A stretch of DNA of 64,000 bases, taken from assembly GCF_988243305.1 (NCBI RefSeq), contig NZ_OZ547136.1. The stretch is one strand, 5' to 3'. Position numbers and translations under genes: made by a program. Below, one piece after another: positions 1 to 64,000 of this stretch (positions are counted from its first letter, which is position 1; every line of letters starts with the position of its first letter). The notes beneath the pieces were generated by a model. It was given only the letters and a program-made list of their open reading frames with translations, was not told the DNA's origin and did no database searches.

Positions 1-73
1 TTGTGGTGCGTTGTGGGGCGGACAAGGCATTCGCGCCGCATCCGCCGACGGTCAATCGAATTATCAGAGGCCA

Positions 74-478
<405 letters not shown>

Positions 479-496
479 TCAGGAGCGCAAGTTGCT

Positions 497-787
497 TCAG
501 GCCGCGTGTGAGGCATCTTCCTCTTCGGATTCAGCACCGACGACCTGTGGGGACGGTAATTTGCCGGTTTTCAGAATGGTGCTCAGCACATCTTTTTGTT
601 CTGCCAGCCATAGCGAAAGGGCTTCACGTTGCTCGTCTTCCATTTGCACTGGAGAATTTGTCAGCCAGGTGTCAAGCAGATCCGCCGTATCAAGCATTTT
701 GTCATAAGCATCGGCTTCCTTTTTGCTGGTAAACGACATTTTCTCTTCGCCCTCACGAATGACTACGTATTTAACTTCAACCGCCAT
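497..787 (-). CDS. yebG: DNA damage-inducible protein YebG
   Basis: 96-aa ORF matching remembered YebG; LexA box immediately upstream. Confidence 0.9.
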   Translation of the reverse strand: MAVEVKYVVIREGEEKMSFTSKKEADAYDKMLDTADLLDTWLTNSPVQMEDEQREALSLWLAEQKDVLSTILKTGKLPSPQVVGAESEEEDASHAA

Positions 788-806
788 TTGCAGCCTCTCA
801 TAATAA

Positions 807-822
807 CTGTGATTTTATACAG
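807..822. promoter_or_regulatory. LexA (SOS) box upstream of yebG
   Basis: ctgtgattttatacag = CTGT-N8-ACAG palindrome about 20 bp upstream of the yebG start. Confidence 0.6.
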
Positions 823-920
823 TATATTTCTTTTCGGTTGGGAAATCAACATCAGCAATAAAGACACGCGCAAACGTTTTCGTTTATACTGCGCGCGGAA
901 TTAATCAGGGGATATTCGTT

Positions 921-2099
921 ATGACGTTATTAGGCACTGCGCTGCGTCCGGCAGCAACTCGCGTGATGTTATTAGGCTCCGGTGAACTGGGTAAAGAAGT
1001 GGCAATCGAGTGTCAGCGTCTCGGCGTAGAAGTGATTGCCGTTGATCGCTATGCCGACGCACCAGCCATGCATGTCGCGCATCGCTCCCATGTCATTAAT
1101 ATGCTTGATGGTGATGCATTACGCCGTGTGGTTGAACTGGAAAAACCACATTATATCGTGCCGGAGATCGAAGCTATTGCCACCGATATGCTGATCCAAC
1201 TTGAAGAGGAAGGACTGAATGTTGTCCCCTGCGCGCGCGCAACGAAATTAACGATGAATCGCGAGGGTATCCGTCGCCTGGCGGCAGAAGAGCTGCAGCT
1301 GCCCACTTCCACTTATCGTTTTGCCGATAACGAAAACCTTTTCCGCAAGGCGGTTGCTGACATCGGCTATCCCTGCATTGTTAAACCGGTGATGAGTTCC
1401 TCCGGCAAGGGGCAGACGTTTATTCGTTCTGCAGAGCAACTTGCTCATGCATGGGAGTACGCTCAGCAAGGCGGTCGCGCCGGAGCGGGCCGCGTAATTG
1501 TTGAAGGCGTCGTTAAGTTTGACTTCGAAATTACCCTGCTAACCGTCAGCGCGGTGGATGGCGTCCATTTCTGTGCACCAGTAGGTCATCGCCAGGAAGA
1601 TGGCGACTACCGTGAATCCTGGCAACCACAGCAAATGAGCCAGCTTGCCCTTGAACGTGCGCAAGAGATTGCCCGTAAAGTGGTGCTGGCACTGGGCGGT
1701 TATGGTCTGTTTGGTGTCGAGCTGTTTGTCTGTGGTGATGAGGTGATTTTCAGTGAGGTCTCCCCTCGTCCACATGATACCGGGATGGTGACGTTAATTT
1801 CTCAGGATCTCTCAGAGTTTGCCCTGCATGTGCGAGCCTTTCTCGGACTTCCGGTTGGCGGGATCCGTCAGTATGGTCCTGCAGCTTCTGCCGTTATCCT
1901 GCCACAACTGACCAGTGAGAATGTCACGTTTGATAATGTGCAGAATGCCGTAGGCGCAGGTTTGCAGATTCGTTTATTTGGTAAGCCGGAAATTGATGGC
2001 AGCCGTCGTCTGGGGGTGGCACTGGCTACTGCAGAGAGTGTTGATGAAGCGATTGATCGCGCAAAGCACGCCGCAGCACAGATAAAAGTACAAGCTTAA
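921..2099 (+). CDS. purT: Phosphoribosylglycinamide formyltransferase 2 (formate-dependent GAR transformylase)
   Basis: 392-aa ORF, ATP-grasp fold, matches remembered PurT. Confidence 0.95.
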
Positions 2100-2119
2100 C
2101 CCCGGCGAAAAACGCTACC

Positions 2120-2148
2120 AAAATGCCCGATCGAGGATCGGGCATTTT
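2120..2148. terminator. Bidirectional intrinsic terminator between purT and eda
   Basis: Perfect hairpin aaaatgcccgatc/gatcgggcatttt flanked by A and T runs, between convergent genes. Confidence 0.6.
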
Positions 2149-2153
2149 GACTT

Positions 2154-2795
2154 TTACAGCTTAGCGCCTTCTACAGCTTCACGCGCCAGCTTAGTAATGC
2201 GGTCGTAATCGCCCGCTTCCAGCGCATCTGCCGGAACCAGCCAGGAGCCACCGATGCACAGCACGCTTTTCAGCGCCAGGTAGTCACGGTAGTTAGCCGG
2301 AGAAATACCACCCGTCGGGCAGAAACGGACCTGGGAGAACGGACCCGCGATTGCCTGCAGGGCTTTCACGCCGCCGTTAGCTTCAGCCGGGAAGAATTTG
2401 AACTCTTTCAAACCGTAGTCCATACCCAGCATCAGTTCGGAAACAGTGCTGATCCCCGGAATCAGAGGAATAGTCCCTTCGGTAGCAGCCTTCAGCAGCG
2501 GCTCGGTCAGACCCGGGCTAATTGCGAACTGTGCACCCGCTTCGGTGACTTCTGCCAGCTGCTGTGGATTCAGCACCGTACCGGCACCCACAATCGCTTC
2601 AGGCACTTCTTTGGCGATAGCACGGATAGCGTCAACTGCACACTCGGTACGCAGAGTCACTTCCAGAACGCGCACCCCACCAGCAACCAACGCTTTTGCC
2701 ATCGGCACCGCGTGTTCCAGTTTTTTTACCACGATAACCGGTACAACCGGGCCGGTGGTCAGGATTGATTCTGCACTTGTTTTCCAGTTTTTCAT
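2154..2795 (-). CDS. eda: KDPG / KHG aldolase
   Basis: 213-aa ORF matching remembered Eda; Entner-Doudoroff operon context. Confidence 0.95.
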
Positions 2796-2831
2796 CAGAG
2801 TTTTCTCTCGCCTGATTACAAATTTGTCGTC

Positions 2832-4643
2832 TTAAAAAGTGATACAGGTTGCGCCCTGTTCGGCACCGGACAGTTTTTCACGCAAGGCGCTGAATAATTC
2901 ACGTCCTGTTCCCACGCGTGACGCGCTCAGGTCAGGAATGTGCGGTTCGCGAGCAGCCAGTTCCGCTTCGTCTACCAGCAGCGTCAGTTCGCCTGTCTGT
3001 CCATTCACACGAATGATGTCCCCGTCGCGCACTTTTGCCAGCAGCCCGCCATCGTAGGCTTCTGGTGTTACGTGGATAGCTGACGGCACTTTACCTGAAG
3101 CGCCGGAGAGTCGTCCATCGGTAACTAACGCAATTTTGAAACACCGGTCCAATAATACACCAAGTGGCGGCATGAGTTTATGTAATTCTGGCATTCCGTT
3201 CGCTTTTGGCCCCTGATGACGGACAACAATGACACAATCGCGGTCCAGCAAACCCGCTTCAAAGGCCGGCATAACGTCATGCTGGCTTTCAAAAACAACC
3301 GCAGGCGCTTCAATCACCTGGTTCTCTACCGGCACGGCAGAGGTTTTCATCACCGCTCGGCCCAGGTTACCGCTTAACACTTTTGTCCCACCATGATGAG
3401 AGAAAGGTTGTTCGAAGGAAGCGATCACATTGTTGTCGAGTGATTTTTCTGCCCCTTCCCGCCAGTCCAGTTCACCATTATTCAGCCATGGTTCAAGGGT
3501 ATAACGAGACAGACCAAAGCCTGCCACCGTATTGACATCTTCATGCAGCAGGCCTGCTTTGAGCAGTTCACGCACCAGAACCGGTACGCCACCTGCCGCC
3601 TGGAAGTGGTTAATATCGGCCGGACCGTTCGGGTAGAGACGTGCCATCAGCGGTACAACATCAGAAAGGTCAGAAAAGTCATCCCAGTTAATCTGAATAC
3701 CGGCCGCGCGTGCCATCGCCACCAGGTGCATGGTGTGGTTAGTGGAACCACCGGTCGCCAGCAGTGCAACGATACCGTTCACCACCACTTTCTCATCGAT
3801 CATCTTACCGATCGGCATCCATTCATTACCATTACCGGTCATGCGTGTAACCTGGCGCGCAGCGGCTGCGGTCAAAGCATCGCGCAGCGGAGAATCCGGA
3901 TGAACAAAAGAAGAGCCTGGCAACTGCATCCCCATAAACTCCACCACCATCTGGTTGGTGTTGGCAGTACCGTAGAAAGTACATGTTCCCGGCGCATGAT
4001 AAGACGCGGCTTCTGACTCCAGTAATGCCATGCGGTCCACTTTACCTTCGGCATAAAGCTGGCGAATACGCACTTTTTCTTTATTTGGCAAACCGCTTGC
4101 CATCGGTCCAGACGGCACAAACACCGCAGGCAAATGCCCAAACGACAGGGCTGCCATCGTCAGACCCGGGACAATCTTGTCGCACACACCGAGGAACAGA
4201 GCACCATCAAACATGTTATGGGACAGCCCCACCGCCGCAGACATCGCAATCACTTCGCGGCTTAACAGCGACAATTCCATTCCATCCTGCCCCTGGGTGA
4301 CACCATCACACATCGCCGGAACACCGCCTGCAACCTGACCAACCGCATTTGCTTCATGCAGGGCTTTACGAATGATTTCTGGATAGTGTTCATAAGGCTG
4401 GTGAGCGGAGAGCATGTCGTTATAGGAGGTGATGATGGCGATATTGTTACGCAACATGCTTTTCAATGAGGCTTTGTCTTCTGGCTGGCAGGCAGCGAAA
4501 CCGTGTGCCAGGTTACCGCATGCCAACTGCGAACGATGAACGGTCGAAGTTTTCGCTTGTTCTATCCGGGCGAGATAAGCAGAGCGAGTCTCGCGCGAAC
4601 GTTCAATGATTCGATTTGTTACGCGTAACAATTGTGGGTTCAT
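2832..4643 (-). CDS. edd: Phosphogluconate dehydratase
   Basis: 603-aa ILVD/EDD-family ORF upstream of eda. Confidence 0.95.
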
Positions 4644-4763
4644 AAAGGCTCCTGAAATTGAGTTGTCAGAGCAGGATGATTCACAACGCGTTTCATTCAG
4701 AGGATTTATGACTGAAACGCCTGTAACCGGAGCTCATAGGGCAAAAACGTTTCAGTCAGTGTA

Positions 4764-4798
4764 ATAAAAAAAGCCTCGTGGGTGAATCCGCACGAGGC
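4764..4798 (-). terminator. Intrinsic terminator downstream of zwf
   Basis: Hairpin gcctcgtg...cacgaggc followed on the minus strand by a T run. Confidence 0.55.
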
Positions 4799-4877
4799 CT
4801 GAAAGTGTAAAAATTGTTCTACAATCTGTGCAAGATCATGTTACCGGTAAAATAACCATAAAGGATGAGCGCAGATA

Positions 4878-6353
4878 TTACTCAAACTCATTCCAGGAAC
4901 GACCATCACGGGTAATCATTGCCACCGAGGCAACGGGTCCCCAGGTTCCGGCCTGATACGGTTTCGGCGCATCATTGTCCATCGCCCACGCCTCAGTAAT
5001 GGAGTCTACCCATTTCCAGGCTTCTTCCACTTCATCACGACGAACAAACAGTGCCTGAATACCACGCATGGTTTCCAGCAGCAGACGTTCATAGGCATCC
5101 GCCAGATGCGTCTGATTAAAGGTTTCTGAATAGCTCAGGTCCAGCTTGGTGATTTGCAGGTTATGTTTGTGGTCAAGGCCAGGAACTTTATTCAGTACCT
5201 GGATATCCACGCCTTCATCAGGTTGCAGACGGATAGTCAGTTTATTTTGCGGTAGATCCTGCCACGACTCTTTAAACAGATTCAGTTCAGGTGTTTTGAA
5301 ATAGACCACGACTTCAGAGCATTTGGTCGGCAGACGTTTACCAGTACGCAGGTAGAATGGCACACCGGCCCAGCGCCAGTTATCAATGTCGACGCGGATC
5401 GCCACGAAGGTTTCTGTATTGCTGCTCTTGTTCGCGCCCTCTTCTTCCAGATATCCCGGCACTTTTTTGCCCTGGGCGAAGCCCGCAGTATATTGCCCGC
5501 GTACGGTTTTTTCGCGTACGTTGGAGCGGTCAATACGGCGCAGAGACTTCAGTACTTTCACTTTTTCATCGCGGATGCTGTCTGCACTCAGGTCAGACGG
5601 CGGAGACATCGCAATCATGCAAAGAATTTGCAGCAGGTGGTTCTGGATCATGTCGCGCATCTGACCGGCTTTATCAAAATAGCCCCAGCGCCCTTCGATC
5701 CCCACTTCTTCTGCCACGGTAATCTCAACATGATCGATGGTGCGATTGTCCCAGTTATTCACAAACAGGGAGTTAGCAAAACGCAGCGCCAACAGGTTCA
5801 GCACCGTTTCTTTACCAAGATAGTGGTCGATACGGTAAACCTGGCACTCCTCGAAGTATTCGCCAACCTGATCATTGATTTCCTGCGAGGTCGCCAGCGA
5901 CGTCCCCAGCGGTTTCTCCATGACTACGCGTGCCGGTTTAGCATTCAGTTTTGCCTCACCAAGCCCTTTGCAAATTGCGCCAAAAGTGCTGGGCGGCATA
6001 GCAAAGTAGTTAATGGTGATACGATTTTTTTGATCCAGCATCGCGCCGAGACGGCTGAATGCAGCAGTGTCATTGACATCGAGATTACAAAAATCCAGAC
6101 GTGCACTCAGGGTGTCCCATAAACCTTCATCAATGGTTTCTTTCATGAAAGTTTCGAGCGCCTCGCGGACAACTTTGGTATAAGCCGCTTTATCCCAGTC
6201 AGCACGCCCTACGCCGATAATCCGGGTGTCCGGGTTGAGCTGACCGGCTTTTTCCAGTTGATACAGGGAAGGCAGCAATTTACGACGCGCAAGGTCGCCT
6301 TTCGCGCCGAAAATGACCAGGTCACAGGCCTGGGCTGTTTGCGTTACCGCCAT
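4878..6353 (-). CDS. zwf: Glucose-6-phosphate 1-dehydrogenase
   Basis: 491-aa ORF with G6PD motifs (RIDHYLGKE). Confidence 0.95.
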
Positions 6354-6690
6354 GTCATTCTCCTTAAGTTAACTATCCCGGTACTTAAGCCAGGGTATAC
6401 TTGTAATTTTCTTACGGTGCACTGTACTGCTTTTACGAGCTTGCGAAAACTGTAAACGCTTATCCACCCGTGCGATTACGGTAAAAGCGCGCAAAGTGCG
6501 GCAAAACTGATAAAAAAATCATCGTTTTCCATTGGGTAAAAATCTGACACTGATCATGTTATGAAAAAAAATAACAACTTTTTTATCTGCTTTTGTCATT
6601 AACACAGCACACAGGCGTAATATCTGACAAAACTGCATTTCGATTTCTTTCAGTGCGGAAATCGTCATTACCCGTGAGTCTCTTTACATC

Positions 6691-7560
6691 ATGAATATGC
6701 TGGAAAAAATCCAGTCTCAGCTGGAACATTTGAGCAAATCAGAGCGCAAAGTTGCCGAGGTCATTCTGGCTTCGCCCGATAACGCGATCCATTCGAGTAT
6801 TGCTGCTCTGGCGCTGGAAGCCAATGTTAGCGAACCGACGGTGAATCGTTTCTGTCGCAGCATGGACACGCGCGGTTTTCCTGATTTTAAACTTCATCTG
6901 GCACAAAGTCTGGCGAATGGCACTCCCTATGTTAATCGCAACGTCAATGAAGATGACAGCGTTGAATCATACACGGGGAAAATATTTGAGTCCGCAATGG
7001 CAACGCTCGATCATGTCCGTCATTCACTGGATAAATCTGCCATCAACCGCGCCGTCGACTTGCTCACTCAGGCAAAAAAAATCGCCTTTTTCGGATTAGG
7101 CTCTTCAGCCGCCGTTGCCCACGATGCGATGAATAAGTTCTTTCGTTTTAATGTTCCGGTGGTGTACTCCGATGATATTGTGCTGCAACGCATGAGTTGT
7201 ATGAATTGTAGCGACGGAGACGTGGTGGTGCTGATATCTCACACTGGAAGAACAAAAAATCTGGTCGAGCTGGCGCAGCTGGCACGCGAAAACGACGCCA
7301 TGGTGATTGCCCTCACCTCTGCGGGTACCCCGCTCGCCCGGGAAGCAACGCTGGCAATTACCCTCGACGTACCGGAAGATACTGACATTTATATGCCCAT
7401 GGTTTCTCGACTTGCGCAGCTGACCGTGATAGATGTGCTGGCAACAGGATTTACTTTGCGACGCGGTGCAAAATTCAGAGATAACTTGAAGCGGGTCAAG
7501 GAAGCGCTGAAGGAATCGCGTTTTGATAAGCAGTTACTTAATTTAAGTGACGATCGCTAA
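6691..7560 (+). CDS. hexR: RpiR/HexR-family transcriptional regulator (HTH + SIS domain)
   Basis: 289-aa ORF, divergent from zwf, matches remembered YebK/HexR. Confidence 0.9.
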
Positions 7561-7687
7561 AAACGACTGTCACTGTCCTAATCTTATACGACATCCGAAT
7601 GAGATTAATTTATCGCCATCGCGGCGTTATTTCATTCGGATTTCATGTTCAAGCAACACCTGGTTGTTTCAGTCAACGGAGTATTAC

Positions 7688-9130
7688 ATGTCCAGAAGGC
7701 TTCGCAGAACTAAAATCGTTACCACGTTAGGCCCAGCAACAGATCGCGATAATAACCTTGAAAAAGTTATCGCGGCGGGTGCCAACGTTGTACGTATGAA
7801 CTTTTCTCACGGCTCGCCTGAAGATCACAAAATGCGCGCGGATAAAGTTCGTGAGATTGCCGCAAAACTGGGGCGTCATGTGGCTATTCTGGGTGACCTC
7901 CAGGGGCCCAAAATCCGTGTATCCACCTTTAAAGAAGGCAAAGTTTTCCTCAACATTGGTGATAAATTCCTGCTCGACGCCAACCTGGGTAAAGGTGAAG
8001 GCGACAAAGAAAAAGTCGGTATCGACTACAAAGGCCTGCCTGCTGACGTCGTGCCTGGTGACATCCTGCTGCTGGACGATGGTCGCGTTCAGTTAAAAGT
8101 ACTGGAAGTTCAGGGCATGAAAGTGTTCACCGAAGTGACCGTCGGTGGTCCCCTCTCCAACAATAAAGGTATCAACAAACTTGGCGGCGGTTTGTCGGCT
8201 GAAGCGCTGACCGAAAAAGACAAAGCAGACATTAAGACTGCAGCGTTAATTGGCGTAGATTACCTGGCTGTCTCCTTCCCACGCTGCGGCGAAGATCTGA
8301 ACTATGCCCGTCGCCTGGCACGCGATGCAGGATGTGATGCGAAAATTGTTGCCAAGGTTGAACGTGCGGAAGCCGTTTGCAGCCAGGATGCAATGGATGA
8401 CATCATCCTCGCCTCTGACGTGGTAATGGTTGCTCGCGGCGACCTCGGTGTGGAAATTGGCGATCCGGAACTGGTCGGCATTCAGAAAGCGTTGATCCGT
8501 CGTGCACGTCAGCTAAACCGCGCGGTAATCACTGCGACCCAGATGATGGAGTCAATGATTACTAACCCGATGCCGACGCGTGCAGAAGTCATGGACGTAG
8601 CAAACGCCGTTCTGGATGGTACTGACGCTGTGATGCTGTCTGCAGAAACTGCTGCTGGTCAGTATCCTTCAGAAACTGTTGCAGCCATGGCGCGCGTTTG
8701 CCTGGGTGCGGAAAAAATCCCGAGCATCAACGTTTCTAAACACCGTCTGGACGTTCAGTTCGACAATGTGGAAGAAGCTATTGCCATGTCAGCAATGTAC
8801 GCAGCTAACCACCTGAAAGGCGTTACGGCGATCATTACCATGACCGAATCGGGTCGTACCGCGCTGATGACCTCCCGTATCAGCTCTGGTCTGCCGATTT
8901 TCGCCATGTCACGCCATGAACGTACGCTGAACCTGACTGCTCTCTATCGCGGCGTTACGCCGGTGCACTTCGATAGCGCTAATGACGGCGTAGCAGCTGC
9001 CAGCGAAGCGGTTAATCTGCTGCGCGATAAAGGTTACTTGATGTCTGGTGACCTGGTGATTGTCACCCAGGGCGACGTGATGAGTACCGTGGGTTCTACT
9101 AATACCACGCGTATTTTAACGGTAGAGTAA
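7688..9130 (+). CDS. pykA: Pyruvate kinase II
   Basis: ORF 7547..9130 trimmed to the [17 protein letters not shown] start; pyruvate kinase motifs. Confidence 0.95.
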
Positions 9131-9137
9131 GTACGTT

Positions 9138-9172
9138 GCCGGATGCGGCGAAAACGCCTCATCCGGCCTACA
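9138..9172. repeat. REP element
   Basis: gccggatgcggcg...cctcatccggc palindromic unit after pykA. Confidence 0.5.
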
Positions 9173-9261
9173 GTTCAATGATAGTTCAACAGATTTCGAA
9201 TCTTCTGAAGCAAACTTGAACTTATCACAAGGCGGAAGCCTCTCCTCGCGAGAGGCTTTTT

Positions 9262-10233
9262 TTATTTGATGGGATAAAGATCTTTGCGCTTATACGGTTG
9301 GATTTCGCCCGGTTTGCGAGTTTTCAGCAATTTTAATATCCAGGTGTATTGTTCTGGTCGCGGACCAACAAAAATCTCGACTTCTTCATTCATCCGCCGC
9401 GCAATTGTATGATCATCCGCCTCTAACAGATCATCCATCGGTGGGCGCACCTGAATCGTCAGACGATGCGTCTTGCCATCATAAATCGGAAACAGCGGTA
9501 CAACGCGCGCACGACACACTTTCATCAAACGACCAATCGCGGGCAACGTCGCTTTATAGGTGGCAAAGAAATCAACAAATTCGCTGTGCTCTGGGCCATG
9601 ATCCTGATCGGGTAAATAATATCCCCAGTAGCCCTGACGTACCGACTGGATGAATGGTTTAATACCATCATTTCTCGCATGCAGACGACCGCCAAAACGA
9701 CGACGCACCGTGTTCCAGACATAATCAAAAACCGGGTTGCCCTGATTATGGAACATCGCTGCCATTTTCTGCCCTTGCGAGGCCATCAGCATGGCCGGGA
9801 TATCGACGGCCCAACCGTGCGGCACCAGAAAAATCACTTTCTCGTTATTACGCCGCATCTCTTCGATGATCTCCAGCCCTTGCCAGTCAACGCGCGGCTG
9901 AATTTTCTCCGGCCCGCGTATTGCCAACTCAGCCATCATTGCCATCGCTTGCGGCGCGGTGGCAAACATCTCATCAACAATCGCTTCGCGTTCAGCTTCA
10001 CTACGTTCTGGAAAGCAGAGCGATAAATTGATTAACGCACGACGGCGTGAGCTTTTTCCCAGGCGTCCGGCAAAACGTCCCAGCCGTGCCAGAATGGGGT
10101 CGCGAAACTTTGGCGGCGTTAAAGCAATACCCGCCATCGCTGCTACGCCCAGCCATGCTCCCCAGTAGCGCGGGTGGCGAAAGGATTTATCAAACTCAGG
10201 AATGTATTCGCTATTATTTTTTTTCGTTTCCAT
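9262..10233 (-). CDS. lpxM: Lipid A biosynthesis myristoyltransferase
   Basis: 323-aa ORF of the HtrB/MsbB acyltransferase family. Confidence 0.9.
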
Positions 10234-10352
10234 GCTTTTCCAGTTTCGGATAAGGCAAAAATCAATCTGGTGATAGTGTAGCGGCGCAACTTGCCCCGCA
10301 CCAAATAAAAAAAGCCGGTACTGACTGCGTACCGGCTGCGAATGGATGTTAA

Positions 10353-11675
10353 TTAATCAAACCGTAGCTGCGGCACAATCTCTTTGGCCTGCGCCAGGAA
10401 TTCGCGACGATCGGAGCCGGTCAGCCCTTCGGTACGCGGCAGTTTTGCCGTCAGCGGGTTTACGGCCTGCTGGTTTATCCATACTTCATAGTGCAGATGC
10501 GGCCCGGTTGAACGTCCGGTATTACCGGAAAGCGCGATACGGTCGCCACGTTTCACCTTCTGTCCCGGTTTCACCAGAATCTTGCGCAAGTGCATATAAC
10601 GCGTGGTGTAGCTGCGACCATGACGAATAGCCACATAATAACCTGCTGCGCCACTGCGTTTGGCAACCACCACTTCACCGTCACCCACTGAAAGCACCGG
10701 CGTACCCTGTGGCATGGCGAAATCAACACCTCTGTGTGGCGCAACACGACCAGTCACCGGATTAGTACGACGCGGGTTAAAGTTAGACGAGATACGGAAC
10801 TGTTTCGCCGTCGGGAATCGCAAGAATCCTTTCGCCAGACCAGTACCGTTACGATCGTAGAATTTGCCATCTTCAGCGCGGATTGCGTAATAATCTTTAC
10901 CTTCTGAACGCAAACGTACGCCCAGCAGTTGGCTTTGCTCACGTTTACCATCAAGCATTTCTCGTGACATTAACACCGCAAATTCATCGCCTTTTTTCAG
11001 TTTGCGGAAATCCATTTGCCACTGCATGGCTTTAATCACTGCGCTCACTTCGGCGCTGGTTAAACCGGCGTTTCTGGCGCTGGCAACAAAGCTTCCCCCG
11101 ACGGTACCTTTCAGCAGATTGTTGACCCACTCTCCTTGCTGCATTTCGCTGGTCATTTTAAAACCGTTAGCGGCAGTACGGTCATAGGTTCGGGTTTCAC
11201 GACGAGACACTTCCCAGGTGAGGCGCTGCAGTTCGCCGTCCGCGGTTAATGTCCAGGAGAGTTGTTGACCGATTTTCAGGTTACGCAATTCTTTGTCGGC
11301 AGCAGCCAATTGGGTGATATCACCCATATCAATACCATACTGATTGAGAATGCTGCTTAGCGTATCGCCAGTGGAAACAACATATTCATGCACGCCCGCT
11401 TCACCGGCGATTTTGTCATCCAGTTCATCCTGGGGAATGGCTTCATCTTCTTGTGCAGCTTGATCAATCGGCTCACTGGCTTCAGGTAAGAGCGAACGAA
11501 TTTCGTTCTGTTCCAGCTCAATGGTTTTGACAATTGGCGTGGCATCGCGGTGATAAACATAGGGCCGCCAGACAGCGACGGCCAGAGTAAGAACGGTGAG
11601 CGACCCCAACATAACGCGGTGTGGTCGCGGTAAATTATTAAACGCCAGGGCGACAGAGCGGGCTATCTGTTGCAC
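10353..11675 (-). CDS. mepM: Murein DD-endopeptidase MepM (LysM + M23 peptidase)
   Basis: 440-aa ORF with M23 motif (HLHYEV); matches remembered YebA. Confidence 0.9.
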
Positions 11676-11690
11676 GTAATCACTTCCTCA

Positions 11691-12623
11691 TTAATCTCCT
11701 TTCAGGCAGCTCGCATACTGGTTGGCTAATTGATTCAGGAATTCTGAATAGCTTGTTTTACCCAGTTTGATATTCGTCCCCAGGGGATCCAACGTTCCCA
11801 TACGAACGGATGTCCCTCGTGCGACGCTCTCAACGACCGCTGGCCTGAACTGTGGCTCAGCAAAAACGCAGGTTGCTTTTTGCTCAACCAACTGTGTTCT
11901 TATTTCATGTAAACGCTGCGCGCCAGGTTGAATCTCAGGGTTAACGGTAAAATGACCAAGCGGTGTCAGTCCGAACTGTTTTTCGAAATAGCCGTAAGCA
12001 TCGTGAAAAACGAAATAACCTTTCCCCTTGAGCGGCGCGAGCTCGTTACCAACCTGCTTTTCGGTTGAGGCTAATTGTGCCTCAAAATCCTTCAGGTTGG
12101 CGTCAAGTTTGGCTCGACTTTGCGGCATAAGTTCCACTAATTTTCCATGGATTGCAACCGCTGTAGCCCGCGCTATCTCTGGGGAAAGCCAAAGATGCAT
12201 GTTGAAATCGCCGTGATGGTGATCTTCGTCACTTTTTTCCGCGTGGTCGTGATCATCATCATCGCCGTGAATACTTTTCATCAGCAGCGGTTTCACATTC
12301 TCTAGCTGCGCAATCGTTACCTGTTTCGCTTCAGGTAATTTACTTACCGGTTTTTGCATGAACGCTTCCATCTCCGGGCCAACCCAAACGACTAAGTCCG
12401 CGTTCTGTAAGCGTTTTACATCTGATGGACGCAGTGAATAATCATGTTCTGAAGCGCCGTCAGGTAGTAAAACCTCCGTTTCTGTTACCCCATCAGCAAT
12501 GGCAGAAGCGATGAACCCAACGGGTTTAAGCGAAGCGACAACGGCAGCATCTGCGGCCTGTGTTGCACCGCCCCAGAGAGCGGCGGATAATGCTGCGAAA
12601 AGAAGCGTTTTTTTATGTAACAT
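11691..12623 (-). CDS. znuA: Zinc ABC transporter periplasmic binding protein
   Basis: ORF 11691..12749 trimmed to the [15 protein letters not shown] signal-peptide start; His/Asp-rich loop. Confidence 0.9.
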
Positions 12624-12651
12624 AATGCGACCAATCATCGTAATGAATATG

Positions 12652-12674
12652 AGAAGTGTGATATTATAACATTT
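12652..12674. promoter_or_regulatory. Zur box in the znuA-znuC divergent promoter region
   Basis: Near-palindrome gaagtgtgatattataacatttc between the two divergent starts. Confidence 0.5.
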
Positions 12675-12701
12675 CATGACTACTGCAAGACTAAAATTAA
12701 C

Positions 12702-13457
12702 ATGACAAGTCTGGTTTCCCTGGAAAATGTCTCGGTTTCTTTTGGCCAACGCCGCGTCCTCTCTGATGTGTCGCTGGAACTTAAACCTGGAAAAATTTTG
12801 ACTTTACTTGGGCCAAATGGCGCAGGTAAGTCGACACTGGTACGGGTAGTGCTCGGGCTGGTAACACCCGATGAAGGGGTTATCAAGCGCAACGGAAAAC
12901 TGCGCATCGGCTATGTACCGCAGAAGCTGTATCTCGACACCACGTTGCCACTGACCGTAAACCGTTTTTTACGCTTACGCCCTGGCACACATAAAGAAGA
13001 TATTTTGCCTGCACTGAAACGTGTCCAGGCCGGGCATCTGATTAACGCACCGATGCAAAAGCTCTCGGGTGGCGAAACACAGCGTGTATTGTTAGCGCGA
13101 GCATTGTTAAATCGACCGCAATTATTAGTGCTGGATGAACCCACTCAGGGCGTGGATGTGAATGGTCAGGTGGCGTTATATGACCTTATTGACCAGTTGC
13201 GTCGCGAACTGGATTGTGGCGTTTTAATGGTCTCTCACGATCTGCATCTGGTAATGGCAAAAACCGATGAAGTGCTTTGCCTGAATCACCACATTTGTTG
13301 TTCCGGTACACCGGAAGTTGTTTCCCTGCATCCGGAGTTTATTTCTATGTTTGGTCCTCGTGGTGCTGAACAACTGGGTATCTATCGCCATCATCATAAT
13401 CATCGTCACGATTTACAGGGACGAATTGTTTTGCGTCGGGGAAATGATCGCTCATGA
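12702..13457 (+). CDS. znuC: Zinc ABC transporter ATP-binding protein
   Basis: 251-aa ORF with Walker A (GPNGAGKST) and ABC signature (LSGGE). Confidence 0.95.
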
Positions 13458-14239
13458 TTGAATTATTATTTCCCGGTTGGTTAGCCGGGATCATGCTCGC
13501 CTGTGCCGCGGGTCCGCTGGGTTCGTTTGTGGTCTGGCGTCGTATGTCTTATTTCGGTGATACGCTGGCCCATGCCTCATTACTTGGTGTCGCGTTTGGT
13601 TTGTTGCTGGACGTGAATCCATTCTATGCGGTGATTGCAGTTACGCTGCTGCTGGCGGGCGGTCTGGTATGGCTGGAGAAGCGTCCACAGCTGGCGATCG
13701 ACACGTTATTAGGGATTATGGCGCACAGTGCCCTGTCGCTGGGCCTGGTGGTCGTTAGTCTGATGTCTAATATTCGTGTTGATTTGATGGCTTACCTGTT
13801 CGGTGATTTGCTGGCAGTGACGCCAGAAGATCTCATCTCTATTGCAATTGGCGTGGTCATCGTGGTGGCGATTTTGTTCTGGCAATGGCGCAATTTGCTG
13901 TCGATGACGATTAGCCCGGATCTGGCGTTTGTTGATGGTGTGAAATTACAGCGCGTGAAATTGTTGTTGATGCTGGTGACGGCATTGACGATTGGTGTAG
14001 CGATGAAATTTGTCGGCGCGTTGATTATTACTTCGCTGCTGATTATTCCTGCAGCTACAGCGCGTCGCTTTGCCCGCACGCCGGAACAGATGGCCGGTGT
14101 CGCTGTTTTGGTGGGAATGGTGGCAGTAACTGGCGGTTTAACCTTTTCCGCATTTTACGATACGCCGGCGGGTCCGTCGGTAGTGCTATGTGCGGCACTG
14201 TTATTTATTATCAGTATGATGAAAAAGCAGGCCAGTTAA
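13454..14239 (+). CDS. znuB: Zinc ABC transporter permease
   Basis: 261-aa polytopic membrane ORF overlapping the znuC stop. Confidence 0.95.
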
Positions 14240-14257
14240 TCTATCGCTGAACACATT

Positions 14258-15402
<1,145 letters not shown>

Positions 15403-15407
15403 TTACC

Positions 15408-16019
15408 TCATAACGCGGCGCGTAGGGCTTCGCGAATTAATGTTTCACTGCTGGCGTCAGGGCGAGCGATTTTGCTCACCATGCGGCTTGCTTCTTGTGG
15501 TTTATAGCCCAGCGCCACCAGCGCGGCAACCGCTTCCTGTTCAGCATCGTCGGTCACCGGGCTGGCAGGTGACGTGAGTACCAGGTCGGCAGCTGGCGTA
15601 AAGAGATCGCCATGCAAACCTTTAAATCGGTCTTTCATTTCAACAATCAAGCGTTCGGCGGTTTTTTTGCCAATACCCGGCAGTTTCACTAGTGCCCCCA
15701 CTTCTTCACGCTCAACGGCATTAACGAACTGCTGCGCTGACATTCCAGAGAGGATCGCCAGCGCCAACTTCGGGCCGACGCCGTTGGTTTTGATCAACTC
15801 TTTGAACAACGTGCGCTCTTGTTTATTGTTAAAACCGTACAGCAGTTGCGCGTCTTCACGCACCACAAAGTGGGTGAAAACGATCGCTTCCTGACCCGCT
15901 TCAGGGAGTTCATAAAAACAGGTCATCGGCATATGCACTTCATAGCCTACGCCGCCCACTTCAATTAACACCAGCGGGGGTTGTTTTTCAATGATGATGC
16001 CTCTGAGTCTGCCTATCAC
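15408..16019 (-). CDS. ruvA: Holliday junction DNA helicase subunit
   Basis: 203-aa ORF immediately upstream of ruvB. Confidence 0.95.
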
Positions 16020-16070
16020 ATGACGCTCCTGCGTAATGAATCAAAGATAATGCTTATGATAAAAAAATGC

Positions 16071-16086
16071 TGGATAGATATCCAGC
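16071..16086. promoter_or_regulatory. LexA box of the ruvAB operon
   Basis: ctggatagatatccag palindrome about 50 bp upstream of the ruvA start. Confidence 0.6.
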
Positions 16087-16829
16087 GAAGGATGAAGAAA
16101 ACTTGCGAGGCGTCCCGATGTTCTGAAAAATGACGCAGTATAATTTTTTCTACAGGTTATATTGGAAGCAAATATTTAAATATTACATATTCAGTGAAAA
16201 AATGCGTAATAAAAATACACATTGCGCCTCCTGAAAAAATAAATTTTTTATGCTATTACGTATATTCATATCTATTTCAATGGAATGACAACGTGAATAT
16301 TAATTATCCTGCTGAATATGAAATTGGTGATATCATCTTTACATGTATAGGTGCTGCCTTATTTGGTCAAATATCAGCTGCATCAAATTGCTGGAGTAAT
16401 CACGTCGGGATCATTATCGGTCATAACGGTGAAGACTTTCTGGTTGCAGAAAGCCGTGTTCCCCTCTCAACCATCACTACGCTATCCCGTTTTATTAAAC
16501 GCTCTGCTAATCAACGCTATGCTATAAAGCGATTAGACGCCGGGCTAACAGAACAACAAAAACAACGAATTGTTGAACAGGTTCCCTCCCGGCTACGCAA
16601 ACTTTACCACACCGGTTTTAAATACGAATCTTCGCGCCAGTTCTGTTCAAAATTTGTCTTTGATATTTATAAAGAGGCACTATGTATTCCGGTGGGTGAA
16701 ATAGAGACGTTTGGAGAACTGTTAAACAGCAATCCAAATGCAAAACTCACTTTCTGGAAATTCTGGTTCCTGGGTTCTATTCCGTGGGAGCGTAAAACCG
16801 TCACGCCAGCCAGTTTGTGGCATCATCCG

Positions 16830-16838
16830 CGTTTGGTG
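16830..16838. repeat. IS10 target-site duplication, left copy
   Basis: cgtttggtg immediately abuts the IS; identical 9-mer at 18168-18176. Confidence 0.85.
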
Positions 16839-16851
16839 TAAGGAGATCCCC

Positions 16852-18060
16852 TCATAATTTCCCCAAAGCGTAACCATGTGTGAATAAATTTTGAGCTAGT
16901 AGGGTTGCAGCCACGAGTAAGTCTTCCCTTGTTATTGTGTAGCCAGAATGCCGCAAAACTTCCATGCCTAAGCGAACTGTTGAGAGTACGTTTCGATTTC
17001 TGACTGTGTTAGCCTGGAAGTGCTTGTCCCAACCTTGTTTCTGAGCATGAACGCCCGCAAGCCAACATGTTAGTTGAAGCATCAGGGCGATTAGCAGCAT
17101 GATATCAAAACGCTCTGAGCTGCTCGTTCGGCTATGGCGTAGGCCTAGTCCGTAGGCAGGACTTTTCAAGTCTCGGAAGGTTTCTTCAATCTGCATTCGC
17201 TTCGAATAGATATTAACAAGTTGTTTGGGTGTTCGAATTTCAACAGGTAAGTTAGTTGCTAGAACCCATGGCTCCTTTGCCGACGCTGAGTAGATTTTAG
17301 GTGACGGGTGGTGACAATGAGTCCGTGTCGAGCGCTGATTTTTTCGGCCTTTAGAGCGAGATTTATACAATAGAATTTGGCATGAGATTGGATTGCTTTT
17401 AGTCAGCCTCTTATAGCCTAAAGTCTTTGAGTGACTAGATGACATATCATGTAAGTTGCTGATAGGTTTCCAGTTTTCCGCTCCTAGGTCTGCATATTGT
17501 ACTTTTCCTCTTACTCGACTTAACCAGTACCAACCCAGCTTCTCAACGGATTTATACCATGGCACTTTAAAGCCAGCATCACTGACAATGAGCGGTGTGG
17601 TGTTACTCGGTAGAATGCTCGCAAGGTCGGCTAGAAATTGGTCATGAGCTTTCTTTGAACATTGCTCTGAAAGCGGGAACGCTTTCTCATAAAGAGTAAC
17701 AGAACGACCGTGTAGTGCGACTGAAGCTCGCAATACCATAAGTCGTTTTTGCTCACGAATATCAGACCAGTCAACAAGTACAATGGGCATCGTATTGCCC
17801 GAACAGATAAAGCTAGCATGCCAACGGTATACAGCGAGTCGCTCTTTGTGGAGGTGACGATTACCTAACAATCGGTCGATTCGTTTGATGTTATGTTTTG
17901 TTCTCGCTTTGGTTGGCAGGTTACGGCCAAGTTCGGTAAGAGTGAGAGTTTTACAGTCAAGTAATGCGTGGCAAGCCAACGTTAAGCTGTTGAGTCGTTT
18001 TAAGTGTAATTCGGGGCAGAATTGGTAAAGAGAGTCGTGTAAAATATCGAGTTCGCACAT
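16852..18060 (-). CDS. IS10 transposase
   Basis: 402-aa ORF (MCELDILHDSLYQFCPELHLKRLNSL...) matching remembered Tn10/IS10 transposase. Confidence 0.9.
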   Translation of the reverse strand: MCELDILHDSLYQFCPELHLKRLNSLTLACHALLDCKTLTLTELGRNLPTKARTKHNIKRIDRLLGNRHLHKERLAVYRWHASFICSGNTMPIVLVDWSDIREQKRLMVLRASVALHGRSVTLYEKAFPLSEQCSKKAHDQFLADLASILPSNTTPLIVSDAGFKVPWYKSVEKLGWYWLSRVRGKVQYADLGAENWKPISNLHDMSSSHSKTLGYKRLTKSNPISCQILLYKSRSKGRKNQRSTRTHCHHPSPKIYSASAKEPWVLATNLPVEIRTPKQLVNIYSKRMQIEETFRDLKSPAYGLGLRHSRTSSSERFDIMLLIALMLQLTCWLAGVHAQKQGWDKHFQANTVRNRNVLSTVRLGMEVLRHSGYTITREDLLVAATLLAQNLFTHGYALGKL

Positions 18061-18122
18061 CTTGTTGTCTGATTATTGATTTTTGGCGAAACCATTTGAT
18101 CATATGACAAGATGTGTATCTA
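18053..18122 (+). ncRNA. Probable IS10 RNA-OUT antisense RNA
   Basis: Placed from known IS10 architecture (antisense RNA overlapping the transposase start, running toward the outside end); not independently verified in sequence. Confidence 0.35.
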
Positions 18123-18167
18123 CCTTAACTTAATGATTTTTACCAAAATCATTAGGGGATTCATCAG

Positions 18168-18176
18168 CGTTTGGTG
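18168..18176. repeat. IS10 target-site duplication, right copy
   Basis: cgtttggtg. Confidence 0.85.
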
Positions 18177-18234
18177 TTGATTCATGCGGAGGGAGTGGAA
18201 ACGCCTCAGCCGGAACTGACCGAGGCGGTATAAC

Positions 18235-18756
18235 TTAACGCAGTCGCCCTCTCGCCAGGTTCAGCCGCGATTCGCTCATCTGCATCGCATTCTGACTGAC
18301 GTGACAATGGGTAATCGCGATAGCTAATGCATCGGCAGCATCCGCCTGTGGATTAGCGGGCAGTTTCAGCAAGGTGCGGACCATATGCTGCACCTGGCTT
18401 TTTTCAGCACTACCAATACCTACCACCGTTTGCTTTACCTGACGTGCCGCATATTCAAATACCGGCAATTCCTGATTCACCGCCGCCACAATCGCCACGC
18501 CGCGTGCCTGCCCCAGTTTCAGGGCTGAGTCAGCGTTCTTCGCCATAAAGACTTGTTCAATGGCGAAATAATCAGGCTGGAACTGGGTAATGATTTCCGT
18601 CACGCCCGCATAGATGAGCTTCAGACGAGACGGTAAATCATCCACTTTGGTGCGTATGCATCCGCTACCCAGGTAGGAGAGTTGCCTGCCTACCTGGCGG
18701 ATGACGCCATAGCCGGTCACGCGCGAACCCGGGTCAATACCGAGAATAATAGCCAT
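18235..18756 (-). CDS. ruvC: Holliday junction resolvase
   Basis: 173-aa ORF beginning [18 protein letters not shown]. Confidence 0.95.
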
Positions 18757-18790
18757 CACGCGTCTCCGTTTTGCTGTTTAGCAGGCCTCA

Positions 18791-19531
18791 TCAGAGAGTC
18801 GCTGCAACCTCATCAGAGATTTCACCGTTATGGTAAACTTCCTGCACGTCGTCGCAATCTTCCAGCATATCGATCAGACGCATCAGTTTCGGTGCGGTTT
18901 CTGCATCCATATCAGCTTTGGTGGACGGGATCATGGAAACTTCCGCGCTGTCTGCTTTCAGACCTGCCGCTTCCAGAGCGTCGCGCACTTTACCCATTTC
19001 TTCCCATGCAGTGTAGACGTCAATCGCGCCGTCATCATAGGTCACAACGTCTTCAGCACCTGCTTCCAGAGCTGCTTCCATGATGGTGTCTTCATCGCCT
19101 TTCTCGAAGGAGATCACGCCTTTTTTGCTGAACAGGTAGGCTACGGAACCATCGGTACCGAGGTTACCGCCACATTTGCTGAATGCATGACGCACTTCAG
19201 CAACGGTACGGTTGCGGTTGTCAGACAGACATTCAATCATGATTGCCGTGCCGCCAGGACCGTAACCTTCGTAGATGATGGTTTCCATGTTTGCATCATC
19301 ATCACCGCCCACACCACGTGCAATTGCGCGGTTCAGAGTGTCACGGGTCATGTTGTTAGACAATGCTTTATCAATTGCTGCACGCAGACGCGGGTTAGCG
19401 TCCGGGTCACCACCGCCCAGCTTAGCCGCGGTTACCAGCTCACGAATGATTTTAGTGAAGATTTTACCGCGCTTAGCATCCTGCGCAGCTTTACGATGTC
19501 TGGTGTTGGCCCATTTACTATGACCTGCCAT
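18791..19531 (-). CDS. yebC: YebC/PmpR-family transcriptional regulator
   Basis: 246-aa ORF beginning [14 protein letters not shown]. Confidence 0.95.
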
Positions 19532-19559
19532 AAAAATATCTCCAGATAGCCCTGCCTGT

Positions 19560-20012
19560 TCAGGCAGCGTTAATTACAAACTGTTCAATCGCCTGCCGGT
19601 TGCTCCAGGACTTAGTGAGCGCCGCCGCAGCAGGCGCATCAAGCCACTTGTAGGCCAGATGTTCAGTGAAGACGACCTGGCGTTCGTGCGGGAGCGCAAG
19701 ACAGAACCATGATTCCGTATTACGCGTCACGCCCGGCGCATAGCGATGACGTAAATGTGAAAAAATTTCAAATTCTACCGTGCGCTGACAGTCAATTAAG
19801 GTCAGTTGTTCAGCGACAACATCGATGGTGACCTCTTCCTTTACTTCGCGCATGGCAGCTTGCGGCGCGGTTTCACCCTCTTCCACGCTGCCGGTTACCG
19901 ACTGCCAGAAATCGGGATCGTCACGCCGCTGCAACATCAGCACCCGTTTCGTATCTTGTGCATAGATGACCACTAAGATCGAAACGGGACGCTTATACAC
20001 TTTATCCTTCAC
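19560..20012 (-). CDS. nudB: Dihydroneopterin triphosphate diphosphatase (Nudix)
   Basis: Nudix box ([20 protein letters not shown]); start placed at the GTG corresponding to the remembered [11 protein letters not shown]-terminus. Confidence 0.8.
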
Positions 20013-20129
20013 GCTGCCTCTTCGTTGACTGCCTTCGCTCATCCCATTCACATAGTTATCTATGCTCATGGGAGTTCACTCAGTTGCCGCCTCGATGCAA
20101 CGCGAATGATTTCGTGTATTTGAGTCATA

Positions 20130-21902
20130 TCAGTTATTCTCTGCCTTCTTCACAACCTGAATGCTCAGCTCAGCCAGTGCAGTCGGGTTAGCAAAGCTCG
20201 GTGCTTCAGTCATCAGACACGCTGCCGCCGTGGTTTTCGGGAAGGCGATAACGTCACGGATATTGTCGGTGCCGGTCAGCAGCATGGTCAAACGGTCAAG
20301 ACCGAATGCCAGGCCTGCGTGCGGCGGAGTACCGTATTTCAGGGCGTCGAGCAGGAAGCCGAATTTCTCGCGCTGTTCCTCTTCGTTGATACCCAGAATA
20401 CCAAACACCGTCTGCTGCATATCACCATTATGGATACGCACAGAACCACCGCCCACTTCGTAACCATTGATGACCATATCGTAAGCGTTCGCCACCGCAT
20501 TTTCCGGTGCAGCTTTCAGTTCTGCTGCCGTCATGTCTTTTGGTGAGGTGAACGGATGGTGCATTGCCGTCAGGCCGCCTTCACCGTCGTCTTCAAACAT
20601 CGGGAAGTCGATAACCCACAGCGGTGCCCATTTGCTTTCGTCGGTCAGACCAAGGTCTTTACCCACTTTCAGGCGCAGTGCACCCATCGCGTCGGCAACA
20701 ATTTTCTTGTTGTCGGCACCGAAGAAAATCATATCGCCATCTTGCGCGGCAGTACGATCCAGAATGGCTTCGATGATTTCTGCATTAAGGAACTTCGCTA
20801 CCGGGCTGTTGATACCTTCCAGACCTTTCGCGCGCTCGTTAACTTTAATGTAAGCCAGACCTTTCGCGCCGTAGATTTTAACGAAGTTACCGTATTCGTC
20901 GATCTGTTTACGGGTCAGCGATGCGCCGCCCGGAACGCGCAGAGCCGCTACGCGACCTTTCGGATCGTTCGCCGGACCTGCAAATACTGCAAATTCAACG
21001 GATTTCAGCAGATCGGCAACGTCGGTCAGTTCCATCGGGTTACGCAGATCCGGTTTATCAGAGCCGTAACGGCGTTCGGCTTCCGCAAAGGTCATTACCG
21101 GGAAATCGCCCAGATCCACGCCCTTCACTTCCAGCCACAGATGACGCACCAGCGCTTCCATCACTTCACGCACTTGCGGCGCGGTCATGAAAGAAGTTTC
21201 CACATCGATCTGAGTAAATTCAGGCTGACGATCAGCGCGCAGGTCTTCGTCACGGAAGCATTTAACGATCTGATAGTAACGGTCAAAACCGGACATCATC
21301 AGCAGCTGTTTGAACAACTGTGGGGATTGCGGCAGTGCGTAGAATTTACCTTTGTGCACACGAGAAGGCACCAGGTAGTCACGCGCGCCTTCCGGCGTGG
21401 CTTTGGTCAGCATCGGAGTTTCGATGTCGAGGAAGCCGTGGTCATCCATAAAACGGCGCACCAGGCTGGTGATTTTAGCGCGGGTTTTCAGGCGCTGAGC
21501 CATTTCCGGGCGACGCAGGTCGAGGTAGCGGTATTTCAGACGCGCTTCTTCGGTGTTGACGTGGTTAGAGTCAAGCGGCAGAACATCTGCGCGGTTGATG
21601 ATAGTCAGCGAGGACGCCAGCACTTCAATTTCGCCGGTCGCCATATCGCGGTTAATATTTTTTTCGTCACGCGCACGTACGGTGCCCGTGACCTGAATGC
21701 AGAACTCATTACGCAGTTCAGAGGCCAGCTTTAACGCGTCCGCACGATCCGGATCGAAAAATACCTGCACGATACCTTCGCGGTCGCGCATATCGATGAA
21801 GATCAGGCTACCAAGATCACGACGACGGTTGACCCAACCACACAGAGTCACCTGCTGCCCCACGTGGGACAAACGGAGCTGTCCACAATATTCTGTACGC
21901 AT
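20130..21902 (-). CDS. aspS: Aspartate--tRNA ligase
   Basis: 590-aa class II aminoacyl-tRNA synthetase. Confidence 0.95.
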
Positions 21903-22211
21903 GAGATATCCCTTAACTTAGCTGCCGGCGGATGCCCCCTGCTGCGCAGGTGACCAAGTCGCAGCGTTAGCTGTATGTCACAACTGAATGAAAAAAGGCG
22001 GCTATTATACTGGAAATTCTGCCGCACCGTAAGAGCCTGGCCCGCGCTGGAACACCTCGTTACCACTTTATATCGGGCCTGAAATCAGACTCTACGCCAG
22101 TTTGCTATAAAGGTGTTGCCCGAACTCATAAAAATTAACAAAATTTGTCGTTCCGCCATCGGCTAATCGCATTAAGGTGAGAGGCACTATTTTGTTTTGT
22201 CAGGAGTCATC

Positions 22212-22778
22212 ATGCTTGAACTTAATGCTAAAACCACTGCGCTGGTGGTGATTGATTTACAAGAAGGCATCTTACCTTTTGCCGGAGGTCCACATACTGC
22301 CGATGAGGTGGTTAATCGCGCCGGGAAGCTGGCGGCGAAATTTCGCGCGAGCGGTCAGCCCGTGTTTCTGGTGCGCGTTGGCTGGTCTGCCGATTATGCC
22401 GAAGCATTAAAACAGCTGGTTGATGTCCCCTCCCCCGCGAAAGTGTTACCCGAAAACTGGTGGCAACATCCTGCTGCATTAGGTGCAACCGACAGCGATA
22501 TCGAAATCATCAAACGTCAATGGGGTGCGTTTTACGGTACGGATCTGGAGTTGCAACTGCGCCGCCGGGGTATCGATACAATAGTATTATGTGGGATCTC
22601 GACCAATATCGGTGTTGAATCCACCGCCCGCAATGCCTGGGAACTCGGTTTTAATCTGGTGATTGCCGAAGACGCCTGCAGCGCCGCCAGCGCCGAGCAG
22701 CACAATAACAGCATCAACCATATCTACCCACGCATCGCCCGTGTGCGCAGTGTGGAAGAGATCCTCAACGCATTATGA
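22212..22778 (+). CDS. yecD: Isochorismatase-family hydrolase
   Basis: ORF 22197..22778 trimmed to the [17 protein letters not shown] start. Confidence 0.85.
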
Positions 22779-22870
22779 TTTACATCGGTCTGCCGCAATG
22801 GTCGCATCCTAAATGGGTGCGGTTGGGGATCACCAGCCTTGAAGAGTATGCCCGCCACTTTAACTGCGTG
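22775..22870 (+). pseudogene. yecE: 5' fragment of yecE truncated by prophage integration
   Basis: Encodes [32 protein letters not shown], then diverges into AT-rich phage DNA with a stop within a few codons. Confidence 0.7.
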
Positions 22871-22880
22871 ATACGGAATT
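22860..22880. other. Prophage/host junction (bacterial attachment site within yecE)
   Basis: Point where yecE homology ends; exact core not determinable from one junction. Confidence 0.5.
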
Positions 22881-22998
22881 TTTAAAAATCACTAAAGAAC
22901 GCCCAAGAGCATGTTTTTTATTTAGAAGAATCAAAGCGTTGTATTTCCATGTCATATAAAAATCGGCAAAGTTCATATGTAACAAAGTGTCCCAATCA

Positions 22999-23046
22999 TG
23001 CCCCAAAATGCCCCACAACAAATATTTTTGCCCCATGCATGCCCCA
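22999..23046. repeat. Four phased TGCCCCA repeats
   Basis: tgcccca at 22999, 23009, 23029 and 23040, spaced about one or two helical turns. Confidence 0.6.
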
Positions 23047-23067
23047 AAAAATCACTTTCCTTCACCC

Positions 23068-23117
23068 TTGACACTGTTTATCCATACAGTTAAAAATGAT
23101 ACTGTATACAAACACAG
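23068..23117 (+). promoter_or_regulatory. Sigma70-like promoter with two LexA boxes upstream of the dinI-like gene
   Basis: -35 TTGACA (23068-23073), 17-bp spacer, -10 taaaaat (23091-23097); CTGT-N8-ACAG boxes at 23074-23089 and 23102-23117. Confidence 0.6.
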
Positions 23118-23132
23118 TGTAGAGGGACTTTT

Positions 23133-23381
23133 ATGCGTATTGAAATCTGCATAGCCAAAGAAAAAATGACTAAAATGCCAACCGGTGCTGTGGATGCGTT
23201 AAAGGAAGAATTAACTCGGCGCATCAGTAAGCGTTATGACGATGTAGAAGTGATCGTAAAAGCCACCAGCAATGATGGGCTTTCTGTTACACGCACAGCA
23301 GATAAGGATTCTGCAAAAACATTTGTTCAGGAGACTCTGAAAGATACCTGGGAGTCTGCTGACGAGTGGTTTGTTCACTAA
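23133..23381 (+). CDS. DinI-family DNA damage-inducible protein
   Basis: 82-aa ORF, size and sequence character of DinI; SOS boxes upstream. Confidence 0.8.
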
Positions 23382-23448
23382 TAAACACGTAAAATCGGTA
23401 ACGGCTGGAAATCATTCAATACTCGCACTATCGAAAGTTCACCAGCCA

Positions 23449-23495
23449 ACCGCAGCACGTCCTGCATACGTCGTGTCTGCGGTTTTTCTTTTTCG
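23449..23495 (+). terminator. Intrinsic terminator after the dinI-like gene
   Basis: Hairpin ccgcagcacg...cgtgtctgcgg followed by tttttcttttt. Confidence 0.55.
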
Positions 23496-23496
23496 C

Positions 23497-23766
23497 TTAC
23501 ATTGTGTCTGGTTCTTCCGGCCACTCAATATCAGGTGCAGTTGATGTATCAACACGGTTCAGCAACACCCGATATTTATTCCATGCCTCCAGCAACGATC
23601 TTTCTTCCTCCGTTGCGATTTCCAGATCTACAGCATCCTGCAGTGGCGCAATATACTCACTGAATTCCTGGATGTAGAACTGTGTGGTGACGGTCTTCCA
23701 GCCATTCGGCTCCTGCTGTATCGAAGCATACCAGGCTATTTCAATATCGCTATGCTGCGGCAGCAT
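23497..23766 (-). pseudogene. Remnant tail fibre assembly (Tfa-like) gene
   Basis: 89-aa ORF whose last ~50 aa (...[45 protein letters not shown]) duplicate the C-terminus of the tfa at 24546..25130. Confidence 0.65.
23515..23665. repeat. Direct repeat of the tfa 3' end, copy 1
   Basis: About 90% identical over ~150 bp to 24568..24718. Confidence 0.7.
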
Positions 23767-23822
23767 TTAACCCCTTGTAATTCATCGCCATAATTGATTT
23801 AATTCACAAATAAAACTATAAC

Positions 23823-24491
23823 ATGGTGAAATCAATGAAAAAAAACACAGATGATGGGGCTAAAATTTACACACCACTTACCCTAAAGCTTTATGACTGG
23901 TGGGTTTTGGGAGTATCAAATCGGCTTGCATGGGGATGTCCTACAAAGGAACACCTTCTTCCACACTTTCTGGAACATTTAGGTAACAACCATCTGGATA
24001 TTGGTGTTGGAACTGGGTTTTATCTTACTCACGTACCTGAGAGTAGTCTGATATCTTTAATGGATTTGAACGAAGCTAGCCTGAACGCGGCATCTACAAG
24101 GGCTGGGGAATCAAAAATTAAACATAAAATTAGCCATGATGTTTTTGAACCTTATCCCGCGGCGTTACATGGTCAATTTGATTCCATTTCCATGTTTTAC
24201 CTTCTTCACTGCCTGCCTGGAAATATATCTACAAAAAGCTGTGTAATACGCAATGCGGCGCAGGCCTTAACTGACGATGGAACTCTATACGGAGCCACAA
24301 TTCTTGGCGATGGAGTTGTGCACAATAGCTTCGGTCAAAAACTGATGCGCATTTACAATCAGAAAGGCATCTTTTCAAACACAAAAGATTCCGAAGAAGG
24401 CTTAACACATATACTCTCAGAGCATTTCGAGAATGTTAAAACCAAGGTTCAAGGTACTGTAGTAATGTTTTCCGCTTCAGGGAAAAAATAG
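23823..24491 (+). CDS. Class I SAM-dependent methyltransferase-like protein (cargo gene)
   Basis: 222-aa ORF with Rossmann motif-I-like LDIGVGTGFY; opposite strand to the tail genes; substrate unknown. Confidence 0.55.
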   Translation: MVKSMKKNTDDGAKIYTPLTLKLYDWWVLGVSNRLAWGCPTKEHLLPHFLEHLGNNHLDIGVGTGFYLTHVPESSLISLMDLNEASLNAASTRAGESKIKHKISHDVFEPYPAALHGQFDSISMFYLLHCLPGNISTKSCVIRNAAQALTDDGTLYGATILGDGVVHNSFGQKLMRIYNQKGIFSNTKDSEEGLTHILSEHFENVKTKVQGTVVMFSASGKK

Positions 24492-24497
24492 CATCCA

Positions 24498-24529
24498 ACC
24501 GCAGCACGTTCTTGCTTAAGACGTGCTGC
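24498..24529. terminator. Hairpin between the convergent methyltransferase-like gene and tfa
   Basis: Perfect 10-bp stem ccgcagcacg/cgtgctgcgg; T run on the minus-strand side. Confidence 0.5.
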
Positions 24530-24545
24530 GGCATAATCCCAATGA

Positions 24546-25130
24546 TTACTCACTGACAGGGTTCGTAGGCCACTCAATATCAGGTGCAGTTGATGTATCA
24601 ACACGGTTCAGCAACACCCGATACTTCTTCCAGGCTTCCAGCAACGAGTTTTCTTCCTCCGTTGCGATTTCCAGATCTGCAGCATCCTGAAGCGGCGCAA
24701 TATGCTCACTGGCTACCTGCATCAGGTTGTTTTTTGTTTCTTCCGCCTCCCGGATCCGGAACAGTTTTTCTGCTTCCGTATCCTTCACCCAGGCTGTGCC
24801 GTTCCACTTCTGAAACTCCCCTTCCGGCGATAACCAGGTAACATTTTCCGGTAACGGACCGAGTTCAGAAATAAATAACGCGTCGCCGGAAGCCACGTCA
24901 TAAACCGTTTTACCCCGATGGTCTTCAAAGAGATGCCACGATGACTCATCACTGTTGAAAACAGCCACGAAGCCAGCAGGAATATCTGGTGGTGCAATAT
25001 CGGTACTGTTTGCTGGCAGACCTGTATGAGGCGGAATATATGCGTCACCTTCACCAATAAATTCATTAGTTCCGGCCAGCAGATTATAAATTTTTATGGT
25101 CCGTGGTTGTTCACTCATTCTGAATGCCAT
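24546..25130 (-). CDS. tfa: Tail fibre assembly protein
   Basis: 194-aa ORF matching remembered lambda Tfa ([34 protein letters not shown]). Confidence 0.9.
24568..24718. repeat. Direct repeat of the tfa 3' end, copy 2
   Basis: See copy 1. Confidence 0.7.
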
Positions 25131-27826
25131 TATGCAAGCCTCACAATGTAGTTAAATGCGATGTTTTTGACGGTGTTTTCCGCGTTACCCGCAGCGTTAA
25201 CGGTGATGGTATGTCCATGTGAACCAATCGCAACGGAGTGCGTATGAGCACCAATACCGACAGTATGCGCGTGTGCACCTGCAGATGCTGCTGTGCCGGA
25301 CAGTGAGTGGCTATGATTACCATCTGTACTGGTATTCGCTAACCACCCCGTAGACATACCTACTGAGCCTTGTACACCCCAGGTATTTTGACCTGAGCTT
25401 GTATAACCATATTGATAAGTATCTTTAAAAACACTGGGGTTAAATCGACGGCCATCTCTATGGCTGTGATTACCAGCTGCATTCGTGCTGCCACTTAAAC
25501 TATGGGTATGCGCACCAGTGTTATTCGTGGATTTAGTGCCGTAATCAAACGACGATGTGGTTTTCGTCCCCAAATCCGTACTGGATGCGCTGGCGCTGTG
25601 GGTGTGCGATTTAATGCCGTCCCGTTCCTGAGACAATACGGCACGACCACTGGCAGGTTTGCCCTTAATCGTCCAGCCACGCATATCAGGGATCACGCCT
25701 GACGGATAAGCGGCTGCAAGTTCCGGGTAGGCAGATTTGTCAAAAGTCTGCCCCTGCATCAGGGCATAACCAGACGGAACGGTATCCGATGGCCACGGGA
25801 TTGGTGCGCCAGGCGGATAAAACTGCTCTGATGGCGTATAGAGTGAATAAACTGTACCGTCCGTTAACCCTTCCGGCTTATTAGCAGAATATGCTGGTGA
25901 CGTATGAATCGTCACGCTGGCATTACTGGTATAATCCCATTGAATATTTACACCAGTCGCATAATTTCCGATTGCAACGTAAATATCGTAAGTATCACCA
26001 GATGTATTGACCCAGGCAAAATTTGTAAACCCTGTCGATGTGCGCTGCCATAAAGCACCAGTAATCCCCTTCGGATTACCATTACCTGCACGCAAAACAA
26101 GTTCAGATATACCTGCCTGTTGAGGTGAACCGACGTTAAATCCAGCGCCACCAATCAACGTAATTGAAACAACAGAACTCGCCTGTGGCATGGTTACCGT
26201 TGCTAATTTGAACCAACCAGCACCACCGCTGAATGACATTGTTGTTGAGTTAAGCGTACCAATATCTTTCGGCGTCAGTGTTATATCCTCCGAAAGCGCC
26301 TTACCATTCACCTTACGGTCAGAAGGTACCCGATCATTCGCATTGTCATTCGCTGCTTTAACTGCCTTCGGTGTCGCGGCAAGCGTTTCAGACGTACTGT
26401 TTGTCGCACTGCTGAGCTGTACTATCCCCTTTTTCGTCGTGCTCGCATCCTCAAGCGCCACGGCGGATGCAATATCCTCTGCCCGTTTTGCCGCTGTCTC
26501 AGCGCGCGTTGCTGCGGATTCTGCCGTACTTTTGCTCTGTGCTGCCGCTGTCGCACTGCCAGCAGCCTCTGTCGCCTTTGTGGATGCCGTCGTGGCGCTG
26601 CTCTTCGCTGCTGACGCCTGTCTGGTCGCCTCATCTTTTGAAGCAGACGCCGATGATGCCGATGACGCCGCCGAACTGGCGGACGATGCCGCTGCCGTTT
26701 TTGAGGATTCTGCGCTGGTTTCCGACGCTTTCGCGTTCGTTTCGGATGTCTTCGCTGAGGAAGCAGACCTCGCTGCTGCGCTGGCCTGTTCAGTGGCTTC
26801 GCCAGTCTTCGTTGTGGCTGTTGAAGCGGATGATGCGGCGCTTTCTGCCGATTTTCCGGCGGCGGTGGCACTGACTGAGGCCTGCCCGGCACTTGTTGAT
26901 GCGGCACTGGCGGACGACGCAGCCGCTGTTTTTGAATCTGCCGCAGCTGAGGCACTCTGTCCCGCTGCCGTTTCAGAAGACCTGGCGTTCGTCTCGGACG
27001 TTTTGGCCGCCTTCGCAGAATTTGCTGTCGCCGTTGCCGAGGAAGCTGCGCTGCTGGCGCTCGAGGCTGCGCTCGTTTCTGATGATTTTGCCGCCTCTTT
27101 TGAAGCCGACGCATCCCGGGCTGAGGTGGCAGCTTCTGACGCTTTCGTGGTCGCGGTGGATGCAGAAGTGGCTGCTGATTGTTGTGACGCTGCGGCATTC
27201 GTTTCTGACGTTTTCGCCGCAGCGGCACTGGTGGCCGCCGCGCTTTTTGAGGACTCTGCAGCGGCAGCACTTTTTTCCGCTTCAGTGGCCTTTGTTGATG
27301 CCGTTTCTGCGCTGGAAGACGCTGACTGAGCCGACGACGCGGCCTGTCCGGCTGACATGCTGGCTGCGCGTGCTGAGCCTGCAGCATCAGTCGCATGGGT
27401 TGCCGCCTCACGGGCTGATGTGCTGGCATCGCCGGCTGACTTCTTCGCGGCTGCCGTGTTCTGTGCCACTGCGGACGCGTTACGCTCCACCTCTTCCACC
27501 ATCACTTCAAAACGGCGCAGTGCCTCCGGTCGGACATCATCCTCCGTCATGGCACCGAGAAAATCATTCAGCGTACCTGGTCTGGAACCTTCATAGACGG
27601 TAATGGTCCCGGCATGTGAAGGCGGAAAACCTTCAACCAGCAGGGTGACGCTGTACTGACCATGCTCAACATCCATGCTGTAACGTCCGGCTTCATCCGG
27701 ATTTTCAGAGGCCACCGTGTTCACCACCACCGTGCTGCTGGTTCGTCTGGCCTTCAGCACAATGGTGCAGTTCTGTACTGGTTTTCCTGTGCCATCTTTA
27801 AGCACGCCAGAAATTTTTACTGTCAT
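25130..27826 (-). CDS. stf: Side tail fibre protein with expanded Ala/Ser/Thr-rich repeats
   Basis: 898-aa ORF; N-terminus ([22 protein letters not shown]) and C-terminus (...[24 protein letters not shown]) match remembered lambda Stf. Confidence 0.9.
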
Positions 27827-27977
27827 ACTTTTCCACCAATAAAAAAAGCCCGCAGCAGTGACGCCACGGGCTTCAGGACAGTGTAACTTTACGTTTCCTC
27901 AAACGCAGTTCACCCCATAAGGTGGATGAACCTGCGTATCATAACAATATTTACAGAAGATAAATCGGCGTCTGTTG

Positions 27978-28577
27978 TCAGAAACGGTATCCGATACCAA
28001 CAATAAATGCATCCGTTCGCCAGTCGCCACTACCGGAACCTTCATAAGCAAGGTCAATGGTCACGGATTCGGTCGGGTTAAACTGCACGCCAGCCCCCCA
28101 CGCCAGAGACGTGTTGCTGTGGCGACCGTCATCACTTCCGGTCAGCACATCGTGCGTTTTCCCCTTGTTGTCAGTTACGCGGAGATAATCCCCGGAGAAA
28201 GTCGACACACGGCTGTAAGACACACCCGCCATCGCATACGCGCTGAACCATTCATTCACGCGCACAGACGGCCCCGCCATTACGCTGAACCAGCGGTTAC
28301 GAACGGAATCTTCATGCCAGCGGGTATCGCTGTAACGGGTCAGCTGGCGATTCTTGTCTCCTGCATAGCTGAATGACGTCACCAGCCCCAGTGTGTCCGT
28401 AAACTCATAACGGTATTTCACGTTAATCCCGTTCAGATCATCACTGCCGGGGACGTTCGTCGAGGCATGAAGATACCCCGCGCTCAGCGTGGACTGATGT
28501 TCAGACGCCCATGCAGGCGCACCGGATACGGCCAGACAAATGGCTGCGGACAAAATTGCTGCACAAACTTTACGCAT
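27978..28577 (-). CDS. lom: Lom/Ail-family outer membrane protein
   Basis: 199-aa ORF with signal peptide and beta-barrel character, ending in the aromatic residue typical of the family; lambda-like position between J and stf. Confidence 0.85.
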   Translation of the reverse strand: MRKVCAAILSAAICLAVSGAPAWASEHQSTLSAGYLHASTNVPGSDDLNGINVKYRYEFTDTLGLVTSFSYAGDKNRQLTRYSDTRWHEDSVRNRWFSVMAGPSVRVNEWFSAYAMAGVSYSRVSTFSGDYLRVTDNKGKTHDVLTGSDDGRHSNTSLAWGAGVQFNPTESVTIDLAYEGSGSGDWRTDAFIVGIGYRF

Positions 28578-28647
28578 AATTACCTCTCGCTTTTCTGCAA
28601 TAAAAAAGGCGTCACTCCTGACGCCCTTTATTGGGGTTATAAATATT

Positions 28648-31600
28648 TCAACGAATACTGATGCCGGAAGCGGCTTTTTTGGTCACAATCACCGTACAGT
28701 CGGTGATATTGCCTGCCCCCTGATTGCCTTTCTGGAAAATCTTAAACTCCAGAGTGACGCTACCACCACCACTAGGCATATCAATAACTGCACTGTAACT
28801 ACCGGGAATGGCCCCTTTAGTTTCTCTGGATGCGATTAATACGCCGTTTTTGCGAACTTCAAAACCATAACCCGTGTATCGCGTGCCTCCTGGGTTATTT
28901 CCGCTCCCCGGATCGTCATACGCTATACCGTTAAAAATAATGGGCGGAATAATAATCTGGCGGTCAAAGTTATGATCATCGCTGATGGTGACTGTAACCG
29001 TACCGTTTGGTGTTTCCGTGTTACCCCACGTACCGACTTTTTTCGGGAAGGCTTTTGATACAGCTTTAACGAAATCCCCTCTGACCTGGGTCGCCTCCAG
29101 CATGCCCTTAATCGTACAGTTCTGGTTAATCTTGACATTGTTGAGCGTTCCTGAGTTCGCATTCACACTGCCACTGATATCCGCATTTTTAGCGGTCAGC
29201 TTTCCGTCTGATGTCAGGGAAAATACCGGAGGACTGCCACCGCTGGTAATGGTGGGGGCCGTCAGGCGCTTCAGGAACACGTCGTTCATGAATATCTGGT
29301 TGCCCTGCGCCACAAACATCGGCGTTTCATTCCCGTTTGCCGGGTCAATAAACGCGATACGGTTAGCGGCAACCAGAAACTGGCTCAGCTTGCCTTCCTC
29401 CGTGTCCTCCATGCTGAGGCCAATACCCGCGACATAATGTTTGCCGTCTTTGGTCTGCTCAATTTTGACGCCCCACATGGCATTCCATTTATCGTTAGCG
29501 TCCTTCCACTCTTTCGAAAACTCCTCCAGTCTGCTGGCGTTATCTTCCGTCAGCTCAAAGTTTTCCAGCAGTTCCTTGCCGAGATGCGTTTTATTGATCA
29601 ACCCTTTATAAAAATTCAGATAACCTTCCGCATCATCGCTCGCCCGACCGACGGCCTCCACAAATGCCGATTTACCAACGGTGTTCACGCTGCGGATATA
29701 AAAGTAATAATCATAACCTGGCTTAATATTGCTACTGGCGGCTATCCAGTACAGCGCCGTACCAAGATAACGCGCGCTGGTTTCAACCTGCCTGATATCG
29801 ATAATCCGCTTTTCCGAGAACCAGAACTCAAACTGCACCGTCGGGTCATATACAGCCAGTTTCGGGACCGCTGTTATCTGAAAATACCCTGGTATCAGTT
29901 CAATAGTGACAGGCGCTGCCGGTGCCGCAATCCGGAACGATACCGATGCCGGATCGCCCTGCTGCCCCCACGCATTTACCGCCCGGACCGTCAGCGTGTA
30001 ACGCCCCAGCGCCAGTTGCCTGAAGCGGTATGTGGTTTCCGCCGTCCGGGCCGTGCTGACCAGCCGCTCACTGCCGTCATCCGCTGTTACGGTCAGACGG
30101 AGCAGGAAGCTCACGCCCTTCACCACCTTCGGCGTGTCCCAGCGCGCCAGCACCTGGTATTCCCCGCTGTCTGCGGTGACTTCTGCGGTCAGGTGCTGCA
30201 CCGCTGGCGGCGTGACACCATTTACCGTGCCGCTCTGGTCGCCGTCAAAGTGCGCCCCGTTATCCACGATGGCCTCTTTTTCCGGTACATGCTGCACGGC
30301 GGTGATGGCATACGTGCCGTCGTCGTTCTCACGGATACTCACGCAGCGGAACAGGCGCTGGCGCAGCGTCGGCAGCTTCAGCCCCCATACGCTGTATTCA
30401 GCAACGCCGTCAGGAACACGGCTCACTTTCACCTTCACGCCGTCGGTGACGGACTGAACCTCCACGCTGACCGGACTCCCCTGCCCGTCAACCAGGCTTA
30501 TCAGCGTGGTGCCGGAAGATGGCAGCGTGATTTCACGGTCGAGCGTCAGCGTCCGGGTCTGGCTGTTTACCGCCAGCACGCGCCCGCCGGTGCGGATACC
30601 GGCATAGTCATCATCGCAGATTTCAATGACATCGCCCGGTACATGGCGAAGCCCTTCGGCACCCACGCTGAAGTCCACGGTCTGCGTTTCCAGCAGTTCT
30701 GTTTTAATCAGCCACAGCCCGGCGCGGTGTGCCTGCCCCCGGCTGGTACAGCCAAAAGCATCCATCTTCGTGACGTTACGACCGTAACGGGCAATGGCCT
30801 GCGTGTCCTCCACAAGCTCTGTCGCCGTCTCCCAGCCGTTATTCGGGTCAATCCAGTTCACCTCAACGGCATTATGGCGGTCCTTCAGGGCGCTGAAGCT
30901 GTAGCGGAACGGCGCGCCATCATCCGGCATCACCACATTACTGCGGTTATAGGTCCACACCTTATCCGACGGTCGGTCCTGCACGAACGTCAGCGTCTGC
31001 CCGTTCCATACCGGCATACAGCGCATCGCCGAGCAGAAATCACTGAGCACATCCCACGCCTTACGCTGTGTGGTCAGCCAGGCATTACAGGTGATGCGCG
31101 GCTCCGTGCCGCCAAAACCATTCGGTACCAACTGGTCGCAGTACTGGCCGATAACGTACAGCGCCCATTTGTCCACATCTGCCGCACCAAGACGTTTCCC
31201 CATGCCGTAGCGCGGGTGGGTCAGCATATCCCACAGACACCAGGCCATGTTGTTGCTGTATGCTGGCTTTAACGTTCCGTCCCAGATACCGCTGTATTGC
31301 CGCGTCTGCGGGTTATAGTTCGACGGCACCTGCAGAATACGCCCGCGAAGATGATAATTACGGCTCACCTGCTGGCTGCCGAACTGCTCCGAGTCCACCT
31401 GCACGCCGACCAGTGCCGTGTTCGGGTAGCACTGTTTCACATCGATGATTTCGGTGTATGACGACCAGAGCGTTTTGTTCTGCAGCTGGTCTGTGGTGCT
31501 GTCCGGCGTCATCCTGCGCATCCGGATATTAAACGGGCGCGGCGGCAGGCTACCCACCACCACCGAGGCCAGATACTGCGAGGTGGTTTTGCCCTTAATG

Positions 31601-32061
31601 GTGATGTCTTTTTCCGTCACCCAGCCACCGTTACGTTGTATCTGAACCAGCAGACGGACTTCCGACGGATTCCTGTCACCCTTTGAGGTGTTTTCCACCA
31701 GTGCCTGTACACCGAAGGTAAAGCGCAGACGGTCGATGTTTGCAGACGTAATGGTGCGGGTGATCGGCGTGTCATATTTCACTTCCGTACCCAGCACCGT
31801 CTCGGAGCCGGAGGATTCAAACCCCTCCGGCGGTGTCTGCTCCTGCTCACCGGCACGGAACACCACCGTGACACCGGAGATGTTGGTATTCCCCTCAGTG
31901 TCCAGCACCGGCGTACTGTTCAGCAGCACGCTTTTTAATCCATCCACCGGACCTTCAACCGGCCCTTCGCTGATGGCATCGATCACACTCAGCAACTGCG
32001 TGGACTTCAGGTTGTCCTTCGCTTCGCGCGGGGTATGCCCCTTACTGCTTCCTTTACCCAT
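28648..32061 (-). CDS. J: Tail tip / host specificity protein J
   Basis: 1137-aa ORF beginning [34 protein letters not shown]. Confidence 0.95.
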
Positions 32062-32121
32062 TCCTCACGCTCCATAAATGACAAAACCGCCCGCAGGCGG
32101 TTTCACATAAAACATTTTGCA

Positions 32122-32793
32122 TCAGCGACCAATCACCACAACCTGACCACCGTCCCCTTCGTCTGCCGTGCTGATCTCCTGAGAAACCACGCGTGACCCC
32201 ACGCGCATTTCCCCGTACAGAACGGGCAGAACATTGCCCTGGGCAACCATATTATCCAGCGAAGAAAAATAGGTGTTCTGTTTGCCGTTATCTGTTGCCT
32301 GTGTGCGGGGAGTTCTGGCTTTCGGTGCCAGCATCTGCGCCACACCACCGAGCACCATACTGGCACCGAGAGAAAACAGGATGCCGGTCATCCCACCGGC
32401 CCCAATGGCTGCCCCCCATGCTGCAAGGGTGACTCCGGCGGTAAAGAATGATCCGGCAATGGCGGCAGCCCCCAGGACAATCTGGAATACGCCACCTGAC
32501 TTGGCCCCGGCGACTCTGGGAACAATATGAATCACAGCGCCATCAGGCAGAGTCTCATGTAACTGCGCCGTTAACCCGGACGTGCTGACGTCCCGCCCGG
32601 CAATCCGTACCTGATACCAGCCGTCGCTCAGTTTCTGACGAAACGCCGGGAGCTGTGTGGCCAGTGCGCGGATGGCTTCAGCCCCCGTTTTCACACGAAG
32701 GTCGATGCGGCGGCCAAATCGTTGCAAATCCCCGTAAAGGCAGATGCGCGCCATGCCCGGTGACGCCAGAGGGAGTGTGTGCGTCGCTGCCAT
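32122..32793 (-). CDS. I: Tail assembly protein I
   Basis: 223-aa ORF in the lambda I position and of lambda I size. Confidence 0.85.
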   Translation of the reverse strand: MAATHTLPLASPGMARICLYGDLQRFGRRIDLRVKTGAEAIRALATQLPAFRQKLSDGWYQVRIAGRDVSTSGLTAQLHETLPDGAVIHIVPRVAGAKSGGVFQIVLGAAAIAGSFFTAGVTLAAWGAAIGAGGMTGILFSLGASMVLGGVAQMLAPKARTPRTQATDNGKQNTYFSSLDNMVAQGNVLPVLYGEMRVGSRVVSQEISTADEGDGGQVVVIGR

Positions 32794-33434
32794 TTGTCGG
32801 TGTACCTCTCTCGTTTGCTCAGTTGTTCAGGAATATGGTGCAGCAGCTCGCCGTCGCCGCAGTAAATGGCGGCGTGATTCGGCACCGATGAACCAAAACA
32901 GCACAGCAGCACATCGCCCGGCTGTGCCGCTGACAACGGCACCTGATACAGCCCCGTCGCCTCCAGATTATCCAGATAGAGATTCTGACCGTGACGCCAC
33001 CAGTCATCCTCACGATGAAAGTCCGGCATCTCAATCCCCGCCAGATGATAAGCATCCCGGAACAGTGTGTAACAGTCCGTCACACCGTGCTCAAAGCGCC
33101 GCCCGGTGAGATGCGGCACACAGCGGAACTTATGAATCGTCCCCCGGCAGACCAGCCACCACGGCAAATCACTCTGCACCTGCAGCCGCCGGTCGGCCTC
33201 ACTCAGCCAGGGCAGACCACCGGGGTGGCTGTGGACCAGCGCCACAATCTCACCCTGCATTTCTGCCTGCAGCCAGTCTTCCGGCGACATACGGAAATAC
33301 GCCTCCGGCTCACCGGAAATATTCATGCAGGGAAAATATCTTTCCCCCTCCGGCGTTCTCACCACGAAGCCGCACGACTCCGCTGGCGCACATCGCCGGG
33401 CGTGCGCCAGAATCGCTGATTCTGTCTCTGTCAT
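32691..33434 (-). CDS. K: Tail assembly protein K (MPN/JAB + NlpC/P60 domains)
   Basis: ORF 32691..33698 trimmed to the MTETESAILAHARRCAP start; HSHPGG JAB motif; 3' overlap with I as in lambda. Start uncertain. Confidence 0.75.
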   Translation of the reverse strand: MTETESAILAHARRCAPAESCGFVVRTPEGERYFPCMNISGEPEAYFRMSPEDWLQAEMQGEIVALVHSHPGGLPWLSEADRRLQVQSDLPWWLVCRGTIHKFRCVPHLTGRRFEHGVTDCYTLFRDAYHLAGIEMPDFHREDDWWRHGQNLYLDNLEATGLYQVPLSAAQPGDVLLCCFGSSVPNHAAIYCGDGELLHHIPEQLSKRERYTDKWQRRTHSLWRHRAWRASAFTGICNDLAAASTFV

Positions 33435-33438
33435 GGGA

Positions 33439-34137
33439 TTACTGCGAAAGTTTGTTAATGGAAAGGAAGCCGCCAAAGTTGCCGACGTTATTGCGGAACT
33501 TACAGCCACCCAGGCATTTGCTGCATTTATCCTTCGTGATATCGGACGTCGGCTGGTCATATTCATCCGCGACAGCCGGACCGCTATAACCGCACTCGTC
33601 ACCGCGATAGGTCCAGGTGCAGGTGTTGGCCAGCATGATACGTCCCGGAAAAACAGCGCCATCCGTTTCCGTCGGCGTGGACAGTACAAAGGAGGCACTC
33701 ACCGCGCTCAGTTCGCTGCACTGCTCGATGCGCCAGCGGCTGATCACCTCCTGCTCCGGATCGGCGTCACTGTTTCCGTTGACGAAGTTCACCGCATCCA
33801 GAAAACGGGCGTAAACCTTACGCCGGACCACCGTTCCGCCGACCAGACTCTGCAGATCTTCCGCCATCCCGGTGACCATACCGTACAGGTTAGAAACCGT
33901 CAGCGTGGGGCGCGTACTGGTGCCTTTGCCATTCAGTTCAAAACCGCTCCCCTGAATGGGATACGGCTGATACTGTCGCCCCTGCCAGGTGACCGGCTCA
34001 CCTTTTTCGTTCTGCTCATTACAGAAAAAATAACGTTCTCCACCGACCTCTGTCAGGTCGATTTCCCAGAGCACCACGCTGGCCGACTGCTCCGCACGGG
34101 TGCATTCATTCAGTGTTTCCTGCCGGATATCCTGCAT
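33439..34137 (-). CDS. L: Minor tail protein L
   Basis: 232-aa ORF matching remembered lambda L. Confidence 0.9.
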   Translation of the reverse strand: MQDIRQETLNECTRAEQSASVVLWEIDLTEVGGERYFFCNEQNEKGEPVTWQGRQYQPYPIQGSGFELNGKGTSTRPTLTVSNLYGMVTGMAEDLQSLVGGTVVRRKVYARFLDAVNFVNGNSDADPEQEVISRWRIEQCSELSAVSASFVLSTPTETDGAVFPGRIMLANTCTWTYRGDECGYSGPAVADEYDQPTSDITKDKCSKCLGGCKFRNNVGNFGGFLSINKLSQ

Positions 34138-34466
34138 CAGTTCACCACCTGTTCAAACTCTGCGCTGAACTCAACACGCAGCATACTGACCCGCGACGAC
34201 CATTTTGCGCAGGTCACCTTTATCTGCCGCCACTCATAAGGCGGCGTCCACAGAAAGGATTTCCAGCCCCCGTGCTCTTCCAGAAACGACTCCAGTACCG
34301 TGGCCTCCTCACGGGGGACAGAAAGCGTCACGCTGTACGTTTTCAGGTTGGCATTCAGCCCGGCAGGCGCTCGCTGGGAATAGCCATCACCAAAGCGCAC
34401 CTTTCTTACAGAAGGGGCCGAAGCCACATCCATACCGGGTTTCACTTTCCAGCGGAAGGTTTTCAT
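34137..34466 (-). CDS. M: Minor tail protein M
   Basis: 109-aa ORF between H and L. Confidence 0.9.
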   Translation of the reverse strand: MKTFRWKVKPGMDVASAPSVRKVRFGDGYSQRAPAGLNANLKTYSVTLSVPREEATVLESFLEEHGGWKSFLWTPPYEWRQIKVTCAKWSSRVSMLRVEFSAEFEQVVN

Positions 34467-37024
34467 CGTCCACCTCCGGAGAACAGGCCACCATCACGCA
34501 TCTGTGTCTGAATTTCATCACGGGCACCCTTGCGGGCCATGTCATACACCGCCTTCAGAGCAGCCGGACCTATCTGCCCGTTCGTGCCGTCGTTGTTAAT
34601 CACCACATGGTTATTCTGCTCAAACGTCCCGGACGCCTGCGACCGGCTGTCAGCCAGACTGCCCGGTGTACCGACATAACCACCGGTGGCATAGCCGCGC
34701 ATCAGCCGGTAGAGATTCCCCACGCCAATCCGGCTGGTTGCCTCCTTCGTGAAGACAAATTCACCACGGTGAACAATCCCCGCTGGCTCATATTTGCCGC
34801 CGGTTCCTGTGAATCCTCCGGTTGCAAAATGGAATTTCGCCGCAGCGGCCTGAATGGCTGTACCGCCTGACGCGGATGCGCCGCCACCAACAGCCCCGCC
34901 AATGGCGCTGCCGATACTCCCGACAATCCCCACCATTGCCTGCTTAAGCAGAATTTCTGTCATCATGGACAGCACGGAACGGGTGAAGCTGCGCCAGTTC
35001 TGCTCACTGCCGGTCAGCATCGCTGCCATATTCTGTGCAATACCATCAAAGGTCTGCGTGGCTGCACTTTTTACCTGCGACATACTGTCCGTGGCGCTCT
35101 CTTCCCACTCACTCCAGCCGGACTTCAGGCCTGCCATCCAGCTCCCGCGAAGCTGGTCTTCAGCCGCCCTGGTCTTTTTCTGCTCTGACATGACGTTATT
35201 CAGCGCCAGCGGATTATCGCCATACTGTTCCTTCAGGCGCTGTTCCGTGGCTTCCCGTTCTGCCTGCCGGTCAGTCAGCCCCCGGCTTTTCGCATCAATG
35301 GCGGCCCGTTTTGCCCGTTGCTGCTGTGCGAATTTATCCGCCTGCTGCGCCAGCGCGTTCAGGCGCTCCTGATACGTAACCTTGTCGCCAAGTGCAGCCA
35401 GCTGGCGTTTGTACTCCAGCGTCTCATCTTTATGCGCCAGCAGGGATTTCTCCTGTGCGGACAGCTGGCGACGTTGTGCCGCCTCCTCCAGTACCGCGAA
35501 CTGACTTTCTGCCTTCCACAAATCCCGGCGCTGCTGGCTGATTTTCTCATTCGCTCCGGCATGCTTCTCCAGCGTCCGGAGTTCTGCCTGAAGCGTCAGC
35601 AGGGCAGCATGAGCACTGTCTTCCTGACGATCGCCCGCAGACACCTTCACGCCGGACTGTTTCGGCTTTTTCAGCGTCGCTTCATAATCCTTTTTCGCCG
35701 CCGCCATCAGCGTGTTGTAATCTGCCTGCAGGATTTTCCCGTCTTTCAGGGCCTTGTTCAGTTCTTCCTGACGGGCGGTATATTTCTCCAGTGGCGTCCG
35801 CAGGCGTTCGTAAGCCTTCTGCGCCTCTTCGGTATATTTCAGCCGTGACGCTTCGGTATCGCTCTGCTGCTGCGCATTTTTGTCCTGTTGAGTCTGCTGC
35901 TCAGCCTTCTTTCGGGCGGCTTCAAGCGCAAGACGGGCCTTTTCACGATCATCCCAGTAACGCGCCCGCGCTTCATCGTTAACAAAATAATCATCCTTGC
36001 GCAGACTCCAGATGTCGTCCGCTTTCTTAAACGCAGCCTCTGCCTTAATCAGCATCTCCTGAGCGGTATCAGGACGACCAGTATCCAGCACCGCATCCCA
36101 CATGGATTTGAATGCTCGTGCTGTCCTGTCTGCCCAGGTCTCCAGCGTGCCCATGTTCTCTTTCAGGCGACGGGTCTGGTCATCAAACCCTTTCGTTGCT
36201 GCCTCGTTCGCCGCCTGCAATGCCCCGGCACCATCGCCGGAACGCTGCAACTGAGCAACATACGCAATCTGCTCCGCCGTCACGTTATGGAACTGGCGCG
36301 CCATCGCTGTCAGCCCCGACGTCGGGTCTGTGGTCAGCTTCCCGAAGGCTTCAGCGACCTTGTCCACCTCCACGCCGGATGCAGAGGAGAAACGCGCCAC
36401 ACTCTGGCTGATGGATGCAATCTGAGCCTCACCGCTTACTCCCGCCTTAACCAGTGCGCTGAGTGACTCGCTGGTCTGGTTAAACGTCAGCCCTGCCGCC
36501 TGCCCGGCTCTGGACAGGACCAGCATACGATCTGCCGTCAGACCCGACTGATTGCCGGAAAGGACCAGCGTTTTGTTGAAATCGGACAGGGTTGAGTTGC
36601 CCTGATACCAGGCATACGCCAGCGCACTGGTCGCCACCGCCAGCGAGGTGGCCCCGACCATCGGCAGGGTGATCGCACCGGCAAGCCCCCTGAACATGGG
36701 GATCATCCCGCCGAAGGAGTCCTTCACCTGACCACCCTGTTGCAGCAGGATCAGCCACGGACTTTGCCCGCCTGCAAGCTGCGTGGCCACGTCGGTGAAC
36801 TGCGCAGGCAGCATACGCATGGCGGCTTTATACTGCCCGACGGAAATCCCCGCTTTCTGTGCAGCCAGTGCCTGTCGGCTCAGCGACTGTTCAACGACTG
36901 CCGCTGTTTTTTTCGCATCACTTTCCGTACCGGAAAAATGACGCCTGACTCTGGCCATCTGCTCGTCAAATCTGGCCGCATCCAGACTTAAATCAACGAC
37001 CAGATCGCCTACCGGTTCAGCCAT
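34463..37024 (-). CDS. H: Tail tape measure protein H
   Basis: 853-aa ORF, same length as lambda H; coiled-coil-rich centre. Confidence 0.95.
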   Translation of the reverse strand: MAEPVGDLVVDLSLDAARFDEQMARVRRHFSGTESDAKKTAAVVEQSLSRQALAAQKAGISVGQYKAAMRMLPAQFTDVATQLAGGQSPWLILLQQGGQVKDSFGGMIPMFRGLAGAITLPMVGATSLAVATSALAYAWYQGNSTLSDFNKTLVLSGNQSGLTADRMLVLSRAGQAAGLTFNQTSESLSALVKAGVSGEAQIASISQSVARFSSASGVEVDKVAEAFGKLTTDPTSGLTAMARQFHNVTAEQIAYVAQLQRSGDGAGALQAANEAATKGFDDQTRRLKENMGTLETWADRTARAFKSMWDAVLDTGRPDTAQEMLIKAEAAFKKADDIWSLRKDDYFVNDEARARYWDDREKARLALEAARKKAEQQTQQDKNAQQQSDTEASRLKYTEEAQKAYERLRTPLEKYTARQEELNKALKDGKILQADYNTLMAAAKKDYEATLKKPKQSGVKVSAGDRQEDSAHAALLTLQAELRTLEKHAGANEKISQQRRDLWKAESQFAVLEEAAQRRQLSAQEKSLLAHKDETLEYKRQLAALGDKVTYQERLNALAQQADKFAQQQRAKRAAIDAKSRGLTDRQAEREATEQRLKEQYGDNPLALNNVMSEQKKTRAAEDQLRGSWMAGLKSGWSEWEESATDSMSQVKSAATQTFDGIAQNMAAMLTGSEQNWRSFTRSVLSMMTEILLKQAMVGIVGSIGSAIGGAVGGGASASGGTAIQAAAAKFHFATGGFTGTGGKYEPAGIVHRGEFVFTKEATSRIGVGNLYRLMRGYATGGYVGTPGSLADSRSQASGTFEQNNHVVINNDGTNGQIGPAALKAVYDMARKGARDEIQTQMRDGGLFSGGGR

Positions 37025-37451
37025 ACCGGACTCCTCCTGCGATCCCTTCTGATACTGTCATCAGCATTACGTCATCCTCCGTCATGTCCGCCACATCCGG
37101 GGAAGTAGGGATAACTTCATTCCCGTCCGGGCCAAAGCGGGCACCTCCGCCAAGCCCTGCCGCTTTCTGCATCAGCACATCATCTTCAGGCTCTTCGTCA
37201 GCCTCGCGCCGGTTCAGCAAACTGAAATCCAGCGGATGCATATCCGGATCGCTGAAAAACAGGCTGAGCACGGTGTACGTCAGCCCGGAAAAGTGCATAT
37301 CCAGCAGAACATCATGAAAATAATGGGTACTGTAAAAGCGGTGCCAGTCGGCATACTCCGTGGATGACATCCCGGCAAGCATGGCACGCCAGTCGGGTCG
37401 CCCCATCTCACGCGCCAGTTTCAGGGCAAAACTCAGCTCACCGTCGAACAC
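37017..37451 (-). CDS. T: T-frame portion of the G-T tail assembly chaperone (made by -1 frameshift from G)
   Basis: -1 frame ORF overlapping the 3' end of G and continuing to the start of H. Confidence 0.8.
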   Translation of the reverse strand: MFDGELSFALKLAREMGRPDWRAMLAGMSSTEYADWHRFYSTHYFHDVLLDMHFSGLTYTVLSLFFSDPDMHPLDFSLLNRREADEEPEDDVLMQKAAGLGGGARFGPDGNEVIPTSPDVADMTEDDVMLMTVSEGIAGGVRYG

Positions 37452-37855
37452 TTTCCCGCAGAAACAGGCTCTGCAGGCCCGGCGTCCTCTGCCTGTTCAG
37501 GGGCATCATTCACCACAAACTCATACATACCGGACAGCCGGTACACCACGTTTTCAGCATGCGAAATTGCCTCTGTGGGCCAGGTGGTAAGCACTTCCTG
37601 CTCAATCTGTTTAACGGCTTCATTCATGGAAGGCTGCTTTGTCTTCTGCGGATGGTTATGCCACAGGGACATAGCCACCACAAAAGCACCGGTTCTGATG
37701 GCGTCTTCCACAGTAAACTTCCGGTTGCTGTCTGACTCCGCCTGTTCTGCCTGCCGTTTCATCAGGGCGAGATGCTCAATACGCTGCAGGGCTGACAGTT
37801 CAGAAAGCGTGACGGTCACGCCGTTATGTTCAAATGATTCGGTTTTCAGGAACAT
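37433..37855 (-). CDS. G: Tail assembly chaperone G
   Basis: 140-aa ORF; slippery site close to its 3' end. Confidence 0.9.
   Translation of the reverse strand: MFLKTESFEHNGVTVTLSELSALQRIEHLALMKRQAEQAESDSNRKFTVEDAIRTGAFVVAMSLWHNHPQKTKQPSMNEAVKQIEQEVLTTWPTEAISHAENVVYRLSGMYEFVVNDAPEQAEDAGPAEPVSAGKCSTVS
37451..37457 (-). promoter_or_regulatory. Programmed -1 ribosomal frameshift site
   Basis: GGGAAAG on the minus strand, identical to the lambda G/T slip sequence; the -1 frame continues into the T ORF. Confidence 0.8.
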
Positions 37856-37870
37856 CGCTGACTCTCCGGA

Positions 37871-38611
37871 TTAACTGTCGGTGACAGTGATTTCTGCAAC
37901 CGCAGCAAGTTCACCATTACCGGATACAACCGGAATGTTGACCTTACCTGCAGCAACGCCTTTCACGGTGATGGTCATACCACTGACCGACACGGTGGCT
38001 TTTGTTTTATCCGCTGACACCGCACGGAAGCTCTTGTCAGTTGCGCCCTCCGGCTGGAATGCCACGGTCAGCGTGGTGCTCTGCCCTTTCACCACCGAGG
38101 AGCTGGCAGGCGTCACGGTCATACCGGTTGCCGCCGTCACCGTACTGCGATCTTCTGCCATTGACGGACGGCCCACATTGGTGATCTTCACTGTACGGGT
38201 GATCACTTCCTTCGCCGTCACCGCCTTACCGATACTGCTGACCCAGCCACGGAACACATCGACCGTGCCGTTCGGGAAGCGGATTTTATAGGCACGGGTA
38301 TCACCTTCATTAAACCACACCAGCAGCGCCTGCTGCCCCTGCTCTCCGGGCATCCACGCCAGCGTGAAGCTGGTATCTCCGGCGGATTTCTGACCCTGCC
38401 CGGTCGCGGTCCAGTCCGCATCTTCATCATCGAGATAACTGTCGTCATAGGACTCAGCGGTCAGTTCGCCGGGCGTCAGGTCTTTAACTTTAGCCAGACG
38501 CGACCAGTCAACGTCTGAAAGCGGGTTCGCATAAGGGTCGCCGCTCCCGTTATAAACCCACAGGGTGGTTCCGGCACCTTTCACCGGTATTGCTGGATTT
38601 GGTACAGGCAT
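37871..38611 (-). CDS. V: Major tail protein V (with C-terminal Ig-like domain)
   Basis: ORF 37871..38641 trimmed to the [20 protein letters not shown] start. Confidence 0.9.
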
Positions 38612-38618
38612 ATCGTCC

Positions 38619-39014
38619 TCACATTTCATAGGTAATGACATAAGTCAGATCGGCAGAACTCCACAGGCCCGCATCATCGTCGCGCCGGTAGTCATAGCCG
38701 CTGGCCACCATACTGGTGATCAAATCTGACAGTGCCGGGACATCGCTCATCACCGGATAAATCCGGGACTCCATCCACGAATCCAGCTCTGAATCCGGCA
38801 CCTGAGCAGGCAGGAAAACTTCAATATGCAGCTCCGCCTGCCAGGTATCACTGTCCAGCTCTTCGCCCGTGTATTCAGCGCCGGTGAGATAAACGGCAAT
38901 TGCCGGAAAATCCGCCTCATCAAAAACAGCGGGGCGACCATCAAAAAGCGTCGCCCCGGTGTCATGCTTCTCCAGTGCATCCAGTACGGCTGCACGGAGT
39001 TCAGTATGTTTCAT
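38619..39014 (-). CDS. U: Tail terminator protein U
   Basis: 131-aa ORF beginning [21 protein letters not shown]. Confidence 0.9.
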
Positions 39015-39589
39015 CGCTTTATTACCATTCTCAGTTGATGCTGCAGCGCATAGCCCAGCTCTTTCGGAAGACGTTCACGCCGTATCCGTTCAATATTCTG
39101 TTTAAACGCCGTGGTAAGCGGCACCGCCATCGGGATTTTCACCACATCAATGGGGTAACGGTTTTTCCCGGCCACACGCTGCATGACATGCCACCGGCCA
39201 TTTTTCAGTTGCTGAATAAACGCGCCGGGAATACGACGGTTTCCCACCACAAGCACGCTGCCGCCACCTTTCAGGGATGAACGCTGCCCCTTTTTACGAC
39301 GTCTGCGGCGGGAAAGGACAACCCGCGCGTTACCCAGCTTGATTACGGGCAAATCCCCCCGGTTAACCCTGATTCTGGCCTGCGGATTTTTGACCGTGGC
39401 CCTTTTCAGCCTGGCCCTTTCCTTTACCAGTTTCCGGCGTACCTTTGTCTCACGGGCAACCTGTGCCACCGACTGCGATACCGCGGATGAAGCAACGCGG
39501 TTAATGGCCATTGCGGCGGCACCGGGCACCGCCGTTCTGCTGATACGGCTGAGGTTTTCAACGGCCTGCTCAAGACCTTTTATGGCCAT
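39011..39589 (-). CDS. Z: Tail completion protein Z
   Basis: 192-aa ORF between FII and U. Confidence 0.85.
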   Translation of the reverse strand: MAIKGLEQAVENLSRISRTAVPGAAAMAINRVASSAVSQSVAQVARETKVRRKLVKERARLKRATVKNPQARIRVNRGDLPVIKLGNARVVLSRRRRRKKGQRSSLKGGGSVLVVGNRRIPGAFIQQLKNGRWHVMQRVAGKNRYPIDVVKIPMAVPLTTAFKQNIERIRRERLPKELGYALQHQLRMVIKR

Positions 39590-39600
39590 ACATCCCCCTT

Positions 39601-39954
39601 TCAGCGGCGACGGTTAACGGCAGGCGGTACGCCCCGCCCAAGCCAGAGATGACAGCTTCCGCCATCATCCGGCGAAATCCGGTCTATCCAGAAGTTTTCC
39701 TCACCGATGGTCAGCGTGTCGCCGCGCCGCAGCTGCCGCACATCATCAGTCCGGACAAACAGGGACGGGCTGGAGCCTTCAACGCGCACGCCCTGTCCGG
39801 CATAGCTGATATTTTCAGGGTCATCAAAAACACCACGTATCACAGCACCGGACTGCTCACCGGATGTAATGGTGGCTGACGTTCCCATGTACCCGCGTAT
39901 CGTTTCATCGGCGCGGGCAATGGCAGCATCGAACAGGTTATCGAAATCAGCCAC
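39601..39954 (-). CDS. FII: Head-tail joining protein FII
   Basis: 117-aa ORF in lambda order. Confidence 0.85.
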   Translation of the reverse strand: MADFDNLFDAAIARADETIRGYMGTSATITSGEQSGAVIRGVFDDPENISYAGQGVRVEGSSPSLFVRTDDVRQLRRGDTLTIGEENFWIDRISPDDGGSCHLWLGRGVPPAVNRRR

Positions 39955-39965
39955 AGCGCCTCCCG

Positions 39966-40361
39966 TTATTGCATTCTGGCCAGGCCGCGCTCTGTCATTT
40001 CAGCTGCCACACCGGCAGAGACACGGAACGCCGTTCCCGGCAGCACAAATGCCACAGCCTCATCCCGCGTGGCGTGAAGTGCATCAGTATGCAGCGTCAC
40101 CAGTGCCACAACCGTGACCAGATCAGCCGTATCAGTCACGGTATCCGGCTGCGCTGATACAACCTCATTTTCATGTCCGGTCAGCACATTTTCCGGGCTG
40201 AGAGGGGTATCCTGACCGGCAGTGTCGCCCGTGTCATCAAGCTCTTCTTCCAGCTCTGCCACACGGAGCGCCAGTTCTTCTTTCGTCCCCGTCAGGCTGA
40301 TATCACGGTTCAGTTGTTCACCCAGCGAGCGGAGACGGGCAATCAGTTCATCTTTCGTCAT
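39966..40361 (-). CDS. FI: DNA packaging protein FI
   Basis: ORF trimmed to the MTKDELIARLRSLGEQLNRD start (132 aa). Confidence 0.85.
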   Translation of the reverse strand: MTKDELIARLRSLGEQLNRDISLTGTKEELALRVAELEEELDDTGDTAGQDTPLSPENVLTGHENEVVSAQPDTVTDTADLVTVVALVTLHTDALHATRDEAVAFVLPGTAFRVSAGVAAEMTERGLARMQ

Positions 40362-40402
40362 GGACTCCTCCACAGAGAAACAATGGCCCAGAAGGGCCAC
40401 GA

Positions 40403-41428
40403 TTACGCCAGTTGTACGGAAACGAACTCATCAGGGTCAGCCAGCAGCATCAGCGGTGCTGACTGAATCATGGTGAACTCACGCGCCGGATCGCCGGTGG
40501 TCACCCAGTTTTTCGGGTAACGGGCAGAGGCGTTAATGCCTTCGCGCTGTGCATCCGCATCCTGAATGCAGCCATAGGTGCGCAGACCGCGTGCATGAGT
40601 GTTACCCAGCACCATCGTGTTGTCCGGCAGGAAGTTCTTTTTGACGCCGTTTTCCACGTACTGTCCGGAATACACGACGATGGCCACATCGCCATACATT
40701 CCCTTATAAGACACCGCTTTGCCCAGGTCTTTCACCGCTGTCTCCAGTTCGGAATGAGAGCCGCGACGGGTATCCAGCTTCTCCCTGACGGCTTTGAAGG
40801 AACGGAACAGCGCCCAGCCTTTCGGGTCAAACACAATGATATTCACCACGCCGCTGGCGTTCAGCGCGTAGGCTTCGATATCGTCGGTCGGGTCATACGT
40901 GGACTTGTCACGCTTGCTCCACTCCGTGCCGCCGGACTGCGTGATGTTGTTCGCCGCACTGCGGCCCATATCCACCTCAACCGGATCGAAGGCTTCACCG
41001 GTCATGGTGTATTTGCCCTTGAGCACGGCAGAAACTGCCTGCATCTCTTCGACCTGAGCAATGGCCAGCTCTTCGTCACGCATGTTCTGCAGGATGATGC
41101 GACGGCGGCGGTAAGCCGGGTCCGCCAGATTCTGCGGATCTTCATCCGGCAGGCGACGCAGGGTCATCTGCGGATTCACTTCATGCTTCGGCTTGACATA
41201 TCCCGGCGTAAATTCAGAGGTGGAGCCGCCACGGGAACGGATAACCTCACCGGAAACAATCGGCGAAACGTACAGCGCCATGTTTACCAGTCCCGGAATT
41301 TGTGAGAGATAGACTTTCTCCGTAGTGAAGGGATAGCTCTCACGGAAAAAGAGACGCAGAAACAGCGGATCAAACTTAAATTTCTGCTCATTTGCCGCCA
41401 GCAGTTGGGCGGTTGTGTACATCGACAT
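40403..41428 (-). CDS. E: Major capsid protein E
   Basis: ORF trimmed to the MSMYTTAQLLAANEQKFKFDPLFLRLFFRES start (341 aa). Confidence 0.95.
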   Translation of the reverse strand: MSMYTTAQLLAANEQKFKFDPLFLRLFFRESYPFTTEKVYLSQIPGLVNMALYVSPIVSGEVIRSRGGSTSEFTPGYVKPKHEVNPQMTLRRLPDEDPQNLADPAYRRRRIILQNMRDEELAIAQVEEMQAVSAVLKGKYTMTGEAFDPVEVDMGRSAANNITQSGGTEWSKRDKSTYDPTDDIEAYALNASGVVNIIVFDPKGWALFRSFKAVREKLDTRRGSHSELETAVKDLGKAVSYKGMYGDVAIVVYSGQYVENGVKKNFLPDNTMVLGNTHARGLRTYGCIQDADAQREGINASARYPKNWVTTGDPAREFTMIQSAPLMLLADPDEFVSVQLA

Positions 41429-41483
41429 AAAAAAATCCCGTAAAAAAAGCCGCACAGGCGGCCTTTAGTGATGAAGGGTCAGG

Positions 41484-41816
41484 TTAAACGATGCTGATTG
41501 CCGTTCCGGCAAACGCGGTCCGTTTTTTCGTCTCGTCGCTGGCAGCCTCCGGCCAGAGCACATCCTCATAACGGAACGTGCCGGACTTGTAGAACGTCAG
41601 CGTGGTGCTGGTCTGGTCAGCAGCAACCGCCAGAATGCCAACGGCAGCACCGTCGGTGGTGCCATCCCACGCAACCAGCTTACGGGTGGAGGTATCCAGC
41701 ATCAGCGGGGTCATTACAGGCGCTTTCGCACTCAATCCGCCGGGCGCGGTTGCCGTATGTGCCGGGTCACTGTTGCCCAGCGGCTGGTAATGGGTAAAGG
41801 TTTCTTTGCTCGTCAT
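41484..41816 (-). CDS. D: Head decoration protein D
   Basis: About 110 aa beginning [33 protein letters not shown]. Confidence 0.9.
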
Positions 41817-41825
41817 AAACATCCC

Positions 41826-43125
41826 TTACACTGGTGTGTTCAGCAAATCGTTAACGGCATCAGATGCCGGGTTACCTGCAGCCAGCGGTGCCGGTGCCCC
41901 CTGCATCAGACGATCCAGCGCAGTGTCACTGCGCGCCTGTGCACTCTGTGGTGCAGCTGCCAGAATGCGGCGGGCCGTTTCCACGGTCATACCGGGGGTT
42001 TCGGCCAGCACGCGTGCCTGTTCTTCGCGTCCGTGAGCCTCCTCACAGTTGAGGATCCCCATAATGCGACTGTTTTCTGCCGCAACCGCTGCGGTGATCT
42101 GCGCGTTCACGTCCGGCTGCGCCGCGCTGGCGTTTTCGCCCTCCGTCGCTTGCACCACGCCAGTAACGTCAGCCTGCGAAGCAGTGGCTGAAACAGTTGT
42201 TGATTGAGTCTCTTTGGTCATTCGCCCTCCTGAGAGACGGGATTTACGTGTATCCAGTGCATCACGCATGACGGTGATCGCATCGGTACTGTTAACAAGT
42301 TCATCAGCCAGTCCGGCATCAATGGCCTCCTGACCGCTGTACACTGCAGCCTCGGTATCCAGCACAGCCTGCACGGACAGGCCGGTATATGCCGACACCT
42401 TCTGTGCAAACATCCGGCGGGTTGCATCCATCCGGGACTGCAGTGTTTCCCGGACATCATCCGGTAGATGGCTGTAGGGGTTGCCATCCACCTTATGGCT
42501 GCCGCTGTAAATCAGCGTGATTTCCACACCCTGTTTCTCCAGCGCAGCACCGTAATTACTGTGAGCCATCATGACGCCGATGGAGCCTGTCCGGGCGGTC
42601 TGCGTGACCAGACGCCGGGAGGCGGCACTGGCAAGCAGCTGACCTGCGCTGCAGTTCATGTCATTGGCCAGCGCCCATACCGGCTTTATGTCACGCACAC
42701 GGGCGATGATGTCAGCGCAGTCAAATGCCCCCGCCACCATTCCGCCTGGCGTGTCCATATCGAGCAGAATGCCGTCCACCATCGGGTCGCTGGCAGCCTG
42801 TTGCAGACGGGCGATAATGCCGTTGTAACCGGTCATCCCCGAGTACGGCTGCAGCGCCCGCGTCCGGCTGACCAGCGTGCCGGACACCGGCAGCACGGCG
42901 ATGCCGTTCATGACCTGATAACTGCGGGCCTGTCGTGGTCCGTCATCATCACCGGATAATGCCAGCGTCGCGAGTGCCTCCTGGGCAGTCAGGCTGTCGC
43001 CGGACACCGCATCCGTCAGGCGGCTGATCCCAAGCTGGCCTGCAAGCGCACAAAAGAAAACCCGCGCATAGGCGGGTTCAAGCATCAGCGGCTCATTAAA
43101 AGCCATGCTGGCAATATGCGGGAGA

Positions 43126-43145
<20 letters not shown>
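41826..43145 (-). CDS. C: Head protease/scaffold protein C (with nested in-frame Nu3-like scaffold)
   Basis: Product matches lambda C from VTAELRNLPHIASMAF; inferred GTG start at 43143-43145 overlaps the end of B by 20 nt, as in lambda. Confidence 0.85.
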
Positions 43146-46826
<3,681 letters not shown>

Positions 46827-46852
<26 letters not shown>

Positions 46853-47372
46853 TCAGCAACCCCGGTATCAGTTCATCCAGCGCGGCTGCTTTGTTCATGG
46901 CTTTGATGATATCCCGTTTCAGGAAATCAACATGTCGGTTTTCCAGTTCCGGAAAACGCCGCTGCACCGACAGGGGGATCCCGTCGAGAATACTGGCAAT
47001 TTCACCTGCGATCCGCGACAGCACGAAAGTACAGAATGCGGTTTCCACCACTTCAGCGGAGTCTCTGGCATTTTTCAGCTCCTGTGCGTCGGCCTGCGCA
47101 CGCGTAAGTCGATGGCGTTCGTACTCAATAGTCCCTGGCTGGAGATCTGTCTCGCTGGCCTGCCGCAGTTCTTCAACTTCCCGGCGCAGCTTTTCGTTCT
47201 CAATTTCAGCATCCCTTTCGGCATACCATTTTATGACGGCGGCAGAATCATAAAGCACCTCATTACCCTTCCCACCACCCCGCAGAACGGGCATTCCCTG
47301 CTCCTGCCAGTTCTGAATGGTACGGATACTCGCGCCGAAAATGTCAGCCAGCTGCTTTTTGTTGACTTCCAT
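46827..47372 (-). CDS. Nu1: Terminase small subunit Nu1
   Basis: 181-aa ORF beginning MEVNKKQLADIFGASIRTIQNWQEQGMP. Confidence 0.95.
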
Positions 47373-47379
47373 TGTTCAT

Positions 47380-47600
47380 TCCACGGACAAAAACAGAGAA
47401 AGGAAACGACAGAGGCCAAAAAGCCCGTTTTCAGCACCTGTCGTTTCCTTTCTTTTCAGAGGGTATTTTAAATAAAAACATTAAGTTATGACGAAGAAGA
47501 ACGGAAACGCCTTAAACCGGAAAATTTTCATAAATAGCGAAAACCCGCGAGGTCGCCGCCCCGTAACCGGTCGGATCGCCGGAAAGGACCCACGAAATGA
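47380..47600. other. cos region (cosB, cosN, cosQ)
   Basis: Sequence closely resembles the lambda cos region in reverse orientation. Confidence 0.7.
47550..47561 (-). other. cosN 12-nt cohesive end
   Basis: aggtcgccgccc is the reverse complement of the lambda cohesive end GGGCGGCGACCT. Confidence 0.7.
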
Positions 47601-47767
47601 TAATTATTATCATCTATATAAGGTTTATCACAACATGTGTGTACGCCATCAAACCACGAGAAATAATCAATTATGACGCAGGTATCGTATTAATTGATCT
47701 GCGTCAAATTAACGTAAAAGCAACTTCTGATAATACAAATCAGCAACACTGAATATGGGGAAACATT

Positions 47768-47953
47768 ATGTCATCAAAGAACAGAACCCGCAGAACAACA
47801 ACCCGCAACATCCGATTTCCAAACCAGATGATTGAACAAATTAACATCGCTCTTGATCTGAAAGGTTCAGGAAACTTTTCAGCGTGGGTTATTGAAGCCT
47901 GCAGAAGAAGGCTGTCAACAGAGAGTTCGGGTATGAATTACATAATTAAGTAA
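47768..47953 (+). CDS. Small hypothetical protein, possibly ribbon-helix-helix DNA-binding
   Basis: 61-aa ORF with GGGGAA Shine-Dalgarno; basic N-terminus followed by a beta-strand/two-helix pattern (IRFPNQMIEQINIALDL...FSAWVIEACRRRL). Confidence 0.4.
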   Translation: MSSKNRTRRTTTRNIRFPNQMIEQINIALDLKGSGNFSAWVIEACRRRLSTESSGMNYIIK

Positions 47954-48085
47954 CATGGTGTTCACAGAACACGCAGTTACCGGACACATCAGTTTTCCAT
48001 TCGCTCCCTGGCAGTACAGGCTTCCCCTCTGACGGGATAGCCTGAAAAAATAACACAGAAAATTATTTGTTATAATTAATATAAC

Positions 48086-48226
48086 TTACTCAAAAAAAAG
48101 CGACGAGAAAATCAGCATCAACGAACAATAAGCGCCAATACGTGATAACAAATGGCAGCCATATTTATCTGCAGTATAAGCAATGGACAGGATAACCACA
48201 CCAGAAACCGTCAGCATAAAATCCAT
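48086..48226 (-). CDS. Small hydrophobic peptide (46 aa), hypothetical
   Basis: Hand-translated: MDFMLTVSGVVILSIAYTADKYGCHLLSRIGAYCSLMLIFSSLFFE; GGGGAAG Shine-Dalgarno; below the 60-aa cut-off of the ORF track. Confidence 0.25.
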   Translation of the reverse strand: MDFMLTVSGVVILSIAYTADKYGCHLLSRIGAYCSLMLIFSSLFFE

Positions 48227-48576
48227 TTGAACTTCCCCGGACAAAATCGACTCATCTAAAGATTTACAGCTCTTTTTATTATCAATATGTTAAAAGTAAA
48301 ATAAACAGATGTTCAATAACACGAATACAAAAACGTGCTGAAATTCAATGAATCCATTTCTGTGTCATCAATTAATAGTGATAAACATCCGGCTTCTTCC
48401 ACCATCGCACCGGACAGGCGACTATGAGGGGACAACGCCGCGCTCCGTTAACGCGGTAAACCCCGGTGTGTATCGTTTTTGATTATCCCCGCACACTCGC
48501 GCAGAGGAGTCTCCCTGTCGGGCTGCGGTCTCTGTTAATGAGGGAATACAGCGACGATACGGCGCATCAACAAAAC

Positions 48577-49044
48577 TTATTTCAGGCACTGAGTACGGAT
48601 ATATTCCTGCGCCCCTTCCAGTTGCTTGTGCATCGTCATCAGCCGCTCTCTGAGGGTGAAATAATCCCGTTCAGCGGTGTCTGCCAGTCGGGGGCCGGTT
48701 GCATTATCCACGCGGGCGGTGCCGGTGGCTTCACGCACGGGACCTGGACAGGTGGCGTTGATACGCAGGCGCTTACGACCAGCGGCAACGTCAGCGCGAA
48801 GAGTTTCATTTTCAGCTCTCGCATCGGCTAATTCCCTCGAGTATTTTGCATCGAGCGCAGCAACATCACGCTGACGCATCTGCATGTCAGTAATTGCCGC
48901 GTTCGCCAGCTTCAGTTCTCTGACATTTTTGTCGCGCTGGGCTTTGTAGGTAATGGCGTTATCACGGTAATGATTCAGCCCCAGACTAAGCGCACCACAG
49001 GCCACCAGCATGACAATAATCACCACACACAGAACACGGTTCAT
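48577..49044 (-). CDS. Rz: Spanin inner-membrane subunit Rz
   Basis: ORF 48577..49128 trimmed to the [38 protein letters not shown] start. Confidence 0.9.
48639..48824 (-). CDS. Rz1: Spanin outer-membrane lipoprotein Rz1, embedded in Rz in the +1 frame
   Basis: 61-aa ORF with lipobox (VVSAC) and Pro-rich tail ([30 protein letters not shown]). Confidence 0.85.
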
Positions 49045-49262
49045 ATCACCACCAACGGATTGCCCAGACCAGAACAGCAATGGCCACAATACGAATGGCA
49101 AATGCCATTGCCCGAATAAGTTCAGCACTCATCTTTTTAAAGTTCACGATTTCAGCGCAATGACCAGTTTTGCCAGCCCATATAGCATCGGAGACACAGC
49201 AATACCAACAGCCACCCACTTAATAGCAAAAGCCAGCGCTCTGCTGATGTCATCAGTCACTG

Positions 49263-49394
49263 TCACCCCAGCAGCCCCGACGAAGACAACATCACCCAGG
49301 CGAGGGACAGAAAAAGAGCAACCAGCATTAGTGAAAATGAAATACCGACAATCACACACAGGACCTTTGCCGGCGTTATGAGTTTGTCTGACAT
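49263..49394 (-). CDS. Small hydrophobic peptide (43 aa), hypothetical
   Basis: Hand-translated: MSDKLITPAKVLCVIVGISFSLMLVALFLSLAWVMLSSSGLLG; AGGGG Shine-Dalgarno 6 nt upstream. Overlaps the longer alternative-frame ORF 49144..49416. Confidence 0.3.
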   Translation of the reverse strand: MSDKLITPAKVLCVIVGISFSLMLVALFLSLAWVMLSSSGLLG

Positions 49395-49563
49395 AGCTAC
49401 CCCTTAATTGCCACAATTAACTGGGATACTACCCATAAAAAAGGGATGCTCCAGACCAGCAAAAATTTCCAGTTTGGTAATTGACTAATCATGAGTCGCA
49501 ACTCCCTAATCAGTTTGCTAAAATCAATCAAGGCAGCCTCCCATAGCTTACTGCCATAAAAAC

Positions 49564-49600
49564 AAAACCCCGCTTGCTGCCAACAAACGGGGTTTTTACT
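49564..49600. terminator. Hairpin terminator downstream of R
   Basis: aaaaccccg...cggggttttt with T runs on both strands. Confidence 0.55.
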
Positions 49601-49686
49601 TTTATTCACTTACGTTTCGCCAGTTCGCAGGATTTCGTGTTATCCGCCCGCGTGGCCATGCCTTATTTTTCAGCAAAATATTCTGC

Positions 49687-50220
49687 TTATCTGTCGATAC
49701 CCCAGCACGCCAGCGCGCTCTCCTGGTCACGACGGGATACCTGACCGTAGCAGTTGTTTGAACGAATACGGCAGTCTCTGCCACCGTCCTTAATCCACCA
49801 GCGAATCGCCTCACACGCTCCCCTGCGGTCACCAGCATTCAGCCGCTTATAAAACGTCGACGGGAAACACTTACCGGGGCCAATGTTATAGGGACAGAAT
49901 GACGCTATACCCGCTTTCTGTGGTTCGGTCAGTGGAACTTTAATATTGCGCTCCACCCATGCCAGCGCCTTATCCCGTTCAATGGCATTAACCTGGTCGC
50001 ATTTTTCCTTCGACAGTTTCATGCCCGGAATAACAGGTTTACCATCCACCATTGTGGCACCGCGGCAGATGGTCCAGATACCCGCACCATCACGGTATGC
50101 CGTTGTGTGGTTACCTTCTTTTTCATCCAGAAACTGGTCGAGAATATCAGGCGCAGGCGCACCGATGGCAATCAACGCCAGAACGGCAGCCGACAGGCCA
50201 TATTTGATTTTGGTGTTCAT
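49687..50220 (-). CDS. R: Endolysin (lysozyme family) with N-terminal signal-anchor-release-like segment
   Basis: 177-aa ORF; N-terminal weakly hydrophobic Gly/Ala-rich segment (LSAAVLALIAIGAPA). Confidence 0.9.
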   Translation of the reverse strand: MNTKIKYGLSAAVLALIAIGAPAPDILDQFLDEKEGNHTTAYRDGAGIWTICRGATMVDGKPVIPGMKLSKEKCDQVNAIERDKALAWVERNIKVPLTEPQKAGIASFCPYNIGPGKCFPSTFYKRLNAGDRRGACEAIRWWIKDGGRDCRIRSNNCYGQVSRRDQESALACWGIDR

Positions 50221-50276
50221 GGATATTTATCAGGATTTATCGGTTCCGAATCCCTGGATATGTTAAATCTTCAGCC

Positions 50277-50303
50277 CGCCAGCGGTAGGACACTGGCGTT
50301 TTT
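50277..50303 (+). terminator. Hairpin plus T run between the R start and the 104-aa ORF
   Basis: cgccagcggtaggacactggcg followed by ttttt on the plus strand; function unclear. Confidence 0.35.
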
Positions 50304-50348
50304 CCTGATGGCTGAAATATATCTGACAATTTCAGTAGAGGATTAACC

Positions 50349-50663
50349 ATGCATAACGATCAACATAATTATGATTTATGCCTGCAAGCCATAAATGAGC
50401 GGGTAAAATCAGAGTGCCTCTTACTCCTCCCACAAGAACACGATGCAGTAAAATCCATTCAGGCTGAGCCGTATGGACATCTCACACCTGTGACTCTCGG
50501 CATTATCGCCAGAGCATTAACACAGCCCATGCTTATGCGTATTAAGACCAATATAAATAACTGGTTGAATGAAGAATTAAGCTACCTTGATTGTGAGTGG
50601 GACAATCATTACGCAAAAACACAAAAAGAACGCATCTTCAGTCGATTATCCAGCAACAGATAA
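50349..50663 (+). CDS. Hypothetical protein (104 aa), antisense to the late operon
   Basis: ORF with GAGGA Shine-Dalgarno 7 nt upstream; AT-rich codon usage; no family recognised. Confidence 0.45.
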   Translation: MHNDQHNYDLCLQAINERVKSECLLLLPQEHDAVKSIQAEPYGHLTPVTLGIIARALTQPMLMRIKTNINNWLNEELSYLDCEWDNHYAKTQKERIFSRLSSNR

Positions 50664-50672
50664 CGAGCCACC

Positions 50673-51479
50673 TTATATACGCCCTTTCAGATAAGTCATC
50701 CCCGGCTGCATCCAGTCAACAGGTGCTTTCTTAAAGGGCGTATTATCAAAATCACGCAGAAGAGCCTCCAGCACAACTGCATCATTGTCAGCACCACTGG
50801 CCATCATTTCAATCTCAGCTGCTACCTGCAGATATCCCATGCAACGACCAATGCGCTTCATCAGCCCCTGCTTTTTATTGTTCTTCAGGTAATCAATGGC
50901 AAATTCAATGAGCGCCTCACTATGCTGGTGCGATGGCGGTGTTAATTTCCCATTTTCTGAGATGGTTATTTTCCCGCCATCTCCGTATACAACAAAGGAT
51001 GGCCGGTTACACTCCCATTCCTGATCTTTATCAGGTGCAGACGCAATAAAATAACGTTTATTTCCTTCCTCTCCGGCACTTTTAACCGTAATGGAGTACT
51101 CAGACTGCAGACAAGACGCCTCTTTTTCTGACCGCAGTGTTGACGGCGGCATCTTCAGAGAACCAGTAATTCTTCCCGGTAGCTTTCCTTTGTAGGTTAT
51201 CAACACATCCTGCGCCTCTAAAATTATGGGGCGCTTTTCCGGCGACAGCTCATCCCCTTCACATAACCCGGCAGCAACATCCAGGAAGACCTGTCTGATG
51301 CTCCTTCTGGCTGCTGCCTCATAAAACTCCAGCGCGGCACCTTCAACACGGTCCAGCGAGATGTCCAGGTCAAAAATTTCACCGTCAAAGCGTTTTTTGT
51401 CCCGTAACGCTAAAGTTACCGTAACTTTATTCTCAAAATTGCGGATCCCTTTCACAATCAGTTCATAGTTTTGAGTCAT
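50673..51479 (-). CDS. Hypothetical protein (268 aa) inserted between holin and endolysin
   Basis: Start is 4 nt after the S stop (GAGTAATTCAATG) with GGGGAGAG Shine-Dalgarno inside the end of S; soluble; no family recognised. Confidence 0.6.
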   Translation of the reverse strand: MTQNYELIVKGIRNFENKVTVTLALRDKKRFDGEIFDLDISLDRVEGAALEFYEAAARRSIRQVFLDVAAGLCEGDELSPEKRPIILEAQDVLITYKGKLPGRITGSLKMPPSTLRSEKEASCLQSEYSITVKSAGEEGNKRYFIASAPDKDQEWECNRPSFVVYGDGGKITISENGKLTPPSHQHSEALIEFAIDYLKNNKKQGLMKRIGRCMGYLQVAAEIEMMASGADNDAVVLEALLRDFDNTPFKKAPVDWMQPGMTYLKGRI

Positions 51480-51483
51480 TGAA

Positions 51484-51699
51484 TTACTCTCCCCGTGCAG
51501 CCTTACGACGGTCCTCTCTGATTTTGAAATACAGGTTAGTCAGATATGTCAGCAGCCCAAACAGCAGACTCCCCAGCACGCCTATTGCCGCCCACTGAGA
51601 CGGGGAAACCCTGTCCAGCAACTGCAGGAACCAGTAGCCCGTTCCCACCGCTGACGTGGTGTATGACACACCTGTTGTGATTTTTTCCATCTGGTACAT
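51484..51699 (-). CDS. S: Holin, phage 21 S-type (pinholin-like), with dual-start motif
   Basis: ORF 51484..51777 trimmed to [10 protein letters not shown]...; two TM segments; C-terminus [19 protein letters not shown]. Confidence 0.85.
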
Positions 51700-51849
51700 A
51701 CCCCGTCTCCCGTTATCCGGAAGCTGACAACAATAAAAAAAGCCACCAGTTAAGTACTGATGGCTCTGATAACTCATGCAGGCATCTCAGACGACCCACT
51801 GACACTACCGGTGAGTTTAACGATACCTTCCATTTGACTGGCTCACTTT

Positions 51850-53703
51850 TTATGATGATGCCGGTGCATTTATCTCCAGCACCAGACTTTCTATCTCAAC
51901 GCCATACGCTGCATTTTTGGTAATATCCGTCAGCGTCAGCGCATTCAGCCCCAGTGTCAGACTGTCTTTTATGACCTGGAATGCCGGGCCAGCCACTCCA
52001 TTCAGTTTCGGAGTAACCGTGGCACTGCCGGCGGTGAACACCAGTTCCAGCGTCTGCCAGTCATTACTGTAATTCCCGAACTCGCCCAACTTTGTGTTTC
52101 CTGCTTTCTTGTGATGCATCAGATTCAGTTTGCCGTCTGTGGTCTGGGTGAAGAACGACATCAGGAACGGGTTACCAGTCCCGGCCATCGCCACGACGTC
52201 AGGTAACGCTACATCGGTATACAGATAAATTCCCAGGCCGAACTGGTTGTTGGTCAGTGCGCCTGACAGTCGAAACTTACAGCTCAGTCTGCCACCCCGT
52301 GTCAGCAGGGAGACTGCGTCATCCACCGGATGCATCAGGGACCAGGTTTTATTGCTCTGCTTGGCGATCTTAAATACACCACCCGACAACTGAATTCCGC
52401 CGTCCTTAATGGTCCAGCCCTGCGCAGCAGCCTCTCCGGCTGTCGGCAACAGGGAGATTGTGCGTACGGATGCATCTTCAGACGGCCCCGATGGCGTGTT
52501 GCCGCCGGGCGAGGGTTTGATTTCCGGTGCCTTACCACTGATGAAAGCTGAGGTGCGCCCGGCTGCGTTCAGAATAGCGGTTGCCATACGATCCGGAATA
52601 ATGCTCCTGCGCGCCCATGAACTGAAATGTGTCGGGCGGTTTGATGATACCTGGTTTCCATTCGTTCTCGATGCCGCACCGTAATATCCTGATGCCGGAA
52701 TATCCGGATCTTCTGCCGGTGCGTTAGTGGCGGTATTGACGCCGTTACCGTCTGTCATGAAGGGCACAAAATAAACGCCCTCACTCTCCCTGTTTTTATA
52801 CCCGCCGTACACGGTGTCGTACTGGGTAGCGTATGTATTTTTCCAGTAATACGTCGTGTCACCACAAATCCACGGCACATTTACAGCACTACCACCATGA
52901 CACTGCGCGTTAAACACAGTGAGGTCAGCACGAAACTGCTTCAGCATGGCTGTAAACAGCGCAGGTTGCTGTGCGTAGGTGGCGGCGTTCATGTCAAACT
53001 CTCCCTGCATCCAGCACACCGCCAGCAACACATTTTTCGGGTTCTTCTGTAATGCAGCTTTAGTGCGCGCAATCAGGTCCTGATATAACGGTTTACCCAC
53101 ACCCCAGCGTGCCGAATCCTGGCTGGCCCCCGCGTCCGCACTGAATGTCCCCTCCGCGCCCTTGGTGAATGCCGAACCACCACGACAGCATGGTACCAGC
53201 AGGATCCCCGCGTTATTCGGGATATACGGGAGCAGTTTTTTGGCAATATGTAAGCCCTGGCCGACACAGCCGTACTGCCCTTTGCTCAGGTCTGCCTTCG
53301 GATGATTCAGCGTACTCATATCCTGCACATCATGCAGACAGTGGTCAGCCGGGATGATGTCGTTATACGTACAACTCTCTCCACCCGGAGTTACCGTGCT
53401 GCGGCGCGCCAGCTGTTTAATGCGCGGATCCGGAGCATCGTAAGAATCCGGTAACGGAAGCCCTTCACCGTAGGCCATGCCGTTGGACTGTCCGGCAAGC
53501 ACAACCACGTAGAACCAGTCCGGCTCAGATGAAGGGCCGACCTGTGGATCTCCTTCAATAGCCACCGCCTGCATCAGTGTGTACGGCGTAATGGCAACCG
53601 GTCCGCCATATGGCTGCCAGCCCTCTTTCAGTTTGTGTGTCAGCTTTTCCGCAAGGTCTGACGGCGACGCCGCCCTGACAACATCATAGTGTTTAAATGC
53701 CAT
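51850..53703 (-). CDS. Prophage sialate O-acetylesterase (NanS-p / YjhS-like)
   Basis: 617-aa ORF in the position this gene holds in Stx-type phages, between the tRNA cluster and S. Confidence 0.8.
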   Translation of the reverse strand: MAFKHYDVVRAASPSDLAEKLTHKLKEGWQPYGGPVAITPYTLMQAVAIEGDPQVGPSSEPDWFYVVVLAGQSNGMAYGEGLPLPDSYDAPDPRIKQLARRSTVTPGGESCTYNDIIPADHCLHDVQDMSTLNHPKADLSKGQYGCVGQGLHIAKKLLPYIPNNAGILLVPCCRGGSAFTKGAEGTFSADAGASQDSARWGVGKPLYQDLIARTKAALQKNPKNVLLAVCWMQGEFDMNAATYAQQPALFTAMLKQFRADLTVFNAQCHGGSAVNVPWICGDTTYYWKNTYATQYDTVYGGYKNRESEGVYFVPFMTDGNGVNTATNAPAEDPDIPASGYYGAASRTNGNQVSSNRPTHFSSWARRSIIPDRMATAILNAAGRTSAFISGKAPEIKPSPGGNTPSGPSEDASVRTISLLPTAGEAAAQGWTIKDGGIQLSGGVFKIAKQSNKTWSLMHPVDDAVSLLTRGGRLSCKFRLSGALTNNQFGLGIYLYTDVALPDVVAMAGTGNPFLMSFFTQTTDGKLNLMHHKKAGNTKLGEFGNYSNDWQTLELVFTAGSATVTPKLNGVAGPAFQVIKDSLTLGLNALTLTDITKNAAYGVEIESLVLEINAPASS

Positions 53704-54192
53704 GAATCCTCCCGGCCGGGATAATATTGTGAGTAAAATGAGGAGCGGGCTGAAGTCCGGAAGTTACAGGACAATGGCAGAAGAGAGACAATAGCCCGCA
53801 ATACGAAAAAGGCCGCGCTATTGCGCAGAGTGATTACTGTCAGATATTATTCGCCAGCTGAAATATTACTTCACGTTTTGTTGTTTATTCCTTGCCGCCC
53901 GCGTCTCCCTGCGCGGGATTTTTTTGTCCATAAGAAAGCCCCTCCGGAGAGGGGCTGGAGAGTGGCGCTATGTGCCATTGCATGGTGCCGGGTGCCTCCC
54001 GGTGAATTCAGTACCAGCACCTGAATCCGCGATTATCCCATATACCTACTCGCTGATTGCCCCTCCGCACAGGGGGATTCACCATGCCAGTTTCTTTTAA
54101 CAAACTCCCCGCAAAACAGACAACTGTCAACCGTCTGAATTGTGAGACATTTAAAAAAAAGGCCCGCAAAAGCGAGCCAGGGAAAATAAGTG

Positions 54193-54269
54193 TGGCGCGT
54201 TGTACTGGATTCGAACCAGTGACCGATTGCTTAGAAGGCAATTGCTCTGTCCGGCTGAGCTAACAACGC
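54193..54269 (-). tRNA. argO: tRNA-Arg (anticodon UCU), argO-like
   Basis: Hand-folded cloverleaf; anticodon loop CTTCTAA; T-arm GGTTCGAATCC; 3' CCA encoded. Confidence 0.8.
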
Positions 54270-54282
54270 AGGGTACAGATAA

Positions 54283-54359
54283 TGGACCGCCATCGAGGAC
54301 TCGAACCCCGCGCAACCAGCTTCGAAGGCTGGCGCTCTATCCTGATGAGCTAATGGCGG
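54283..54359 (-). tRNA. argN: tRNA-Arg (anticodon UCG), argN-like
   Basis: Hand-folded; anticodon loop CTTCGAA; T-arm GGTTCGAGTCC; 3' CCA encoded. Confidence 0.75.
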
Positions 54360-54366
54360 TATGTGA

Positions 54367-54438
54367 TGGTGGCCCTTGCTGGATTTGAACCAGCGACCTG
54401 GCGATTATGAGTCGCTCTCACCACTGAGCTAAAGGGCC
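54367..54438 (-). tRNA. ileZ: tRNA with CAU anticodon (Ile2/Met type), ileZ-like
   Basis: Hand-folded; anticodon loop CTCATAA; T-arm GGTTCAAATCC; short D-loop; 3' CCA encoded. Confidence 0.7.
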
Positions 54439-54600
54439 GGGAGCCGCATAATAACGACGCGTAATTAATTCTTCAATATCATCCGTTCTGGCTGACTAAA
54501 TCCTGTACTTCCCGAACCGTCTGCTCAAAACATTCAGTCTCCAGCTCAACGCCAATTGCACGACGCCCGAGCGCCAGTGCTGCTTTGACGCTACGGACAT

Positions 54601-54629
54601 AAAAAAGCCAGCCACTGGGGGAGGCTGGC
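54601..54629 (-). terminator. Intrinsic terminator upstream of the tRNA cluster
   Basis: gccagcc...ggctggc hairpin followed on the minus strand by TTTTTT. Confidence 0.5.
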
Positions 54630-55263
54630 GAAACTCGTAGAGCAAAAGTGTTGTTACACTAACTTCGTCACAGGGTTATCCTGCAATACTCAAAATACAC
54701 AATATTTACAAAACTAATAGTATACAAGGCGATCTTTAAGATTTTGTTATAAATTATTGCCTTTCTCCTCTTTCCATGAGCTTTCTGGGTAGCCACAGAA
54801 TTCCGGGTACAGAAAAACCCGCTCAGCGGCGGGTTTAAGCTGTGTGACGAAGTAACCACTCTTAACAGCATAACCAATTTTTTACGTACGTAAACCACTA
54901 AATGATATTTGCGAGAATGCTACCGAGTATTGAAAACACCACTACAAATACATAAGCAAATCTCAACAAATAACCAACAAATAATTTCCAGTGTTATTTT
55001 TAGCCGGTTTAAATTGAACCTTCAAATTATAGAGCACTTATAAATAACAGCCGTTAATATAAATTGGCTAATAGATTTATTTTTATTCAGCCAAGAGCCA
55101 TGAATAGGATTCGATAGAAAAAAGTTCAGATAAAAATAGAGATCTACTTCACAAATCAAACGAGAAACCAAAACTAACATCTTGAAATAATCACATTGAT
55201 TAGATGAATATTTATCGCGCAGTGACATCATTTTTTAATAATAGTTCAAAAAAAGGGCTCACG

Positions 55264-56346
55264 ATGAAAAAATTAACAGTGGCAATTTCTGCTGTAGCTG
55301 CATCAGTACTGATGGCGATGTCTGCTCAGGCAGCTGAAATTTATAATAAAGACAGTAACAAGCTGGATCTGTACGGGAAAGTTAATGCTAAGCACTATTT
55401 CTCCTCTAATGATGCAGATGATGGTGATACTACTTATGCCCGTCTTGGCTTCAAAGGTGAAACCCAAATCAACGATCAACTGACTGGTTTCGGTCAGTGG
55501 GAATATGAATTCAAAGGCAACCGCGCTGAATCTCAAGGTTCCTCCAAAGATAAAACCCGTCTTGCCTTCGCTGGCCTGAAATTCGGTGACTACGGCTCAA
55601 TCGATTACGGCCGTAACTACGGTGTAGCATACGACATCGGTGCGTGGACTGACGTTCTGCCAGAATTCGGTGGCGATACCTGGACCCAAACAGATGTGTT
55701 CATGACTGGTCGCACCACTGGTGTTGCAACTTATCGTAACAACGACTTCTTTGGTCTGGTTGATGGTCTGAACTTTGCTGCTCAGTATCAGGGTAAAAAT
55801 GACCGCACTGACGTAACTGAAGCTAATGGTGATGGTTTCGGTTTCTCCACTACTTATGAGTATGAAGGATTCGGTGTAGGTGCAACCTATGCTAAATCTG
55901 ACCGCACTAATAATCAGGTTATCTACGGTAACAACAGCCTGAATGCATCTGGTCAAAATGCTGAAGTATGGGCAGCTGGTCTGAAATATGATGCGAACAA
56001 CATCTATCTGGCTACCACCTATTCTGAAACCCAGAACATGACTGTTTTTGGTAATAACCATATTGCCAACAAAGCACAAAACTTCGAAGTAGTTGCACAA
56101 TATCAGTTCGACTTCGGTCTGCGTCCGTCCGTTGCTTACCTGCAATCTAAAGGAAAAGACTTGGGTGCGTGGGGTGATCAGGACCTGGTTGAATATATTG
56201 ATGTAGGTGCAACCTATTACTTCAACAAAAATATGTCCACTTTTGTTGATTACAAAATCAACCTGATTGATAAGAGCGATTTCACGAAAGCATCTGGCGT
56301 TGCTACCGATGATATCGTTGCTGTAGGTATGGTTTACCAGTTCTAA
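55264..56346 (+). CDS. Prophage-encoded OmpC/OmpF-family porin (NmpC/Lc-like)
   Basis: ORF 55204..56346 trimmed to the [23 protein letters not shown] signal peptide; ends in ...VGMVYQF; opposite strand to the late operon. Confidence 0.9.
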
Positions 56347-56482
56347 TTTGATTACTAAAAGATATGTTGCGGGAGGCTTTGCCTCCCCAACATATAAGTG
56401 GCTCCCTCAAGCCACTTCCTTTAGGAGCACAACCTTGCTTCTAACTATATAAACCTTCTGTTATATATTACCCTTTATTTTT

Positions 56483-56510
56483 GGGGGCGTTGCAACGCCC
56501 CATTTTTAAT
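56483..56510 (+). terminator. Intrinsic terminator after the porin gene
   Basis: gggggcgttgcaacgcccc followed by atttttaataatttt. Confidence 0.55.
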
Positions 56511-56534
56511 AATTTTTAGTAAACAATTGGCATA

Positions 56535-56918
56535 TTAATTAGAGTTATTAACAACGATATCCATCTCTAACCGGATATCTAATGCCATTAACATCCCTTC
56601 AATTATGCCCTCAGCCTTCTGTAACCTTTTCCCGATATAACCATCAGAGCAGCAATGCTTACCTGCCAGTGACATGAATGTCATACCGACTACATAATAA
56701 TCTACTAATAAATCGTGCAAATCGCTGTTGTTCTTTTTCAGACGGGCCATGCACCCGCAAATAATCATCGCGTCATCGTCACAACATTGCGGGCGAGATT
56801 TTACTTTTGAAGTAATTAATCCCTTAAAACCGGCGGCAATGGACGACCAGGTCACATCTTCATGATTATTAGCCGCCCACGCTCCCCAGCGTTCGAGAAC
56901 CATCTGAATATCACGCAT
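56535..56918 (-). CDS. Q: Late gene antiterminator Q (QuuD-like)
   Basis: ORF 56535..56933 trimmed to [22 protein letters not shown]...; Cys-rich zinc-binding region. Confidence 0.85.
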
Positions 56919-56935
56919 CAACTTTCTCCACAAAA

Positions 56936-57955
56936 TCAGGACAGCACACCAATCGCCAGCGCGCGATCGATAAAACGAAATATCAGCTCCAGTTGGGAAC
57001 CATACTTCTCTTCAAATGCCACGGTATCCGCATGTAGTTCGTCATGGTGTTTTCTGCACAAAGGCAACACAAAAAGGTCATGCGCTTTTGTACCCATTCC
57101 ACCCTGACCATGACCAATCAGGTGATGAGGATCGTCGGCTGGCTTACCACAACATGCACACGGCTGCGTCTTAACCCAGCGCGTGTACTTTTCATTAACC
57201 CAGCGACGACGTTTTGGGCGTAACATAAAAGACTCCGGCGACTCCGGATCCACTTTCAGCGCCAGCACCTTTTTCGCTTTATCCTGGATGATGCTGGTGG
57301 CAGGAACCGAAGGCACAAGGTCACTTTCCCGGGTGACAGACGGCACAACAGGCTTCGGTAATCTCAGTGCCTTACGGGCTGCACTTTCCGGTAAGGCATC
57401 CGCCAGGTCATTACGAATCAGCCACCAGCACAGTTCCGGCATTGTCACAACGTGACTGTCATCAAAACCGAGATCCCGACGCACAACAGACAACACCCAG
57501 CGGGCACAGTTATCCGTTGCCATTGATTCCAGCCGTTCCGTGAACTGATCGCGCAGCTGGTTATCGCAGTGCCAGCACAGACGGATTGCACCCGGAGCGT
57601 GTCGCATTGTGGTCATGTTCTCGCTGTGCCAGTCGGAATGAGGCCACTGGCAGCCTTTTTCACGAAGTAACCAGCTTTCAAGACATTCCACGCCACCAGC
57701 ACGACGGATCACTGCCTCATTGCGGAACACGGCCCGAACGGCAGGATCATCCGCCAGCGGTTGTGATGCCGCCGGAACGGCACCACTGGCGAAAGATGAA
57801 TAACGTTCCGGCTCAGGCTCCAGCAGGACACGCCCCTGCATAAACAGGGGCATCAGCTCTGAACCGGGCCTGAACAATACAATCCCCATACGCGGGGCAA
57901 TTTCAGGGGTCAGCAGTGCTCTCACGGTCACCTCAGCAAACGATATTGAATGCAT
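56936..57955 (-). CDS. DUF968-like protein with C-terminal HNH-like Cys/His motif
   Basis: 339-aa ORF immediately upstream of Q; CACCGK...HHLIGHG...CRKHHDELH. Confidence 0.6.
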
Positions 57956-57976
57956 ACAGAGAAAAAAACTCAGTCA

Positions 57977-58234
57977 TCACGCAGTAAACTCCTTCACCAG
58001 TATTTCAAACTGGCTTACCTGTCCTTCCAGTTCCTCCACGCAATCCACCAGCTCATCCACCGCCTTTTGTGTACGGTGTTTTGCCTGCAGCAGATCACGA
58101 AGCGCCGGAGTAAGCTGCTTGCGGAGCGTATCTTTTGCCACGCTCGTTTTTTCCATCTGTTCAGCACAACGAAGCATCTCCTGCGCCTGCCGACGAAGTT
58201 GTTCCGGTGAAACAGTGATTGTTCTGTTGTTCAA
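57977..58234 (-). CDS. Hypothetical protein (85 aa)
   Basis: ORF only. Confidence 0.35.
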   Translation of the reverse strand: MNNRTITVSPEQLRRQAQEMLRCAEQMEKTSVAKDTLRKQLTPALRDLLQAKHRTQKAVDELVDCVEELEGQVSQFEILVKEFTA

Positions 58235-59631
58235 AATAAACGCTCCGTTTTACTGCCCGACATGCGGTTATTGCTGTATCTGCGCGGATTGCCCGGCGTC
58301 ATGGGTGTGGAAAGAACCCGGGCACTCTCCTGATCCACAGGCAGAAAATGCCCGTTATGAAAACGCCGGTAAATGGTACCCAGCGTGCCATTACGCTGTT
58401 TCGTGATGTTGATTTCTGCTATGCCTCTGGCCTGAGTTTCCGGGTTGTATACCTCATCCCTGTAAAGCATCAGAATGATGTCGGCATCCGCCTCGATTTC
58501 CCCGGAGTTTTTCAGGTCCGAGTTCATTGGGCGTTTATTGGGTCTGGATTCCACGCCGCGGGAGAGCTGGCTCAGAGCAATCAGCGGAAAACCGCCGGAT
58601 TTTGCCAGGCTTTTAAGTCCCTTTGAGATTTCCCCCACCGCAAGGTCGTGACGCCCCGTGCTGCGGGTTTTAATCAGGCCGAGGTAATCGACCACCACCA
58701 GCGCCGTTTCCGGGTGTTTCATCCGGTGGTGCTTCGTGGTTGCACATATCTCATCAATGGTCAGGTTTGCCTGGTCCACCATCCAGATATTACGCCCCGT
58801 CATTCGTCCCACGCCCTGCGTGAAACGCGCCCAGTCTTCATCTTCAAAACGGGCAACAGACTTAAGACGGGATACCGGCATTCCACCGGCAGCAGACACC
58901 ATACGTTCACCAATCTGGATGTTCGCCATCTCCATGGTGAACAGAAGCACGCCATGCCCCTGCTCAGTCACCTTGTCGATGATGTCCAGCGCAAGTTCGG
59001 TTTTCCCCATCGAAGGACGGGCGGCAATGAATACCAGGTCTCCGGGCTCCATACCGCCCGTTTTTGCGTCCAGTTCATCAATACCGGTCATCAGCGCCCT
59101 GGATTTCTCCAGTCCCTGATTGCGGCATTCAACACGGTCGACCACTTCCGGAAGGACATCATCAATGTGAACCGGCTGAATGACGCCCTTTCCGGTCGAC
59201 AGTGAGGCCATCATGTTCTGCACATCCTTCAGGGCATCCTCGGCTGCTTCACAGGTATACGCATCACGTAAATTCTGTAATGCTTCAGTCAGTGTTTTTT
59301 CTGCATCGCGCAGTGCGGCATTGCGCCGCAACGCTGCGACATAGTGCTCCAGTGAAGACTTCACCCAGGTTTTGCGTCCGGTGTCGGTAATCACCGGGGC
59401 AAGTTCCGGCATCTCATTGCACAGCAGTACGGGGTCAATGACGCCGGATATGCGAGCCTGTCTGCAAATCCCCGCGTAAATATCCCGGTACTGACGCACA
59501 AAAAATACATCCGCCGGAAGTGTGGCCAGAATATCCATCACTTCCGGATCGGCCCCACGCAGAAAAAACGCACCGATGACAGCGCCTTCCAGGTCATCGT
59601 TACGCCATGCCGGGGTGTTCTGGCTGGTCAT
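58231..59631 (-). CDS. DnaB-family replicative DNA helicase
   Basis: 466-aa ORF with RecA-like motifs (AARPSMGKTE; ILMLYRDEVYNPE). Confidence 0.9.
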   Translation of the reverse strand: MTSQNTPAWRNDDLEGAVIGAFFLRGADPEVMDILATLPADVFFVRQYRDIYAGICRQARISGVIDPVLLCNEMPELAPVITDTGRKTWVKSSLEHYVAALRRNAALRDAEKTLTEALQNLRDAYTCEAAEDALKDVQNMMASLSTGKGVIQPVHIDDVLPEVVDRVECRNQGLEKSRALMTGIDELDAKTGGMEPGDLVFIAARPSMGKTELALDIIDKVTEQGHGVLLFTMEMANIQIGERMVSAAGGMPVSRLKSVARFEDEDWARFTQGVGRMTGRNIWMVDQANLTIDEICATTKHHRMKHPETALVVVDYLGLIKTRSTGRHDLAVGEISKGLKSLAKSGGFPLIALSQLSRGVESRPNKRPMNSDLKNSGEIEADADIILMLYRDEVYNPETQARGIAEINITKQRNGTLGTIYRRFHNGHFLPVDQESARVLSTPMTPGNPRRYSNNRMSGSKTERLF

Positions 59632-60536
59632 GCGGCAACACCTCCGATACGAGAACGGTAGCTGGGCCAGTTAAACGACAACCAGTTGCGCCCGCCATCG
59701 GTGATCCTGTCGGCAATCCGGGGACTGATGAACGCCCACAATTCTTCCGGTGAAAGATTGCTGATCAAGATAGTTGGCAAAATACCCTCATACCGGGCAT
59801 TGATAATTTCCTGCAAAATGGCCATTTCAGCCGCACTGCCAAACTGAACGCCGACTTCGTCGACAATCAGCAAATCCAGTGACGCATAATGCTCAATGAC
59901 GTCATCCGCTGTTTTTTCACTGTCATTCCGCCAGCAGTTTTTCACAGCCCGGGTAAGGCGCATCACGTCGGTGATCTCCACACTGGCCAGATAGTTACGG
60001 ATGATGTGTTTTGCCATTGATACCGCCAGATGATTTTTCCCGGTACCGCAACTGCCGGTCATAACAAGACTGGTACCGTTCTCCAGCATATCTGGCCAGT
60101 TCTCCGCATAGCGGCGACAGGCCGCAAGATTTCTGGCTGCGTCAGGATTAACCTCCAGATAATTATCAAACTCGCAGTCCCGAAAACGCAGAGCAATTCC
60201 GGCGTTATCAGTCAGTTCTTCCGCCTTGAGGGACGACAGTTCCATGGTCAAATCACTGGCCTCAGCGATCAAGCAGTCAGGGCAGCATGAAATTTTTTCT
60301 CTGTCCTCGCCATTACGATCGATCCACACCAGTATATGCGTACGATATTTACCGTGTTTTTCGCAATATCCGCGACCTTCACGCATCAGGCAGGAACGAT
60401 AAGGCCATGGCTTTTCGCCCTTCTGAGCAAATGCAATCTCTGCCCGTAACTCATCCATTTCTGCCCGTAACTCATCCATTCGCGCCTGTAGTCTTGTTTG
60501 TTTCTCACGTTGGTCAATCGTCATCATCGCTGTCAC
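59628..60536 (-). CDS. DnaC/IstB-like AAA+ helicase loader
   Basis: 302-aa ORF with Walker A (GSCGTGKNHLAVSMA) and Walker B (LLIVDEVG). Confidence 0.85.
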   Translation of the reverse strand: MTAMMTIDQREKQTRLQARMDELRAEMDELRAEIAFAQKGEKPWPYRSCLMREGRGYCEKHGKYRTHILVWIDRNGEDREKISCCPDCLIAEASDLTMELSSLKAEELTDNAGIALRFRDCEFDNYLEVNPDAARNLAACRRYAENWPDMLENGTSLVMTGSCGTGKNHLAVSMAKHIIRNYLASVEITDVMRLTRAVKNCWRNDSEKTADDVIEHYASLDLLIVDEVGVQFGSAAEMAILQEIINARYEGILPTILISNLSPEELWAFISPRIADRITDGGRNWLSFNWPSYRSRIGGVAA

Positions 60537-60537
60537 C

Positions 60538-61524
60538 TCAGAATGTCAATTTGTTACTGGATTTACCGAATTTGTCAGACATGGCTCCCAGGCCAGCCAG
60601 GACATCGACCTGTCGCTGTCGCCCACCTCCGTGAGCGGCTGGCTGTTGCCAGTAATCTTCGAAGTGACGATCGGGTCCAAAGAACGTCGCAGCCTGCTTC
60701 ACGAACTGTGTGCCGGTATTTCCTGTAGCACGTACCCAGGCGGCATACCGCTTCACGCCATCAAGCATGGTCTCCGGTTTTATTCCCTCCCTGATACGGG
60801 CTTTCCAGGCTTTGAAGGCCGCTGACTTGGAATTGCCACCAGCACGTTTGGGATATTCCTGCCAGGCCTGTTCAAATTCCGGTGAATATTCCTGTCGGGC
60901 AGAACGCGCAGACGCGTCAGCGGATGCATCAATAGTGTTTTTAGTCTCCGTTGTAATCTCTGTAGTAATCTCTGTATTTGTATCAACATTCGGCGTATCC
61001 CCTGTTCCGTTATGACGTCGGGGGGTGTTCCGTTTTAACGTAATAGCTGTATCGCTGATTGCATTATTGCTGTTACTTTCTGGCGAAACAGAAGAAGGTG
61101 TGGTGATGGCCGCAATTGCCTGTGGGTTGATCCCGACAAACAAAATATTGCTGCATTTCACCCCATCGAGCATTTCCACCGTGCGTAAATCCAGAGTAAT
61201 AAACCCTGCATCGCGCAGACGCTTCAGCGCATCTGCGGTTTCCCTTTTCCCGAAACCAAACTGCTCAGCAAACGCCTGGTAGCTTCTTTGCAGTTTGTCG
61301 CCCTGAAAACGCTTGCGATATCCCAGCAACGCTCCGGTGTGCTCATCCCTGACCTCTGTCGGGCGGTACCAGTAAACGATCTCTGAAAGCAGAGCGATAG
61401 CCGTCGCATCCGGACGCCCACTGGGTAGTCGAATATATTTCCACCAGTTCGCAGGTGTAACATTGCCGGAAATATTAATTTGACCAATAGCCATAACTTC
61501 CGGTGTGGGGGCGTAACGGCTCAT
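60538..61524 (-). CDS. Putative replication initiation / replisome organiser protein
   Basis: 328-aa ORF directly upstream of the helicase loader; contains an internal tandem DNA repeat (iteron-like). Confidence 0.55.
   Translation of the reverse strand: MSRYAPTPEVMAIGQINISGNVTPANWWKYIRLPSGRPDATAIALLSEIVYWYRPTEVRDEHTGALLGYRKRFQGDKLQRSYQAFAEQFGFGKRETADALKRLRDAGFITLDLRTVEMLDGVKCSNILFVGINPQAIAAITTPSSVSPESNSNNAISDTAITLKRNTPRRHNGTGDTPNVDTNTEITTEITTETKNTIDASADASARSARQEYSPEFEQAWQEYPKRAGGNSKSAAFKAWKARIREGIKPETMLDGVKRYAAWVRATGNTGTQFVKQAATFFGPDRHFEDYWQQPAAHGGGRQRQVDVLAGLGAMSDKFGKSSNKLTF
60953..60976. repeat. Tandem 12-bp repeat (gtaatctctgta x2 plus degenerate flanking copies), candidate origin iterons
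   Basis: Direct tandem repeat inside the initiator gene, next to an A/T-rich stretch; encodes TEITTEITTE. Confidence 0.5.
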
Positions 61525-61820
61525 ACAACCTCCTTCCGCGGCATGAGAATTGTGTAGCCACGCGCAGGTTGTAGTCGGGCTTTTGCATCAATAGTAAGCG
61601 TTGCAATTTTTCGGATATGAAGATAACCAGCTCTTTCCAGTGCCAGGGTTTCCCTGAATATCGCTTGCTTAGAACAACAGCAGAAATCAGCAAGCACCTG
61701 ATGATCAATAACTCTCTCGCCTTCACCGTCTGAAGAACCCGACATCAAAACACGCAACATAATTAGGCGCTGAATCGGGTTATCGAAAGCACATCCGCAC
61801 ACAAACTGAAAACAGTTCAC
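61521..61820 (-). CDS. Hypothetical protein (99 aa), possible helix-turn-helix
   Basis: ORF only. Confidence 0.3.
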   Translation of the reverse strand: MNCFQFVCGCAFDNPIQRLIMLRVLMSGSSDGEGERVIDHQVLADFCCCSKQAIFRETLALERAGYLHIRKIATLTIDAKARLQPARGYTILMPRKEVV

Positions 61821-62041
61821 GCCACACCTCCCAGACGCTTAAACATTTTTCCAGACAGAAATACCGCCAGAGGGTAACTGATGGTGTAGCTACGCCCCTG
61901 TAGTTCGCACACGACTTTCTGGCTTTCAGCGTTGACTAGGCAAACCCGCAGAACGTGACCGTTGCTGGTGGCGAACCACTGCCCCACACGGGGGCAACGG
62001 TTGTATCGGTGATACAGGGAATTAACGATGTGGCGGATCAT
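61817..62041 (-). CDS. Hypothetical protein (74 aa)
   Basis: ORF only. Confidence 0.3.
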   Translation of the reverse strand: MIRHIVNSLYHRYNRCPRVGQWFATSNGHVLRVCLVNAESQKVVCELQGRSYTISYPLAVFLSGKMFKRLGGVA

Positions 62042-62232
62042 GGACGCACCTCCACCGTAGTTACGTATTTAACCGGGCTACCTTTCATTGAGATGGTTTC
62101 ACACATCTCTGCCGCTTTCAGTTCCGCTGTTTTTCTGGATTTATAGCGACGGTGCCAGACAGATACATCCGTGCGAACTGATACATCGTTTCTGTATTCC
62201 GTAGTGGAGATGATGATTTCGTAACTAATCAT
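62038..62232 (-). CDS. Hypothetical protein (64 aa)
   Basis: ORF only. Confidence 0.3.
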   Translation of the reverse strand: MISYEIIISTTEYRNDVSVRTDVSVWHRRYKSRKTAELKAAEMCETISMKGSPVKYVTTVEVRP

Positions 62233-62780
62233 GGGCGAACCTCCTTGTCAGAACCATTCAGCCTGGAATCAACAAGTGCAGCGCCAAAAACAGCATCACC
62301 AACACGGTCGTACAGTTTGCTAGCCAGCGGAGATTCAACGGCCTTAAGCATTGGATAAAGCTGGCTTGTCCAGATTTGATGGATTTCACGCAAATGCAGG
62401 TATACGCCTCTGGCGTTTCGTGCGACAGCTGACATATCAGACGCATCGGCACCTGATAAACTCTTCTCCATCAGGTTAAAGGCGTTGATGTATGCCTCTT
62501 TGAACCGGGCTGCACGTTTGCCAGTAAAGCCCATAGCAAGGAACGCGAAGCCATCACGGGTGATTTGATAGCAAGGTAGTTTGCGGCCTGTGCAATCGGT
62601 GTAATCACTCACCGAAAAATTGCGGGCAGTGAATGATGCGGAGCATTCAAGCGTGCGGATCTTTTTCAGTACATCGTCATGACGCTTGGAGAAGAAGTTG
62701 GCAACAGCCAGGGATGAAGTAACAGCCTGACCATCAACGATGGCAATTTCAGGTTGAGTGAGGGTTGGGATCGTAGCCAT
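62229..62780 (-). CDS. Rha-family phage regulatory protein
   Basis: Rha-type motif SKRHDDVLKKIRTL; ORF 62229..63080 trimmed to the ATG at 62780, which has a GGAGG Shine-Dalgarno 8 nt upstream. Start uncertain. Confidence 0.65.
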   Translation of the reverse strand: MATIPTLTQPEIAIVDGQAVTSSLAVANFFSKRHDDVLKKIRTLECSASFTARNFSVSDYTDCTGRKLPCYQITRDGFAFLAMGFTGKRAARFKEAYINAFNLMEKSLSGADASDMSAVARNARGVYLHLREIHQIWTSQLYPMLKAVESPLASKLYDRVGDAVFGAALVDSRLNGSDKEVRP

Positions 62781-63188
62781 GATGGCAGCCTCCGTTGACT
62801 GTGGAAAACTTCCACCACCGGAGCTGCGAAACTCACTGGTGGCAGACTGAACAGGGTTCGCAGTACCGGCGTCAACGGAGACCGGCGAGCCTTTCGGCTC
62901 CCCTGCCCAGCCCACCATAATTCTGGCGTGCGTGAGCGCGGACGATAAAAAAGACGCTGGCGCGTCATATATCGCCGTTGACAATTCCGGGCTGCGACCC
63001 CCGGCACCCGCTTTATAAGGTGCAGAGACAGTGTAACGTCCCGAAATTGCAGAATCAATATTTGGTCTTGAAATGATCATATAGCTGCTGATATCTTTAG
63101 AACTGTTCTTGGATGTTTCGGAGCCGTTTTATGCGAAACAGCTCCCCGTTATTGATGTTGAGTGAGCCGGGTTACTCCCGGCTTTTTT

Positions 63189-63938
63189 TCACCGCTGCCA
63201 ACCAATAACCTGAAATAACCCCATTTTCGGGTGATACCAGCGAGTCCCTCGCGGTTCTGCTTCCTCCATAACCCGATAAAAAGCAGCCATAAACGGTTCC
63301 ACAGCAACAATTGCGCGACGTGACAACAATCCGTCCGGCGTCATGAACTCATGGGTGTCTGTAGGAATCTGATAGGCGTTCACCAGATTGCGGCATTTAT
63401 CATCTGACAAACCGGTTTTTGCTTTCAGTTGGCGATATCCGGCATAGCCCTCACGAATAGTGCCCTTTTTAATTTGCTCGACTGTTTCAGCAACGTGGCT
63501 GACTTTTTCTTCCACCTGAGTGATCCGTTTCTGTTGGCGAACGGCTTCAAGAGCCATCGCGGCAACCATTTCGATTTCGCTCATTGGCTTACGGATCTGT
63601 TCTTCCAGTTCACGCCAGCGATCTACCAGGCGAGCAGTGAATTCAGGGCAGAGCTGTGCGACGACAATGATGCTGTCGCGCTTACCTTGTTCTCCTTCAA
63701 ACAGGTAATGCTCATATTGAACTTTAAAACCTAAGTTATTGATTTTCTCGGAAACAGCCATTGGCGGTTTCCGGATGATGTTTTTAGCAACCAGGCGTTC
63801 GATACTACGTTTAACATCTGAGTGCTGACTACCCACCAGCTCTGCGATCTCAACGCTGGTCATGGATGCTTTGTCGTTAAAAATTGCGGTGTTCACTGCC
63901 ATCTCCTTACGGATAAATTCTTTTAAGATTCCGCACAT
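63189..63938 (-). CDS. Putative antirepressor / Rha-ORF6N-like regulatory protein
   Basis: 249-aa ORF with Rha/ORF6N-like segment MTSVEIAELVGSQHSDVKRSIERL; start uncertain (internal MAVNT with AAGGAG directly upstream). Confidence 0.5.
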   Translation of the reverse strand: MCGILKEFIRKEMAVNTAIFNDKASMTSVEIAELVGSQHSDVKRSIERLVAKNIIRKPPMAVSEKINNLGFKVQYEHYLFEGEQGKRDSIIVVAQLCPEFTARLVDRWRELEEQIRKPMSEIEMVAAMALEAVRQQKRITQVEEKVSHVAETVEQIKKGTIREGYAGYRQLKAKTGLSDDKCRNLVNAYQIPTDTHEFMTPDGLLSRRAIVAVEPFMAAFYRVMEEAEPRGTRWYHPKMGLFQVIGWQR

Positions 63939-64000
63939 TCGTACTTATTGGTGCCGAACCTTCCTTCAGTTATCCTTTTGATCCCTATAAACAAAAGAAC

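Follow-up and report, generated by a model that had tools for sequence, protein, structure and literature searches.

On the minus strand of the 64,000-nucleotide stretch of DNA analysed here (the window), positions 54479..54589 hold what is, with a probability of about 90%, the non-functional 3' remnant of a phage gene for a beta-class N6-adenine methyltransferase of the M.EcoGII family, left by an old replacement, inherited ever since and giving rise to no protein. About 10% of the gene, the portion after motif I, is retained, and it now forms a 111-nt spacer between the terminator tR' and a promoter-like site ahead of a tRNA cluster (Table 1). The remnant as such is already known. In E. coli B1-56, PGAP marks exactly the corresponding bases as a pseudogene ('site-specific DNA-methyltransferase; incomplete; missing N-terminus'), and a survey by the Kruger group (2023, PMC10462455) reports both a short and a long form, namely 'putative methylases' of 50 and 352 aa located downstream of Q in all Stx2a phages. 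The B1-56 locus is a near twin of the one described here, with 99.9% identity over a 1,151-nt probe (54150..55300) and 98% over 51445..57935; beyond ~57.9 kb the two differ. What the present analysis adds are the exact junction, its direct contact with the terminator of the small RNA StxS, the parentage in the M.EcoGII family and the existence of several independent classes of truncation.

The identity of the remnant is established by its close homologues. Its peptide matches residues 316-352 of the intact 352-aa methyltransferase gp29 of Stx2a_WGPS2 (WGPS2) at 33 of 37 positions (89%; BLASTP, E 6e-20), in agreement with the earlier note on this DNA, which had taken the frame ahead of the tRNA cluster for a possible leftover of the C-terminus of a DNA methyltransferase of the N6/N4 type. 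The tblastn search suggested there was run on the whole window with gp29 as the query, and its sole significant match fell at 54592..54482 (E 1.6e-14). Conversely, the 37-aa peptide found 290 records by tblastn in 2.3 Gb of phage records (best E 1e-14), and some of these matches lie under full-length annotated DNA methylases. The suggested comparison with related prophages that carry an intact methylase was equally informative: in WGPS2 a 1,059-nt gene occupies the same spot and ends 40 nt before ileZ-argN-argO, the very distance that separates the stop codon of the remnant from the first of the three tRNA genes (54438..54193, minus strand) in the window. Gene order and stop-to-tRNA distance are therefore equal in the intact and the truncated loci.

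The intact parent is an unambiguous member of its family. WGPS2 gp29 matches the Pfam profile PF01555 (N6_N4_Mtase) over residues 29-340 with 150.4 bits (E 9e-44), and its closest solved relatives are the beta-class enzymes M.RsrI, CcrM, M.MboIIA and DpnA. It is 93.4% identical to M.EcoGII over 348 aligned positions, a figure that is approximate because the M.EcoGII sequence, taken from the supplement of the SUPREM paper (PMC11551740), is a machine-read text with visible errors. The remnant itself shares 28 of 34 residues with the C-terminus of M.EcoGII. The latter, encoded by a prophage of E. coli O104:H4 C227-11, methylates adenine at N6 without sequence specificity and is described as silent in the lysogen and harmful under constitutive expression; DPPY lies towards its N-terminus, FxGxG towards its C-terminus and the recognition domain between them (PMC5778455, Murray et al. 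2018). Judged by homology, the remnant is a descendant of this beta-class N6/N4 methyltransferase family (PF01555, M.EcoGII family).

It is not a functional member of that family: the DPPY and FxGxG motifs are missing, the Pfam threshold is not reached and there is no start codon. In intact gp29, DPPY occupies residues 35-38 and FFMGSGST residues 308-315, with T at 316. Since tblastn of the 64-kb window returned only residues 316-352, DPPY (motif IV) was not found in it; the SAM-binding motif I, FxGxG, is likewise missing from the window, where homology begins at residue 316/317 and the sequence upstream aligns no better than shuffled versions of itself. Only the part of the gene beyond FxGxG is present, and therefore no enzyme is possible. 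The earlier note had seen in the peptide a resemblance to the conserved C-terminal motif of such enzymes; it correctly recognised the LGRRxIGxE stretch, but the retained piece follows the FxGxG motif I and excludes that motif. Taken by itself, the fragment scores 11.9 bits against PF01555 (E 0.21), short of the cutoff of 26.7 bits, so the assignment draws on close homologues and not on the family profile. A displaced remainder of the gene elsewhere in the window, as after inversion or transposition, was considered and rejected, as the same tblastn search gave nothing beyond residues 316-352. A weak match of the methylase query at 14.7 kb (E 0.18) lies in an open reading frame that we take to be the chromosomal ruvB, and the Dam-like 'phage N-6-adenine-methyltransferase' of E. 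coli B1-56 has no match in the window.

Table 1. Features of the remnant and its surroundings, in window coordinates
Feature	Position	Strand	Details
Antiterminator Q, quuD type	56535..56918	minus	78% identical to Q of 933W
OmpC/NmpC-like porin gene	55264..56346	plus	PGAP 'porin OmpC' in the near-identical B1-56 locus
pR'-like late promoter	54867..54894	minus	TTTACG (54894..54889), 16-nt spacer, TATGCT (54872..54867); putative, by homology
StxS_L-like late-promoter leader RNA, ~260 nt	54601..54861	minus	putative start near 54861
Leader hairpin 1	~54836..54813	minus	
RNase E motif	54689..54685	minus	GU|AUU
StxS_S-like 3' part	54687..54601	minus	
Intrinsic terminator tR'	54601..54629	minus	GCCAGCC-TCCCCCAGT-GGCTGGC + T6; hairpin appears in fold
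Junction filler ATGTCCGTAGC (11 nt)	54590..54600	minus	between terminator T-run and methylase sequence; part of the upstream StxS/tR' module
Methylase gene remnant (pseudogene fragment)	54479..54589	minus	last 36 codons + TGA = nt 949-1059 of the intact 1,059-nt gene
Sigma-70 promoter-like site	54448..54476	minus	TTGAAG, 17-nt spacer, TATTAT; consensus scan
tRNA cluster ileZ (CAT), argN (TCG), argO (TCT)	54193..54438	minus	94.4% identical to Sakai Sp5 cluster
Terminator-like hairpin	54178..54161	minus	between tRNA cluster and STnc100 match
STnc100 sRNA match	54116..53926	minus	Rfam 139 bits, gathering score 47; between tRNA cluster and esterase gene
nanS-p-type esterase ORF	51850..53703	minus	

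The sequence that precedes the remnant corresponds to a regulatory module mapped in Shiga toxin phages. In Sakai, transcription from the constitutive late promoter pR' yields the 258-nt StxS_L, whose 3' end was mapped to tR' by dRNA-seq and Term-seq, and RNase E cuts this RNA at GU|AUU at +173 to yield the regulatory small RNA StxS_S (PMC7547250, Sy et al.). Coordinates given there are shifted by 141 nt relative to NC_002695.2, and the unit was therefore placed by sequence and by the 258-nt distance. The Sp5 prophage of Sakai has TTTACG-16-TATCAT, and 258 nt separate the inferred pR' start from the T-run of a GCCAGCC-N9-GGCTGGC-T6 hairpin that abuts the remnant; as this equals the mapped distance from pR' to tR', the hairpin abutting the remnant is tR'. 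The first leader hairpin, labelled tR' in the old 933W record Y10775, differs from the mapped 3' end of StxS. The same record marks the site homologous to the pR' of the window as putative pR', with the 933W/Sp5 hexamers TTTACG and TATCAT 16 nt apart; a simple promoter consensus scan did not call the pR'-like site of the window. Compared with Sakai Sp5, the StxS_L span of the window is 83% identical and its StxS_S span 91%, and the whole interval 54448..54895 is ~85% identical to the Q-to-tRNA region of 933W-type Stx2 phages. On this comparison, the pR'-StxS-tR' unit of the window is homologous to the 933W-type late leader module, with its hexamers kept. A search of Rfam gave no family over the remnant, and the sub-threshold 'Qrr' and 'Trp_leader' hits in the StxS-like region are at chance level.

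As an observation in its own right, a complete pR'/StxS/tR' homologue (54601-54894, minus strand) with its RNase E motif thus resides in a prophage that has no stx genes. Given the presence of the unit in such a prophage, control of host rpoS in the manner of StxS may extend beyond Stx phages.

How the methylase gene lost its 5' part can be read from an alignment of the two loci. Positions 54890..54813 of the window, from the core of pR' through the first leader hairpin, match WGPS2 1517-1593 with 88.8% identity, and positions 54589..54152, from methylase nt 949 through the tRNAs, match WGPS2 3004-3447 with 91.9% identity. Between these homologous stretches WGPS2 has 1,410 nt, made up of a 65-codon ORF, a hairpin with a T-run that by its sequence resembles a terminator, and the first 948 nt of the methylase gene, whereas the window has 223 unrelated nt that contain the StxS body and the tR' terminator. 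An exchange of 1,410 nt for 223 unrelated nt looks like a replacement, probably by illegitimate recombination, and not like a clean deletion, with the intact arrangement as the presumed starting state. The earlier note had envisaged a fragment left by a deletion; it is indeed a truncated leftover, but of an old inherited junction at which one segment probably took the place of another. In the intact locus, over WGPS2 1517-1920, the pR' leader and first hairpin, which 933W-type phages also have, are followed by the 65-codon ORF with its own terminator-like hairpin, and then by the methylase.

The breakpoint itself can be placed precisely. A probe of 121 nt spanning the junction was searched in 5426 complete E. 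coli genomes, with a full hit defined as one covering at least 80% of the probe length. Partial matches were of two kinds: those stopping at probe position 74 (window 54592) represent Stx1-type prophages, which have the upstream sequence and no methylase remnant, and those starting at probe position 77 (window 54589) represent methylase genes that are intact. This confines the junction to 54592..54589; at protein level the alignment begins one codon before 54589, at 54592. Homology of the methylase gene reaching further upstream was examined as a candidate and rejected: MAFFT aligns the tR' hairpin with codons 300-315 at ~50% identity, with a shared TTTTT(T/C)AT, and global alignments of the sequence upstream of the junction scored z -2.2 to +2.0 against 1000 shuffles, with no homology detectable. 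The alignment suggests, at most, microhomology at the T-run.

Loss of the 5' part of this gene is not unique to the junction in the window. The same gene has been truncated from its 5' side at least three other times, in each case with the 3' end kept beside tRNA-Ile. The allele of PhiR49_2 keeps 279 nt with a break at about nt 763, which by comparison with WGPS2 is a deletion of ~1.2 kb that contains 31 nt of filler, and is recorded as a DNA adenine methylase CDS. That of E. coli OkiPb01688 keeps 396 nt with a break at about nt 665, and that of E. coli 23AR1183 keeps 288 nt with a break at about nt 763 behind genes for a Ser/Thr kinase and a PP2C phosphatase; PGAP calls both N-terminally incomplete pseudogenes. 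The 23AR1183 locus (347-2647) is peculiar in that the kinase/PP2C phosphatase pair sits between Q and the 288-nt remnant, and a different set of tRNAs (Ile, Thr, Gly) follows.

Such recurrence raises the question of whether the truncations are neutral. Repeated 5' truncation could mean that a toxic and sequence-non-specific methylase like M.EcoGII is recurrently selected against; alternatively, the terminal 111 nt could have a cis function, either activating the tRNA promoter from upstream or, as a structured leader, tuning read-through from tR' into the tRNAs and late genes. We consider either form of a non-neutral account improbable. Retention of the 3' end is what is expected from the arrangement of the locus, because the selected neighbours, the tRNAs, sit 3' of the gene. 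A more specific version, to which we give somewhat less credence still, holds that the remnant persists because it serves the tRNA promoter as an upstream activating region (-38 to -148), or the late read-through transcript as a processing element or structured leader. It would account for the position of the remnant, which adjoins the -35 hexamer of the promoter-like site, for the retention of the 3' end beside tRNA-Ile in four independent truncation classes, for an RNA fold that is moderately better than that of shuffled sequences (z = -2.5) and for the lack of frame-breaking mutations in the copies examined. Yet CFT073-type prophages keep the promoter and the tRNAs with no methylase sequence, their homology starting just past the stop codon, which makes the remnant dispensable for the tRNA module. 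Between the window and Sakai, moreover, the remnant is 88.3% identical, below the 94.4% of the functional tRNAs and above the 77.5% of the promoter spacer, and inspection by eye of one candidate 15-bp window revealed no convincing Fis-type motif.

The persistence of the old reading frame deserves separate comment. It is intact, with no indel or stop, in 8 of 8 copies (the window, B1-56, P13803, phi349, 933W, PA11, P32 and Sakai), which is mildly unexpected for old neutral DNA. The remnant alleles, of the types LAL..TEC, MSL..TER and MAL..SGR, mirror variants found among the intact genes and M.EcoGII, and the open frame is for this reason at least partly explained by recombination with intact alleles.

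Downstream of the remnant, the sigma-70 promoter-like site starts 3 nt after the stop codon of the remnant and ends 10 nt before tRNA-Ile2, and Sakai Sp5 keeps it as TTGCAG-17-TATTAT. Its position matches that of the tRNA transcription start determined by dRNA-seq in Sakai (PMC7547250, Sy et al.), and TTGAAG-17-TATTAT is likely the tRNA promoter. The CAT tRNA (54367-54438, minus strand) is called Met by ARAGORN, and tRNA-Ile (ileZ) by PGAP and in the Sakai record. The ileZ tRNA-Ile decodes AUA after lysidine modification. No stx operon follows the tRNAs: the interval of ~490 nt between them and the esterase gene holds the STnc100 match and no stx-sized ORF. In CFT073 (locus 1937-2790) the promoter and ileZ-argN-argO are preserved, homology resumes one base after the methylase stop, and IS200C lies just upstream. 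Many non-STEC E. coli prophages, of which CFT073 is an example, share that boundary and lack methylase sequence, which defines a second, very sharp module boundary. In all, ~7,500 sites in E. coli genomes match the tRNA-Ile module.

Could the frame nevertheless encode a small functional protein? The minus strand at 54592..54482 translates to SVKAALALGRRAIGVELETECFEQTVREVQDLVSQNG, followed by the stop TGA at 54481..54479. The full frame ending at 54479 reads, from stop to stop, CNNTFALRVSPASPSGWLFYVRSVKAALALGRRAIGVELETECFEQTVREVQDLVSQNG; it is open for 59 codons (54658..54482, minus strand) and is preceded by a TAG at 54661..54659. The short minus-strand frame of fewer than 60 codons ending near 54480, described from a translation by hand, is thus real, and its peptide is reproduced exactly. 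Methylase ancestry is confined to the last 36-37 codons; the other 22 are unrelated to it by the shuffle test and cross the tR' terminator hairpin. As the window has the homologues of pR', StxS and tR', these first 22 codons are the 3' part of the StxS-like RNA and its terminator, and non-coding. ORFs for a '50-aa putative DNA methylase' have been annotated in GenBank records of PA11, P32, phi349 and others, the literature lists '50-aa putative proteins' (PMC10462455), and none of the copies examined interrupts the frame, but a protein product is very improbable: ATG, GTG and TTG are absent from the 59-codon frame of the window (54658..54482), the TTG annotated as the start in 933W-type records sits inside the tR' hairpin, upstream of the T-run, and the product would have neither DPPY nor FxGxG, scores 11.9 against a required 26.7 bits and is called a pseudogene by PGAP. 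The lack of any such start codon is also why the list of open reading frames had no entry in this frame. Because the remnant abuts the StxS terminator, the '50-aa DNA methylase' ORF calls are artefacts that fuse a terminator to the end of a dead gene.

The distribution of the junction bears on its age. Full-length matches to the junction probe were found in 541 of the 5426 complete E. coli genomes, and 1916 of these genomes contain an intact methylase gene. Among 251 matching phage records, 37 have a near-full-length gene and ~210 span nt 949-1059; every partial match sampled from those listed covers exactly this stretch, and 933W, VT2-Sakai (Sp5), Stx2 II and O104:H4-type phages are among them. 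The alignment of the window with related phages is base-for-base equal at the junction, the filler ATGTCCGTAGC is 100% identical to that of Sakai Sp5, and the breakpoint agrees, with a difference of no more than 2 nt, with those of 933W, Sakai Sp5 and O104:H4-type Stx2a phages. An identical breakpoint in phages and in 541 genomes means that the junction is old and was inherited with its module, and was not made in the prophage of the window. The alternative that the prophage of the window suffered its own recent deletion, for instance through insertion of the porin cassette, is refuted by this shared junction. It could point to the porin gene between Q and pR' as a sign of a clearly rearranged area, but the identical junction is present in porin-free phages whose Q933 abuts pR' (933W, Sakai Sp5 and P13803) as well as in those 541 genomes, and the rearrangement on the porin side stops near 54895, which leaves 300 nt between it and the methylase junction. 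The porin gene stands between Q and the pR' region, which are ~1.6 kb apart, and the C-terminus of Q departs from that of Q933 where the porin cassette begins; Q presumably acts on the pR' region across this distance.

Taken together, the old-replacement reading suggests the following history. Where lambdoid prophages have the intact arrangement, pR' leads through a short leader and a small ORF to the gene for the 352-aa methyltransferase, and this gene precedes the tRNA promoter and ileZ-argN-argO. An ancestor that this prophage shares with 933W-type Stx2 phages probably underwent an illegitimate recombination that swapped everything from just after the first hairpin to methylase nt 948, the incoming piece being a 223-nt segment with the StxS small RNA body and tR'. 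The leftover 111 nt would thereby have been stranded between tR' and the tRNA promoter, and since then probably inherited and reshuffled by homologous recombination alongside the tRNA module. Through antitermination by Q at tR', the remnant is probably transcribed only as part of the late read-through RNA that continues into the tRNAs and late genes. Such passive transcription, and neutrality of the remnant, are the most likely state of affairs given the comparisons above.

The remnant itself is of little importance, being a pseudogene fragment that standard NCBI annotation flags and that the Stx-phage literature lists, and since it is shared by hundreds of E. coli prophages including 933W it is an ordinary one. 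A few modest points follow from it nonetheless. As a precise mosaic boundary, the fragment helps to follow the exchange of the Q/pR'/StxS and tRNA modules between lambdoid prophages. Furthermore, since its parent is a gene of the M.EcoGII family, 933W-type phages and the prophage of the window are without a late-expressed hypermethylation function, a gene for which is intact in some prophage of about a third of complete E. coli genomes.

Three known systems place the locus in context. The 933W, VT2-Sakai and O104:H4-type Stx2a phages share with the window the breakpoint (nt 949 of 1059), the tR' hairpin, the filler, the tRNA promoter and the tRNA genes; their remnant is left unannotated or labelled a '50-aa putative DNA methylase'. 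Unlike them, the prophage of the window has no stx, and its tRNAs are followed by an STnc100-like sRNA and nanS-p; its Q is of the quuD type with a porin gene between Q and pR', whereas in 933W, Sakai Sp5 and P13803 Q933 directly abuts pR'. A 50-aa ORF can be called in 933W-type records through a TTG that the window lacks, and the remnant allele of the window is nearer to that of PhiR49_2, with a lineage-specific Arg-to-Cys change (CGT to TGT). The longer truncated alleles of PhiR49_2, OkiPb01688 and 23AR1183 resemble the window in having the 3' end of the methylase directly upstream of tRNA-Ile, but their breakpoints and upstream partners differ, and PhiR49_2 has not undergone the StxS/tR' replacement. 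Finally, the likeness to M.EcoGII and M.EcoGI is that of kinship: the parent gene of the remnant is ~93% identical to M.EcoGII, and both are prophage genes of the PF01555 beta class. In contrast to M.EcoGII, the remnant in the window has shed DPPY, the target recognition domain, FxGxG and the start codon, and no enzyme is made from it.

What the first reader, a model, noticed from the sequence alone, without database searches (positions are those of the whole stretch)
55264..56520. Porin gene inserted antisense immediately downstream of Q
An OmpC-family porin with its own signal peptide and terminator lies on the strand opposite the late operon, between Q and the tRNA cluster, so late transcripts must read antisense through it. 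It is probably expressed from its own promoter in the lysogen (lysogenic conversion of outer membrane permeability or phage receptor profile). An ~800-bp largely non-coding region (54440-55260) lies upstream of it.
Basis: partly seen in the sequence, partly recalled or inferred. Interest (0 to 1): 0.35.

Follow-up and report, generated by a model that had tools for sequence, protein, structure and literature searches.

The report
Known prophage porin cassette (lc/nmpC type)

Summary
An intact 360-aa general porin (55264-56346, +) with a signal peptide and its own terminator lies opposite the phage genes, between Q (56535-56918, -) and three tRNAs (54193-54438, -). It is not new. It is the lc/nmpC lysogenic-conversion porin of lambdoid phages: 100% identical to the porin of phage PhiR34_1, and 90% identical to both PA-2 Lc and K-12 NmpC. 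Its promoter region is 98-99% identical to that of DLP12, and its 3'UTR, the IpeX RNA locus, is about 96% identical. At least 80% of the cassette is present in 2464 of 5426 complete E. coli genomes.

The main correction concerns the late promoter. The homologue of the mapped Stx-phage PR' occurs once in the window, at 54894-54867 (-), about 370 bp beyond the porin start codon. PR' abuts the Q stop codon in H-19B and VT2-Sakai. Here, as in DLP12, PA-2 and 434B, a roughly 1.66-kb porin cassette separates Q from PR'. Late transcripts therefore start past the porin and run away from it. Only early-operon read-through past Q could be antisense to it.

The "non-coding" 800 bp holds the porin promoter, PR', a roughly 259-nt StxS-like leader with tR', and a methyltransferase remnant. 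Interest is low.

The parts
56535..56918 (-). Antiterminator Q, QuuD type, 127 aa from the ATG start
   Evidence: Matches PF06530 at E=4e-53. It is 100% identical to K-12 QuuD. It is 80% identical to H-19B Q overall, diverging after about residue 120 into a different tail that is 17 aa shorter (A4).
56347..56512 (+). Porin 3'UTR, the IpeX RNA locus (about 166 nt). It contains hairpins at 56362-56395 and 56396-56417 and ends at the porin terminator.
   Evidence: About 96% identical to the DLP12 and PA-2 nmpC/lc-Q intergenic region (A1, A7); two of the five differences, at 56379 and 56492-56493, fall in hairpin loops. Folds at -61 kcal/mol, z=-7.9. [quoted passage not shown]
56484..56507 (+). 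Intrinsic terminator of the porin transcript, 28 bp before the Q stop codon
   Evidence: Terminator scan: 7-bp stem with 6 G-C pairs, followed by ATTTTT. On the - strand the same hairpin has no T-run.
55264..56346 (+). Porin CDS (lc/nmpC type), 360 aa. The signal peptide is encoded by 55264-55332.
   Evidence: Full-length PDB matches to OmpK37, OmpC and PhoE, E about 1e-137 to 1e-134. 100% identical to the PhiR34_1 porin, 90.1% to reconstructed K-12 NmpC and 90.1% to PA-2 Lc.
54895..55263 (+). Porin promoter and regulatory region (PnmpC homologue), 30% G+C. Includes a CRP-like site at 55138-55153. My inferred promoter is TTGAAA 55182-55187, an 18-nt spacer, then GAATAT 55206-55211, with a G start at about 55217-55219.
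   Evidence: 99.2% identical to DLP12 (A5). PnmpC is active in K-12 and its start, a G, was mapped by 5'RACE (PMC11677980). The CRP site annotated in the PA-2 record at 1363-1383 corresponds to window 55135-55155. The hexamers and start position are my inference from the sequence.
54867..54894 (-). Late promoter PR' homologue: -35 TTTACG, 16-nt spacer, -10 TATGCT, predicted start at about 54860
   Evidence: Aligns with the H-19B and VT2-Sakai promoter that overlaps their Q stop codon. The 43-nt block occurs once in the window, with 0 expected by chance. It also occurs once, in the late-gene orientation, in each of the 7 loci fetched.
54813..54835 (-). First leader hairpin with a U-run (AACCCGC...GCGGGTTTTT). 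DLP12-type phages diverge from the window immediately after it.
   Evidence: Alignment A3. The H-19B counterpart is flagged as terminator-like. The megablast match to DLP12-type phages begins at query position 373, which is window 54812.
54601..54860 (-). StxS-like PR' leader RNA, about 259 nt, ending at the tR' hairpin GCCAGCC...GGCTGGC plus T6 (54629-54601)
   Evidence: The aligned Q-downstream stretch is 82% identical (mean column identity) to H-19B and VT2-Sakai (A2, A6). StxS was mapped as a 258-nt RNA running from PR' to tR' (PMC7547250). The same spacing is found here.
54479..54592 (-). Remnant of a DNA methyltransferase gene (pseudogene)
   Evidence: RefSeq annotation of the 99.9%-identical strain 15A. 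The region is collinear with VT2-Sakai.
54193..54438 (-). tRNA cluster: Arg-TCT, Arg-TCG and a CAT-anticodon tRNA. ARAGORN calls the last one Met; RefSeq calls it Ile.
   Evidence: The order matches the Ile-Arg-Arg tRNAs of VT2-Sakai.

Best explanation
This is the lc/nmpC-type porin cassette of a lambdoid prophage, a lysogenic-conversion module of about 1.66 kb. It sits between the antiterminator gene Q and Q's target, the late promoter PR'.

The porin is transcribed from its own sigma-70 promoter, the PnmpC homologue, reported for DLP12 as CRP-activated and repressed by OmpR, IHF and MprA. That promoter lies back-to-back with PR'. Transcription ends at a strong intrinsic terminator 28 bp short of the Q stop codon. 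The mRNA yields a classical 16-strand trimeric general porin. Its roughly 166-nt 3'UTR is the IpeX RNA, which lowers host OmpC and OmpF.

The net effect in the lysogen is replacement of host porins by the phage porin. That changes permeability and removes the OmpC receptor used by related phages, giving superinfection exclusion.

Late transcription starts at PR' (about 54860, - strand) and runs away from the porin, through an StxS-like leader and tR', the tRNAs, the esterase gene and the lysis genes. Only transcripts that enter from the early operon through Q can be antisense to the porin.

Shown here: the anatomy, the homologies and the position of PR'. Inferred from the literature on PA-2 and DLP12: expression in lysogens, IpeX action and phage exclusion.
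For: Porin family and intactness. Identity to phage porins: 100% to PhiR34_1, 90.1% to PA-2 Lc and 90.1% to K-12 NmpC. The same Q / antisense porin / lysis-gene order is seen in 434B, PhiR34_1, DLP12 and PA-2. Promoter region 98-99% identical to DLP12, where PnmpC is active and its start is mapped (PMC11677980). 3'UTR about 96% identical to the IpeX locus, with IpeX described in PMC12197685. PR' homologue located once, beyond the porin. The PR'-to-tR' distance of about 259 nt matches the mapped 258-nt StxS. No promoter-like site on the - strand in the Q-porin gap. At least 80% of the cassette present in 2464 of 5426 complete E. coli genomes.
Against: No expression data exist for this strain, and nmpC homologues are known to be silent in some E. 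coli strains. PR' is assigned by homology to the Stx-phage promoter, not mapped in this phage type. Published DLP12 work appears to place the lysis-operon start elsewhere: at about window 55215 (-), next to a sigma-E-like motif. I reconstructed that position from a primer sequence and the published -121/+650 numbering, and the reverse primer could not be located. That site also lies beyond the porin start codon, so the main conclusion is unaffected. The original PA-2, nmpC and IpeX papers were not held in the library. The receptor-exclusion step therefore rests on my own knowledge of that literature.
Confidence: 0.85

Rival explanations
1. One reading: the late promoter lies directly after Q, as in lambda and the Stx phages, so Q-modified late transcripts read antisense through the whole porin gene.
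For: In H-19B and VT2-Sakai, PR' does overlap the Q stop codon. The 188-bp Q-porin gap is strongly structured on the - strand too (z=-6.2).
Against: The PR' block is found once in the window, at 54852-54894, and not in the gap. The scan finds no - strand promoter-like site in 56347-56534. In all four DLP12-type loci the same block lies between the porin and the lysis genes.
Confidence: 0.04
2. The porin is antisense to early-operon transcripts, not late ones. Antiterminated transcription that passes through Q during lytic growth continues across the porin and shuts it off by collision or antisense pairing. The porin and IpeX would then be made only in the lysogen.
For: No consensus intrinsic terminator lies on the - strand between Q and the porin. 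The large hairpin there is followed only by CTTTTAG. The gene orientation is convergent.
Against: Nothing here shows that such read-through occurs. In K-12, placing a terminator in the nmpC/quuD gap had little effect on a downstream read-out (PMC11677980), although that was tested in a cryptic, uninduced prophage.
Confidence: 0.4
3. The gene is a silent passenger in this strain, intact but not expressed, as reported for nmpC in some E. coli.
For: nmpC is described as quiescent or not expressed in several strains (PMC3333887; PMC5745476). In K-12, though, the cause is an IS5 insertion.
Against: The ORF, promoter region and 3'UTR are all intact. The divergent two-thirds of the ORF has dN/dS of about 0.1 against NmpC, which indicates purifying selection. 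The K-12 promoter is active.
Confidence: 0.15

Closest known systems
Lc porin (gene lc) of lambdoid phage PA-2, GenBank J02580
   Same: Same position and orientation next to Q and the lysis genes. 90.1% protein identity. The PR' block and the annotated CRP site fall at the same relative positions. The 3'UTR is near-identical.
   Different: The C-terminal two-thirds of the ORF is a diverged allele with differences in three blocks, judged against NmpC and assuming Lc groups with it. Downstream of PR', this prophage continues into Stx-phage-type sequence (StxS 3' part, tRNAs, esterase) rather than directly into the holin gene.
NmpC of cryptic prophage DLP12 (E. coli K-12), with the IpeX RNA
   Same: Q is 100% identical. 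Promoter region 99%, 3'UTR 96% and PR' block 98% identical.
   Different: The K-12 gene is broken by IS5; this one is intact. Porin nucleotides 451-1083 are only 83% identical. dS is about 0.89 there against 0.11 in the first 148 codons.
PR' / StxS / tR' late regulatory region of Stx phages (H-19B, VT2-Sakai/933W type)
   Same: Homologous promoter, leader and terminator at about 82% identity. The PR'-to-tR' length of about 258 nt is the same, as are the downstream methyltransferase remnant and tRNAs (PMC7547250).
   Different: In Stx phages PR' overlaps the Q stop codon. Here it is 1.66 kb away, with the porin cassette in between. No stx genes follow the tRNAs.
Chromosomal general porins OmpC, OmpF, PhoE and OmpN (OmpK37)
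   Same: Same fold family, with full-length alignment. The PEFGG loop-3 motif and C-terminal Phe are present.
   Different: It is carried by a prophage rather than sitting at a chromosomal porin locus. It scores below the equivalog cut-offs for PhoE and OmpF and passes only the OmpC subfamily model.

Membership tests
General bacterial porin (Pfam Porin_1; OmpC/OmpF/PhoE family) | Full-length match to the family profile above the curated cut-off | tested here: met
   PF00267 scores 510.6 bits against a 23.7 cut-off, covering profile positions 1-337 of 337.
General bacterial porin (Pfam Porin_1; OmpC/OmpF/PhoE family) | Cleavable signal peptide, the loop-3 PEFGG motif and a C-terminal aromatic residue | tested here: met
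   Read directly from the translation...[18 protein letters not shown] and ...VYQF. That these motifs define the family is established knowledge.
General bacterial porin (Pfam Porin_1; OmpC/OmpF/PhoE family) | 16-strand beta-barrel trimer that forms a diffusion pore | not tested
   Inferred only from full-length sequence matches to solved porins, E about 1e-137.
Lambdoid prophage porin cassette (lc/nmpC with IpeX) | Porin gene next to Q, on the strand opposite the late genes | tested here: met
   The same layout is seen in DLP12, 434B, PhiR34_1 and PA-2.
Lambdoid prophage porin cassette (lc/nmpC with IpeX) | High identity to Lc and NmpC | tested here: met
   90.1% to NmpC, 90.1% to Lc and 100% to the PhiR34_1 porin.
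Lambdoid prophage porin cassette (lc/nmpC with IpeX) | Conserved IpeX 3'UTR between the stop codon and the intrinsic terminator | tested here: met
   About 96% identical to DLP12 and PA-2, with two of the five differences in hairpin loops. Strongly structured, z=-7.9.
Lambdoid prophage porin cassette (lc/nmpC with IpeX) | PnmpC-type promoter region with CRP sites | tested here: met
   99% identical to DLP12. A CRP-like site sits at the position annotated in the PA-2 record.
Lambdoid prophage porin cassette (lc/nmpC with IpeX) | Expressed in the lysogen, with reduced OmpC/OmpF and exclusion of OmpC-dependent phages | not testable with these tools
   Needs outer-membrane proteomics and phage plating.
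Chromosomal OmpC orthologue (the name given by RefSeq) | Located at the chromosomal ompC locus rather than on a mobile element | tested here: not met
   The gene lies inside a prophage, between Q and PR'. It passes only the subfamily-level NCBIfam model.
Q-dependent late promoter region (PR'-leader-tR'), Stx-phage type | Homology to the mapped PR', with a leader of about 258 nt ending at tR' | tested here: met
   The predicted length here is about 259 nt, against 258 nt mapped in PMC7547250.
Q-dependent late promoter region (PR'-leader-tR'), Stx-phage type | Promoter immediately downstream of, or overlapping, the Q stop codon | tested here: not met
   PR' lies 1.64 kb from the Q stop codon, with the porin cassette in between.

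The most novel reading that the evidence does not exclude
The porin ORF may behave as an exchangeable allele inside fixed flanks. Against DLP12, the promoter, the first 148 codons, the IpeX 3'UTR and Q are 96-100% identical, with dS of about 0.11 in those codons. Codons 149-360 are an old, diverged lineage (dS about 0.89, dN/dS about 0.1), and their amino-acid changes cluster in three probably surface-exposed blocks. The conserved regulatory flanks could then serve as recombination anchors for swapping surface-loop alleles among prophages, under selection from phages or immunity. A second possibility is that the convergent Q and porin/IpeX transcripts overlap and couple the lytic switch to porin control.
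Probability: 0.25. Interest if true: 0.3.

Novelty: already known. Interest (0 to 1): 0.1.

Why it matters
It matters little as a discovery. Phage-encoded porins beside Q have been known since PA-2 and nmpC in the 1970s and 1980s, and IpeX since 2006. The cassette is present in almost half of complete E. coli genomes. The useful outcome is a corrected map. The porin cassette separates Q from its late promoter, so it is a divergent neighbour of PR' and not an obstacle inside the late operon. The supposedly empty 800 bp contains the porin promoter, PR' and an StxS-like small-RNA leader. This helps anyone annotating such prophages, or interpreting RNA-seq from them, to avoid the same misreading.

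Tried and rejected
- Promoter in the Q-porin gap. I searched by eye and by scan for a sigma-70 promoter on the - strand. None reached the consensus threshold.
- Rfam. No IpeX or StxS family matched. The weak Qrr and Trp-leader hits at 54598-54931 (E about 0.6) are chance matches over the StxS-like leader.
- The longer ORF from 55204 (380 aa). Rejected: its N-terminus carries no signal peptide, and the inferred transcription start lies downstream of that ATG.
- The antisense 182-aa ORF at 55597-56145. It was not examined further; I take it to be a shadow ORF of the porin.
- PA-2's annotated antisense "ORF1", which starts in the 3'UTR. In this window a 1-nt indel cuts it to 12 codons, so it is not a conserved gene.
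- Original papers. The PA-2/nmpC, IpeX and DLP12 lysis-cassette papers were not held in the library.
- Pasqua reverse primer. It could not be located in DLP12, so the published +1 position is reconstructed from the forward primer alone.
- dN/dS for the three variable blocks alone. The calculation failed because synonymous sites are saturated.

Full report
**1. The observation**

The window is an E. coli lambdoid prophage whose genes run on the - strand. The 3.2-kb stretch 53700-56940 spanning the finding is 99.9% identical to E. coli O111:H21 strain 15A.

- The ORF at 55264-56346 (+) encodes a 360-aa protein.
- It matches Pfam Porin_1 end to end at E=3e-153.
- It passes the NCBIfam OmpC subfamily model but not the PhoE or OmpF equivalog cut-offs.
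- It aligns over its full length with solved porins OmpK37, OmpC and PhoE at E about 1e-137 to 1e-134.
- The signal peptide (…[11 protein letters not shown]), the PEFGG motif and the C-terminal …VYQF are visible in the translation.
- A + strand terminator (GGGGCGTTGCAACGCCCC followed by ATTTTT) lies at 56484-56507.
- Q (PF06530) is at 56535-56918 (-). The tRNAs are at 54193-54438 (-).

**2. What it is**

The segment from 54812 through Q recurs in 35 phage records at 85% or more query coverage. In all of the records I examined (PhiR34_1, 434B, DLP12 and PA-2), a porin lies antisense between Q and the lysis genes. Phage 434B carries the DLP12 qsr' region.

- The protein is 100% identical to the PhiR34_1 porin.
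- It is 90.1% identical to K-12 NmpC, reconstructed across its IS5 insertion.
- It is 90.1% identical to Lc of phage PA-2, GenBank J02580.
- Q is 100% identical to K-12 QuuD.
- At least 80% of the cassette is present in 2464 of 5426 complete E. coli genomes.

This is therefore the classical lc/nmpC prophage porin.

**3. The 3'UTR**

The 188 bp between the porin stop codon and the Q stop codon are about 96% identical to the DLP12 and PA-2 intergenic region. Two of the five differences fall in hairpin loops. The + strand folds at -61 kcal/mol, z=-7.9.

This is the IpeX locus. [quoted passage not shown] The original paper (Castillo-Keller et al. 2006) was not held, so mechanistic details beyond these reviews come from my own knowledge.

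**4. The porin promoter**

The 369 bp upstream of the ATG are 30% G+C and 99% identical to DLP12. In K-12 this promoter, PnmpC, is active. Its start, a G, was mapped by 5'RACE. It is described as CRP-activated and repressed by OmpR, IHF and MprA (PMC11677980).

A CRP-like site at 55138-55153 coincides with the CRP site annotated in the PA-2 record. My reading of the hexamers is TTGAAA, an 18-nt spacer, then GAATAT, with a start at about 55217-55219. That reading is inference.

**5. Where the late promoter is**

In H-19B a promoter TTTACG-16-TATCAT overlaps the Q stop codon. Its predicted start lies 258 nt upstream of the tR' T-run, matching the mapped 258-nt StxS RNA that runs from PR' to tR' (PMC7547250).

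The whole H-19B and VT2-Sakai stretch from PR' through tR' aligns at 82% with the window's - strand from 54900 down to 54600. In VT2-Sakai the alignment continues through a methyltransferase remnant to the tRNAs.

The window's PR' is TTTACG (54894-54889), 16 nt, TATGCT (54872-54867). The 43-nt block occurs once in the window, with 0 expected by chance. It occurs once, in the late-gene orientation, in each of the seven loci examined. In DLP12, 434B, PhiR34_1 and PA-2 it lies between the porin and the holin gene. No - strand promoter-like site exists in the Q-porin gap.

Homology between this Q and the Stx-phage Q genes stops near codon 120, after which this Q has a different and shorter tail. 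Relative to the Stx-phage arrangement, a segment of about 1.66 kb (roughly 54897-56558) separates Q from PR'. It comprises:

- the new Q tail;
- the IpeX region and terminator;
- the porin ORF;
- the porin promoter.

Late transcripts therefore begin about 370-400 bp beyond the porin ATG and run away from it.

**6. A caveat on the DLP12 literature**

Pasqua et al. cloned the DLP12 lysis-operon regulatory region as -121 to +650, following Rueggeberg et al. 2015. Their forward primer anneals inside the nmpC signal-peptide codons. That would put their +1 at about window 55215 (-), beside a sigma-E-like motif: GAACT at 55247-55243, 17 nt, then TC.

I could not read the 2015 paper, and I could not place the reverse primer. 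This site differs from the PR' homologue but also lies beyond the porin ATG. Either way, late transcripts do not cross the porin ORF.

**7. What can be antisense to the porin**

Only transcripts entering through Q from the early operon can be antisense. The - strand has no consensus terminator in the gap: a large hairpin there is followed only by CTTTTAG. Read-through during lytic growth is plausible but untested.

**8. The "non-coding" 800 bp**

Going from the porin toward the tRNAs, this stretch contains:

| Coordinates | Element |
|---|---|
| 54895-55263 | PnmpC regulatory region |
| 54867-54894 | PR' |
| 54813-54835 | Leader hairpin with a U-run |
| about 54812 | Mosaic junction, after which DLP12-type phages diverge and the window follows Stx-phage sequence |
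| to 54601 | Rest of the StxS-like leader, ending at tR' |
| 54479-54592 | Methyltransferase remnant |

**9. Mosaic structure of the ORF**

Compared with DLP12, the flanks and the first 450 nt of the ORF are 96-100% identical. Nucleotides 451-1083 are 83% identical. For codons 1-148, dS is 0.11 and dN is 0. For codons 149-360, dS is 0.89 and dN is 0.09.

The amino-acid differences cluster at residues 181-186, 217-231 and 262-266. This points to an old allele recombined between conserved flanks and kept under purifying selection.

**10. Verdict**

This is a real, intact and very common element of a known kind. The antisense-late-transcript mechanism is not. Interest is low.

Noticed in passing
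window 54601-54860 (-): A full-length homologue of the Stx-phage StxS leader RNA (PR' to tR', about 259 nt, about 82% identical to H-19B and VT2-Sakai) is present in a prophage that carries no stx genes. Its first roughly 50 nt are of DLP12 type and the rest of Stx-phage type, with the junction right after the first hairpin.
   Followed up: partly
window 53926-54116 (-): Rfam STnc100 sRNA match (139 bits against a gathering score of 47, E=2e-31). It lies between the tRNA cluster and the esterase gene, where Stx phages carry stxAB.
   Followed up: no
window 53704-54192: No stx genes: only about 490 bp separate the tRNAs from the NanS-p-like SASA esterase gene (51850-53703, -). The architecture is otherwise that of an Stx phage.
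   Followed up: no
window 54367-54438 (-): ARAGORN calls the CAT-anticodon tRNA Met, while RefSeq annotates it as Ile in strain 15A. It occupies the position of the Ile tRNA of VT2-Sakai.
   Followed up: no
window 55215-55247 (-): A sigma-E-like motif (GAACT, 17 nt, TC) lies back-to-back with the inferred porin transcription start. By my reconstruction from a published primer, it is where DLP12 work places the lysis-operon +1, about 355 nt upstream of the PR' homologue's predicted start (about 54860). The two assignments are unreconciled.
   Followed up: partly
window 55714-56346 (+): The 3' two-thirds of the porin ORF is far more diverged from DLP12 (83% nt identity, dS about 0.89) than the surrounding 96-100% identical DNA. 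This is a recombinational mosaic, with amino-acid changes in three blocks.
   Followed up: partly
window 56936-57955 (-): A DUF968/HNH-like gene lies directly upstream of Q. DLP12-type phages have rusA and ylcG there, and Stx phages have ninG and ninH.
   Followed up: no
L004 2592-3786; L001 3862-5056; hit H119: IS5 interrupts the porin in K-12 DLP12, in phage 434B and in at least one other genome (strain THB42-F4). IS1 appears near the cassette in others (H46, H47). Insertion into this gene looks recurrent.
   Followed up: no
hits H162-H165 (phages JL22, phi456, P7): P1/P7-like plasmid prophages also carry an nmpC-type porin, about 82% identical. The porin is therefore not confined to lambdoid phages.
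   Followed up: no
hits H38-H52: In several E. coli genomes a gene annotated 'tolA' lies within the matched Q-to-esterase stretch that also holds the porin and tRNAs. That stretch is about 750 bp longer than in this window.
   Followed up: no

Follow-up and report, generated by a model that had tools for sequence, protein, structure and literature searches.

A gene at the lambda nin position of a prophage, directly upstream of the late antiterminator gene Q, raises the question of what its product does for the phage. The gene studied here lies in a 64,000-nucleotide stretch of DNA (contig NZ_OZ547136.1), hereafter the window. The original prediction, made from the letters alone, described its product as a single 339-residue DUF968-like protein with a C-terminal Cys/His cluster suggestive of an HNH or zinc-ribbon nuclease fold.

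Reading frame, start site, and neighbourhood of the gene

The open reading frame runs uninterrupted over 56936..57955 on the minus strand, and from its ATG it encodes the 339 residues first proposed. The true product, however, is most likely the 329-residue form, because 329 residues is the length of every close homologue in a collection of 5.8 billion proteins, RefSeq gives a 329-residue "DUF968 domain-containing protein" on the chromosome of an E. coli O111:H21 strain with 99.8% identity in this region, and a GAGG (57934-57931) is read from the sequence at a 5-nt spacing from the GTG start (57925-57923), whereas inspection of the sequence upstream of the ATG at 57955 revealed no Shine-Dalgarno motif. 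Residue numbers below refer to the 329-residue form unless stated otherwise; adding 10 gives the numbering of the 339-residue form. The features of the gene and its neighbours are listed in Table 1.

Table 1. Coordinates of the DUF968 gene, its parts, and the adjacent genes in the window
Feature	Position	Strand	Basis
quuD (Q antiterminator), starting 17 nt past the DUF968 stop	56535..56918	-	Pfam Phage_antitermQ (E 4e-53), RefSeq
DUF968/YdfU-family coding sequence, GTG start	56936..57925	-	ORF, homologue length, RefSeq, Pfam, PHROG
Predicted HNH/His-Me finger core, aa 256-298: C256xxC259, H267-H268, D283, C290xxH293, H294, H298	57032..57160	-	
Basic motif D-P-E-x-P…R-P-K-R-R-R-W, aa 226-243, directly before the HNH core	57197..57250	-	Conservation
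Helical middle region/linker, aa 166-225; the Pfam DUF968 model starts here	57251..57430	-	Pfam, predicted helices
N-terminal domain, aa 1-165, outside every Pfam family	57431..57925	-	Own AlphaFold model
Cys/His ββα module, aa 92-124: C92, H100, β-hairpin 104-117, C117-W-H-C120-D121-N; putative structural Zn site, degenerate HNH-like unit	57554..57652	-	
Shine-Dalgarno-like GAGGTGA, 5 nt ahead of the GTG	57928..57934	-	Sequence reading
85-aa ORF (coiled coil) separating dnaB from the DUF968 gene	57977..58234	-	ORF list, PHROG, RefSeq
DnaB helicase, upstream, same operon	58231..59631	-	Pfam, RefSeq
DnaC/IstB-like loader, upstream, same operon	59628..60536	-	Pfam, RefSeq
Upstream replication genes (DnaC/IstB-like loader and DnaB), together	58231..60536	-	

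With quuD beginning so soon after its stop codon, the gene is indeed directly upstream of Q. It also occupies the nin position, although not as the only protein there, since the 85-residue ORF lies between dnaB and the gene as well. This ORF aligns with PHROGs 2565 and 2539 (profiles of 204 and 229 residues) over just their C-terminal ~83 positions. A promoter and terminator scan found no convincing terminator between dnaB, the DUF968 gene, and quuD. On the other side, an intact OmpC/NmpC-like porin gene (55264-56346, plus strand) converges on quuD; the quuD-nmpC module is common to the window and the DLP12 prophage of K-12, in which nmpC is disrupted by IS5. Three tRNA genes follow downstream of quuD (54193-54438, minus strand), reading Arg(tct), Arg(tcg), and a CAT-anticodon tRNA that ARAGORN assigns to Met and RefSeq to Ile. 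Between this cluster and the prophage holin gene lies a gene for a 617-residue SASA-family carbohydrate esterase (51850-53703, minus strand).

The protein belongs to a common prophage family

HMM searches bore out the DUF968-like assignment: Pfam DUF968 (PF06147) scored 271.6 bits against a cutoff of 27.8 (E 3.7e-81), covering only the C-terminal half (residues 170-336 of the 339-residue form), and PHROG 96, "HNH endonuclease", matched end to end (E 3.7e-177). The N-terminal and C-terminal parts each have PHROGs of their own as well, with PHROG 11007 covering residues 11-143 of the 339-residue form. HNHc_6 (PF16784) scored 26.8 bits against a cutoff of 26.6, and only model positions 123-184 of 204, the HNH core, were matched. 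The Pfam scan of the protein detected no DUF1364, RecA_dep_nuc (PF16786), NinG (PF05766), HTH, or Q-like domain, and NCBIfam held no matching model. Searching the PDB with the single sequence returned only YbcO (E 1.3), while the profile search there gave no match.

The gene itself is ordinary, an already catalogued member of a common E. coli prophage family. A phmmer search of 1.84 billion cluster representatives returned 3095 relatives at E <= 1e-3, the window allele is about 99% identical to a protein cluster with thousands of members, and tblastn located the protein in 187 phage records of Escherichia, Shigella, Salmonella, Klebsiella, Citrobacter, Yersinia, Hafnia, Morganella, and Vibrio. 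The HNH nature of the family was predicted in print in 2017, with a place in His-Me finger group 7 (Jablonska et al. 2017), and fusions of DUF968 to Erf, Rad52, and RusA have been published (PMC4118853, PMC5714182). Single-member database proteins in which DUF968 is joined to a Q (PF03589) or KilA-N (PF04383) domain most likely reflect gene calls that read through or shift frame over very short intergenic gaps, and are no real fusions. Our literature search found no experimental study, nuclease assay, or genetics of any DUF968/YdfU protein, in keeping with the description of this kind of protein as poorly characterised.

The C-terminal module carries a conserved HNH core

To assess the Cys/His cluster, we used an alignment of 40 full-length homologues with 25-57% identity to the query. 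In the 339-residue numbering, the cluster reads C266-A-C-C269 … H277-H278 … D293 … C300-R-K-H303-H304 … H308, so that the CxxC...HH...CxxHH pattern first noticed is present, and its conservation (32-40 of 40 per position) is far beyond chance. C256 and D283 are invariant (40/40 each), and the other zinc-site positions are mostly kept (C259 in 32/40, C290 in 34/40, and Cys or His at position 293 in 32/40), as are the histidines H267 (35/40), H268 (36/40), H294 (35/40), and H298 (35/40). In the basic motif before the core, K238 is invariant, P237 is kept in 38/40 homologues and D226 in 36/40. The middle region is modelled as helical, with lower pLDDT values (73-84) around residues 190-230.

The structural features of an HNH/His-Me finger were found, namely the ββα-metal fold, a general-base His on β1, a structural Asn/Asp, a metal-binding His in the helix, and a CxxC…CxxC/H zinc brace. 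Judged from its sequence, the cluster is a canonical zinc-finger HNH, and the C-terminal module is predicted to belong, as a catalytically competent HNH/His-Me finger, to one lineage with YbcO, P1 Ref, and HNHc_6. The HNH-type nuclease reading of the original prediction is supported by PHROG 96, by the fold, and by the conserved catalytic and zinc residues. In such a module, the CxxC…CxxH zinc site would brace the ββα unit, H267/H268 would provide the general base, and D283, H294, and H298 would serve as the catalytic metal ligands.

Matches to the fold include Cap5 and McrA, and HNH nucleases often serve in defence and counter-defence. Together with the extreme spread of the family in E. coli prophages, this brings up a conflict nuclease, which would attack rival phages, satellites, or plasmids or else act in counter-defence. 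We consider such a role distinctly unlikely: the PADLOC defence models (PADLOC-DB) gave 0 families at E <= 1, no partner sensor or immunity gene is present, and the gene sits in a lytic delayed-early operon, not in the position of a lysogen-expressed moron, where it keeps a conserved syntenic place beside recombination genes.

The N-terminal domain contains a putative second Cys/His module

Modelled alone with AlphaFold, the N-terminal domain reached a pLDDT of 94.5 and a pTM of 0.77. Foldseek detected nothing significant for it in the PDB, and 35 N-terminal domains searched against Pfam gave no consistent family match. Its Cys/His ββα module is conserved too: among the 40 homologues, C92 is kept in 39, C117 in 40, W118 in 39, and D121 in 36, while position 100 is Cys or His in 39 and position 120 His or Cys in 40. 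Positions 100 and 120 pair as C/H, H/C, or H/H, and swaps of this sort are as expected for zinc ligands. The N-terminal half looks, if faintly, like a second, degenerate zinc-binding ββα module that lacks the general-base His. Alignment of the two halves by hhalign (E 0.0085, probability 4.7%) is only suggestive of an internal duplication.

Gram-positive "DUF968" proteins were described as Orf(NinB)-HNH fusions (Curtis et al. 2014). This description fails for the window protein, whose N-terminal domain, tried as an Orf/NinB or YbcN domain, gave profile probabilities of at most 0.2% against λ NinB and DLP12 YbcN and no fold match to 1PC6.

Comparison with characterised relatives

YdfU of the Qin prophage of E. 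coli K-12 belongs to the same Pfam family and stands at the same place upstream of Q; we see no essential difference between YdfU/DUF968 and the window gene, which is another allele. The YdfU-type homologue of phage 689R5 has 47% full-length identity to the window protein. YbcO (DUF1364, PF07102, PDB 3G27), found in DLP12 and phage 82, is related at the profile level (E 3.9e-5), but it is a single domain of 96 residues, whereas the window protein has 329 residues and two modules owing to an N-terminal extension of about 250 residues with the second Cys/His module. The two were never found together in the surveyed loci. P1 Ref, a RecA-dependent HNH nuclease (PDB 3PLW, PF16786) and one of the two nearest proteins with experimental work behind them, differs in that its Pfam family, RecA_dep_nuc, has no match in the window protein and its N terminus is a disordered basic tail instead of a folded domain. 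λ NinG (Rap), a branch-specific endonuclease of the His-Me finger superfamily (NinG group 24), is like DUF968 encoded in the nin region just before Q; it is a non-essential accessory gene and is mutually exclusive with DUF968 in the surveyed loci. Direct kinship with NinG was rejected, as hhalign gave a probability of 7% over 13 columns, no Pfam match was found, and the domain architecture is different.

By motif, the closest studied relative is Gp16 of the S. aureus phage ΦNM1, an HNHc_6 protein and RecA-interacting nickase (PMC12817073, NAR 2026) with the motif C145xxC148…H157…C181xxH184H185…H189 (PMC12817073). The window protein has the same pattern with the spacing kept within two residues (CxxC-9-H-22/24-CxxHH-3-H), and it shares with Gp16 and the HNHc_6 "Orf-HNH" proteins a two-domain layout with the HNH module at the C terminus. 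The N-terminal domains are different, that of Gp16 being NinB/Orf-like (RAGNYA) and that of the window protein unlike NinB or YbcN by either profile or fold.

P1 PdcB is a full-length relative of the window protein (26% identity over 97%; Pfam DUF968 3.6e-50). Like the window protein, it has the N-domain motif and both Cys pairs, and it adjoins the gene of the late activator Lpa on the upstream side; in the P1 sequence that we retrieved, pdcB lies at 5001-6044, directly upstream of lpa. Unlike in the window protein, H267/H268, H294, and H298 are replaced in the PdcB clade. This histidine-less branch comprises PdcB and three related representatives, all of which keep the entire N-domain motif and both Cys pairs, and it is probably a non-catalytic derivative, judging from the residues replaced. 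The PdcB-type branch keeps the scaffold without the catalytic histidines, which suggests that a scaffold function can outlast the loss of catalysis. P1 pdcB is non-essential, with an efficiency of plating of 0.68 under CRISPRi and a viable pdcB::kan mutant. A Vibrio-type branch shows another pattern, with C259 and C290 lost and the histidines kept.

The gene is linked to late activators and replaces other nin genes

We surveyed 79 sequences with a near-identical allele (78 IMG/VR phage contigs and the window), a sample that is deep but narrow. In 74 of the 79, Q starts 13-21 nt past the DUF968 stop, and these Q genes are of two unrelated families, 45 QuuD-type (PF06530) and 29 Qin-type (PF03589). 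Upstream gene content was counted in the 67 loci with at least 3 kb upstream: RusA-KilA-N precedes the gene in 57, and the window-type DnaB-85-residue-ORF arrangement in 10, the 85-residue ORF always accompanying the DnaB-type replication module (10/67). No NinG, NinB, YbcO, YbcN, or other λ nin gene was found in any of the 67. In DLP12, the block ybcN-ninE-ybcO-rusA-ylcG precedes the quuD-nmpC module, and in the window the DUF968 gene replaces that block. The DUF968 gene behaves as a positional alternative to YbcO and NinG.

More distant carriers show related orders: RusA-DUF968-Q in Hafnia phage yong2 and Klebsiella phage ST147-VIM1phi7.2 (where Q is a DUF1133/antitermQ protein), RusA-x-DUF968-Q in a Morganella phage, methylase-DUF968-Q in phiNP, and pdcB-lpa in P1. 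The YdfU-RusA-Q order of 689R5 matches ybcO-rusA-quuD of DLP12. We also considered DUF968 as a substitute for the RusA resolvase and rejected it. RusA is encoded upstream in 57/67 loci and occurs also in mEp460, yong2, and the Morganella, 689R5, and Klebsiella phages, and with this co-occurrence the gene is no RusA substitute. RusA is absent from the window, so that a pairing of nickase and resolvase is not obligatory.

Late activators of several unrelated families are thus tightly linked to the DUF968 gene. Such linkage could mean that the double zinc scaffold binds DNA, or RNA polymerase and Q, and modulates late transcription or the switch from replication to packaging, with cleavage secondary. 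Two unrelated Q families within 13-21 nt, a third Q-like family after the gene in the Klebsiella phage, and Lpa after pdcB fit this idea, as does the PdcB clade, in which both zinc motifs and the N-terminal domain outlived the catalytic histidines; some records even label homologues as Q-like or as regulators. We rate it as very improbable nonetheless, since those labels have no experimental basis, the catalytic His/Asp set is kept in about 35 of 40 diverse members, Pfam detects no DNA-binding HTH or Q-like domain, and any last nin gene is expected to adjoin Q.

The position of the gene also bears on two roles known for many phage HNH proteins, namely packaging, in which an HK97 gp74-type protein aids cos cutting by terminase, and selfish homing. 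One allele with differing neighbours could suggest mobility. We give these roles very little likelihood: the terminase genes lie about 10 kb or more from the DUF968 gene, past the lysis cassette; the Klebsiella, Morganella, and 689R5 phages have a separate HNH or homing endonuclease elsewhere, which adjoins the terminase genes in the Klebsiella phage; and the protein is large, has two domains, and keeps its syntenic place without interrupting a gene, the differing neighbours being ordinary lambdoid mosaicism.

Another role would be that of a Gp16-like host-takeover nickase, which nicks the host chromosome early in the lytic cycle, possibly together with RecA, stalls host replication, and so favours phage production. 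Gp16 suppresses the growth of the host, compacts its nucleoid, and promotes phage propagation (PMC12817073), P1 Ref is reported to damage host DNA too (PMC4713147), and the operon of the DUF968 gene is expressed only after induction. This role appears unlikely, because the NinB-like N-terminal domain of Gp16 has no counterpart in the window protein, the DUF968 gene is delayed-early and not immediate-early, and two linkage patterns, the exclusion of NinG and YbcO and the frequent company of RusA, speak for a part in phage DNA metabolism.

Ten examined carriers of the gene lack the recombination genes searched for

Among 314 enterobacterial lambdoid phages, 68 have no recognisable Rec module and are rich in correctly oriented Chi sites, and one of them, LLS, grows better with RecBCD (PMC12315714, Genome Res 2025). 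LLS_47, annotated as "HNH nuclease domain protein" and located just before Q, is a DUF968 member with 55% identity to the window protein (E 2e-126). We searched ten carriers (the prophage of the window, LLS, mEp460, SfIV, HannyBb, YeP3, yong2, Stx2a_EH2201, phiNP, and the Klebsiella phage) by tblastn with λ Exo/Bet/Gam, P22 Erf/Abc1/Abc2/Arf, and Rac RecT/RecE, and the λ positive control was detected. Homologues of Exo/Bet/Gam, Erf/Abc/Arf, and RecET were absent from 10/10 carriers within this limited reference set, compared with a published Rec-less base rate of 22%. Six of the ten share LLS-type early-left genes (an Rv2179c-type DnaQ-like exonuclease, an HD phosphohydrolase, DUF2303/YfdQ, and YfdP), so the ten-genome sample is non-independent. 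This gene set, which spans 28759-31730 in LLS, could be a so far unrecognised DNA-transaction module of "Rec-less" lambdoids. RdgC homologues occur in 2/10 carriers, YeP3 and the Klebsiella phage.

The window contains 14 Chi sites (GCTGGTGG), against 2.4 ± 1.5 expected, and 14 was reached in 0 of 100 shuffles. They span 2677-63840, and 11 of the 14 lie on the minus strand, the coding strand of the prophage. Eight are clustered in the early-right operon (57293-63840), including three inside the DUF968 gene (57293, plus; 57422, minus; 57693, minus). This pattern matches the class of Chi-rich lambdoids with no Rec module described in 2025.

Proposed function

We tentatively favour, at somewhat short of an even chance, a delayed-early nickase or branch-specific nuclease that aids host RecA/RecBCD recombination; its activity, substrate, link to RecA/RecBCD, and N-domain role are what we infer. 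On this view, the delayed-early (pR) operon, in which the gene follows those for replication and immediately precedes Q, would supply a zinc-dependent DNA nuclease of two modules. Its N-terminal module, the degenerate ββα zinc unit, would probably bind DNA or a partner, and the nuclease would act on phage DNA, nicking or cutting recombination and replication intermediates that are branched or bound by RecA. Cutting would promote host RecA/RecBCD-dependent recombination and concatemer formation, the same role as that of NinG/Rap or YbcO (with RusA) in other lambdoid nin regions and of Ref in P1, and its importance would be greatest where the phage itself has no recombination module. We favour this nuclease because the catalytic and zinc residues are conserved, the motif spacing is that of Gp16, the gene travels with RusA and excludes NinG, NinB, and YbcO, DUF968 is known in fusions with Erf, Rad52, and RusA, and the gene occurs in Rec-less phages that are rich in Chi.

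Several observations count against this nuclease. The PdcB clade lacks the catalytic histidines, so the conserved function may be other than cleavage; pdcB is non-essential; the protein has no sequence match to the Pfam family of Ref or to NinG; and the Rec-less link comes from 10 non-independent genomes and a limited reference set.

A more specific version is doubtful, although we think it worth stating: DUF968/YdfU would be a tandem "double His-Me finger", in which a degenerate Zn-ββα sensor precedes an active HNH that makes or processes breaks and D-loops for host RecBCD-Chi-RecA recombination-dependent replication, with the P1 PdcB branch being non-catalytic.

Significance

The new points of this analysis are the probable double-HNH architecture, a PdcB branch that is putatively inactive, and a link with lambdoids that are Rec-less and Chi-rich, along with an N-terminal half that is not Orf/NinB-like, the linkage to late activators across unrelated families, and the co-occurrence with RusA without NinG, NinB, or YbcO. 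Thousands of E. coli and Shigella prophages carry an annotated copy of this protein, and the value of the window gene is mainly that of a lead. DUF968 is among the most abundant uncharacterised families of predicted nucleases in E. coli, and a basic biochemical assignment would improve prophage annotation. In about one-fifth of enterobacterial lambdoids no recombination module can be recognised, and these phages rely on host RecBCD and Chi (Genome Res 2025); LLS, the prototype of this class, has a DUF968 homologue in the same place. The gene is a candidate recombination helper in lambda-like phages without recombination genes of their own, and it could reveal how such phages recruit host recombination.

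Follow-up and report, generated by a model that had tools for sequence, protein, structure and literature searches.

A candidate replication origin within the initiator gene of a lambdoid E. coli prophage, with a conserved tandem 12-mer

In the initiator gene of a lambdoid E. coli prophage, we found that the linker between the N-terminal DNA-binding domain and the C-terminal module is encoded by an array of 19-bp sites followed by a short tandem 12-mer array, and that this order recurs in relatives of the gene from phages of distant hosts. Based on sequence comparison, we estimate a probability of about 0.7 that positions 60940-61044 of the window (the whole 64-kb stretch of DNA analysed here) are the cis-acting origin of the prophage, placed within the linker-coding part of its own initiator gene. 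Origins inside initiator genes are known, and the one proposed here would be a further, uncharacterised member of that class. The 19-bp half-palindromes at 23-bp spacing are likely the iterons of the initiator, and the 12-mer array is proposed to serve as an unwinding or strand-capture element, in a position that by analogy is that of the A/T-rich unwinding region in ori-lambda.

Anatomy of the initiator gene and its linker

The initiator gene (60538..61524, minus strand) encodes a protein of 328 aa that matched PHROG 270 'replication initiation protein' at E 3e-75; an earlier note on this DNA had placed a repeated 12-bp unit inside this putative initiator gene. The protein also matched PHROG 391 'O-like' weakly (E 7e-7), and its PGAP product name is 'LvrA C-terminal domain-related protein'. 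Searches with the protein found no Pfam family at E <= 0.01 (best HTH_36, E 0.052) and no NCBIfam family, and a PDB sequence search returned weak GntR-type wHTH matches only. The N-terminal DNA-binding domain (aa 1-144; 61092..61524, minus strand) is a predicted winged helix-turn-helix of the DnaD/RepA_N fold, with its recognition helix predicted at aa 93-105. The C-terminal module (60538..60935, minus strand), delimited by megablast and by comparison with other phage initiators, is swapped as a unit among different N-domains and iterons. The protein appears to consist of three parts, namely an N-terminal winged helix, a linker encoded by the candidate origin DNA, and a C-terminal domain that would recruit partners.

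The next gene downstream encodes a DnaC/IstB-like helicase loader (59628..60536, minus strand; Pfam IstB_IS21, E 4e-14, with NCBIfam DnaC-like matches below cut-off) and is followed by a gene for a DnaB-family replicative helicase (58231..59631, minus strand; Pfam DnaB_C, E 6e-74). This order of initiator, loader and helicase is found in a prophage early operon that also includes cI, Rha and Q, with small ORFs and Rha/Ash regulators lying 5' of the initiator gene. The lambdoid prophage that carries these genes encodes a LexA-family repressor as well as a Q antiterminator. The window is E. coli chromosomal DNA, and the initiator gene is 100% identical in E. coli strain S4 (NZ_CP107140), and at least 80% of it is present in 219 of 5,426 complete E. 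coli genomes (~4%); annotated as 'hypothetical' in these genomes, it gains a function and a mapped candidate origin.

Several features of the surrounding DNA varied among the prophages. A 99-aa ORF (61521-61820, minus strand) overlaps the start of the initiator gene and is missing from strain OkiPb01715. This ORF matched positions 3-93 of the 223 positions of PHROG 4617 (E 2e-29), the N-terminal part of another initiator family, with a weak match also to PHROG 391 'O-like', and it may be a separate regulator, or else a DNA-binding domain left behind by a past exchange of modules. In E. coli JNEC-KY204 and UID2404240036, the initiator gene is followed by a PerC-family regulator and not by the DnaC-like and DnaB genes, and homology to the window ends ~110 bp before the 3' end of the initiator gene; these prophages may rely on the host helicase and loader. 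The gene itself is 987 nt long in the window and 993 nt in the commonest variant, and 6 bp (GCTGGY, encoding Pro-Ala in SADASAPARSA) that are present in 6/6 aligned E. coli relatives are missing from the window at ~60910 (between 60909 and 60910).

Within the linker-coding part, repeat search detected two 16-nt copies 23 bp apart on the plus strand (61003-61018 and 61026-61041), which belong to two 19-bp sites. Iteron 1 (61026..61044, minus strand), found as one of an exact pair, has the coding-strand sequence ATTACGTTAAAACGGAACA and aligns with iterons of the form TTACGTTGAAACGTAA in relatives, and iteron 2 (61003..61021, minus strand), 23 bp from it, reads CCGACGTCATAACGGAACA. A degenerate iteron 3 (60981..60999, minus strand; GATACGCCGAATGTTGATA), weak when taken alone, was recognised by its positional match to relatives, the last iteron of loci L161 and L167, CCTACGCCGAAAAGTGAGA, being its positional counterpart. 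As 23 is not divisible by 3, the iteron copies are translated in different frames. The window array thus has two good iterons and one weak iteron, where relatives usually have 3-6, and because there are only two good copies the periodicity over the whole 127-nt window linker was not significant, so that the window iterons are identified by their alignment to relatives. No further iteron copies were found in the 64-kb window.

The 12-mer array (60940..60976, no strand assigned), delimited by TRF and repeat search, comprises two perfect units and one degenerate unit. The sequence GTAATCTCTGTA occurs on the plus strand at 60953-60964 and again at 60965-60976 in perfect tandem, so the 12-bp tandem repeat described in the earlier note is real. 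TRF reported 2.7 copies of period 12 on 60945-60976 (score 50), the extra 0.7 copy being due to the degenerate unit at 60940-60951. On the coding strand the array reads ACAGAGATTACT ACAGAGATTACA ACGGAGACTAAA, and in the low-complexity linker of the initiator the tandem encodes the peptide TEITTEITTE. As for the degenerate flanking copies that had also been claimed, the unit at 60940-60951 was retained, and GTAATAGCTGTA at 61040-61051 was rejected as a third 12-mer, as its 2 mismatches are at chance level and it overlaps the left arm of iteron 1. There was no exact GTAATCTCTGTA elsewhere in the 64-kb window, and at <= 2 mismatches we counted 8 matches in 64 kb vs 2.5 expected. Seven small arrays of similar TRF score lie within the 64-kb window. 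The array is therefore unremarkable within the window alone, and its significance comes from comparison with relatives only. Among the seven is a perfect 21-bp tandem duplication 470 bp off in the DnaC-like gene (60439-60480), where MDELRAE is encoded twice. In related Stx phages the aligned stretches at this place fall short of the query length, being split into two joined pieces or beginning only at query base 56; judged from match lengths, this would fit absence of the duplication there.

The 12-mer array begins 5 bp past the last iteron, at a stability minimum. Positions 60951-60991 are the least stable 40 bp of the initiator gene and of the whole replication operon, and reach the 99th percentile of the window. 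The A/T-rich stretch reported beside the repeat is modest but real (60945-60985, 66% A+T), and this A+T content is far below that of classical unwinding elements. The 19-bp sites have dyad symmetry and the 12-mer has none. A scan near the array found no DnaA box or IHF consensus, and Rfam gave only a chance snoRNA match below threshold on this region.

Conservation among relatives and selection on the DNA

Using tblastn, we found the N-terminal 145 aa of the initiator to be 45-55% identical to 'replication initiation' or 'DnaD-like' proteins in phages of Acinetobacter, Geobacillus, Bacillus, Eggerthella and Exiguobacterium, and a profile search of 1.84 billion proteins with the N-domain gave 2,724 clusters at 50% identity. 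At the DNA level, blastn aligned window 60936-61042, exactly the repeats, with Acinetobacter phages at 74% identity, where the neighbouring protein domain is 47% identical. Acinetobacter phages C62 and qsb1 and Geobacillus phage PT9.1 carry the N-domain, 3-4 repeats of 22-23-nt period and tandem ACAGAGAnTACT. The cleanest layout was seen in PT9.1 (positions 1905-2030 of locus L009), where four 22-bp iterons are followed by three 12-mers. The PT9.1 iteron GGGGTGTGACGTTAGAACGTCA forms a perfect GACGTT-AG-AACGTC palindrome, and the array region is followed by a G39P-like loader and a helicase, in the same order as in SPP1.

To extend this comparison we drew on IMG/VR, from which 160 loci were fetched that yielded 81 unique downstream regions in 25 clusters; a first scan returned 80 near-identical E. 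coli loci, used for polymorphism only, and a second scan was led by the Geobacillus sequence. A tandem 12-mer of 1-4 units was present in 81/81 unique downstream regions. In the 25 clusters, whose N-domains have a median identity of 52%, the N-domain coding part is followed by 2-6 repeats and then by 1-4 tandem ACAGAGAnTACT, so the comparison with related phages proposed in the earlier note upheld the layout. The 22/23-nt periodicity was significant in 22/25 clusters, the window type being excepted over its full linker. All relatives that we examined, including those with protein identity as low as about 40-50%, had kept ACAGAGAnTACT on the coding strand. Among the best 150 representatives of the window's N-domain family, the peptide TE[ITNS]T or TK[ITNS]T occurred in 118, mostly at the expected place, and was in tandem in 74.

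We then compared the 53 12-mer units of the 25 cluster representatives codon by codon. ACA was found in 53/53 units and ACT in 45/53, and the GAG codon had G at its first position in 49/53 and at its third position in 52/53. Only position 8 is free to vary; it is the second position of its codon, and its changes give Ile, Asn, Thr or Ser. For comparison, the commonest codon made up only 41% of uses (maximum 59%) at conserved four-fold codons in the N-domain, where conserved Glu is mostly encoded by GAA. In the 12-mer, synonymous positions are fixed though the hosts differ in G+C content, and the base that changes the amino acid is free, which is the reverse of what protein-level constraint or neutrality would give. 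This pattern indicates that selection at the 12-mer acts on the DNA and not on the peptide. It is a clear instance of synonymous sites constrained by an overlapping DNA element, which has to be reckoned with when evolutionary rates are estimated or phages are recoded. The same pattern contradicts the notion that slippage alone gave rise to the 12-mer, in DNA coding for a disordered, low-complexity linker, and that as DNA it is without function. Its period is indeed a multiple of 3, with TEIT repeats encoded in the linker, its copy number varies, and the perfect 21-bp duplication in the neighbouring DnaC-like gene indicates that slippage occurs here, but with invariant synonymous positions beside a free amino-acid-changing position we consider slippage highly improbable as the explanation.

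Polymorphism within E. coli pointed in the same direction as selection on the DNA. Among 47 E. coli gene variants, third positions segregated at 1/35 sites in 60940-61044 vs 62/144 sites in the N-domain (Fisher p about 1e-6), and third-position pi was zero or near zero in windows over about 61044-60940, a dip in diversity that recombination history could inflate. Near-identical E. coli prophages had between 1 and 4 copies of the 12-mer.

We also compared the iterons with the predicted recognition helix. The iterons are small palindromes centred on an A-tract, for instance TTACGTT-GA-AACGTAA and related cores, and across 25 representatives residue 2 of the helix partitioned perfectly with the iteron core. 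Arg accompanied the core TACGTT-NN-AACGTA (ACGTT..AACGT) in 13 representatives, Gln (or RKQ) accompanied CCCCATTTCAAAAGGGG in 7, and Lys and Ile accompanied TTACCCAAAAAGGTAA and AGTTATAAA, respectively, in 2 each. As this covariation follows clades, it is not phylogenetically independent and is suggestive rather than proof.

The 12-mer in other initiator families and exchange of modules

An exact IMG/VR scan for two tandem units returned at least 120 loci, and all those among the matches listed were in frame within initiator-like ORFs, about 150-190 codons from the start. Again among the matches listed, at least 44 loci had an N-domain of the window type, at least 43 belonged to the 'NEAIxLQQ..YW' family and at least 19 to the 'RP[IV]A[FY]..LSQxxYW' family, with at least 8 loci carrying variants of those three types and at least 6 being truncated ORFs. 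Nearly all matches listed showed an upstream 22-24-nt periodicity and family-specific palindromes such as GGTCAAAATGACC. When the 'NEAIxLQQ..YW' set was fetched without reference to the motif, the unit was found within one mismatch in 51/70 unique regions, and the rest had mostly recognisable degenerate units. The 'O' gene of E. coli phage Stx2_EH2201 combines a third N-domain type with its own iterons and four 12-mer units. The 12-mer tandem thus follows different iterons in at least two initiator N-domain families other than that of the window.

Being identical across differing DNA-binding domains and iterons, the 12-mer is unlikely to be the specificity site of the initiator, and from these comparisons it is probably not the specific docking site of the protein. 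The earlier note had likened the repeats to the iterons of a lambda-like intragenic origin; by comparison with relatives the likeness of layout is strongly supported, whereas the 19-bp sites fit the role of iterons better than the 12-mer does. We nevertheless weighed a reading in which the 12-mers themselves are the iterons, bound by the initiator as double-stranded sites, and the 23-bp repeats are accessory. All N-domain families that bear the 12-mer share a conserved helix motif ending in YW (LSEIVYW, LQQICYW and LSQALYW), a common protein feature that could read a common DNA sequence, and the spacing between the last iteron and the array is constant at 5 bp. Yet origin specificity cannot come from a 12-mer that stays unchanged while the iterons and wHTH sequences before it differ considerably. 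The 12-mer also lacks the dyad symmetry of the 19-bp sites, its copy number drifts between 1 and 4 even in E. coli prophages that are nearly identical, and the recognition helix covaries with the iteron core and not with the 12-mer. Therefore we regard this reading as unlikely and keep the 19-bp sites as the likely iterons.

Comparison among E. coli phages located a module boundary directly past the candidate origin. Megablast against phage genomes covered only 60400 to 60934-60975, and the C-terminal 130 aa are common to the initiators of the window, phiP27, PhiR49_2 and Stx2_EH2201, the latter three each having their own N-domain and their own iteron array at the same place. As the C-domain is common and the N-domain and iteron array differ, N-domain and repeats travel together. 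In phiP27 L17 (positions 2010-2200 of locus L172), another HTH N-domain is accompanied by intragenic repeats CCGTCAGAATCTGAA with two copies of AAAACATGATCCGCAAG, and in PhiR49_2 O (positions 2030-2210 of locus L173), again with another HTH N-domain, the intragenic repeats are GTGCAnnnATTCACCAGGTG with three copies of GAACCAGTCA. ACAGAGAnTACT was found in neither phiP27 L17 nor PhiR49_2 O, indicating that some intragenic origins of this gene neighbourhood do without the 12-mer.

The homology break with other E. coli phage initiators falls at or beside the 12-mers (60934-60975), and the 12-mer is common to at least three N-domain families and to different C-domains. Both observations would suit a sequence kept for a role other than initiation, either as a recombination linker for module swaps or as an mRNA signal, and since the orientation of the 12-mer relative to the gene is fixed, DNA and RNA roles are inseparable by sequence alone. 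A recombination linker, however, brings no immediate benefit to its carrier, so that letter-perfect retention across distant hosts would be hard to explain, and the mRNA role found no Rfam family match. Moreover, the 12-mer keeps a constant 5-bp spacing to the last iteron and lies at the stability minimum, both of which speak for a function in the origin itself. We accordingly give a non-initiation role only a small chance and treat the 12-mer as a proposed origin element below.

Comparison with known origins and proposed mode of action

ori-lambda lies in the middle of O, where two iterons and the A/T-rich region are enough for unwinding, and lambda O binds the A/T-rich single strand (PMC7466680). 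The candidate origin of the prophage resembles it in having dyad-symmetric iterons midway along the initiator gene, with the coding part of the N-domain on one side and that of the C-domain on the other, in having an easily melted region on the C-terminal side of the iterons (60951-60991, though 66% A+T), and in the exchange of N-domain and iterons as one module. The lambda iterons tCCCTCaaaacGAGGGa (PMC7466680) also resemble the type-B iterons of the window's family, CCCCATTTCAAAAGGGG. Differences are that the prophage initiator has no match to Phage_rep_O, the Pfam family of lambda O, that lambda uses P and the host DnaB whereas the prophage has a DnaC-like loader and a phage DnaB, and that ori-lambda has a merely A/T-rich tract where the prophage has a sequence-conserved 12-mer tandem.

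Plasmids of the RepA_N type, such as pSK41 and pTZ2162, offer a second parallel. In pSK41 the Rep boxes are central in rep, ori doubles as the coding sequence of the linker, and the protein has a host-specific C-terminal domain; an experimentally replicating pPR9/pSK41 chimera indicated that N-domain and repeats travel together (PMC5703833). The iterons of RepA_N replicons are described as inverted repeats that converge on an A-tract (PMC7145576). The prophage gene likewise has a central candidate origin with inverted-repeat iterons converging on an A-tract, but its initiator is outside the RepA_N family, with no match to PF06970 even at E <= 10. The plasmid search with the N-domain matched no staphylococcal plasmid, and pPR9 is therefore an analogy only.

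In SPP1, oriL lies within gene 38 and has direct repeats and an A/T-rich unwinding element (PMC6316719). The prophage is similar in its candidate origin within the initiator gene, with repeats and a proposed unwinding element. SPP1 has gp39 as loader and gp40 as helicase, and it was not among the matches listed in the tblastn search with the N-domain. SPP1 gp38 is also proposed to stall forks at oriR (PMC6316719), and the prophage sites might similarly be regulatory, serving autoregulation, copy control or an oriR-like fork barrier, with replication starting elsewhere in the prophage. More A/T-rich DNA is indeed available at 56200-56700 and 63700, but the 64-kb window has no other iterons or 12-mers and the layout matches the experimentally proven intragenic origins of lambda, pSK41 and SPP1 oriL, which makes a purely regulatory role quite unlikely beside an origin at 60940-61044.

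The 13-mers of oriC and RK2 illustrate how the exact sequence, number and arrangement of such repeats can matter for opening and firing (PMC5043065). The prophage 12-mers resemble those of oriC and RK2 oriV as short tandem repeats adjoining the presumed initiator sites. They differ in having another sequence with only 66% A+T, in lying inside a coding region, and in being conserved across phages of distant hosts, whereas the 13-mers are conserved within one replicon type.

From this anatomy we infer how initiation might proceed. Dimers of the N-terminal winged helix would occupy the three half-palindromic 19-bp iterons, whose 23-bp spacing corresponds to two helical turns, the bound complex would distort the DNA and open the adjoining 12-mer array, and the exchangeable C-domain would recruit the phage DnaC-like loader and DnaB helicase. 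Because the 12-mer is kept as an exact sequence and not merely as A/T-rich DNA, it would be read sequence-specifically, most likely as one separated strand. For DNA opening by initiators without ATPase activity, the 12-mer is of further use in being recodable, which lets the DNA be changed without changing the protein.

Throughout the families compared, the ACAGAGAnTACT tandem lies a few bases after an iteron array of 22-24-bp period and in the same reading frame. We tentatively suggest, at somewhat less than even odds, that it is a new sequence-specific origin element in several winged-helix initiator families of Gram-negative and Gram-positive phages, and possibly of plasmids. If the element is shared in this way, then its reader, an equally tentative part of the same proposal, would be a partner common to all systems, which could be a conserved initiator surface on one melted strand or a replication protein present in all hosts, for instance primase or helicase. 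As a post hoc observation, one strand of each 12-mer unit contains CTA and TTA and the opposite strand CTG, triplets at which the primases of Firmicutes and E. coli are known to start. In the searchable literature, whose coverage is incomplete, we found no description of the conserved 12-mer, and searching for it as text returned unrelated primers only.

The signature of a winged-helix N-domain, iterons of 23-bp period and a ACAGAGAnTACT tandem, in this order, finds candidate origins in thousands of phage genomes. The N-domain was also encountered on plasmids of Vagococcus (16 kb), Protochlamydia (at the record start), Nostoc, Deinococcus and 'Candidatus Megaera', where some copies are annotated as 'DnaA-like'.
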